DNA from: Phallusia mammillata
Lineage: Eukaryota
Length of the DNA: 64,000 nucleotides
Assembly: GCA_965637545.1 (NCBI GenBank)
Contig: OZ281500.1
Coordinates: 19,282,001 to 19,346,000, forward strand
Direction of reading: 5' to 3'
Shown here: piece by piece, positions 1 through 64,000 of the stretch
Numbering within the stretch: position 1 is the stretch's first letter
Layout: the number at the start of each line of letters is the position of its first letter
Program-made: the position numbers and the translations under genes
The notes under the pieces: generated by a model
What the model was told of the DNA's origin: nothing
Seen by the model: the letters and a program-made list of their open reading frames with translations, nothing else
Databases searched by the model: none

Positions 1-3000
1 AAATCGAAAATTTTGACCCGATTTTCAAAAAACCCAAGGCTATAGCCTTTCCGTTTTTTCGAATTTGGGGGGTCAAAAAATCGAAGAAAAATCCGGTTTT
101 CGGTGGGTTTTAGCGGGAATATTCCAGTTTCAAACCGGTTATGACCGGTTTCTGCCTCCTACCGAACCTCCAAACCGGTTTAAACTGGTTTTTGAAATCG
201 AAAATTTTGACCCGATTTTTGAAAAAACCCTAAGGCTATAATCCTTTCCGTTTTTACGATATTTGGGGGTCAAAAAATCGAAGAAAAATCCGGTTTTCGG
301 TGGGTTTTCACCGGAATATTCCAGTTTCAAACCGGTTTAGACCGGTTTCTGCCTCCTACCGAACCTCCAAACCGGTTTAAACTGGTTTTTGAAATCGAAA
401 ATTTTGACCCGATTTTTGAAAAAACCCAAGGCTATAGCCTTTCCCTTTTTCGATTTTGGGAGGTCAAAAAATCGAAGAAAAATCCGGTTTTCGGTGGGTT
501 TTAGCGGGAATATTCCAGTTTCAAACCGGTTATGACCGGTTTCTGCCTCCTACCGAACCTCCAAACCGGTTTAAACCGGTTTTCATAATCGAAAATTTTG
601 ACCCGATTTTTGAAAAAACCCAAGGCTATAGCCTTTCCCTTTTTCGATTTTGGGAGGTCAAAAAATCGAAGAAAAATCCGGTTTTCGGTGGGTTTTCGCC
701 GGAATATTCCAGTTTCAAACCGGTTCAGACCGGTTTCTGCCTCCTACCGAACCTCCAAACCGTTTTAAACCGGTTTTTGAAATCGAAAATTTTGACCCGA
801 TTTTTGAAAAAACCCAAGGCTATAGCCTTTCCCTTTTTCGATTTTGGGAGGTCAAAAAATCGAAGAAAAATCCGGTTTTCGGTGGGTTTTAGCGGGAATA
901 TTCCAGTTTCAAACCGGTTATGACCGGTTTCTGCCTCCTACCGAACCTCCAAACCGGTTTAAACTGGTTTTTGAAATCGAAAATTTTGACCCGATTTTTG
1001 AAAAAACCCTAAGGCTATAATCCTTTCCGTTTTTACGATATTTGGGGGTCAAAAAATCGAAGCAAAATCCGGTTTTAGGTGGGTTTTCACCGGAATATTC
1101 CAGTTTCAAACCGGTTTAGACCGGTTTCTGCCTCCTACCGAACCTCCAAACCGGTTTAAACTGGTTTTTGAAATCGAAAATTTTGACCCTATTTTTCAAA
1201 AAACCCTGAGGCTATAATCCTTTCCGTTTTTACGATATTTGGTGGTCAAAATATCAAAAAAAAAATCCGGTTTTCTGTGGGTTTTCGCGGGAATATTCCA
1301 GTTTCAAACCGTTTATGACCGGTTTCTGCCACCTACCGAACCTCCAAACCGGGTAAACCGGTTTTTAATATCGAAAATTTTGACCCGATTTTTGAAAAAC
1401 CCTGAGGCTATAATCCTTTCCGTTTTTACGATATTTGGTGGTCAAAATATCAAAAAAAAATCCGGTTTTCGGTGGGTTTTCGCGGGAATATTCCAGTTTC
1501 AAACCGGTTATGACCGGTTTCTGCCTCCTACCGAACCTTTAAACCGGTTTAAATCGGTTTTTAAAATCGAAAATTTTGACCCGATTTTGAAAAAATCCAA
1601 GGCTATAGCCTTTCCACTTTTTCGATTTTGGGAGGTCAAACATCGAAGAAAAATCCGGTTTTCGGTGGGTTTTAGCGGGAATATTCCAGTTTCAAACCGG
1701 TTATGACCGTTTTCTGCCTCCTACCGAACCTCCAAACCGGTTTAAACCGGTTTTGAAAATCGAAAATTTTGACCCGATTTTTAAAAAAAACCCAAGGCTA
1801 TAGCCTTTCCGCTTTTTCGATTTTGGGGGTCAAAAAATCGAAGAAAAATCCGGTTTTAGGTGGGTTTTCACCGGAATATTCCAGTTTCAAACCGGTTTAG
1901 ACCGGTTTCTGCCTCCTACCGAACCTCCAAACCGGTTTAAACTGGTTTTTGAAATCGAAAATTTTGACCCTATTTTTCAAAAAACCCTGAGGCTATAATC
2001 CTTTCCCTTTTTCGATTTTTGGGGGTCAAAAAGTTCGAAAAAAAATCCGGTTTTCTGTGGGTTTTCGCGGGAATATTCCAGTTTCAAACCGGTTATGACC
2101 GGTTTCTGCCACCTACCGAACCTCCAAACCGGGTAAACCGGTTTTTAATATCGAAAATTTTGACCCGATTTTTGAAAAAACCCAAGGCTATAGCCTTTCC
2201 CTTTTTACGAATTTGGGAGGACAAAAAATCGAAGAAAAATCCGGTTTTCGGTGGGTTTTCGCGGGAATATTCCAGTTTCAAACCGGTTATGACCGGTTTC
2301 TGCCTCCTACCGAACCTTTAAACCGATTTTCAAAATCGAAAATTTTGACCCGATTTTCAAAAAACCCAAGGCTATAGCCTTTCCGTTTTTTCGATTTTGG
2401 GGGGTCAAAAAATCGAAGAAAAATCCGGTTTTCGGTGGGTTTTCGCGGGAATATTCCAGTTTCAAACCGGTTATGACCGGTTTCTGCCTCCTACCGAACC
2501 TTTAAACCGATTTTCAAAATCGAAAATTTTGACCCGATTTTCAAAAAACCCAAGGCTATAGCCTTTCCGTTTTTTCGAATTTGGGGGGTCAAAAAATCGA
2601 AGAAAAATCCGGTTTTCGGTGGGTTTTAGCGGGAATATTCCAGTTTCAAACCGGTTATGACCGGTTTCTGCCTCCTACCGAACCTCCAAACCGGTTTAAA
2701 CTGGTTTTTGAAATCGAAAATTTTGACCCGATTTTTGAAAAAACCCTAAGGCTATAATCCTTTCCGTTTTTACGATATTTGGGGGTCAAAAAATCGAAGA
2801 AAAATCCGGTTTTCGGTGGGTTTTCGCGGGAATATTCCAGTTTCAAACCGGTTTTGACCGGTTTCTGCCTCCTACCGAACCTCCAAACCGGTTTAAACCG
2901 GTTTTTGAAATCGAAAATTTTGACCCGATTTTTGAAAAAACCCAAGGCTATAGCCTTTCCCTTTTTCGATTTTGGGAGGTCAAAAAATCGAAGAAAAATC

Positions 3001-4248
3001 CGGTTTTCGGTGGGTTTTCGCGGGAATATTCCAGTTTCAAACCGGTTATGACCGGTTTCTGCCTCCTACCGAACCTCCAAACCGGTTTAAATCAGTTTTT
3101 AAAATCGAAAATTTTGACCCGATTTTGAAAAAATCCAAGGCTATAGCCTTTCCGCTTTTTCGATTTTTGGGGGTCAAAAAATCGAAGAAAAATCCGGTTT
3201 TCTGTGGGTTTTCACCGGAATATTCCAGTTTCAAACCGGTTATGACCGGTTTCTGCCTCCTACCGAACCTCCAAACCGGTTTGAACCGGTTTTGAAAATC
3301 GAAAATTTTGACCCGATTTAAAAAAAAACCAAGGCTATAGCCTTTCCGCTTTTTCAATTTTTGGGGATCAAAAAATCGAAGAAAAATCCGGCTTTCGGTG
3401 GGTTTTCGCCGGAATATTCCAGTTTCAAACCGGTTCAGACCGGTTTCTGCCTCCTACCGAACCTCCAAACCGGTTTAAACTGGTTTTTGAAATCGAAAAT
3501 TTTGACCCGATTTTTAAAAAACCCCAAGGCTATAGCCTTTCCATTTTTTCGATTTTGGGGGGTCAAAAAATCGAAGAAAAATCCGGTTTTCGGTGGGTTT
3601 TCGCGGGAATATTCCAGTTTCGAACCGGTTATGACCGGTTTCTGCCTCCTACCGAACCTCCAAACCGGTTTTCATAGTCGAAAATTTTGACCCGATTTTT
3701 GAAAAAACTTTCCCTTTTTTCGATTTATGGGGGTCAAAAAATCGAAGAAAAATCCGGTTTTCTGTGGGTTTTCGCGGGAATATTCCAGTTTCAAACCGGT
3801 TATGACCGGTTTCTGCCTCCTACCGAACCTCCAAACCGGTTTAAACCGGTTTTCAAAATCGAAAATTTTGACCCGATTTTTTAAAAAAACCTAAGGCTAT
3901 TGTTACTGTTGTTTGCCAGTTAAAGCAAGTTTTTGTGCACTTTTCGGTAAAAATCTCAATCACCATGAATAAAGATAAGTTAAGTAAGCTGCAAGAGCAA
4001 GTAATAATCGGTGGAAAGGGATCGGCAAGACGGAAGAGGAAGGTTATCCACAGGACCGCCACAACCGATGATAAAAAACTACAATCCCATTTGAACCGAT
4101 CATCGGTTGCCTTTCCGTTTTTTGGGTGTCAAAAAATCGAAGAAAAGTCCGGTTTTCACCGGAATATTCCAGTTTCAAACTGGTTTTGACCGGTTTCTGC
4201 CTCCTACCGAACCTCCAAACCCGTTGAAGCCGGTTTTGAAAATCGAAA
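1..4248. repeat. Tandem satellite array, ~194-bp monomer (variants of about 180-197 bp), ~21 copies, probably continuing left of the window
   Basis: Monomer AAATCGAAAATTTTGACCCG...AAACTGGTTTTTG restarts at about 1, 195, 392, 586, 780, 974, 1171, 1367, 1564, 1757, 1952, 2147, 2333, 2517, 2711, 2908, 3102, 3296, 3490, 3675 and 3856. The last unit is interrupted at 3901-4108 and the array ends near 4248. Confidence 0.97.
3901..4108 (+). pseudogene. BTF3: BTF3 / NAC-beta 5' fragment (64 nt upstream sequence plus ~44 N-terminal codons) inserted in a satellite monomer
   Basis: From ATG 3965: [43 protein letters not shown], matching the BTF3 N-terminus ([43 protein letters not shown]). The NAC domain is missing and satellite sequence flanks both sides. 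Confidence 0.92.
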
Positions 4249-4833
4249 TACCCCAATATTGTAGCTTTTTTGTTTGAGTGATTGGTGCGTCGATTGAAAA
4301 CATCAAAGTTTGCAGGAAATTTCTCTTTTCTACCTGTTAGGAGTGTATTATTAAACTGTTACCTATTAAAACTTTTCTGCGCACATTTTCATACTTATTA
4401 TTACGAAACAAAAATATTGTGTTAAAGTTTATTTTAATTTTATCATTGTGGTTATATTTGGCGGCCAAAAAAGTTCAACTTTTAAATATTCTTCCTAGAT
4501 TTGCACAAAATTCTTCGTTCAAAGTGCCTTCACAGTCTGTTTGGGCCTATGCTGTACTCCATGACCTGTTTTTAACAAATATGTTCAAAATTAACCTTTA
4601 TTATACCTGTTTATTTTTCGAACGATTTAGTATGAATTGATACACAATTATTGGTGACCAACAGGCAATTGCATTTGATGAAAAAAAATTATGACATTCT
4701 GCAATTTCACTAATACAAACACAACATAAGGAAATTGAAAAAAATGCATATTTGCCACTTTCAATTTAAGATGAGAATAATTGAAACACTGAATAGCATA
4801 TTCTAAGTAAACAGATTCAATGTTAAACAAAAA

Positions 4834-7800
4834 TTAAACAGATCCTACAAATGGTGTCAGTACAGGAACAGTTTCTACATAATGTTTGTATTCTGGAAGA
4901 TGGCCATATCTCTTCATGCCACTTCTCTCTAGGATAGGGATACCACTCACATAGTTAAGAAGGTACCATATAAAAACAGGAGATAACACAGCAATCCATT
5001 TCCAGCCTGGTAACAAGATACAGAAATGTGACACTAGCTTTCACCATTTTGCAATTTGATTAATGCAGGAGTAATAAATAACAGAACGTATATATGTATA
5101 ATATGCTGGTTGATAAGGTCACTTAGAATTAGCATCGGAATTTGAAATGTGTGGATGTGTACATTGTAAAACAATTTTTATCCATTTACAACATCTTAGT
5201 GCAGTGGTTCTCAACTGGGGCCCTCGGCCCCCAGGGTGGCCACAAGCTGTAGTCTCATCAGAAACACCCACTAAAAATCAGTGAGTCATTTTCTTTTGTA
5301 ATGGGCAGAATTGAGTGTGTGCTGCAAATATCTTTATTCCCTGACACTCTTTGTGAGGCCCAAAATATACTTTTATTGGGCCCCATCCATGAAAGGTTAA
5401 GAACCACTGTCTTAGGCTAAGGTAGAACAACAAGAGTGATTCTGTGGTAACTTAAAAAACAAGTATGAAGGGAAAAGTTACAATGACATAGTATGTAGGA
5501 AATAGGAATCAGCAACTTCTTCATAAATATATAACGTTCTTTTGCCTCTGCATACAAGTCAGGTGTTGTGACTTGTACATTTTTAAATTAATTAACTTCA
5601 TGAGGTCAAACAGGTTACACAAGCATCATACAGACTGTTAAAAAAATGTCTTGTCATAATTTTTCTAAAACTAAGGCAAGTATTGTACTAACCTGATAAT
5701 ACAGAACTTGCTATGATTAAGACACCAATCCACAACATAATTTCTCCAAAGTAGTTGGGATGTCGACTAATTGACCAGACGCCTTCCGAAATGAACTTAC
5801 CCTAAAGCAAATTTACTTGTTTGATGCATATGTTTATCAAAAAATTAATTAAAGACAATCTATCTTAAGAAATGCCTTACAACTCTTTAATTACACACAA
5901 GGGCTGTGTGCTTTTAATGGTATCAAAACAGAGCTTGGAGGCAGTCAGTCAGTCAGAGATTTGCTTTGAAAATTTGCGATCAACTTGGTTAAATTTGTCA
6001 AAGTACACAAGGCCTATGAAATTTCCTGCCAACTTCAATAATAGTGCAAAGTTTACCGCTCTTTGTGTTCATCTAAATCTGATAGCTCTGATAAAAAATG
6101 TTTTAAAAATCAATTTTTCTTGTTTTACCTCATTGGCAGGATTACTTCGAAATGCCATCTTTTGTAAATCAGCTGTAACTTCAATTATCATTCCAAGCAT
6201 CCAAACAGCAAAACCAAAGTAATCAATAGACCCCAGTGGTTTACTTTTCTTTTCAGTGTTAACAAGAAGAACAGGAAACAATGTTATATAAATCCACAGT
6301 GCTATTGAGATATTAAAAACAAGTTTAGTAAAAAGTGTCAATGGTAAAGTTTAAACTTGTGTTTATGCTCACCTTGAACAGTCCAGTATATGAAAAACAC
6401 AACTGGCTTTGTTTTGACTTTTGTGAACCGTCGATCACCACCATCTTTAAGGCATCGATAACACAAAAATGACCCAAGTCTTGTGAAAACATACTTTAAG
6501 TTAGTAATAAACAACAATGATTTTTAAAGTGTCTAAATTTTACTTTGAATATTTTTTTCCAAAAATTTGTACTTGAATCTTTTACCTTAAAGCCCATATT
6601 GTAACCATAAATGAAAGAAGAGTCCGACGCCAGTTTTGATGAAGATTGGATCGTAAACTTATATGAGTTAGTAAGATGAAAGTAAGGGACCCTGAAAGAA
6701 TAAAATTCTGCTTAGAACTATTTTGCAACTCTATAAATTATATTTTAGGAATCTTTCTTTAAGAATACTTGTCACACATTTTACTTAGAACAATTGAGTA
6801 AAAATGTTTTGACATGGTTGTAGGTTTCATTACAAGCAGAAAAAGGCATTATGCTGAAAATATGGCTGAGTTGATTTTATGATTTGACCTGTAATGTAAA
6901 TTAATAATGATCTGATGAGTTTAAAAAATAATTCTTATTGTAATAGAAAGCGCTTGAGTTAAGGTGAAAATTTGAATGGTAAATTTTGCCAATATGCAAT
7001 CTACCAAATCTATGCACACAAACTACTGTTAGATTATGTAATGATCAGACTTCATGTAAACACATTATATTCTAATGATCTACTTTAAAACTCATACTTT
7101 ACCTAACTATTTTAGAGTATAATAAGGCAAACAATGTCTCAAACAAACTTTAAAGTGACATACTCCAATAATCAATCATTTTGACACATGCTAATGGCAT
7201 CGTCAGTGATATGAGGGGGCACATCAGTTACAAGTTACAACTTGTGATGCGCCGAGCCTGCCATGTTCAGGCCGAAACAGAATATTCGGCCACTAGGCCG
7301 AAAAAATTTGGCCGAATCAGGCCGAACCTAAAATCCCTCTTTATATGGATGTTTTTAACTGAACCTTGTGTCGTTGATGCGAGTAAATTATGACAAATCA
7401 AAATCACTTTCACAATGTGGAAGCTTTGATCGTAATACTTCGCAGACAACATGGCATGTATTTACTGACACAACATTTAGTTAATTTCTGACATTTCATA
7501 TTGGCGAAAATAATAGTCTAGGCATTAATTCCATGCAATCAAAAAGTTCGGCTTTGGCCGAATTTTCAAAAAAGTTCGGGCCACAAACTGAAACATTAAA
7601 AAACAGCATATCCGGCTGAAATGTTTCGAAACTTCGGTGCATCACTAGTTGTAACTTTGAACCTGCCTCAAAAGGTTCGGGCCGAAACCGAATATTCGGC
7701 CATGAAATTTCAGTTTCACAATGCAGAAGCTTTGCTAAACTTGTAATATTTTGCATACAACGTGACTCGTATTTTATAGATTTTTTAGTTAACAACAATT

Positions 7801-8648
7801 AGTTAATTTATGACGTTTGGTATTGGTGAAAATGATAGTTTAGGCATGAATTCCATGCAATGAAAAAGTTTTAAAAAAGTTCGGGCCGAAACCGAAACAT
7901 CAAAAAACCAACCGAAACTTCGGTGCATCACTAGTTACAACCCACATTGGATTTTATGGCACATTTCGCCGAGATCTCGGGTGTGCACGAAGAGTTTTTA
8001 AGTGTGCAAGTGTGCAAGAAGAAATTTTAGGGTGTATACGAACCAGTCAAGTGTGCACCTTATCAAGAAAAATTTACAAATATTTAACAAAATCTCAAAA
8101 TAACCGTCAAATGCAATTGCGCCACTGGTTAACTAATGTAACTAATCTGGAAAACAGAAGTTATTTAGCGCCTCTAAATAATGTTTTGTCAATAACGCAA
8201 GAAAACAATAGAAAATTTTCGTCGAAGGCTTTTTCCGAGGGGTTGTTCAAGTGTGCAATCAAACTTGAAAAAAAATAGTCTCGGGTGTGCAGCTGCCATA
8301 CTATCCATACTGGGTTACAACCATTCATAAACACTTGAATCACATGAAAGATCGCATAATTTTTTGTTTCTGTAGTACAAGATTTAGTGACTACGCTTGC
8401 TCAAAGCCTGACCAATCATTTCCGAAAACCATACATCATTCGATTTGGTATCAAATCCAACTACTGTATTTGTATTGCTGAAACTTGTATAAGTAACGCA
8501 AACACAAGTGTTAAAAAAGCACTCAAATTTTATTCTTTAACTTACCAACTAAGTCATAAAACTTTTCTGTTTGCAATGTGTAGGCGATGCAAAACCCAAC
8601 AACTTGAATGAACAAGTCAATTCCAGCTAATGTCAATAGACTATGCAT
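4834..8648 (-). CDS. DUF1295-family (steroid 5-alpha-reductase-like) multi-pass membrane protein, 256 aa
   Basis: complement(join(4834..5006,5693..5801,6129..6301,6373..6479,6586..6691,8546..8648)); 771 nt with consistent phases. Family motifs QTEKFYDLVGS, WALRLGSFL, DGGDRRF, ADLQK, SRHPNYFGE and VSGIPILE. The acceptor at 6480-6482 is an AAG. Confidence 0.9.
5202..5409. mobile_element. hAT-type (Buster/Charlie-like) MITE in DUF1295 intron
   Basis: TIRs CAGTGGTTCTCAAC / GTTAAGAACCACTG; 8-bp flanks TCTTAGTG and TCTTAGGC (6/8). Confidence 0.8.
7242..7933. mobile_element. Two tandem diverged copies of a hAT (Ac-like) MITE with TAGTGATG-type ends
   Basis: The 3' end TTCGGTGCATCACTA occurs at 7633-7647 and 7919-7933; the 5' end TTGTGATGCGCCGA is at 7242. 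About 7400-7647 resembles 7700-7933. GTTACAAC lies at 7234-7241 and 7934-7941 (8-bp TSD). Subterminal GGCCGAA motifs. Confidence 0.7.
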
Positions 8649-9049
8649 TGCTACAAAACTGGATTAAATTTGAGGTAAAGATGAAAAACTGTAAAACAAG
8701 GAATTATTACAGGCTTTATAACCATAAGTTTAACGTTGCTTTCATGGTTATAATACTCTCAAACAACGTTTACTCAATCAAAGCTGTAATGTACTGCTCC
8801 AATTTTAGTATATGTACTGCTCAGTCCCCTTCCAAAACCCAGTTGCACTATCGGACAATACGTCACGTGACTCACGTTCCCTCGTTATATAACGAGGGAA
8901 AGTACCCAATTGTAATTACCCTTCTTTGCAACTTCTATTTGTTCAAAACCCAATTTTAAGTTAATAATGCATTACCGTAGGACAAGAATAGTAAAAAATG
9001 CTTTAATTAATAACACAACTGTCATCTGAAACCAAAAATATTGCTATGT

Positions 9050-9135
9050 GTAGCTGCAGCGCATTTAATCATGATTAACCAGTCGTGCCCTTGCGCTAGT
9101 ACATAACGTTTCAACATTGCGCAGCTATTTCCGGC
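9050..9135 (+). repeat. Dispersed repeat; inverted partner at 11410-11496
   Basis: GTAGCTGCAGCGCATTTA (9050) and GCGCAGCTATTTCCGGC (9119) are near-perfect reverse complements of 11480-11496 and 11410-11426. Confidence 0.6.
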
Positions 9136-10764
9136 TTGATGTTGTGCTTTTACCAAGTGAAATCAACTCAAACTCAATCAACACAGCAGGGAATTGTATT
9201 TTTTGCAGCAGCAGGTAATACTGTTGTTTTTATTTAAAACAATCACTTCGAAAAAAAAAAACTTTTTGATTTTGTACACAGCATTCACGCTATTTGGTGA
9301 GACCTGTTTGCTGTTCATCCAATCCTCGTGCTGAAAACCGCAACGTTAAAGTTTAAGCTAATGGTTTAGTGTATATTAGGCTCCAGGTAACGCACTATTG
9401 CAACAAAAGTGCTAATACCAATTAAGTAAGCGACCGTGATATATCCGCTATAGGCTATAACTTATAGCTAATCGTTTACCCAACAAGGGGTCAAACAAGG
9501 GGTGAAATTTCGTTGCCTCAGCAAGTTCAACGCATGGAGCAACGTCGATTAAACAAATCGTCGACTGAAAAATCGTTGCTTAAACAGTTCCACGAGACGG
9601 TTGTTTAAAAAGAACATTGTTTACTGACCTGAATGGGCCTGTACTTGACGGTCGCTTTTGTGTGTCGAACAGGCTCGTTGAAGGAAGTATTAACGACTTT
9701 TTTGGTAAAGTTACAAGAATAAAGTCGCAACGTTTTGCAGTACGACTTCAAGATACGATTTAGGGCAAATGTTAAAAACATAAAGTAAGCTAAAGAACTC
9801 GTCAGAGGTTGCTAAAAAGTTAAAAAAAACGTTCAAACGGTAATAAACTATTGCAGTTGAGGGTTTAATACCTGGGATTTCTTGTTATGTACTAAATCTT
9901 AACATTGTTCATCAGCATAAAAAATGTAGAATTTGCATAATTTGAAACAGGTCGACACTTAAACTGTCCATGCAAAAAAATTCAGGAACTGGTTACGAAA
10001 TATTTGTATGACCAAGGCCATTTAAGTCCGAAGCTGTTATGATAAGCGGGGTTCCACGTCTAGAATGTTCATTGTATCAAATTTCGTGTATTGGCCTGAT
10101 TCATTGCCATCATCACCAGTAATGGTAAACACCGCAATGATTCAATAGAGCTGGTAAACCACCAAAAGCCAATTTATAAGACCATTTCTCCATGCTCCTT
10201 ACTTTACGACACATAGGAATCCTTATTTGTTTACCTATTCGTATGGACCAGCTTTAGTGGGCAGAACTTTAGTGTCTTTGTCGCAATAGCTGCAAAAGCG
10301 AACATAAAAGATGCTTACCGAAGTTTACACCACCATTAGCAGCAGAAGTTGTTACTCGCATATCCATGGGCAGTGGAATAGGCAAAACTCTAACAGAAAG
10401 CAGATTATTTTAACACAGCAAATTGTTGAAAATTGTTAATGAAATGAGCTAACAAAACTGCTCGGGAGTTTGTGTGTAGTGAGTAGTAAATACATTGTAA
10501 TGCAGAAGTTTCATAAACATAATGGCAAAGGCAGTTGCTGAAACGTCTGCAATTTTGTAATGTTTCTCTGGCGATTGGATTTTGATTAAACGCCTAATTT
10601 TAATTGTGAACAAACCAAGATGTAATAAGAGTTTAATATCGAGTTCCCTGTAATCAACTTGTGACCATTGCATTAAAAGATAATACTTTCCACTTGTGTG
10701 CAGTTCTGATTAGTTTGCGTTGTAATTTATTTGTGAACAAACGTACAGCGCTCAACGCTCGGCA

Positions 10765-22300: not shown

Positions 22301-25300
22301 TCGTAGCAGGAACAGCAGGACCGGTCCTCGACGCCACAGCGTTTAAGTTTGCGGCCTGCATGGCCCCACCCAAACCGGACTGGCCAGGGAGGGCGAAAGG
22401 GGGATTGTTGAAGGGTTTAATGCTGTAAATTAAAGTATAAGTCATTTTTTGAACATGATGGATTGAAAATTTTACAATGTAATCAGACAATGCAAGTGGT
22501 GTAAATTTTTAAGGAACATAAAATGGAAAACAACATTTTGGCAAAAATACCATTTTTTTCAAAAAATTGCAATTTTAGAGATACATTTTATTGACTTGTT
22601 TTGGCAGTTTTTTTTAAAGTTTATATTATACTTTTTCCAAATCTTTTAACGGGTCTCATATTGTACTAGCTAACTGCACAAGAAAAAAATCACTTACTCT
22701 GGGTCAGGTTGTCCCACCAAACCGCTCCACAACTGGAAAAAAACAAAACAAAAAGGTTATATACTTAAAACGGTTACAAACATTTGTTTTCATGGCCACC
22801 TATGCAAAAATAAAGAAATATAACACTTACAAAATAACAGCTAAAACCAGCATACACATCTAAATCAATTATATTTCGATAAGGAATTTCAATCTCGTCT
22901 TATTTAAACAGCTTTAGTCCAGGGTCATAAGTTTATTGGGCTGCTACTTACCGAGGGTTTGGGATAAGTTTGTCTGATTCCCTGATTGATGTCCATGTGA
23001 TTGTTTTGCAGAACACCGGCTGATACGATCTGAGCAGACGACATTGAAGCCATACTTTGTAGCACCTTGTCCTTTGTAGCCTGGTCCTGCGGCAAATACT
23101 ACTGTCCGTTAAAATAATGCTCTTCAACCTAGGTGTAACCCAAACAACAGTCACATGGGTACATTGGTGTTTGTATACGTAGGCGAAATTGGCAGTGCGT
23201 TTATGACACATACTATTGTAAAACAGTTTTGTTCATAAAAAAATTAATTCCTATTTGATTGCAAAGTTTTTTCTGAAGTATAAAAAATTTATTGCAGGAG
23301 ACTTTCTGTCAGCAAAAAAGTTTGGCCCTCAAGCAGATGTACATGTTCATTAACTTTAGGAAGTCATGAATGTGCAGAACAGGGGAAAGGAACCTAAATT
23401 GTGGCTAAAGCTTCAAGGATCATACAATCGTTCAGAGTTTGGTATTGTTAAAAAATAAACCACCAGGTGGGGCTATCGAGTTTTGTCAGTTACAATGGCC
23501 AAAATAAACTAATCGACACATATTATATGTTTCAAAACCCGAAAAAGGTTATCTTGACTTGTGCAATTAAACAAAGCTTGTAGCATTATCTTATACATAA
23601 ACCAGCTGGAAAAATCGTCTACATTAGTCGTACACTCCCATATAAAGCAGACAGAAAAACAACGCATATAAGTAGAGAGCATAGTTTATATGTGGTAAAA
23701 GCTCAATCAACACTGCATAAACTACCCTCCAAAATTTTTACATGAATCCATAGATCAACATGCCCAAAGACATTGTATTGAATACTTGGAATACTTTAGG
23801 TGGAAAGGAATGTGAATTCCTCATTTTAACCACGCGTAGGCGTAAACCAGCCATGATCATTGCTGGTGCAGAGATTAGCGTGGGTTCAAATTGAAAGTTA
23901 GGCTGTGTTTATTGCTTAATTTTGTGCCGTATTTGACGCGTATTGAAACTATGGTTAAGTGTGGTTTCAGTATAGGTTGGGCGTTATGTCCAACGGATTT
24001 TGAACTAGCTTTGAATCTCATCAGCTACGACTAAACTGCATCTTTGGCATAGGTCATTGTGAAAAAAAAAAACAATTTTAAAGTTTAATTTTGGGATTTT
24101 TCTTCCCATTATCTTCGGCAACAGGTTGGTCCAATATTATGGCCTTTTTGAGTCTGCAATTGTGTCTTACAGACAATATTGTTTTTTTTCTTTAGGTGAC
24201 ATACACTCAGGTTTACTATAATAGTCAACTTTATTTAACTGTTTTAACGATGGATCAGTATAAGTAGTTTAGAGACTGAAACGTGTCACAGTTGTGCCAT
24301 TCTGAGTAAACAAAATATTCGTGGGTGGGTTCGCAAGTCCACGAAAACCCGCAGTTTGCAGCTTATCGATTACATCAGCATTGTTTGTAGTGTACTTGTC
24401 TTTTGGTTCCTCTTTCAGTCAAATGTACGCGGACGCTTGGGTCAAATGTACCGCAAAGCCTTGTATGTATGTGTCTCTGGGCGTGACAAAAATCAACGAA
24501 ACCCACATTGGCCTAGCCATGCTTTACCGACTTTGAATCACAACAAGGCCACCCAACGCCATATAGCCCACCTAGGTAAAATTTCCTACATATGACAGAG
24601 TAGTGAGTAGGCCAAAATTGGGACTCTAACCTGGTCTGACCCATTTTTTAAGCACGACACCTAGCAAAATTACAACACAAAGTGGCCAGGTGCAATCAAT
24701 ACGAAATTAAATTCGTTTTTTTTGCAAACTTTAGCCAGATCCGTCTTCGGTTGCCCTTTTTAATTGAAATTTCTAATCAGCGGGAAGAAACTCATGCGGC
24801 TGTAAATCTGCAGTCATAACCTTTTTCAAAGTTGATTTAACAAAGACATGTTTTCGGGTATTAAACAGAAATAAGGAAAGCGCTATTTGTAGTAAACAGC
24901 CATTGCGTCACATTCGGAGGCAGAAACAAACAAAAAAGGCTTTCCGGACAAAAATAGAGCCTTGCGAAAATTTTCAATTTTCTGTGGGAAAACCCGCGCG
25001 CTCGTTACGCTTCAGCGCTTTCGAAAGGCATCATGTGACCTTTACGCAGCGACCCGTGAAACCTTAAGCGCGAGATGAGCAACAGACAACAATTTCACCA
25101 AGTTCAAGATTACATAACGCCAAACTTGAAGATTTTAGTGCAATACATGACTGGTGGTTTTTGAAAGAGGGATTGTTTTATAATGGTTGATCAGTTGTGG
25201 CTGACTTTGGTAGAGTTTGAGCGGTCATAATACTCCAATGCAACAAACCTTAAATTGAGATTGCATTTCTCTTGATTTCCTTCTGGCTAGAACCTGAATA

Positions 25301-28300
25301 TGGCTGGAGACCTGAGGAAAAATTGTGTTCATTAATTTCATGCCATAGAAATATCACAATGAATTCTATGAAATATTTTGACAATTTTAACTTAGGAACT
25401 TATAAGTACCTGTTTTCTTGTCCTGGTCTTTCCAGTTCGAAGTTTGATGTATCTTGCAATAAGTTCATTTCGCCCTGAGAAACAATAAGGTTTTATTAAC
25501 ATCTGCATGGTTAGAAACAAAAGTTCAGTTGTTCAATTATAATTTGCCTTGAAATTATTGATTGCTACTTAGTCACTGGAAATTTCTACTGATATGGATA
25601 TTATGCAAATCATCCGCAAGTTATATTTGCATACAATGTCTCAAAACTATAATTCAGCGGAAAAATAAAAAACCTAAAGCAGAATTCAAAACCATACAAA
25701 GTAAGGAACATTTTATTGCTCAAGTTTTAGGATGATTGTGATTTTTAAGTGTTGTTTGTTGATAAGTTGATACTTGTATCACTTTAGTATTGGGCATAAG
25801 TGGTCAAGTATCAGTCATATTAAGTTGTAACAAGGTTTCAAGTGTCATTAAAAAGCTTAGACACCTATTCAAATTCATACAAATAATCCAATGAAAAACT
25901 GAATGGCTAACAATAGCCCAACTTACATTAAACATCATTTGTTAAACAGAATATTCCAAATGCAGATTTGCATCACATTTTTAAATTTTTAATTCTAAGC
26001 TTTTTAGTGATCAAGGGTAATTGTGCAATAATAAATATTTAAAGGTGAACCACACTTGCACCACAAAACACACAACAGCATAAATAAACAAACACCACAC
26101 TTAAAAGGTGTGTGCTCACATTAATTATTAACAAGACTTGGGTGGATTAGGTGACAGATGAGGTGTTGTAACTTGTAATTAAGTGTATCAATGTTTTAAA
26201 TGGTAGAGATTGGAAATGTGCCAGTTAAACAGCTTATTGAGAGATCATCCTGTCAAACCAATTAGACAGCAGAATACATACAGAGATCCCATCAGCTCAC
26301 AAATTTTAAACTATCAACATCCATTCAACTATAAGAAACTAAATACAGAAGCATACAAAAATGCAAGTAGACAACATAATTTTGATCTTTTTGTACTGTA
26401 TTTACAGTTCTCTCCAAAATGAATCTATTTAGCAAATACAAAATTGGTAGTGGAAAATGTAATTAGAACCAAAGTTGTTATTTTACTTTGCTGAATAGAT
26501 AACATTGTCTTTTGGAACTACTCTGTTTCATAAAAACAACCAAAGCGGAAGCCACTTGAAAAGCATGACACTTGTCATATGACATCAGCAAACCAAGATA
26601 AAAAGTACAAAGATAAGTATTATCACTTTGTGATGAATGGTTCATGTCAGTGGTCACACTTCAGACAGAAAACTTATGACATAATCTATTGTAACCAAGC
26701 CAAAACACCACCCTGCACAAACATAACAGCACAGCAGGTTTAAAGCCTAACAGTATAGCAATTGCATATAAAAGCCTAACAACATGGCAATTGTATATGT
26801 ATGCCTGGCACAAGATGTTTTTGCCTATTGTTCTCAGATACTAAACCAATTTGGTGTCAAACACTAGATGGGAGCCAAGAGCAATATGAAAGCCACTAAC
26901 GCCGTCTCTGTATTTGTTTTTAAACAATTTTCCACAACAAATAATATGTTGCAAATGTACATTAAATCTGAACCCAACCGGTCCGTAACATTCATTACTA
27001 GTCGGTATGGGACGACAATTGTGCAAGGACGGCTCCCATTAGCAGTAGGTAGCAAAGTAGGTTCGTGTATTTGCTTTGACGGCTGAACGGAGAAACACAT
27101 TAACCCAAGCAAAATCATCGCTCGAGCGTCAAGAGGGCGGCAGGTGACGAAGAAACGTGATACAAACCTGCTTTAACGATGCTGCAAAGCCCCAGCAATG
27201 GATAAGTGTTAAAAGCAACGGTAGGACGGATTGACTTAACTCGTGTTGTCGCGATAAACGGGTAATGGGTACAAGCAACGGTGGTATGGCACTTTATGCA
27301 TGTGACAGGGAGAGGGACGTTAAATTGCCGAAATCAAAACACAGGAAAAAATCGCAAACTGGTGTACATTTAGGTGCTTAGCATCATTTTTGCATGCATT
27401 CTTAAGGGTGTAACCTCGCTTCCTTGCAAAAACGGAAACTGAAATAAATTTGCAATGCACCAACGAACAATGTGCGATACTCCTGGGTCATGTATTGAGG
27501 TCCTGTCGGTTTATAATTTTCACAATTTGGGGGCCTACGAGTGAAACCTTTGATCAATTGGGGTCCGACTTTGGAAGAATCAACTATAGATAACTAATAA
27601 CCACCTTTGTAAATTTGATAGAGTTTCAAGCACTCTTTATTCGCCAAACTGGTGAAGCAAACCCTTGTCAGATGTAGAAAAAAGAAAAGTATGGATCAAA
27701 AACAATACCAATGGATACAAAACACAGGCAGTCCAAACTTTATTTTATCTATTTTCCCAACTATAGCAGCATTGTCGCGACTTTCGCCAGCACAACCGAT
27801 ACAACGATACGCTTGGTTCGAAAAAATCTGTCACCGTCTTTTCACACCCAAAAAGAGGCCCTTGGAAATAATGGTTTCAGCTCACGACGGGAAATGAAAA
27901 CAAACCCCAGTCTCTGAAGAGGTTCGCGCACATTAGCAGGGTTATGGGGGCAGGTGGGGCGCTGACCCCGAAAATCGCGACTCTTCCCGATGAAATTTGG
28001 ACTACAATAAAAAGTGGATAAGGAGGGGCTGCTTTTCATGCTAAATTGGCCTTGTCCCGTTTGGAAAGCAAAAAGCTGTTTGGAAAGTGATTTTACTGAT
28101 GAAAGCAACGGCTCGTTTTAAAAACCTTTACGTGGTAATTGATTGTTACAAAGTGTTTGTTTTTTTACTTTGGAAAAGATATCATTAACGTTAGCACATT
28201 TATCCAACAAAAATGGATTTTTGAGTGCATTTTGCGGTACATAAAGACATGTTGCACACATGTACGATGGTGCAACAATTGAATCAGTCGTCAGACATGC

Positions 28301-31300
28301 TTAGAACAAGCAGATATAATGAAAAACTCAACGCCAAGCAAAATCTTTGTACTTTTACAAGGGCACGTTGACATTTCGGACGACTCAAGCTCTTCCAGAA
28401 ATTCACATCTGCACGCATAAATCCTTCACGTGATGATAGACAAAGAGCGGTAAAGAGTTAACCTTAACGTTCAGTGAGCGGGCAGCAGCGTCTCCGGCGT
28501 TTATTGCGACACAAAAGGTCATTATGGCGTTGCATCACAACGGGTGTGTCGTTATCGTTTGCAGGTGTTCACTGCGGGAGGCGTAAGTCCGAAGTCAGCA
28601 GAACGGCCAAGTTCAACGTAACGACCGCCGCGGGATTCAAATGAATTGAGAATAGCGATTCAATTGTTGTGGTGCAATGAAGCTTCACCGAATAAAGGGA
28701 GTTTGGACAGGATGATCTGTGCCTGGGCACTCCGGAAAGGAAGTGTTGTCACAAAATATAGAAACACTGTTGCGTTTTGGGAACATTCGCTGAAGAGGTG
28801 TTTTGGGCGTTAAGTAGGGTCACTAAACCTACAGATCGTCATGTCGTTTCAAATCATTGTTTGAGAGCAGGGGTAAATTATATGTCAACAAATAAAAATA
28901 TTGCATACTTTGTTGGTATACCGGAGTGTCAATAAAATACAGCCTTTCACAGGATTAGGAATTTTAAAAATCGGGGCTAATTTTTAAAAAAATTTTGGGG
29001 CAGATTGCTTCCTTAAAAACTGCTTAAGAAAAGTCTTTGTTTCAGGAATGTAGAGCAATAACATTTACCAAATTTGCACGTTTTCAGAAAATCTGTACAT
29101 ATCCTTGATAATACACGGCCTTTTAAGAAAAATTTTGTCCGCTCCTGGGAGTAACATTTGTAGAATTAGAAATGGCAAACGAGGGCAATATTAAGTTCAC
29201 AGAGCATATAGGAGTGGCGTTCACAATTCGGAAGATATTAGAGGCCTTGGCCGCGTCTCAAACTTCGATCCCCCGTGGTGTATAATTGCCCGTCGACAAG
29301 CAAGATTAGCGCGTAAAGCGACGGGCAACCAGCCAGCACCGAGCGTATCAGCTCAGCTTGCGAGGGAAAAAAGGCTTGTTACAAAGGGAAAGGGAGGTGC
29401 GGTAGTGGCGAGCAGTTCGTGGCCCGGCGGAGCGGAAACCAATCTTGGGTCACGGTGCACTGAAGCACACTGCCGACAGATCGTCGGTGGGATGCGAAAG
29501 TATCGACACACTCGAGAGCTTCGTTAGGTTTCGCTGTTGATGAGCTTATGGGTGCCCGGTTATGCTTGGTGGGTGCAAAACGGGGAATTGCAAAGCTAGG
29601 GTATTTTGGGAGATATAACAGAATGTATTTTGGCACAAAATATAGGGGCTGCATTAAATAGCCCTGTTGCAAAATACAGTCTTAACAGCGGCCCCCAAGG
29701 CGTAGAAATTTGAGCTGCTGAACACCAAGTGATACAAAAGTCTAAAAAAATCTATAGAAGATTACCCCCTTTACGATTTCCAAGTCCTACTAAACACCAC
29801 TGTTGAAAAATGCAGTTTTAGACAGCGATCCCCAAGAGTCCAAGACGTGGAAATATTAGCTGCTCTTTCAAAATTTTAGAAAGATTTTCCCCTTTACGAT
29901 TTCCAAGTACTACAAAATGACGAAATGCTATAAAAATAGTTCGGTTTGTTTCGGTAAAAAAAACGTGACCGTGCAACAACCGTGGGAGTCCTTTTATCCA
30001 GAGGCGAGGAAATTTGACAACATACAAACGCTGGGCAAACAAGGTGCTTCTTGTAACATGATGCCACAAACAAACACGAAATTCGACACAATAACCGAAC
30101 ATGTTATGTTATCATGTTTCGAAAACTATATTAAACTTTAAAAAGCCTTTCGAATGAGAATCTTTGAATCCAATATATGTACCTACACAAGAAATTCGTG
30201 GTATCAAGAAAAACATTGGGACCCCGTCAGATGTATGCAGACAAAAAAGGCATTTGCACTTACTGTCAGAATCTGCACTATAATTGCATTTGTAGCTTTT
30301 TTGTACAATAAACCGTCCAGGTTTCAACGTAATAATTTGCACATAATAAAATGTCGGCATTATTTGTACGAAATTTTCTCAAAGGTAAAACAAAAACTGT
30401 GTAACTTACCATACATCTTTCCTTCGTCGGAGAGGATAATCTTCCGTCGGCCGCATGGAGGATAAATTGCGAGAGCCTCGTGAAAGCTCTGCTCAATATC
30501 GGGGCTCCAAACTCCTTCCGCCTCGTTGTCACCAACCTCTCCCTTCTGCCCGCTGCAATAAACACAAGCGAATTGAAAACCGACTCAAAATAATTGCACG
30601 AACTTGGATTGTGAAAGACAAGCGATGATAAGTTTACAGGACCACCGTTATGTGTTGTACAGCCCGTCGTGCTTTGACTGTGGCCCACCAGCTGGGAATC
30701 TGATTGGGAGGTGATGTGATGTACTTTGTTATTGCTACATAAGCAAACAATACGAGGTTTGCTTGTGGACTGACTTGTGTTGCAAACAAGTGCGTTAAGC
30801 TAGTTTGATTTTATAAGGTGGCTGTTTTTACGAGGTGCCGCTAAATGTCCTATGAAACGACTTTAGAACGTAGGAAAATAAATGCAAAACATCTTTTTTA
30901 TAGTTTGCACTAAATTAAATTTAGTTAGGGAATCCAAAAACATAACACGTTGTTGTATAAAGAGATTCTTCTAAATTGTTTTCTTTACATCAAACTCTAG
31001 CTACTTTGGTTAGAAGCAATACGTTTATGTAAAGCAATAAAATAAACGTTTCTTTTTAATTCTAACACCATGTTCCCTATGGTGACGAAATTAACGACGT
31101 TTTGCAAACTAACCTATCAACACAAAATCTCGCACGATTTGCAATGCTGTGGAGATTAGATCTTACATAAACGGGAGCGTATCGAATCGTCACCAAACAG
31201 GCTTGGAGCCGAAGTAAACGGTTATATAACACTCCCTCGGTTGTCTGTGTTTTTGTGGTTGTCGCGAGGCAATGGTTTGTATAAATCAGGGGTTCCCAAC

Positions 31301-34300
31301 CGGTGGTACGCGAAGGTTTTTCAAGTGGTACGCGAGTAGCTTCCGTTTTTTCACAAAAACCTGGATTCACAACTTTATATTTTGTTTATCTGGTTTTGTT
31401 TACAATTTTTTTCCTGATCCCTATTGTTACTGTTACGTAACTATTCCTGTTGTTTCGTATCATTACGATCTTCAAAATACAGGTCATGTCAATTTTTAAC
31501 AAGAAGCACAGTTGCTTTGAAAAGCCGTGCAACGCTGTGGGACAGTGGGCGTTAATTTTGTCAAATGATTGCTCTTGATAGATACTGTTTTATAGCTTAA
31601 GCTACAAATAGCGTTTGATTCGATCAAATTAGTTGTTCTGCAGGAAGTGGTACGCGTGGCAGTACAGAGCGTCCAAGTGGTACGAGATCGTAAAAAGGTT
31701 GGGAACCCCCGGTATAAATGATGTACCGAACCTGCCTCAAAAGGTTTCGGGCCGAGAGGCCAAATTTGCCTATTTTCGGCCAAAACGTTTTTTAAAAAGA
31801 CTATTTTCGGTCGAAACGTTCAGGCCAGGGGTGCACAATGTGCGGCCACAGAGACGACTTTATGCGGTCGTGAACATGTATATTAAAATATATGTACTGG
31901 CGGCCGTGACGTAGATAAAACTTTCTACTAAATAGATTTCAAAACTGCTGTAAATAGATTTTGTGGGGTGGAAAGAGCCATATCCGTCAGACTTTTGTAC
32001 GTCCATTGTGTACAAACAATGCGAAAAAAACAGGCACCACTAGCGTCACAATATTGATGATGACGTCATAAACACTTACGACTGATCCTCAAAACATTCA
32101 GTTCATTCTGTGCACCAACTTAAAAATTAATATAAACGCTTCAGTAGCTATTAGATTAGATGGTATATATGTATTATTTAAGCCTATTTTTTACATACAC
32201 TTAGCGGTCATGGTGAAATAAGGATCTGTGGCGCGGCCGTCATAGCGAAAAGGTTGTGCACATCTGGTTTAGGCCAACCGAAACTTCGTCCCATTACTAG
32301 TTTACATCATGTTTAAAGCAAGTAAAAAGCCTTATCTTTACACGGTGTATGAGAAAAGAAACCGTCTACTCTTAAACGGCATTCTATAATGGCTTGTTGT
32401 TGGAAATCCCTAATCCCGCAAAAAGATGTTGTTTCGACATGATTACATATATCGCATACCCGCAATATTGTGGGCCCAGAAAGTTGAAGTGGGGCTTTGG
32501 TTCTTCAGCGGTTGGACTTGGAGTCTGACAGAAAGATCCCGACGAACCGGGACTCGTAATAAAATCCCTCATCTCTCTTGCAGCAAGTTTAATTTTCAAT
32601 TCATAAACGATTTCAACACAACTACAAATTTCTCCTGAGTAAAATAGTAACCGGTGAAATTTTGTAGCCTTAAACCTGTTTTGCCTGCTTAATGAGTCGG
32701 ACAGATTAAAATATCACAACCAACAAAACTGACACTTGCAGTTTTACAACGAAAACAATATCTCTCACTTTAAAACGTAACGATTATTCGGCATCTGCTT
32801 ATGTGGAACCGTTTTAGTTCGAACTCTCTGCTGCAAGTAAGCTTAAATCTAGTCTGAGGGCAGACGCGCCCTTGGCCTTTTAATAAAATCTGTCTGGTGG
32901 AAGCGATTTCCAAAATCGGCTCGTCCCTAGGGAGGGCACATTGTCCCAAAACGTCGTTTCACTGCTACGCCGTAAGCCTATAACGCTAGCTTATTCTCTA
33001 AGACCGCAACAAGCCTATTAACAAACATATCAATGGTAGGGATTGCGCCCAACAAACATCAACAACACGACTGGAAACAAAGGGTTAAAGAATGATCACA
33101 ATTTGCGGCTAACGTTAATCGGGTTTTAATGGTAACAACATCATCCACAAATAGAAGTAACGCGTTGGGCGAGTTGGTGTAATACGGACACTTGATACTA
33201 GGTGGAGATTACACAAAGGATATAAGGTAGCGCGTCGTTTAGCCATTTTGCGGCTGCAGAACACGGGGCTAAACAAGTGGATCGCGAGTCCAGCTATCGA
33301 GGAGCTCAGGTTACGTTTGGTTGCTCGTAGGGATCCAATTATAATGGTCATGTAATTAGGTTACGGTTTGAGGCAGTTTATATGATTTGACGCTCAGATT
33401 TTCCGCGCTATCCAAACAGCGGAACAGAATACTGCCAAGGGAACCGCGAAACTAAAACCTTCCGCTTGTGGTCTCCGCGAGGATACCATTTTTTTTGTCC
33501 TGTAGATGGTAAATACCAAACAACAGAGTTTTGGAGTCTGATTGACGTAATGGTTTAAAATTTTCCACACCACTTTCAAACAAAAACAAAGCATTTACGT
33601 CACCCTTGCGCATTTCGTGGCCGTTTTTTGACTAAATTGGCCAAACAAAAATATTGTTAATTTATAAGTTCACAACATTGCTAATGGCCTGTTATCATTT
33701 GTTTTGTCCTGTGAATGGTAATTACTAAACGACAAGGTTGCGAAGTCAGTTTATATTATAAACTTAATAACTTTTCGAATTGACTTTACTCAATGTGTTG
33801 CCAATTTGTTCAAAGTAAATTGGCTAAAAGTAAGAGTCGCCAAAATTTCAACGACTCCGACTCAACAATGATAGAATCTAGGATCTAACTCCCAGTACTG
33901 CTCGACAATGCACAATAATTTTACTTTTCTAAATTTGTAAGGACATATGGCGCTTACTAAGTGTTATTCATATTCGTATCGTATTTTGCCAGCAAAAAAG
34001 GCCCTGAAGTATTGTGTTCTTACTGCACCTCAAAACTTATTAAACAAAAGCTTTGTTGAAACTGACTACCGTGTCATGACAACACAATCTTGCTTCTTTC
34101 TCACAACGTCAATAACAAAGCAAGCGTTCTCCCTCACAGTGTAACATAACCTTACTGTCACTACACAATCTGCCGCTGTCCTGAAAAGAGAAGGGCTCCA
34201 TATGCGCTATGAAAATCTCGTTCGCTCAAATATATCGCAATACTCTCTCGTCACAAAACCGCACAAATCTGACACATTAAGTTCCTGAGTGAAAGGTTGC

Positions 34301-35034
34301 CGCCCTTCGCAAGGCGGTCGGTCCAAAGTGGCCGAAAAGGTAATTGTCAGGGCCGGACGCGGCAATTATGCGAGGTATTACAAGCATAGATGATTAGGAA
34401 AAGATGAGTCAGTTACCTTGCTCGTATTAATGGGTTTTCGACAGGTAAGGAATGCCCGCGGGCCTGTTCTTAAAAACTATGTATCCTATGTATGTTTTGT
34501 GAACAATTTGCTCCCTGATAAACGCACGAACAAAAATGCCCATTATCGATAATTATTCAATCAACCACTTTTAAGTATTTTTAAACACCTAACGACAAAC
34601 TGAAATTAGATTCATTCATCTTAGGTGTCTAGTTTGACAAATGCAATCTGTTTTGCATAGTTTTTGGTACCATTTTGCGCAACAAACATTTTTTTTCAAT
34701 TTTGCAAAATTTACATTTAAGCTTGACAAACCTATGACAGCAAACCTTGGTTAAACCGGATTCGGTTGATCCGGATCTTCGGCTAATTCGGACAAAACTC
34801 CCGAGGTACAAATGATTTTTAATGTCGTAAGGCTAATCAACATCGGTTAATCTGGATCTTCGCGTAATTCGGACAATTTTGGTCCAAACGGGTCCAGGTT
34901 AACCGAAGTTGGTGTATTTGTCTTTTATACACGAAAAAAATGCAACAAACGAAAAGAAAAGCCACAAAAAAGCCTTACTTTGGGTCTTCGGCACTGGGTG
35001 ATGGGCCATCAGAGTTGGAGCCCGGCCCCCCCAT
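19316..35034 (-). CDS. TEAD: TEA-domain transcription factor TEAD/TEF-1/scalloped, 441 aa from first in-frame AUG
   Basis: complement(join(19316..19429,19915..20067,20475..20615,21361..21534,21881..21999,22295..22422,22699..22733,22952..23086,25249..25311,25410..25474,30410..30552,34979..35034)); 1326 nt in phase. TEA domain [74 protein letters not shown]-binding domain with [21 protein letters not shown] and the palmitoylation-site cysteine in RSPMCEYM. Confidence 0.96.
20711..20925. mobile_element. hAT-type (Buster/Charlie-like) MITE in TEAD intron
   Basis: TIRs CAGTGGTTCTCAAACT / AGTTTGAGAACTACTG; perfect 8-bp TSD CTGTAAAG; internal GCGACGC repeats. Confidence 0.9.
22030..22231. mobile_element. 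Probable MITE of a family with GAGTTGTAA-like ends and CCCGA subterminal motifs
   Basis: Ends in CGACTTACAACTCTG. Related degenerate segments near 14190, 15040 and 45370 share GTTGTAA/ATTGTAA plus (A)CCCGA runs. Boundaries are approximate. Confidence 0.35.
31287..31711. mobile_element. hAT-type MITE in TEAD intron
   Basis: TIRs CAGGGGTTCCCAACC / GGTTGGGAACCCCCG; perfect TSD GTATAAAT; repeated GTGGTACGCG. Confidence 0.9.
31826..32266. mobile_element. hAT-type MITE nested in a TAGTGATG-family element (about 31720-32300)
   Basis: TIRs CAGGGGTGCACAA / TTGTGCACATCTG; TSD GTTCAGGC / GTTTAGGC (7/8). Flanks match the 7242-7933 family (GAACCTGCCTCAAAAGGTT..GGGCCGA; AACCGAAACTTCG). Confidence 0.75.
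32460..32576 (-). CDS. TEAD: Alternative TEAD N-terminal exon (own ATG at 32572, or phase 2-2 cassette)
   Basis: [38 protein letters not shown] ends at GG|gtatgc (phase 2), in frame with the TEA exon at 30552. The upstream acceptor ctgcaag|A is also phase 2. Confidence 0.6.
34738..34914. mobile_element. pogo/Tigger-like MITE
   Basis: Imperfect TIRs CAGCAAACCTTGGTTAAACCGGA / TCCAGGTTAACCGAAGTTGGTG followed by TA; internal duplicated GGATCTTCG..TAATTCGGACAA. Confidence 0.6.
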
Positions 35035-38000
35035 GAGGCCGGGGGTGGAAGACACCGGTGGAATTGTGACCGACAGGGGTACAGGTGGGGCCGAGTTCTC
35101 AACACCCGATGGCAAAAGTGGGGGGTTGGCGGCAGCCGTGGCCCCGGCCAGGGTGCTTTGAAGATGAATGTTGGAAGCGGAGGTTATTGTGCTGGGTTGT
35201 GGGGCTTCCTGAGGTTAAAACTGGGGGATCTGGACTCTTCGATGGGTTCCTACACAAAATTTTATATTTCTGTAATTTTTGAAAGGTGCAGGTATTTTTT
35301 TTGCATATTTCACAAATTTATATTTAAAAAAAAAATTTCAAGCAAATTATAAAAAAACAAAAAAAAAACTATTTAAACTGGTCATTCTGCACAAGAAACC
35401 TATGCAGTCAGTTGAAAATGAGACAAAAACAAATATTAGCCGACAACATTGATGCATTGTCTTCAGATTTCATATTTAAAGTTGCCACTGTTGGATCACA
35501 CAGACTAACAGCAGTTAATCAAACAACCACCAACCGTGGACCATCGTAAAACAGCGAGAGATGGTCGTTTTATTGAGTGCTGAAACGCTTCGAGGAATCG
35601 GTCGCTGTTTGTTGGTAGTCGCTTCCTCATCTAATCTTACGCGCACTAGTAACTGATTTACTAACCCAATGTAACCTTGCGGGCTATGACGCCATGTTTG
35701 TTTGCTCAATTACGTAATAATTTGCTGGGGAACGCTGGGGTGGCCTCGTTGACATAAAGTTACCACTGTTAGCGTTATCGCAATAGCACGGTACTTTGCG
35801 TTCACAAGACACATAAAACGGTTTCTACGCCGAGTGTGATATGTTTTGTATCAGCGTTGGATTTGCAGCTGGGCGTAGGCGAGTGCTGTGGTCTGATTAT
35901 TTCATCAGTGGGCGTGGAAAACATATTGAAAGTCACAAATATCAGGTCAAGTTCTACAAACGGCAGAAATTTATAAATAGATTTTAACCACAAAAAGCAC
36001 ACGATACTAGGACGATTTTGGGCCCACAACAAACCAAAACCCTCAAAACCGATTTTAAACTGAAGATCAAAGCGTGTTCACACCCAAAGGAGGTGACTTT
36101 AACACACACAAGGCACAGAGAAAGCTTAAAAGTAAGTTGCCGCTGGCAATGTCTTGTGGTCTTTCCTCGGTCTAAAAGGGCAACTTGCCTTGTATATCGG
36201 TGTAAATCTCAACCCGACCACAAGGTAACGACCTACGGCGCTTGTTGTGCAAAAAAATCGTTGCACATCCCACACGTAACGCAGGTGCAGCAGTTACATG
36301 ACGCATAAATGTGTCAAGGTGTTAGGGTGAAAATGAGGTTGTCGTTCCTATTTCGAACATTGCGGCTTTTTTACCAAGAAAATCAAAGTGTTTTTTAAAC
36401 TTTTTTAATACACTATGCAGCGCGCAAAATTGAACGCACCTGGTATAAATTTGTCTGTTTGACCACAACATACAGTTATTACAAATCAAGAATCATATAC
36501 ACGGTCTAAGTTCTAAGTAAAACGGATTCAATTAGTGCTCCCCTTCCGTATGCTAACACACTCCCGGGCTAAGTGTCGAAGCGAGGACAGGTGATGCGAG
36601 AAAGTTGAATAAATAACGAAAGACGTGGCAAGTGATGGCCGGATACAGGTCGTCACTTGGAAGAAGCCTGCCAGGTCTATTTGCTTTCGCCGTTTAAGTT
36701 CCAGGTTGGGTGACGGGCGATGACAAAGGCACACGCTGCGTTACGGGTCGATCGCGTGCTGTTTCTGCACCCAGGAAACCAGGACATAGCCAGTGAAGGG
36801 TTGGTTTTAAAATGGGATAGTAGCAGGGCCCTGCAAATGCCGAGTAACGGTTTTACGGCTCAGCATTCGCAAAACTGTTAAAAGTACTGAGCACAGAAGA
36901 GTTTCAAGGCCCATGTGCTAAAACTTCAAAGAAGTTTGCCACACTATATGCAAGCCTCAAAAACTTTTAAATACATGTATTGGTTCGATGTCGGTCTTAT
37001 TTTATGTCATACTCATCACTTTTTCCGTAAGGTTAACCCCGTAGTTTTTAACACTAACCCACAGGGAATTGATCAGGTGTGGGCGCAAGTTAACAGCTAA
37101 ACCATGTGCATGTTTAGGTATCAATCAAAGCGATATAATGGGATGCCAAAACACGTTTCTTGCCGCTGGAGCACGCTTAAGCCAGGGTGTGCCACCACGC
37201 GAAAAGCGAAGTTAATTGAGGGGCATATCAGCGGTAACGAAACACATAACAAGCAGTTGTAACCTTGCGCGCCACGCAGGACATTAAATTTTCAGCAGGA
37301 CAAGGCACGTTTTCAAACCACCTACACAATTAGCACTTTGGACTAATGCTAACTTTCAGCACCTATGGTAATTGGTCAGATTGTCTTTGGCTAGTGTGTT
37401 GTTATGTATTTAGGGAATGTTCAGATGTTACACAAGTACCACTGTGACAAGTTGATTTGTGAATGGCAATTGTTAGCCCTACCATGTTGTTAAATTTGTG
37501 ATTAGCGTGATATACAACAATTTTGCTAATTAAACTTATAACGGACAGCTGAAAGTGTGAAAATGCTTGAAATGCACTAGAGATGGGAATTACTTCCTTA
37601 ATTTTGTTTCAATAACTTCCTTAAAATGGCAAATTCGCTGCTCAAACCGATATAAGCCAATTTTTATTTAAAGGAATAAGAACCAATCATTCAACTGTAT
37701 TTTGTTTATAGTGCACAGAATAAACAGAATAATAATTCACAATAAATAGAACAAGTCAAAAGCGTTACAACAAAAAATGATCAGCCTAAACCACACATGG
37801 TTATAACTATATTAAGACACAGCGAAGCACTTCTCAACCAAGCATACAAACTTAAACAATTATAAATATATTTGTGAAAAATATTACCTACCAACCATAA
37901 TGCTGTCAATTTTTCATTATAAAATCACCAGTTAACAAATACAAGTAACACAACATATACAAGCAGAAAACCATGGTTACTTTCAAGGTTGAAGCTGTAC

Positions 38001-39060
38001 TAATGGAAAACACTTGAGTTTTGGCAACATTTATGATTAGTTGGAAAACTATGTTGCAAATTCACATTCTATTGTAGCCAATCAGAAAGCAGTAAAACTT
38101 TGTACTAACCCGAATTTAAATACAAATACAGCACACAAACTGTTTACTGGTGTATTAGTTAGTTACTGTTAACTGTACCTTGTCATATAAGGGTTCATTA
38201 TGTTTTTACTACCATTAAAATATTTATGACTGTTTTTGTTACTAAGAATACAAACTACATATGTATATGTTGCAAAACACTACAATTTTATATGCATCTG
38301 TGTGATATTCAAATAAAACAATTTGTAATGTGAAAAAACTTCCAGCTTTGATTTTACTCATTAAGTAAAAAGGTCCTTTAAAACAATAATTAATTGTTTT
38401 TGAGATATTATACAAGACAAAAAACCACACTTACATTGTTCATGTAATGCCAACATTGGTATACTGACAGCGAGGCCACAAAATGTTTAGAAACATGATT
38501 TAGTTTCAGCACTAAGTTTCAAGAATTGCCTAAGGACAGATCAAGCAGTGCGCATACATGCACTAGCTGAAAAAGATTGTTAGCTTCCAATACCACACAA
38601 AATAAAACATGTCTTGCAACATTTTAAACTCAATCAATCTGTTGACAAATTATCAGCATGTAAGGCTTTTTAATGACTTTCAAATAAAAAGTTTTTTAAA
38701 ACTAACAAAATTAAAATAAACCTAAAAAATGTTTTTGATACTCACAAGACTTTAAAAAAACTTTTAGAAATCAAAACTAATACTACACTAATTACCCACA
38801 AGCCCTAACAAGTTACCAAAGTCATGTACATTGTACAAGTACATTTTTGACATTAAAAACAAGCAAGATTTAATACTATCTGACTAAGAACACTGTCAGG
38901 TCTGTCCAACACCAGGAATGAAGTGAATTGACGAGAGCTTGCTTCAATCACAAACCACACATGCCTTGCATAACTCCGTACCTGGCCTGGGATTAGCGCC
39001 ATTTCAAACGCGCAAAATTGCAACAAATCGACGGAAAACTACGAAATCAAGAACACTTAC

Positions 39061-39250
39061 CTTAAGCACAATCTATCCCCAAAACATCAATCATCTACTC
39101 CCAGCGTTTTGATGCTTGATTGTCGATTTATTCTCCTAAATTCCGTCCTGCATCTGACGCCTCGGCTTACCAGGTATGCGAAATATGAAAGATACGAAAG
39201 ATGGTATGTCGACAACGCAGCCTTGCCCGCGCGCATGCGCACAGCGATTC
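39061..39250 (-). other. TEAD: Probable non-coding first exon of TEAD with two alternative donors
   Basis: Consensus donors AAG|gtaagt (exon end 39061) and CTG|gtaagc (exon end 39171), next to a CpG-rich promoter-like block. The 5' end is not determined. Confidence 0.5.
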
Positions 39251-39520
39251 GGTGACGTAATGAGCTCGCCAAACAGCGCGTCGAGGTTCTTTTTCGGAAA
39301 GCCGTGGGCGCTTGCGGCGAGAGGAAGAGAGAAAAAGGGCCTCGCTCGTTAAGTTGGCAATGAAAACCTCCAGGCGGTTGTTGAACACAAAGCAGCTTTG
39401 TGCTTTCTCGTTAGAGTGGAGCAAACTTTATATCTTTACATGATCTCCGTCACCGAGCTTACTGGCGTGAATCGCTCGCTCTGGTCTCGAAGCGCTTTAC
39501 AGAACTGTTCAAGCGTATTT
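39225..39520 (-). promoter_or_regulatory. CpG-rich TEAD promoter candidate
   Basis: Palindromic NRF1-type GCGCATGCGC at 39231-39240, CRE-like TGACGTAA near 39254, dense CpG, directly upstream of the candidate first exon. Confidence 0.55.
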
Positions 39521-41755
39521 GCTGTGCTATCCAAAAACCGATAAGCCGTGAAAGCCCCGACTGAGAATTAAAGCAGGGCTGAAACCAACCAACCAAACAT
39601 TTACGGGATACTAATTTAAACGATTACACGATTTCAAAAAATCAGCTAATTTTTTTAAATTTACCGTATTTTACTACTTCACAAAAATATTAATGTATCG
39701 TGCATCGTAAAAGATTACACAGTTCACACAGTTTTCCTTTATCATCTCATAGTTTTCATTAAAAGTTTTAAACTTAACTGATTGACATGTTTTGGATTGG
39801 TAAGTTTATATATTCGATAGTTCGCAACACTGTGCGCATTTCCACCAAACCAACACCAAAATGCAACTCACAAGGGTAGGCTAGCCTACTGCATATTGCG
39901 CCTGAGTGACACCTGGCGGAAAATCCTCTTTCTGTGTTAAAATGTTAAAATATCGCACAGCAGAAGAAATGTAAGGCAGAAACAAAGCAGAATATATTGA
40001 CAATACAACTTTCCTTCATTAAGCAATTACAACCGATGTGCTTATGAAAAAAAGCATCTCAAAGAAATCATGTAAATAAAAAAAATTTAAACTGCATTGT
40101 AGGCCAGGCTACCTACGTTTTTCCTTACATCGTAACTTTTTATTCATTTACAAAGCTTCGTGGAACTCGAGGGAAAATGGGTTGCGGTAGGCTACATTGC
40201 TCTATGTCAGTCCTCCCAGTCTTTTTTGAGACCCATATATTAAGGCCTAGATTAATTTTAAAGGCGTTGTTAGTAACAACGCTTTTGTTACCCAATTTAT
40301 GACCAACAACTTTTTTTAAAAAACTGTTGCAATGTCACAGAAATATAGGTCAACGGCAACTTCTTGATGCAAAGATTTGTAAGTCAGAAAGTCAAACGAA
40401 TATATGCACTGAATTATGGTACTCAGTTTTCAAGGCTTGTAAATTTCTGCAATCGATCCACCAACCAATTTAAATGGCGACCCACTTTTGAGTCGTGACT
40501 CGTGACCCTAGGGTTGTGACTCACTGCTCCATGCCAATAATATATTTCCTTTAAGTTATATATTTTTTGTTTCTTAATATTTGTGTTATGAGGCCCAATC
40601 GCTTGGGCGACCCAGCAATCTTTGGACAAAAAGCAATGTATTTGTTGTAATGCAGTGTATCGCTTATGTACAGAAGAAAAGTTGCAAAAAACAATAAAGA
40701 ACATAGGTTTACCGTGCAAAGGCAGCTTAGTCATGCAGAAGAGGCTGTGGGAGCAAAAAGTGTATTTGATCACCGAAACGCAGAGCGTATTGCAAAATGA
40801 TTAGCCAACTCTTATAGAATTGTGTAATTATGGCCATAGTTGTGTATCTCTGTTGACTCGGTAAAGTTTCGCAAGAAATGCGGCACACAAGAGCAATAGC
40901 AAAAAGCGTGACATTTTCACTGCAACATATTCTCGTCTTCACGCAGGTTTAGAATACAAAGTAGTCCAACCGCAAAGTTTCATTTCATGAAAATTCCAAC
41001 AAAACAATTCCGTAGCCTTCAACGCCGATTAAAATGTGTTGGCTTTGCTAATAAGGTAGAAGTGGATTGAAACGGAAAGCTTCAGTTTAAACTTTAAACT
41101 ATAACTGCAGAGCAATTTAACGAGTGCTGTATACTTGTAAAGTAACAAAATGCATGACCGAAAGTTTCATCTACAACGATGAAAAACAAACAAACAAACA
41201 TTTAGTAATCTGTACATGTACACGTGTAAAAATTCCAAAGGCAAACCTGTTTTTTGTTTTCGATATTTCACATTTAATTCTTGACCAAAACCGATTTGAG
41301 AAACGCCAATCTTTAATAAGGATAATAATATGGTGCATTTGACGTTCGTTGGATATTAATTACGATCTTCAAAATTTAATAAAATCGAAGTGTTAAATTT
41401 TGAGTTGACACATTGCCACTAACAATGCAAAACAAAACAAAAATCGAAAAAAACAACGGGGAACTATGTAGCATCAAAAGGTAGTAAAAATGTATCACAT
41501 TTGATATCGCGCAAAGGGTAATAAGAACGCTGCAAGAGTAACACCACTGGTTCAAAATTGACAAATGGTCAACGGATTTTGAAGCAGAGCAATAATATGA
41601 AACAAACGTCATTTTCGAGGTTTCAATCAGAAAAAGTATTCTTTGATTCCGCTGTTTTCAAACTCCGCTTTCAGCAACTAGCTTCCATGCAAGGAAAAAA
41701 GAGCAGTGGCCTGATTAACGAAGCACAGTGACGTCACAAGCAGGACGTTACGTCA

Positions 41756-44700
41756 TTACACGGCTTGTTCGGCAGACGAACTGGTTTCATCTAAATGGAC
41801 AAAAATAACGTTGCTGGTTTTTAATGAATTTAGAAGAAACATATAAGTCAGCAATTAATGCGGTGTGCAATTTGTTTAACTTTTTTTGATCTGACCATAC
41901 AAATTCGTATCAAGTTTTACGAATGTTTTTGTGTTGAAATTTTTAGAGATCTTTGTGTTAAAAACATGTGGTTAACTCTTCTTTTGTATAAAATTTAAAA
42001 ACATTCTATTGTCAATAAGTTTCTTTTATTTAAATACATTAATGTCTTACAATTACCCTACTAACAACAAACAATGTTGTAAAATTTTCGTACCCTTTTC
42101 TGTTGACATGGGAGAGTTTCCGATTTGCTCGTACGAATTTCCAGACTGGCTGTAGCTGCTGCTGCTTCGTTGCAATTTCGGCAATGCGTACTCAATATCC
42201 GTCAAAAATCGTGAATCGGTATCGTTTTTCCAATAGATGTTACGGCATGCCTATGGGTTAAAAAAAGTAGACATTTTCGGAAATTGATGCAGACACAAAC
42301 TTTGGGTAAGAATGTTTCTCTAATGTGTAAGTCAAAAACAGCATGAAAATAGGTCTCAATTTCATTTTCAACAAATAAAATAACCAATTAATTCCATGTC
42401 CAGCCAAGTTTCAACAAAATTTTTGGTTGGATACATTTGATAAAAATTTAACATTTCTTAAAATAAAATTTTATTTTAAGAAAGAATTTGACAAAACAGC
42501 CATTACGTTCCAGGTAAAGTTACTGCTAACGTGCAGCAAGAAGATTGTTTTTTTTACCTTCATTGCATTTTGTAAGTCGGAAATATTTGGTTGACCGGCC
42601 AATGCTCTAATTGCTTTGCCAACATGCGGCACACGAACGAAGATAAGTTTGGTTTCATTCCGTCGCATATTGATCAAGCCCTGCGATTAAAGATACGTAT
42701 TGTGTCTTACTTCTGCAAAATCAAAACAATGAAAAACAGGAAAATAGCCCTCTACTGCTCACCAGCGCTACAAGTGGCAAATAAATGTCATGTTTGTCAA
42801 AACATGTTTCGCACTTTTTATCAATCTTTTATGTGACTCAAGTGGTTATAAACGGGTATAACTGATGTAGCCTTTCATATTACTGATTATGGCATGAGCA
42901 TTTGTTGGAATGTTTAAATAATACAGCATTTCGCTCTTTATGTCTATTTGGGGCCGTTATTTTCCTCATTAAACTTATGTACAGTTCCTTGTATAGTGTT
43001 TTAAAACACATACCTGTTGTGTCACAAAGCGAGCCCAGGCGTCCTGGATAAAATCCTCGGTCACCACAATTATCATTCGGTGACTTTGTTCCAGATGCTT
43101 CAACAAAGTTTCCACCTTGACTGTAACGAAAATTGAAGGTTAACTATAAAAACCTTACGCCATTAGCCCTACATCGTATTGTTTAGGACCTATGATTTGT
43201 TTGGAAACACAGATTATAAAGTTTAAGAGCCCCCAATTGAAAGTGGTTTACCGCACAACTTTCAATACTTTTACAATAGGTGGTGAGCTTATCATGCGTT
43301 GCACACTTAGTTATACTCAGAGCTGCCATTAACATGGGTCCCACAAATAGGACAACCGAAAAATTGTATTTTCATAGGAAACGAAACAAACGTTTTTGAA
43401 CAAATCTTTACATTTATACGAGTCACAACATATCACATGCCACATTTTTCGCCAAAAACAATCTTTTCCAGCAAATCCTTATTTGTTCGTAGTTAATACT
43501 TCGTGTATCTCACGACAGCTCAGTTCTAGGTTTACTTTTACTTGTGGCGGCGATTTGACTTGTAATTGTTGAAAATAAGGACAAGGACATTTCTTACAAA
43601 TAAGGACCGCATGGCAACCCTCGCTATAATTCTTCAATCGAAAAATATGGCGTAGGCCTTTTTGAAGGAATCAAATTCACCAGACAACAAAGCTTACAAC
43701 CTAAACAGCGTGCAAAACAGACTTACAGCCCTGGTCGTATTCCTCGGCCGGGTCGTAGTACTTGTAGTTCAATTCGTTCATTTTATTTTTAATGCTACGA
43801 ACAATTCGTGCCGTCTCTTCCCGAGCTGTAACACGCTCTGGGCCAGGTGTGTAGTAAGCAAGCGTCGCCACGTAACCAAGTTCGTCTGCAAATAAAGCAA
43901 TCACGTTAACCATCTGTTGTTGAACTATAAACTTGGAAGTACTTAATGAAGCAGGTCATAAGTTAGCCCCTATAAAATTCACGGAAATGATGGAGGTACA
44001 ATGCATCAAACAACCAGATTTTAGCACATGGGTTCCCAGGCCCGGGGTTCGCGGACATCTAAAGGTCTGGGATGTGGGACTCAAGATCGACTTTTGAGGT
44101 AGTCGAAATTTCGGGTTCTACCATTACCATACAAATTAGCAATAGTGGTTTGGACATGATTTCCTTTTTGCAGTGGAATTTGCGCCATTTGTAAACTTAA
44201 ACCAATACTAGTATTGTTTGATTTAAACCGTCGGGCAAGCCTGATTTAAACCGTGTACAATGTTTGTTCATCCACAAATGTTTCGATAGTAAACAATAAA
44301 AATTATAAAGCAACACTATACCTTGGTCGTATTTTCCAAAATGGCGTCGGTAGGTAAGTTTAATCAAAGTGCGGTAGCGTCGCGCAAGACAAGCCAAAAT
44401 GGTTATCACCACGACGACCACCAATACTGCAACCAATATCGACACGATTCTCCGCAGCTCCCTCAAGCGGTTAAATTTCAATTTCACTTTGACCGGTTTG
44501 CCTGGCGCTCCCTTGTAAATCAGCTGGGCCGTGTAGACTCCTGCATCGCTTTTTTGAATATCCCTGTAAAGAAATGTAAGTTTTAACAGCTTTGCTGAAG
44601 ACAGTGCACACTGTTTCAACATATTAGGTCTCGTCAGTGCAGCTGGTGACAGACAGTGAACGTAAAGACTAGTAAAGCGAGGCAACTGTACTTTAGTTTG

Positions 44701-47700
44701 TTACGACTAGGAAAAACATCTTGTGAATGCCACCACTGGGCATTAGCCAAAGTCAAACTTGATTCATAATGGCCAAGAAGCAGCTTGAAACAAAAGTTAT
44801 TGGCTCGCAAGTCGTGAAACACATATTTTCCCAGTTTCTCTTTTGAGATTATGTTGGTAGGTCAGGGTAACACATTGCACGAAGCTGTGTTTGTCCTGAA
44901 GTTTAAATGATTTTCGGAAGCTTACTTTAGTCTTTAGTCTGCCCTTGCTTTTGAAACCATAAAAGTAAAGCGCTGTCAGTACAAAATGGTATTTAAAATC
45001 CTCAACTTTTTTATACTCTAGCAGTAACAGGGGTCTTTGATTGTAAACGTTTAGTTGAACGAACAGGAGAGCGTTTCTTTTTATTGCGCAGGTCGACGTT
45101 TAGTACTCCTGCTGATTTAAGCGATATTGACATTAGTGCCATAAAACATATTTTGTCACCGACTGACATACGAACCTGAATTTAAGAAATACTTGAAAAG
45201 TCCGTTCCTCTGTGTCCACATCTAATTCAGATTCTTCTGGTATGTAAGGGTAGCAGAAGCTTTCCTCGTTTACGAAGTTATCCCTGCGTCGCAAAAATAT
45301 AAATGTTCACAAAAACAAACTAAAACCCTCGCTGTTTCAGTATTTTAACGTGCAGTGTTGGCATGTCAGAATTGTAAACCGGTTCTGTTTTGTTCGGGGG
45401 GTTAAAGCTTAAATACAACGAGTTTGATTTTGGATCTGACTTCAAGTATTATGCCGCAATTTTACCAACTTTTGAACGCCTAATTTGGACCATTTTAAAA
45501 AAAAAATCGGGTATGGTCGGGTTTTACATTAGTACATTTAGGTTCGGCCGGGTTTGGGTCCGAATTTGCTGATCAACTTTACTTCAGGTTAACAATACTT
45601 TCAAGAGACAATGTGATAACCTGACGATGATATTATGGTTTTGTCGAAACGTTTCAGAAATGGAAGTTTCATTTTTTACTTTAAGAGCAATTTTGGTCTT
45701 AGTTAACCTTACGTTCATGTCTCTGGTATCTATCCTAATTCAAAATGAACCTTGTAATTGTTTAGCGCTTACCAGACGCCTAAACAACACATTGTTCACA
45801 ACCTTTTAAAAGAAGGCTGAATTTTTTTGGGTAACGTAAGTTGAACTTACACTCCACATTTGACTTTGCATTCGTTTTCACCATTGTTCATCATATTGTT
45901 CAAATCTCGGTTTTCGCATAACACCTTGTCGCTGCCCTCCTGTGAGCAAAATGTTGTCAGTCATCAACAAATACATGTACTCGTAAGTTGTGCTATAAAT
46001 GCCATACAATAGTTTGGATATACCAACATGCCGATGATTTAATTGTACAAAACAGACGTTAGGCATAGGTGAAATGAAAAGCAATTGATTTGGTTAGGTT
46101 GTCGTAGTTCTCCATGGAGTAAAGGTGATACACAAAGTAAGATTTATACTTGGATAAAAACACAAAATAAAACAAACGTAATAAAATCATTATGCCATTT
46201 AATGATAAGTAAGCTTAGTGGTTTAAGCCCAGTTGTGGCATCAAACAGATTTGGTGAGGCATAGCTTTTCACCATGTCTTTCCTAACAAACTGGAATGCC
46301 GTAATAGTATGGCTACATCATACTACCAATGCTTTGTCCACAGCTTCACCGATAATACATGATAGGTTAAAACAATGTGCAATGTATGAAACTTACTTAT
46401 TATGACAAACCTCGTTTACCATTATTATTTAGGTTGAATAGTAAAGTTGAAATGTGAAATTTTACATTTTCGAGGCCTGTGGGTTAAACGCTATGGGTCA
46501 AAAAATTAAAACCATTTTATTGTGCGTGTAAATTAAAAAAAGGTTTCAATCACTCATACTTAACAATTTGGTTTGACATTAATTGTTACCAACCTTTGTC
46601 CAAATAATTTCCAGGTCGCCCGACTGTAGTTTGTCGCGGTTTTTACGCGCCTCGCACATCACTGTGACTTCAGCCCCCGCGAAAAACTCCATTTCACCCT
46701 CACACAGAAGTGTTGGTTGAAAATTCTCGTGCAGTTCCTCTGAAAAGACAACACCTATTAGGAAACCTATGTTCTTCAGAAATAATGTTCATTAAGGAGG
46801 GACTGCATTTTTCCAGTAACGTATGGTCAAATTAATTTTTGGTATGGGTCAAAAATGTGTAAAGTTTTATGGGACTGAAAAAGTGCCTGTTGGGGGGTAG
46901 GGGGTTGCTAATACATTTTTTTGAGTTCTTGTAAAACTATACGGTAAACGTAACCCATTTTCAGGGTAACATGTCGTTAGAACAGCTTTTGTAACCACGG
47001 TCAAAACATTGCAACACGAACAAAAATAGCCACAGATCTCATGTGCATGTAATTGATTTCTGGCTTTATAATCTTATCACTTCGACAGATGATAAACTTA
47101 CCTCGTACACAAACAGAGTAATGAGCAATGTACGCAGTCAAATTCTGGTACGTTACAGCACAAGTGTAGATGCCGGGGTCATAATAGTTCACTCCGGTTT
47201 TCTGTAAAGAAATGACAGTGCTGACGGTTTGCATAGGCGTGAAACAGAATCAAAAGGTTTCAGAAAAAATACCATGCCTTTTTTTAAATATAAAGATTTC
47301 ATAGATGCACAATCTTTGGTTTCATTTTTTACCAGCAAGTATTGTGTGATTGTTCGGCGTGAGACATCGAGAAAACTTATTAAATATTGTTAGAATCGTG
47401 ACTCCCACCATCTTGTATAGTGTTACACAATCGATACCAGGGCATAAGTTGTGAATCAGGCGGGGTTCGGACCAGGCTTTTCGGGCTTAGGTTTCGTAAA
47501 GGAAACGGGCTTAACTCGCGCCTGACTTTATACTCTGCGTCAGTAAATAAATTTTACAAACAGCGTAGCCAGTTGCTGGACCTGACCCAAAGTCAAACAG
47601 CCTCAAAAACCCTGTTTAAGACCCATTGCCCAAAACCAAGCATGGTTTCTATAGTATTACCTGAAACTTTTTTGGATGCCCAGGATCAGGCTCAACAAAA

Positions 47701-50700
47701 AACGCAAGGTCGTTCTTGATGTCGGTCATCTTAAAACAGCTTCTATCCGGATTTACTGCACCATTTTTGAGACGCTCAGAAAAAAGCCACTCAGTTTTAT
47801 ATTGGTCTGCGGGGACTGATGGAGGATTAATTGCGTCGCTGCCAGAAGCTGTAAACAACAACAAAATTTTTTGCCACTATTTTTCTTGCATAGAAAGTCA
47901 GGTTCAGCTGATGCGTCTGGTACACAAAGTCCACAAGGTACAGATACAAACTTGATCTGGTTCTGGGTTGTCAATTTTCAGTTTTTTGAGTCTGACGAAA
48001 CCGGTTAATTGGGATTACAATTTACCAAGCGTTTAACCAGTTTTCCCGGTTAAGTAGGTTGTGTTTTACCGGTTTGTTGTGTTAACAAATGATAGGCAAC
48101 GGTTCGGTATTCACTAAATTGTCCCGATTAACCAGATTGCGATTAACCAGTTTCGTCTGTATCTGGTATTTTTAATGTCGCAACGTGCATAAACTAAATT
48201 TATGGTTAATTCCAGTTTAATTTATGTGTCCAAAAATAGAAAAGCATTTTCAAAGTCTGCCACGAAGTCACAATGTTGAATGCATCAAATATACACAGAT
48301 TTTCGTTAATTTAAATTTCCTAATAAATCGCTAAAATCGAAAGATCACGCAGAGTTTACTACAACAAAAACGACACTTCGTAAAAAAAGTCAAACATCAA
48401 TTTACCCGGTATGCAACGAAGTCGCAATGTTGAATCCACCATAACACTCAACTGTTGAACGTTCTTGTCACATGACAACGCGTCATCGATGGCGCTCAAG
48501 CATGACGTGGGAAAAGGCAAAAGGGTGACGTTGACTTTCGAAGTGAGACACTGACTTCCGGAGGTCTGCGAAAAAATGGGTTAAAAGTGGTATTTTTTTG
48601 GGTAACCGGGGTTTCCATGGCGCTCTGTTGCCAAGACCAGAAAGGCAACCACCCAAATAGAGCTGTTTTCTGAAAATCGTGTTTATGTGGGTAAACAGCA
48701 TATCTGGCTTGATGACTGACCTATTTTAACTTGAACGCTTGTAATTTGCTAAATCAACAGAAAAACGTTTTTGCGGTTTTTTTGCGAAAACGTTTTTATT
48801 TTTGGGGGGACAATTTCAACGTATATATAGTTGCTTCATGTTAAAATCTCTCATTGTTAAACTTATTTTTGCCAATTTTAAAATTACTGCAAAATGGAAC
48901 ACCAACAAATTTTTCAATAGCTGTGTTAAAAAATAGGTTATATGTCTTGCTTGTTTTTTTCTTTCCTCCATAATGCCTTCATTCTCGCTCGCAAAGAGCC
49001 ACACCAGTCCTATACTTACTTCGGTCAAATATCGCTTGTCCAAAACACTGCTCAACGGGGAACAAATTCGCGAAAAACGGTATTATGTTTGAATACGAAA
49101 CGCCGTGGTAGTGGTTGCATGGCAAATATCATGGGATGTGGTGGCAGGGTTTCGCCGAAAGTACAGGAAAAACGCTGGGATTCTGGACGGTATAAGCCAG
49201 CTGCGCCTTCTCACTATGTTATATTTGCGGGATAGGTCATTTATTTTAAAAAAGAACTTTGCCTTTGGAAGATTTTCTTTCCGCAGATTTCGCTTTAAAT
49301 GAATTGCCGCAACGTTTTGAAAAATAGGGTAAAACGATCAACGTACGCTTCTTGGCCAATATATTTGGCACGTGTGTGTATTACTGCGTAAGGTAATCCC
49401 GCGTGAAAACCTAAATATTTCTTTTAAAAACATTTGTCACAAAAATATATAATACGTCAAAAGTACAACAAAAATACAAAATATGAAACAGTGAGGGCGT
49501 CCTACCTGGTAGAGTTGAAAAAAGCTGAGTGCTGGCATATGGGGCTGTAAGACGAGGTTGTCGGATGAGTTGTAAGTTTCTGTACGGAGATCTTTTAAAT
49601 GACACTGCACAAAAACATGTTACGTGTAAAAAACTTCTTTAAACAATTACTTGAAGCAAAATATTACGTAAGAGATCTGGAACAAAATTTATTGCTAGCT
49701 TTTTTTGCTGCAAAATTGTTTTTACGTTGGAGATACCTGTCATTGATATTATAATACATATAAACTAACAGTTTATTATTTGTTGTATTTTGAGGTAACA
49801 AATGATTAGTCGCCACATTTAATGTAACAATTGATAAAACGCTACATCCCCAGCATAAAGACTAAGATTTTGTGACCTATTGAAACGTAATTGTGTTTAA
49901 AGATACATGCTTATATATCTTGATGATTCATCGTCACTTACATCCTATGCGAACTTTTGCTCCGCGCGATAAGCTGTTGAGCACATTTTAGTCAAGCGGC
50001 GAGCAACTAAGTAAAAGTCGAAAATGGCGGTGCTTCGGGTCCTAGTTAGAGTTCATATATTGGGTTTTTGAATTGAATAGGTCAAAGGTCACGGTAATAG
50101 ATTGTAAACCAGTATGTTAAATCTTTGTTTCCTTTGTGGTAAAAAAAAATTGCAGAAAAAAGTTCGGTCAATTTTCAGTTGAACCAAAAGATGGGAATTT
50201 AAAAGAGTGCGGAGCTGCGTTAAGCTGTCCAGACAACAACTGAAAAGGTAGGAAAAATTCCAGAAATTTCTTATTGACTTAACGGCATATGTGAAGCGGT
50301 AGGCGATTCGGCCGCACGACCGGGGAAATTTTCCCAAAATTTATTTGAAATTCCTTGAAAAAGCGTCACACCGTTGAATTTCCCATCTGCTGAGCCACAC
50401 GAAGCAAACCAAACGCCGAAGCGAATTTCAAGACACAAGGCAAGGGAATAACCCGACAGTCTCTCTTATTCTCTATTACAATGGTTTTCAACTAGTTTCA
50501 GGCTATGGCTATGTATAACTAAATGAATATTGCTGACCAATTCATTGTAAAGTAAGGATAAAGAAAGCATGTACAACTATAGTATATTGGCTTGGTACAT
50601 ATTTCTTCAATACAGAATTTCGAGCTGGAATATAGAACAATTGACATCTATGGCCAATACTTGACAATTATTTTCCATCAATACAGAATTTCCATGGGCC

Positions 50701-53700
50701 ACCAGTAGTTCAATTAAATTAAATCGCGGACCAGTTCATTTTTACGTAAGGATAAAGAAAGCATCGACAAAAAGAATATTGGTTTGGTATATATAAAAGA
50801 ATATGTTGGATATATTCCTTCAATGCAGAATTTCGAGCAGTGATACCAAACAATTGACATCTATGGCCAATCCTTGGCAAAGCGTTTACTCAACTATTTC
50901 CAGTTAATCACCAAATACAATTAACGTCCGAGGACCACCCAAAAATTCATCATGGGCCACCAGTTGGGAACCACTGCTCCATCATAAGTTTTTTATAACC
51001 ATCGTTTTTAAGCGAAATTTAGCAACATGTAATGGTGTCACTAACCACAAGCTATTGTTATACAAATTCCTGTTATGCAGTGAACTATCGTAATCCTAGA
51101 CCAGCCGTAATCGATATCGCTTGGCAAGTTCAGTCCGCCAACGAACTTCCCCGCTGGTTTATCCAAACAATAGATGCCCTTCTCGACCTTTCTTAGTGGT
51201 TTGCCCCAAATTTGCATACAGCGTGACTGGCACCTTTGAAAATATTTGAAGACCTTTGCTGCCGACAAGACGAAAACTTGAAAGAAAATCGTGAAGAAAA
51301 ATGGGTACTTTCACGAGAAACTCAAGATAAGTTGAAAACAACACCCGTGTACACAGTTGACAGTTTAAAGGTACGCAAGGTTGTTTGTTGTTGACAAAAC
51401 AATTGCAGCTTTGGCGGGTATTTATTGCAGCATTTGTTTGCAAGTGTGGTAAATCCCGTTTATCTAACGAGCAAAGAGTTTAAAAATATGACTCCAAACC
51501 GCAACCTCAGCTCTGTGGCCTCATGAGCATCGGAAGAAGCTAAGTGCTGATTGAATAATTTATTGTTTAGCTGCCACAAACATCGCGATGGTTTGTGTTG
51601 AAAACAACGCAACTGTTTTGCACAGATCAATAAAATCGGCATCAAACTAATCGATACGGAAAATACCCGTTTAATTTGAAGCCACACTAACGTGCCTATT
51701 CCGCTCGATTCAAGGCAAGTATGCAGGATAAGAAACGGGATATTCCACATGAGGTGTCAGTAACAGCTATTGGCCTAACGATGGATTTTTTCAGATGAAA
51801 TGACAAAGATTTGACGGGTGATACACTCTGTGTGCCCCCTTTGTAACTGATCGTCTACGTTATGGATGTAGGTCGGAATTCCCTAATATTGACGAGGATA
51901 CATCACAATTTAAATGTATTGCCTACAATTTAGGGGTATTCTGATTCCTTGAGGAACGCGAACAATTTAACTGATAGTTTTTGTGATTAATCCTTGCGCA
52001 CTCAACGTGAATGCATGTATTTATGCTAATGCACAAATTGAAAAGTGGAAAAATAACATTATTCGATGTAACAGTAGTCTAAGTTTTGCAAAACCAACAA
52101 ACTTGAAACCAATAAAGCTGGGAAACGGGTTGGAATGGTCAAGTCTGTATTTGCGTCAATAAATTCTATGTTTCACCGACCTACTGAGAACTGTAGTACA
52201 AAACAGTGTGGTAGAGGTATGATATAAATCAGGGCAAAGACAAGCGGCAAAATATGGGAAGCGAAACCACGAAATCCGTCCGACGCGAACCACATAATAC
52301 GAGCCGTTTAGCGAGCAAGGGATGAACGATGAGGGTTAAATGAATGGATAACCAATGTTCGGTCGGTTTCGATAGGCGGTATATTAATATTTGTCAAGTA
52401 AATCATAAATTTAAAACTTGATCCTAAGAGATAGACTAGGAAGGCAATTGCGGTGAAAGTGGCCATTTCTGGTTTTTTTGAGAGTTGAAACTGTATTGCA
52501 CAAAGGAGGGGTTGACCATGTGAATGACTCGCAGTGTTGTGTACAATATATGTACACATTTTTGGAATTAGGAAATTTTTGGAAGTAGATTTTTTGAAAT
52601 GACAAACAAAGTTTTTGAAATGACCCATTTTTTTGTCTTTTTACGAGCAAAAACATTTTTTTACAAACAAGTCTAACGACTTTCCACGGCACAAGTTTAG
52701 CTGAAATATATGTTGATGTGCTTTAATGCAAATGTCCCAGTAATTGCAATTTCCGGGTGAAAAACCCCACATTTGCAACTATTGCTGGAATTTTTGCTCC
52801 CTCATAAAATCAGCATATTGTCGGTCTGAAGTAGGAAAAATTGTCACAATGCAGATTTTTATCCCGCTGAATCAGCCGTTGAATTGGGGCATTACCATGC
52901 ATTAAGGTTTTTAATTACTGTAGAAAATTAAAGCATACATTTAAGTGTAAAATTCCAGTTTCAATTGTTAATGACTTTAAAAGGACGCGAGCCCCTGCAA
53001 AATCGCTAACGTTGGCAATATAGCAATGGACAGAGCAGTCTGGTTCCTCTATTCTGGAATAGAGGAACCAACATCAAAGGACAAAAGACACGGTTATTTG
53101 AGAAGCTACACAAACATGGTCTGTTGGTCTGGGTTAAAAGACAATGCCTCTATTGCGCCATTCTTGACTTGACTCATGACACAGAAGAGTACGATTCGAA
53201 AAAAACACAAATTGTATCAGTTTGCTTTCCAAAAATGCCAGTAACGTTCCTACAAGTACGGACCTTCCTATCGATGTGTACTAGTGAAAAACAGTACAGA
53301 CAAAATTGTCTCTTCAGAAGAATGGCGTTTAGGGTACCAATCTGTGGTCCGCAAAGGAATCACATTTAGTTAACATAATATGTATTTTGTCTTAAATTTT
53401 TTATTTTAAGATTGTTTTACAGCCCAATGTTTTTATAACGGTGTACTTAATTACATACCTTTAACGGATGTTTGTTACTTAAGTGCATGAAACAGTTTGT
53501 ATGGTGGGACGGTTTTGTACACGCGAATCTTTCAATATATCTCGTGATGTTGTTTAAAAGTTTAGACCAGTGCTCTTCAACCTTTTTGGGCTTGGTGAAC
53601 CCTTAAAGTTGTTGTGACGAACTCATGCACCCTGTTTACTTTAACTGAGATAACTGAAAGGTTAACTGAGATAAAAGCTAGATGAAAAATCATTATGCAT

Positions 53701-54710
53701 ATCATCATGTCGATCAAACCGAGCGGAGCTCGCAAAAATTGCTTGAATTGCTACCAATACTCCAAGCATATGTTCGCGAATTTTCTGTGAAACACCGGAG
53801 AAAAATCCAAAACTCGATGTCCTAATATAACCCGACTGTAACGCAGACACTACCAAACTTGACACGGGGATAAAACATTTTACCTTGGTTCACATCATTT
53901 GTAACCTACATCTTTTTTCTAATATCCTGATAGTCAAATATAAATGGTTCATTAAAAGTTTGTGATGCACCCTTGTATACCCCTTCGCACTGGTGCACCC
54001 CATGCATATTTTGGTGCACCCTAGGGTGCACCGTGCACACCGGTTGAAGAGCACTGGTTTAGACAACTTAAACCCACCGCTTCAAATCTATTTGTTTATT
54101 GGGTGTGTGGGCGTGTGTTGACTTTGAAAACAGCAAATGAAATGCGATTTTAGATTTAGATAAAGTGCCGCACCCTAAAGTAATCCCAGATAACGAACCA
54201 AACACGAATCTCGACTTACCTGCGAATTAGTGGAATTGAAGTCCACGCCAAACTGTTGTTTCCAATGCAATTTCAAGGCATCGCAGTTTAGCGAAAACGG
54301 CCAACCATAGTATGCAGATACGGTGCTAAATACGCCATCCACTTCAGTACAGTTTGATACATGTTGCTCTGAACACAAAGTCAGTTACACATTGAACTAT
54401 GTTAAAAACGAAAGAATGGTATAAAGTAATTATAAAGCCAGGAATACAAATGTCTTTTTTAGTCTAAATTTTGACTTAAAAAGTAGAAAACCATTTTTTC
54501 TACAGAGAATACACACAGTTTTGACCTTCAGGTCTTATCAGTGCAACTGGTGATGGTGACAATACATTGGCCGTAGATGGGCTAGTGTTTTTTTCTTTCT
54601 TTTACCTTATTCAAACAACATTTATATTTACCTTTGATGACGAGCATTCCATCAACGTAGAAATGTGACAAAACCGCAATGATTGCAATAATGTTTAGTG
54701 CGACTCTCAT
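41756..54710 (-). CDS. Interleukin-1-receptor-like protein: signal peptide, 3 Ig domains, TM helix, TIR domain, Ser-rich tail; 646 aa
   Basis: complement(join(41756..41790,42094..42250,42558..42680,43014..43120,43727..43885,44322..44563,45176..45283,45851..45939,46594..46739,47102..47201,47661..47848,48406..48565,49506..49604,54220..54368,54632..54710)); 1941 nt in phase. Signal MRVALNIIAIIAVLSHFYVDG; Ig motifs YGWPFSLNC, STLRLRC, DPGIYTC, GAEVTVMC, SDAGVYT; IL-1R-type linker QCLTSKVNVTLLPFPTSC; TM IVSILVAVLVVVVVITILACLA; juxtamembrane IKLTYRRHF; TIR HLEQSHRMIIVVTEDFIQDAWARF and TDIEYALP. The 54220-to-49604 join across a 4.6-kb intron is the least certain. Confidence 0.85.
43318..43622. mobile_element. 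hAT-type MITE with AGGGTTGCCA-type ends
   Basis: CAGAGCTGCCA ... TGGCAACCCTC; flanks GTTATACT / GCTATAAT (6/8). Confidence 0.55.
47992..48159. mobile_element. pogo/Tigger-like MITE in IL-1R-like intron
   Basis: TIRs CTGACGAAACCGGTTAAT / ATTAACCAGTTTCGTCTG followed by TA. Confidence 0.65.
50550..50980. repeat. Diverged ~200-bp tandem duplication ending in a hAT-type TIR
   Basis: GTAAGGATAAAGAAAGCAT, CAGAATTTCGAGC, AACAATTGACATCTATGGCCAAT and CATGGGCCACCAGT each occur twice; ends GTTGGGAACCACTG. Confidence 0.6.
53568..54056. mobile_element. hAT-type MITE, probably young
   Basis: Perfect 15-bp TIRs CAGTGCTCTTCAACC / GGTTGAAGAGCACTG; perfect TSD GTTTAGAC; subterminal GTGCACC repeats including the palindrome GGTGCACCCTAGGGTGCACC. 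Confidence 0.92.
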
Positions 54711-57286
54711 GACGATTTGTTTACAACAAAATTATTATGTATAACATCTCTGCAAAGAAAATCTCTTGCATTATTCCGAAGCAACAAGACGTTTATTTGC
54801 CAACACAGTAAAGCAAACTTCGACATTTAAACAAACAATATGAAAAAATACTGCAGCGGGCTTTTCAACTAACATTTTTTACACAATACTTTATCTAACA
54901 ATTCCTCTTCTGGAAAACCTCAACCGACGTACGTTGTGGACACCTAAACCCACAAGAGCGTTTAATACTTGTGGTGAGGTATGGTGGTCTGTGCTAGAGG
55001 CGTCTCTTTTAAACCCTTTTACTTGCTGCCATCCATCAAAATCCAGCGTAGCGAGACGGAAAAAACTGCGCACCAACTGCCAGAAGACAAAAGAGACAAA
55101 AATGGAAATACCCAGCTCCTCTTTCGGCTCCAATGAAAGTTGCCCACGCAAACGTTGTGTAAGCAACTGTTACTTAAGTCACATTGCAACATTTTGTTAC
55201 TATTATTACGTACAATTGTTTGGTAAAACTTGACAATAGTTGATTTGAATTGATTTTTAAAGCCAATATACACGCTTGCAGTTCTCTCAGTTTGCTGAAA
55301 GGCAGAGTTCAAAAACAACAAAGGCATTATTTCGAAACAATCGAGTATTTCAAATGGCAGTACAAAACACCAGCAAGGAATAGCTCCTTTCATTCGGTAT
55401 GTGCAACACGCAAACATTTCCTGTACTGAATCGAATTGCAATTCTTGCAAGCTCTGGACGGCTCAAAAACCAGGTCAAACGCGTTGTGTACCAACCGTAG
55501 CCATGACTGAAGCTTTTGCGCCAACATAAGTCAGGAAATATAACAGCGTGTAGGTGGTACCACACGATATAAGGTGACCGTCTTGGTTTAATGGGTCTAT
55601 GATAATGCCTATGCATTTAGGTAGTTAGAAATATGCGGGTACTTCGTATATAGGATAATGACTGAGCATTTAGGTAGTTATATAAGCATAACACAGATTG
55701 GAATCGAAACACTTACACCACTCAGAGTCTACTTGAATGCTTTCCAAACCTTAAAGCAAGCAAAATGTGATGTTGGAATTGGCAATCTTGATAAAGACAT
55801 GAGTCATCGGTTACCACTCCGGAAATTAAATCAAACAGCCCAGATTATGCAAATGCCAAAGTCAAAAAGTTCGAAAATCGTGCAAAGAAAGTTAAGAAGC
55901 AACGCCCGCGGTTTGCATACTTCGTTACCATCAATATACAAATTTCCATCTTATCAAGCCTTGTATGTTTATTAAGGTTGGTTCTCGAAGCTGATAAGGC
56001 CTTGAAAGGTTACACCCATCGTGCTTTGTTGATATGAAACATATTTACCACCGTTCGTTCAGATGGAATGATCGTAATCTTTCAGCAATGTGTATACAAA
56101 GACCATACACGTCTAACCGGCGGGGCTAGAATATGTCCAGTATATCTGCCAATATATTATAGTTAACAATGTTAGTTCCGCCAATTGTGTGTTGCAGTAT
56201 TATTACTTCGTTAAAGCAACGATTGCTTTAGGCGTTCGGGATCCACTTTATTGCTTTACGCTTCACATTTTTTGCTTCTATCGTTTATGAATTTTACCCA
56301 CTAGAATTTAGGACCAATATGGCCTCTATTTGATCGTGCCTTCCGTTTTATATCAACAATCAAATCGTGTCTTGCAAAGCTTTTTCTACAGTAATCGTGC
56401 AACTGCATGAATGTAAAATCCTAAATTCGGAAGTCTTTATAAAAAAAAAGAAAAAATAAACGCTATTTTTTTCACCGCGAAACACGAAACCTCAGATACG
56501 TTAAGCCGTACTCTACTCAGTACTGCTTTTCTTTGTTGTTGCCCTTTTTTACAAAATGTATTTACATCAGTTTTAAAAATTTCAAACAATTTGAGTTTGA
56601 AAAAGCAAATTAAAAGGTTAATTTGCAAAATATTTCCCAATGAAATCTGTTAAACTTTACAGACACCGTACATAATAATGCAGAAAGGCTTTTAACAGCG
56701 GAACGGATAGTTCCAACTTAAACCAACTCAAACACCACGCCATCCCAGTCTTTAACGTTGTCTTGTACCGACTTCCTAATCCGCAAATTTTTAGCGGTTG
56801 GCTCGAAAACTTTTCAGAACCAGGCCGCTCAACGTCTGATGGTCCACATTAAGTAACTTGTTACAGGCTCCAAATACGGACAAAATAGTCTGATATGTTG
56901 TCGTGTGGAGGGTATAAAGTAGGGGCGGTTGTTGAGGTATTTCCTATGGAATGCGAAATACCTTTTTGGCGGCAATAAAACAAAGTAGGAAAATCGTTCC
57001 AGAAAGAAAGGAAAAACCATCTAAACATTTAAGTGATAAAAAAGTCCCTCAAAAAAGTAAAACCCATAATACAGTTCCAGTTGCAAACTAACCACTACCC
57101 CAGTGTTTCTTATTTGAGAGGATTATTCGTTTTGTGTAAAATTCTTCTTGTGGTTATTTAGCACTCCTTATACCACAAGTTGAAAAACAAACAATGTGGT
57201 TGTTCTATTTTAACAATAAACAAACAACTTTTAAATAAATTGCCTTTTTACTTTCAAAGCGACTTGTAACGTTGCAAATATATGTT

Positions 57287-57314
57287 TTTGTAACAAATAT
57301 ATGTTTTTGTAACA
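57287..57314. repeat. Short perfect tandem duplication (19-bp period)
   Basis: AAATATATGTTTTTGTAAC occurs twice head to tail around 57276-57314. Confidence 0.6.
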
Positions 57315-60154
57315 AAACGGCGTCGGCACAACAACGCAAGCAAGGAAAACCCTTATAAACATTTCAGTGAGCCCGATCATACGTTTTACCAGTTTGCACA
57401 TTGGGCCTGTGACACACTGAAGTGACACCCGATGGTTTTAGGAAACGATACGGGCCTTCAACAATTCGTCAAATTGTGTAGTAGCCGGAAAATACCCACA
57501 ACTGGAATTCTTGCAGAATTTCCACTCTTAATCAGCATAAAGAAGACATAAAAAATCGTCAATTACTGCATTACTGGACTTTTGTGGCCCTTTCCGACAG
57601 TTGATGACAGATGGCGAGTTAGTCACACGACTCGTGACAAATTGGCATGGAAATTCACAAAATACACTTTAAAACAAACGAGAAACATAAGATACCGAGT
57701 TGATTTGAAAAAAAATCTTGCGATAATGTTATGGAAAAAATTAGAAAACCAAGCTAAATGTAACAGAAGGGAGCCATAACAAAAACTCTATTTGTTCCAA
57801 AATAAGGGTAATTGTATAATTTTTTGTTCGTTTTTAAAACAAAAACTCATACTTGAAACCGTGACGCACTGTTAAAGAAAAACAAAACTTTAGTTGAAGG
57901 TATTAGTTGAACGTAACATTTTTAGTAAACATCGCAACTAAAATGTGAAATTTTTATTCCCGGAAAGTACCACATTGGCCGTACATTGAAAAGTCACGTT
58001 TACATTTACGTCGACACAAAACGATGCGTAACCAAAAGTCCCCAACCACGCACCAAGACCGTTTTAAAAAATTGCTTTGTACCACAGAATGGCCGTATCT
58101 AACTTGTAAATAAACTTACTAGCAGATACAAGCTCGAAAACTTTGGAAAAAGGTTGTAATCTATAATTGAGAACAACGGCCAAGTATGCTTGAGTAAAGC
58201 AATATTCGAAGTTTTAGAGCAAGTAGCCTAATTAAAATGCACATCGAGAAATCATGTCCACAAAATTCAACTTGTATATGCGGTGGCTTTCAATTTTAAA
58301 ATTTGGCATAAAATGCTTCTCACTTTGAGATTTTTAATTCCAAGTCGAATAATTATTTACCAAGCGCAAATACCGCTGAAACTGTAGCACCCAAAACACC
58401 ACAATAGAAGGGAACGAGGCATATAACTTTTAAAAAGATAAAACAATGGGCCACTAGCAACATAGGCTTTCACCAGGGACAGCACAACAATGAGTTAGAA
58501 TCGTAATTTGATCGCCCCCTTACTTTACTTCTCTGCATTATCAGCGTCATAACTGTTTTGCGTCACCACTGCTCGGGAGATTTTTTTCAGAAACAGAAAA
58601 ATGGCCGTAGCGGAAGCGAACGCTGGTCATCAGAGTAGCAACCAAATGACCAACAATATACGTTCTAAATTTTAAAGGAAGCATCGTCAACCCATCCTAA
58701 GTTTACCAGAGGATGTAATAACTTCTGAAACCTCGCCAAAATTACATTTCCATAGAATTGTGACCTTACAAAGATAACTGGTCTCAAGTACCGCGCTAAT
58801 AACTCAACTTTTCCCTTTGATGTGCAAACTAAAACATAATACCTTTGAGGATACCCAGAAGAAAAAACGTGACAAGGACACGTTTTGGCACTTATATGCT
58901 AAATGGCTGTCATGTATTATAGAGTTCCTTTGGGACGCAATATGACTATCCACTGACTGACTAGAATCGATATTAACATGTCACATACCATCGTCAAGTT
59001 CGTCCTTTGCTTCGGCATTTACCCAATCTAAATATCGACAGCTGATTGGGCTGAAGCACTGTGAGACACAGCAATGGAACATGAAATACAATACTATTGT
59101 ATCTGCGGGCGGGGATTTCTAATAACAGATGAATGGAAACCTAATATGAGAGTTTGGAACTGGACTAAGTTTGTACGATCTGCTGCCTGTGGAATACATA
59201 TACGCGTATATTCAATTCGCTGGTTGCTTAGATCACATACAGTAATGAATTATTTAAAGGTACCACGCTACATGCATGCTTGTGTTGTTAAGGCCTCTGC
59301 ACAATGTACAATGTTTACATGAAAACCCAAAGTAAGTACTTCATTATAGCAACAAGCAAGTGGTAAAACAGTCTTAACTAGTTATTGATCAGCAAGTCAT
59401 GTAACTGGTATCTCCCAAGACAAAGCTTTTCACTATAGACAAGTAACATGCCACTTTAACAAACGACTTTTAGCTTCTCAAAAGCAAACTAAAGACTAAA
59501 CGTGGTCCAATACTTTGTACTACCACAAGAAAAACAAGTTATACAGCTTTCTCTACTGCTTGGCTAATAAACTTAACAGACAGCCTGCTGCTACTGTGTA
59601 CTTCAGCCTGGCACGGGTAAAAACAAAATCTCTGGGCTAGATTGGCGCTCCTTCTCTTACTCCTCTTGTTTCTCTAGTTTGTACTTCTCCTTCTCTTGCC
59701 CAGCGCATTGACGTCATATAGGAGAAAGGCGACAGCAGTCGGTTGAATTTTGCTACAGGCTATTACGTGGTGGAATTTTTGGTTACGGACCGTGCGATAT
59801 ATTTGTCAGATTTAAAATGGATGAGTAAAGCGTCGATGAAACTGACATACTTTGACAGGAAATCGAAAGCACAACAAATAAGACTATTAATTATGATAAA
59901 GAGAGAAATATGTTGATTGTTTGTAAACCATGCGCTGCTTCATATCAAAACAGAAAATCTGATGTTATTAAAAGCACGCATGGGGCAGCAATTACAGCTA
60001 AATGTTAGAGGAAACGGTAAACTTTAAGCATACAAAACGATGGGCAAAATCGGCAAGGTGCAAACATTCCACACAATGTTTAAAGCTGACTTGGGGAGTG
60101 CTTATAATCTTCGTTCTTATTGCATAGTGAGAGCTTTCGGCCTAGGGCTTAAGC

Positions 60155-60394
60155 CAGGGGTGAGCAACCTTTGTTACTGTAGGGCCAATTATAAATGTCA
60201 AAATTGGATCGCGGGCCGCACATGTGCATGACACAAAGTGATTTTGCTTTGTTTCTTACCAAATATGCTTAACTGCAAGTATAATTCGTATTTGATTCTA
60301 GCCGCATTTTGCCAGATCGCAGAAAACTAGCATCAGGCGCAGCATTATTCAGCTCAAAAATATGCAATAATTGGCCGCCTGTTGCCCACCCTTG
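60155..60394. mobile_element. hAT-type MITE
   Basis: TIRs CAGGGGTGAGCAAC / GTTGCCCACCCTTG; TSD GCTTAAGC / GCTTAGGC (7/8). Confidence 0.8.
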
Positions 60395-61616
60395 GCTTAG
60401 GCCAATCACAGGCGCATACGTCAAATCTAAACTTCTGTGTTGGACACACATACCGTTGCATTGCATGTCGAGAACAAGAAACGCTAATGAATGATTTAAA
60501 AGCAATTTTGCGGGCAATCATAAAAAGGCTTACTGTGAAGTTTTAAAACACGATACTTTATTTGCATCTATGTTAAACCAAAAACCCTTATTTATTACAT
60601 CAACATTTTGAAAAGTTTTGCAACCATAGACATGTCTCGAAATCTTTTTTGTTGCATGACTTGCGTAAATTCCTGATGTGTTTCTTTAGCGCCATGGTGC
60701 GTTTTTTATTTTTTTGGCGGTGAATTTGTTTTTTATTGTTTTTGTTTCAATTGTATCTTCGATAGATAGGCAAGGTCTGAATGCGTTATGCTCACAATAA
60801 GTCCGCCATCGAGATGCTTGTTTTTTTTTTGTTTTTTTTTTAAAAAGTTCTTTTGTTTTGTTTAAAATCATTTTTTAACCCACAACATTGCAAACACAAA
60901 GCGGTTGCGCAAACCACTCGGCCATCTTGGAGGTTCTGGTCGCCATGAGCAAACCATATAACACATTAGTAACAAACATACAACTCACAACATGTTATTT
61001 GGATAAAAATGCAAGTTGCCGTTTTCATTAAGTTTTGTACGAACACAGCCGTTTTGTTCAAATATGCTCAAAGTGCATACCTTTGCACCCAAAGAAAAAA
61101 CATTTATCGAAAGAAATGCCTTTACATTTTAAAAGAAGTATCAAGATCTAAAAAAAATCCTACACGTGGTCAACGATGAGCTAAAAGTTATTTTTTCTTA
61201 CAATTTCAAAACAAATTATAAATCTATTTTTAGTACTTTGCATTTTAGCCTACCTTATAGCCATCGATGCAAATGATAGCTGGTCTTTAGTTAGCAGTGA
61301 GATCATTATAGCTGTCACGGCAAATCGGTGATTACCTCCTCATTTTAGACCGGTAGACGAACGTCACAATATCCGCAAAACGACAATGACGTCAGACTTC
61401 TGCTGTCAATTCGGTAAACACCATTCAGTTACAGGGGGAAACATTGAGCTACCTTAAAGCATGTGAATATTTGGTTAAATTAGTGTATGAGGCAATCTGT
61501 TTTTGTTTTTTTGTTTCAATTTGCAACCTATACATTCGTCGCACATAGCGGGGCCTGGTTTTTGAATTTATACCCTTTAAGCTCTTAAACTGTAGTTAAA
61601 ATCCAAATGATTGATT

Positions 61617-61662
61617 TTCAATCAAACGCTTGTCAAAATCAAACGCTTGTCAAAATCAAACG
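61617..61662. repeat. Short tandem repeat (17-bp period, ~2.5 copies)
   Basis: AATCAAACGCTTGTCAA repeated. Confidence 0.7.
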
Positions 61663-64000
61663 GTCTATAGGTTTTATAGGTTACATAAAGTATGTATGGG
61701 AAGAATTTTTCATTTGTTCTTTTCATATCAATCAAAAAAATATTCATATTAAAGAACTTAGTGACCGTATCAAGAGTGGTTAATCATTCAGAGTTTAATC
61801 TCCAGTTTCGGACAATCGTATTAATTACCAGCTGACAAAGTGCCCTTAAAAAAGGCTAATCACCATCGGGAAGCTACCGCAACTCTCTCCGCTCGCTTTG
61901 GCAATCAAAACACATTTTCCTCGAACTTTAGCCGTTAAAACTTACGTCCGTTTCCAGGCGTTTGACATTACAGACGGGTCGCATATTTTCATGAATCCCA
62001 AAGACACGAGCATGCTACCCGCTCTATCCGTTAATTATGACGCAACAAAGGGCTTCCGTACACGCAATCGATGTGCTGAGTTTCGCCAGTTAAGGGTTTG
62101 TTTACAACCGGTACGGGGCGTCATTGCCATAACGAGCGGTTTTTCCTCGAGAAAACTTACTACAGGTACTGCGGGAATTTACAAATTTCATAGTCAATGA
62201 AAGATACCCCACTTGACTGGTAGACGAGGTGTTTAAAGGTGCGTTGAAAAGAAAGATGCGTTCTTTTCCATAGAGGCTTGGTTGATAAGTGTATGTCAGT
62301 GCAGGACAAGTCTATATAAAGTCTATATATATTCTATAGAACAGTTGCAGACTAGGTAAAATTTAAAAGCAAAGCCCGCTTTGACCTGCAAGGGCATATT
62401 TAGAAAGATTACTCAACAAAACCTGTTTTTTAGTGGAGTTAGACAAATGTACCTCATTGGGAATGCTGAGTTGTTGTATATAATTTGCTGCTGTCCACGT
62501 GGCTGGAAGTTGTAGTAAAGTTTGTTGAACATATTTTAAGTTTGAACCATTCAATGTATTGCACAAGTTATGGTCACCAATAGCCGGTCATTTTGTCTTT
62601 GTGTTTTATGACATATGTAGTTTTGTAACAAATATCATAAAAGAAAACATAAGTTAAAGACCTTTCGGAACTGTTTGTTGACTTTACATTTTTTTTGTCT
62701 AATTTTCGTATTTTTATGTCAACATGGTGTTAAAACGCCTTTATTGGTTCTGTTTGTTGTAAAAGTCGACAGCGTTCGACTAAACACCCTAGTTCGCATT
62801 CACATTGAATTTAAAGCGTTCCATTCGTGTTCAGTCGGGCTGTTTAAAATCTTTCGTTAGACACGAAGTAAAACACGAAGATCTTTAACGTCGTATTGAT
62901 TGTGGTTTGAATCACAAAGGTCAGGTACCGTCACATGGTGAGCTTCGAAGACGGAAACTTCTTTGTATTTGGTGCAAGGTACTTTTTCGTTTCTTGCTGC
63001 AGGGCTGTTTGCTGCAAAATCCTGGCAACTAAACGGTCGAGCGTTAATAATATGTTTTTTTTTCATATTTTTATGTGAGGAATGGTATTGTGAGGGTTGT
63101 TGTGTAGTGATAGAAGAAAGAGCTCGATTTTGGTATCTGTGGCATTGTTTGTTGGGTCAGAATCAGGACATTCTTTGTATTATTTCATTCAAAAGCAAAA
63201 CAGTTTGGAATTAAAAAGCAAAAGAACGTTATCAATAAAGAAATTTCATAAGGTTCTAAAAGTATGTGATATTCATTTTTCCGAAAGTGCAACCATATGT
63301 CTCTAAGTTTAGCAACTGTTGTTGGCGTCTCAGCGCTATACGCGGATATATATGTCGTTTAAGTGCAGATTTGTTGTCAATACTTAAACGTTACATGGAC
63401 GTGTATGTAAAAAACGTTGTCTTGACAACAACAGGAAGCAAGAGGAAGCAGCAGAAGTCGCCTGACCTTCGTAAACGGATATGACTAAGCTCATTTCACT
63501 TTGCCATATTGCCCTGTTTGCACATGAGAAATGCTTGAATTTGAAAGTACAGTATCCTCGATTCAGAGAATTTTCGATGTCAATTCTCCCAATTGCAGAA
63601 GTAATTGGTTTGTGGCTCGAGGTGTATGCTAAAAGCAAGCTGTAGGAAGACATGATGTGCGTACCTCGCGACAAAAGCTAAACCATAACGGTAAAAGAGA
63701 AAAAATGTCTCTTGGTACAAATACTAAAGGACGTACATCAGAACTCATAAAAGGTAATATGAAAGCAAAGAAAATTTTTTGCTCTAAATATTTTGATGAT
63801 AAGTTTAACTTGCTTAATATTAATTTGGCATAGTTTTGATGTTCTTGTAAAACACGTTTTGGTTTAGCCGAAAGGCTTTACTCGTCATCTTTTGTCCCCA
63901 TTTGCCCTCTCTGTCAACAAAGTTTATGTGACACGCCTTTTCAACGCCTTATTAATCATTCCAAGTATAAACGCAAGTGTGCACGTCGATTAGTTGTTTG

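What the first reader, a model, noticed from the sequence alone, without database searches (positions are those of the whole stretch)
3901..4108. Host gene fragment (BTF3/NAC-beta 5' end) captured at the axis of the satellite palindrome
Seen: AAGGCTAT|AGCCTT is split into AAGGCTAT, a 208-bp insert, then GCCTTTCC. Only one base is lost, and there is no TSD or poly(A) tail. The insert is 64 nt of upstream sequence plus the BTF3 N-terminal codons. It is uninterrupted across GGK/GS, where I recall the human gene has an intron (needs checking). Established: LINE-made retrocopies usually keep the 3' end, a poly(A) tail and TSDs, which is the opposite pattern. Inference: capture of a cDNA or DNA fragment during repair of a break at a cruciform tip. 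If other monomers genome-wide hold different inserts at this position, the satellite would be a site-specific sequence-capture array, loosely analogous to spacer acquisition or piRNA-cluster trapping. One event does not establish a system.
Basis: partly seen in the sequence, partly recalled or inferred. Interest (0 to 1): 0.8.

Follow-up and report, generated by a model that had tools for sequence, protein, structure and literature searches.

The report
BTF3 mRNA-start patch in satellite repeat
One unit of a sea-squirt 194-bp satellite repeat is split at its small central palindrome by a 208-bp piece copied from the start of the housekeeping BTF3 messenger RNA, which is most simply a one-off scar of DNA break repair and not a sequence-capturing system.

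Summary
A 194-bp satellite fills window 1-4250. One monomer reads AAGGCTAT, then a 208-bp insert at 3901-4108, then GCCTTTCC. One base is lost, and there is no target-site duplication and no poly(A). The insert encodes the first 44 residues of BTF3 (E 1e-15 to human BTF3).

Genomic contigs of the parental gene are colinear with the insert, and ascidian BTF3 coding regions are intronless.

New evidence still favours an RNA origin. A full-length cDNA contig from an RNA run carries the Smart-seq 5' adaptor directly before position 3902, one base from the insert start at 3901. Parental homology ends at 4095. The last 13 nt are filler, and 10-11 nt of it are an inverted copy of 4062-4072, as in snap-back synthesis during alternative end joining.

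The perfect palindrome is only 14 bp, so a cruciform is doubtful. However, the neighbouring monomer has lost exactly this core, which suggests a fragile centre.

None of the other 20 monomers holds an insert, so nothing supports a capture array. The closest known kind is the "class 2 templated sequence insertion", a cDNA patch at a double-strand break. This is a new member of a known kind, of modest interest. Short-read support for the junctions is thin.

The parts
1..3900 (.). 194-bp satellite array, about 20 monomers. Each has a central perfect 14-bp palindrome AAGGCTA|TAGCCTT flanked by weakly complementary arms.
   Evidence: TRF; monomer alignment; arm complementarity about 63%; DNA fold
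3893..3900 (+). Left half of the split palindrome core (AAGGCTAT). The T at 3900 is shared with the parental genomic sequence, giving 1 nt of ambiguity.
   Evidence: parental contigs align from 3900 (table 8, records 1 and 17)
3901..3964 (+). Copy of the BTF3 5' UTR. The 5' end of the mRNA, marked by the Smart-seq adaptor, maps at 3902.
   Evidence: tables 7 and 8 (X6 record 25; loose end GGTATCAACGCAGAGTACGGG before 3902); adaptor identity
3965..4095 (+). BTF3/NAC-beta codons 1 to about 44. It carries the insert-specific change R14I (T at 4005 where the parent has G). It stops before the NAC domain.
   Evidence: table 3 (3934 T>A, 4005 T>G in parental contigs)
4096..4108 (+). 13-nt filler CCGATCATCGGTT that is not in the parental mRNA. 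Positions 4099-4109 are the reverse complement of 4062-4072, and 4094-4100 directly repeat 4063-4069.
   Evidence: 11-nt inverted match; 5 of 20000 shuffles give a terminal 10-nt inverted copy; table 7 (the mRNA continues AAAACTCGCCGTG... after 4095)
4109..4250 (.). Right part of the interrupted monomer plus a last partial monomer, at the edge of the array. It starts GCCTTTCC and carries two further small deletions relative to the consensus.
3606..3776 (.). Neighbouring monomer in which the 14-nt palindrome core is deleted (junction 3708/3709). This is a second rearrangement centred on the same axis.

Best explanation
This is a one-off repair scar. A DNA break arose at or within 1-2 nt of the centre of the short palindrome in a monomer near the edge of the satellite array. 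The break was sealed by end joining that used a patch copied from the abundant BTF3 mRNA.

The patch was a reverse-transcribed copy that ran to the 5' end of the mRNA. This gives the left junction at 3901 against the RNA start at 3902. The copy extends only 194-195 nt into the message.

At the right junction the end was extended by a short templated filler. Part of that filler is a fold-back (snap-back) copy of sequence 25-35 nt upstream. The end was then joined to GCCTTTCC with 0-1 nt of microhomology.

Shown:
- the structure of the insert
- the intact donor gene elsewhere in the genome
- the coincidence of the insert start with the 5' end of the RNA
- the divergence from the parent after 4095
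- the inverted filler
- the absence of a target-site duplication and of poly(A)

Inferred:
- the break itself and its cause
- an RNA rather than a DNA template
- the enzyme, which could be a retroelement reverse transcriptase acting in trans or a Pol-theta-like polymerase

The fragment has no function. It lacks the NAC domain, carries R14I in an otherwise invariant motif, and only the parental alleles are seen in the one RNA run examined.
For: - Insert anatomy.
- BTF3 identity: E 1e-15; 88% to Phallusia mammillata BTF3.
- The donor is intact and elsewhere. Parental contigs with different upstream and downstream sequence appear in X1, X3 and X4 (table 8). The rest of BTF3 is not in the window.
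- RNA 5' end: the 865-nt X6 contig aligns to 3902-4095 and is preceded by GGTATCAACGCAGAGTACGGG (table 7). This is the Smart-seq template-switch label of RNA 5' ends.
- Right junction: the mRNA continues AAAACTCGCCGTGAATAAC... after 4095, whereas the window has a filler with an 11-nt inverted copy.
- Known precedent, RNA patches: class 2 templated sequence insertions have no TSD and no poly(A), show microdeletion, microhomology or filler, and use reverse-transcribed RNA as a patch (PMC5110952).
- Known precedent, filler: reverse-complement flank inserts arise by snap-back synthesis in Pol-theta end joining (PMC5068794).
- Axis fragility: the adjacent monomer lost exactly the core.
Against: - The parent is intronless over the copied part, so no splice junction proves an RNA origin.
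- The insert holds one base (T at 3901) upstream of the observed RNA start, and that base matches the parental DNA.
- Only one RNA contig from one run defines the RNA 5' end.
- The 3 nt CCG of the filler are not cleanly explained.
- The perfect palindrome is only 14 bp, so structure-induced breakage is not established.
- Junction support from short-read contigs is thin. One 73-nt X3 unitig carries only 9 nt of satellite, and the insert-specific left branch is not seen in X1 or X4.
Confidence: 0.62

Rival explanations
1. DNA-level copying. The broken end invaded or copied the parental BTF3 locus itself, by synthesis-dependent repair or template switching, or a free genomic DNA fragment was ligated in. 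No RNA was involved.
For: - The parental genomic sequence is colinear with the whole insert and aligns from 3900-3901, 1-2 nt upstream of the observed RNA start (records 1, 10 and 17).
- An intronless parent means nothing excludes DNA.
- Template-switch signatures at the 3' junction also occur in replication-based mechanisms.
Against: A DNA fragment has no reason to begin within 1-2 nt of the mRNA 5' end. For random ends the chance is on the order of 1% or less.
Confidence: 0.2
2. The satellite is a site-specific sequence-capture array. Its palindromic centre is broken recurrently and stores foreign or transcript-derived pieces, by analogy with spacer acquisition or piRNA-cluster trapping.
For: Two independent rearrangements, the insert and the core deletion in the next monomer, centre on the same axis. 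The satellite is present in an RNA-run contig (record 26).
Against: - None of the other 20 monomers in the window has an insert.
- In three DNA runs, contigs that leave position 3900 continue with the normal AGCCTTTCCGTTTT... (209, 266 and 36 contigs, agreement 0.83-0.87, table 7).
- The insert-specific depth in X3 is about single-copy.
- There are no small-RNA data.
Confidence: 0.03
3. Assembly chimera. The BTF3 piece was wrongly joined into the satellite by the assembler.
For: The left-junction branch is not seen in X1 or X4.
Against: - The X3 unitig 3892-3964 matches the window with 0 mismatches. It includes 9 nt of satellite and the insert-specific T at 3934, at depth 294 against 261 for the unique flank (records 9 and 16, and table 3).
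- The insert differs from the parental contigs at about 6 of 194 positions.
- The insert ends in a filler absent from the parent, which a chimera of true sequences would not create.
Confidence: 0.04
4. Ordinary LINE-mediated processed retrocopy made by target-primed reverse transcription.
For: It derives from a highly expressed housekeeping mRNA. The parental homology ends inside an A6 run of the mRNA (TTGAAAAAAC, loose end after 4095), which could serve as an internal priming site.
Against: There is no target-site duplication, no poly(A) and no 3' end of the mRNA. The target is not T-rich at the junction.
Confidence: 0.05

Closest known systems
Class 2 templated sequence insertions and polymorphisms (Onozawa and Aplan; PMC5110952), together with cDNA capture at double-strand breaks in yeast as cited there
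   Same: A short patch copied from a distant transcribed locus whose donor stays intact. There is no target-site duplication and no poly(A). The junctions show microdeletion, 0-1 nt of microhomology and filler nucleotides, and the event is heritable.
   Different: Here the patch begins at the very 5' end of the mRNA and lies in a tunicate satellite monomer at a palindrome centre. An RNA origin cannot be proven by splice junctions because the parent has no intron there.
Polymerase-theta-mediated end joining with templated (snap-back) flank insertions (PMC5068794; also PMC4912351 and PMC2943611, listed but not read)
   Same: The filler at the junction is a reverse-complement copy of sequence 25-35 nt away on the same end. 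Priming homologies are 1-2 nt, and two overlapping templated pieces may be present.
   Different: The template lies inside the captured patch and not in the chromosomal flank. The enzyme was not tested. The template is 27-37 nt from the patch end, further away than most reported cases, about 85% of which lie within 10 bp.
Endonuclease-independent LINE-1 retrotransposition, or trans use of a retroelement reverse transcriptase at broken ends (as discussed in PMC5110952)
   Same: Reverse transcription is primed at a pre-existing break. Target-site duplication and poly(A) are absent and the 3' end can be truncated.
   Different: No LINE sequence is attached, and no retroelement was identified in the window.
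Centre-break rearrangement of palindromes (palindromic AT-rich repeats, hairpin or cruciform breakage)
   Same: The breakpoint and a neighbouring deletion are centred on a dyad axis.
   Different: The perfect palindrome is only 14 bp and the arms are about 63% complementary. Known fragile palindromes are hundreds of bp long and nearly perfect.

Membership tests
Class 2 templated sequence insertion (DSB repair patch) | No target-site duplication | tested here: met
   The flanks are AAGGCTAT and GCCTTTCC. One base is lost and none is duplicated.
Class 2 templated sequence insertion (DSB repair patch) | No poly(A) tract or polyadenylation signal at the 3' end | tested here: met
   The insert ends ...GAACCGATCATCGGTT.
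Class 2 templated sequence insertion (DSB repair patch) | Donor locus intact elsewhere in the genome (copy, not cut) | tested here: met
   Parental contigs with their own upstream and downstream sequence are present in X1, X3 and X4, and the mRNA is present in X6. The remainder of BTF3 is absent from the window.
Class 2 templated sequence insertion (DSB repair patch) | End-joining features at the junctions (microdeletion, microhomology, filler) | tested here: met
   There is a 1-nt loss, ambiguity of 1 nt at each junction (T and G), and a 13-nt filler containing an inverted templated copy.
Class 2 templated sequence insertion (DSB repair patch) | Patch derived from RNA | tested here: inconclusive
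   The parent is intronless, so no splice junction can be tested. The insert start at 3901 lies 1 nt from the adaptor-marked RNA 5' end at 3902.
LINE-mediated processed retrocopy | Target-site duplication, poly(A) tail and retained 3' end of the mRNA | tested here: not met
   None of the three is present. The copy stops at codon 44 of about 160.
BTF3 / NAC-beta protein-coding gene | NAC domain (PF01849) and full-length coding region of about 160 aa | tested here: not met
   Pfam finds no NAC domain in the 48-aa fragment. Only residues 1-44 align, and there is an R14I change in a column that is R in all seven compared orthologues.
Cruciform-prone fragile palindrome | Long, near-perfect inverted repeat | tested here: not met
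   The perfect core is 14 bp. The 50-nt arms match at 29-36 of 51-57 aligned positions. The DNA fold gives a 5-bp stem with a 4-nt loop at the core.
Cruciform-prone fragile palindrome | Rearrangement breakpoints clustered at the centre | tested here: inconclusive
   Two events, the insert and a 14-nt core deletion in the next monomer, occur among 21 monomers. This is suggestive but too few.
Site-specific capture array (CRISPR-like or piRNA-cluster-like) | Many different inserts at the same position of different repeat units | tested here: not met
   None of the other 20 monomers in the window has one. The consensus continuation after 3900 is normal in three DNA runs. A genome-wide census was not possible.
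Site-specific capture array (CRISPR-like or piRNA-cluster-like) | Small RNAs produced from the inserts | not testable with these tools
   No small-RNA run was available.

The most novel reading that the evidence does not exclude
The short palindromic centre of this tunicate satellite is a recurrent break site. In the germ line it is preferentially patched with reverse-transcribed 5' ends of abundant mRNAs, so that arrays genome-wide hold a scattered archive of transcript starts.
Probability: 0.03. Interest if true: 0.7.

Novelty: new member of a known kind. Interest (0 to 1): 0.3.

Why it matters
This is a clean natural example, in a chordate outside the vertebrates, of a break sealed with a copy of a messenger RNA's 5' end. 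Both junctions are readable. One junction lies at the RNA start, and the other carries a fold-back filler typical of alternative end joining.

Such scars show which repair routes act in the germ line, and that satellite edges can preserve them. The finding does not reveal a new system. The fragment is non-functional and appears to be a single event.

Tried and rejected
- Intron test: rejected as uninformative because the parent and other ascidian BTF3 genes are intronless.
- Parental locus: I looked up the closest protein (P0022, Phallusia mammillata) for its genomic locus, and nothing is on record. The parental locus itself was therefore not read.
- Other assemblies: I looked up the exact 74-aa and 84-aa ORFs of the insert in public assemblies, and nothing is on record.
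- Earlier scan notes: nothing relevant came up by place, by sequence or by words such as BTF3, satellite or retrocopy. One note did say the genome is a sea squirt.
- Helitron or other transposon capture: rejected. The insert has no transposon-type termini, and the 3' hairpin is built from BTF3 coding sequence plus filler.
- Exact exon-1 copy: rejected. Related genes read through ...PGIEEV without a break, and the mRNA continues past 4095.
- Other searches: Rfam found no RNA family in the window. A search for literature on a Phallusia satellite found nothing.
- Related mRNA: alignment to a related ascidian contig (L008) showed a homologous 5' UTR but gave no extra information on the start site.

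Full report
**What is there**

The window begins with a tandem array of a 194-bp unit (TRF: 1-3900, 20.2 copies, 90% matches). The array resumes after the insert and ends near 4250.

I anchored the units on GGAATATTCC and aligned them. With the leading partial unit this gives 21 monomer centres:
- 13 have the perfect 14-bp palindrome AAGGCTATAGCCTT.
- 6 have a variant that disrupts it (ATAATCC).
- 1 monomer (3606-3776) has lost the core altogether, with the junction at 3708/3709.
- 1 monomer (3777-4160) reads AAGGCTAT, then 208 bp, then GCCTTTCC.

Only the A of AGCC is missing from the interrupted monomer. Nothing is duplicated and there is no A-tail. The window has no N and no other BTF3-like sequence.

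**What the insert is**

The ATG lies at 3965, preceded by 64 nt. The translation is [44 protein letters not shown].... It matches human BTF3 residues 6-50 at E 1e-15.

The closest full-length proteins are ascidian. Phallusia mammillata BTF3 is 88% identical, and Ciona and Clavelina are 77-81% identical.

The fragment stops before the NAC domain, and Pfam gives no hit. It carries I instead of R at residue 14, a column that is R in all seven orthologues aligned.

**Reads**

The only read-laying run laid Logan contigs of three DNA runs from three studies and one RNA run on 3840-4640.

*The parental mRNA.*
- In the RNA run (X6), an 865-nt contig aligns to 3902-4095.
- On its 5' side the contig continues with GGTATCAACGCAGAGTACGGG. 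This is the Smart-seq template-switch oligo used as a label of RNA 5' ends (bioRxiv 10.1101/2022.01.12.476004).
- On its 3' side it continues AAAACTCGCCGTGAATAACATTCCGGGCAT, that is ...KKLAVNNIPG, the normal BTF3 sequence.
- The contig is therefore the parental mRNA. Its first base corresponds to 3902, one base from the insert start at 3901. Parental homology stops at 4095.

*The parental gene.*
- In X1, a contig has 30 unrelated upstream letters and then aligns to 3900-4089.
- In X4, a contig aligns to 3900-4057.
- In X3, a contig aligns to 3935-4095 and then runs on for 7.5 kb.
- All are colinear with the insert, so the parent has no intron there.

*Differences between insert and parent.*
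- The parent differs from the window at 3934 (A, not T) and at 4005 (G, not T, which makes residue 14 R and not I).
- From the mismatch counts in table 8, about four more positions near the alignment ends also differ. The total is roughly 6 of 194.

*Support for the junctions.*
- An X3 unitig (3892-3964, no mismatch, depth 294 against 261 for the unique flank) joins 9 nt of satellite to the insert and carries the insert-specific T at 3934.
- This supports the left junction, but by the tool's 31-letter rule it does not count as bridging.
- That branch is not visible in X1 or X4. The insert could therefore be polymorphic, but contigs cannot show absence.
- X4 has the insert-type T at 4005, which hints that it may hold the insert.

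**The intron argument**

The Clavelina lepadiformis BTF3 gene spans 486 nt for 161 aa. A related tunicate-like gene spans 480 nt for 159 aa on five contigs. Together with the colinear parental contigs, this means the lack of an intron in the insert says nothing about a cDNA origin.

**Why RNA is still the better guess**

The left boundary of the insert lies within 1-2 nt of the adaptor-marked 5' end of the mRNA. A random DNA fragment would rarely begin there. A reverse transcript that ran to the end of its template would.

The extra T at 3901 matches the parental DNA, so a transcript starting 1-2 nt further upstream would have to be assumed. This is ordinary for start-site clusters but is not shown here.

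**The right junction**

Positions 4096-4108 (CCGATCATCGGTT) are not parental.
- Positions 4099-4109 are the exact reverse complement of 4062-4072. The match is 11 nt, and only 5 of 20000 shuffles give a terminal 10-nt inverted copy.
- Positions 4094-4100 directly repeat 4063-4069.
- The pieces overlap by 1-2 nt with each other and with the flanks.

This is the pattern described for templated flank insertions in polymerase-theta end joining, where reverse-complement copies arise by snap-back synthesis (PMC5068794). The enzyme is an inference.

**The target**

The dyad axis is AAGGCTA|TAGCCTT, and the insert lies 1 nt to its right.

Beyond the 14-bp core the arms are only about 63% complementary. 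As single-stranded DNA the region folds into three separate small hairpins, with the core forming a 5-bp stem and a 4-nt loop (z -2.5). A true cruciform is therefore doubtful. Hairpin formation on single strands during replication is possible.

The adjacent monomer has lost exactly the core. This is a second event at the same axis and suggests some fragility, but two events are too few to establish it. Both lie in the last three, more degenerate monomers at the array edge, where homogenisation is weakest.

**Comparison with what is known**

The structure fits 'class 2 templated sequence insertions'. These have no target-site duplication and no poly(A), show end-joining junction features, and use a reverse-transcribed patch to repair a double-strand break. 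They are reported from human cells and human polymorphisms, with yeast precedents (PMC5110952).

It fails every hallmark of a LINE-made retrocopy. It is a fragment and not a BTF3 gene.

Nothing supports a capture array. No other monomer in the window holds an insert. In the three DNA runs the sequence following position 3900 in other monomers is the normal one (table 7).

**Verdict**

The intron argument is void, and a new argument based on the 5' end replaces it.

This is a new member of a known kind, of modest interest (0.3). The capture-array reading is not excluded genome-wide, and I give it about 3%.

Noticed in passing
window 3606-3776 (junction 3708/3709): The monomer just before the interrupted one has a 14-nt deletion that removes exactly the palindromic core (CCAAGGCTATAGCC). 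It also has a separate 10-nt deletion further left.
   Followed up: partly
window 4109-4160: The interrupted monomer has two further deletions to the right of the insert. About 8-9 nt are missing within GTTTTTTCGATTTTGGGG, and 11 nt (GGTGGGTTTTC) are missing between direct GGTTTTC repeats. Whether they arose in the same event is unknown.
   Followed up: no
window 2264-2631: Two adjacent 184-bp monomers share the same 10-nt deletion, and sets of monomers recur in the same order. This indicates a higher-order repeat structure in the array.
   Followed up: no
window 20466-20975 (- strand): An open frame matches the YAP-binding domain of TEAD transcription factors (PF17725, E 2e-12). It is probably an exon of a TEAD gene.
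   Followed up: no
L001 1001-1486 and 1626 onward; L002 1001-1486 and 2330 onward: In Clavelina lepadiformis the intronless BTF3 coding region is followed on the same strand by the eIF3c gene. In one assembly the gap is only 140 bp, which could mean an operon-like pair.
   Followed up: no
window 4151-4233: A 162-nt contig of the RNA run X6 matches the satellite (depth 4.4). It reflects either low-level satellite transcription or DNA carry-over (record 26).
   Followed up: no
window 4093-4095 and 3880-3892: The parental mRNA reads TTTGAAAAAAC at the point where homology ends. The satellite consensus has the same 11-mer just left of the palindrome (GATTTTTGAAAAAACCC). It is low-complexity sequence and may be coincidence.
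   Followed up: no
window 50599-50667 and 50812-50880: Two 69-nt direct repeats, 86% identical and 213 bp apart.
   Followed up: no
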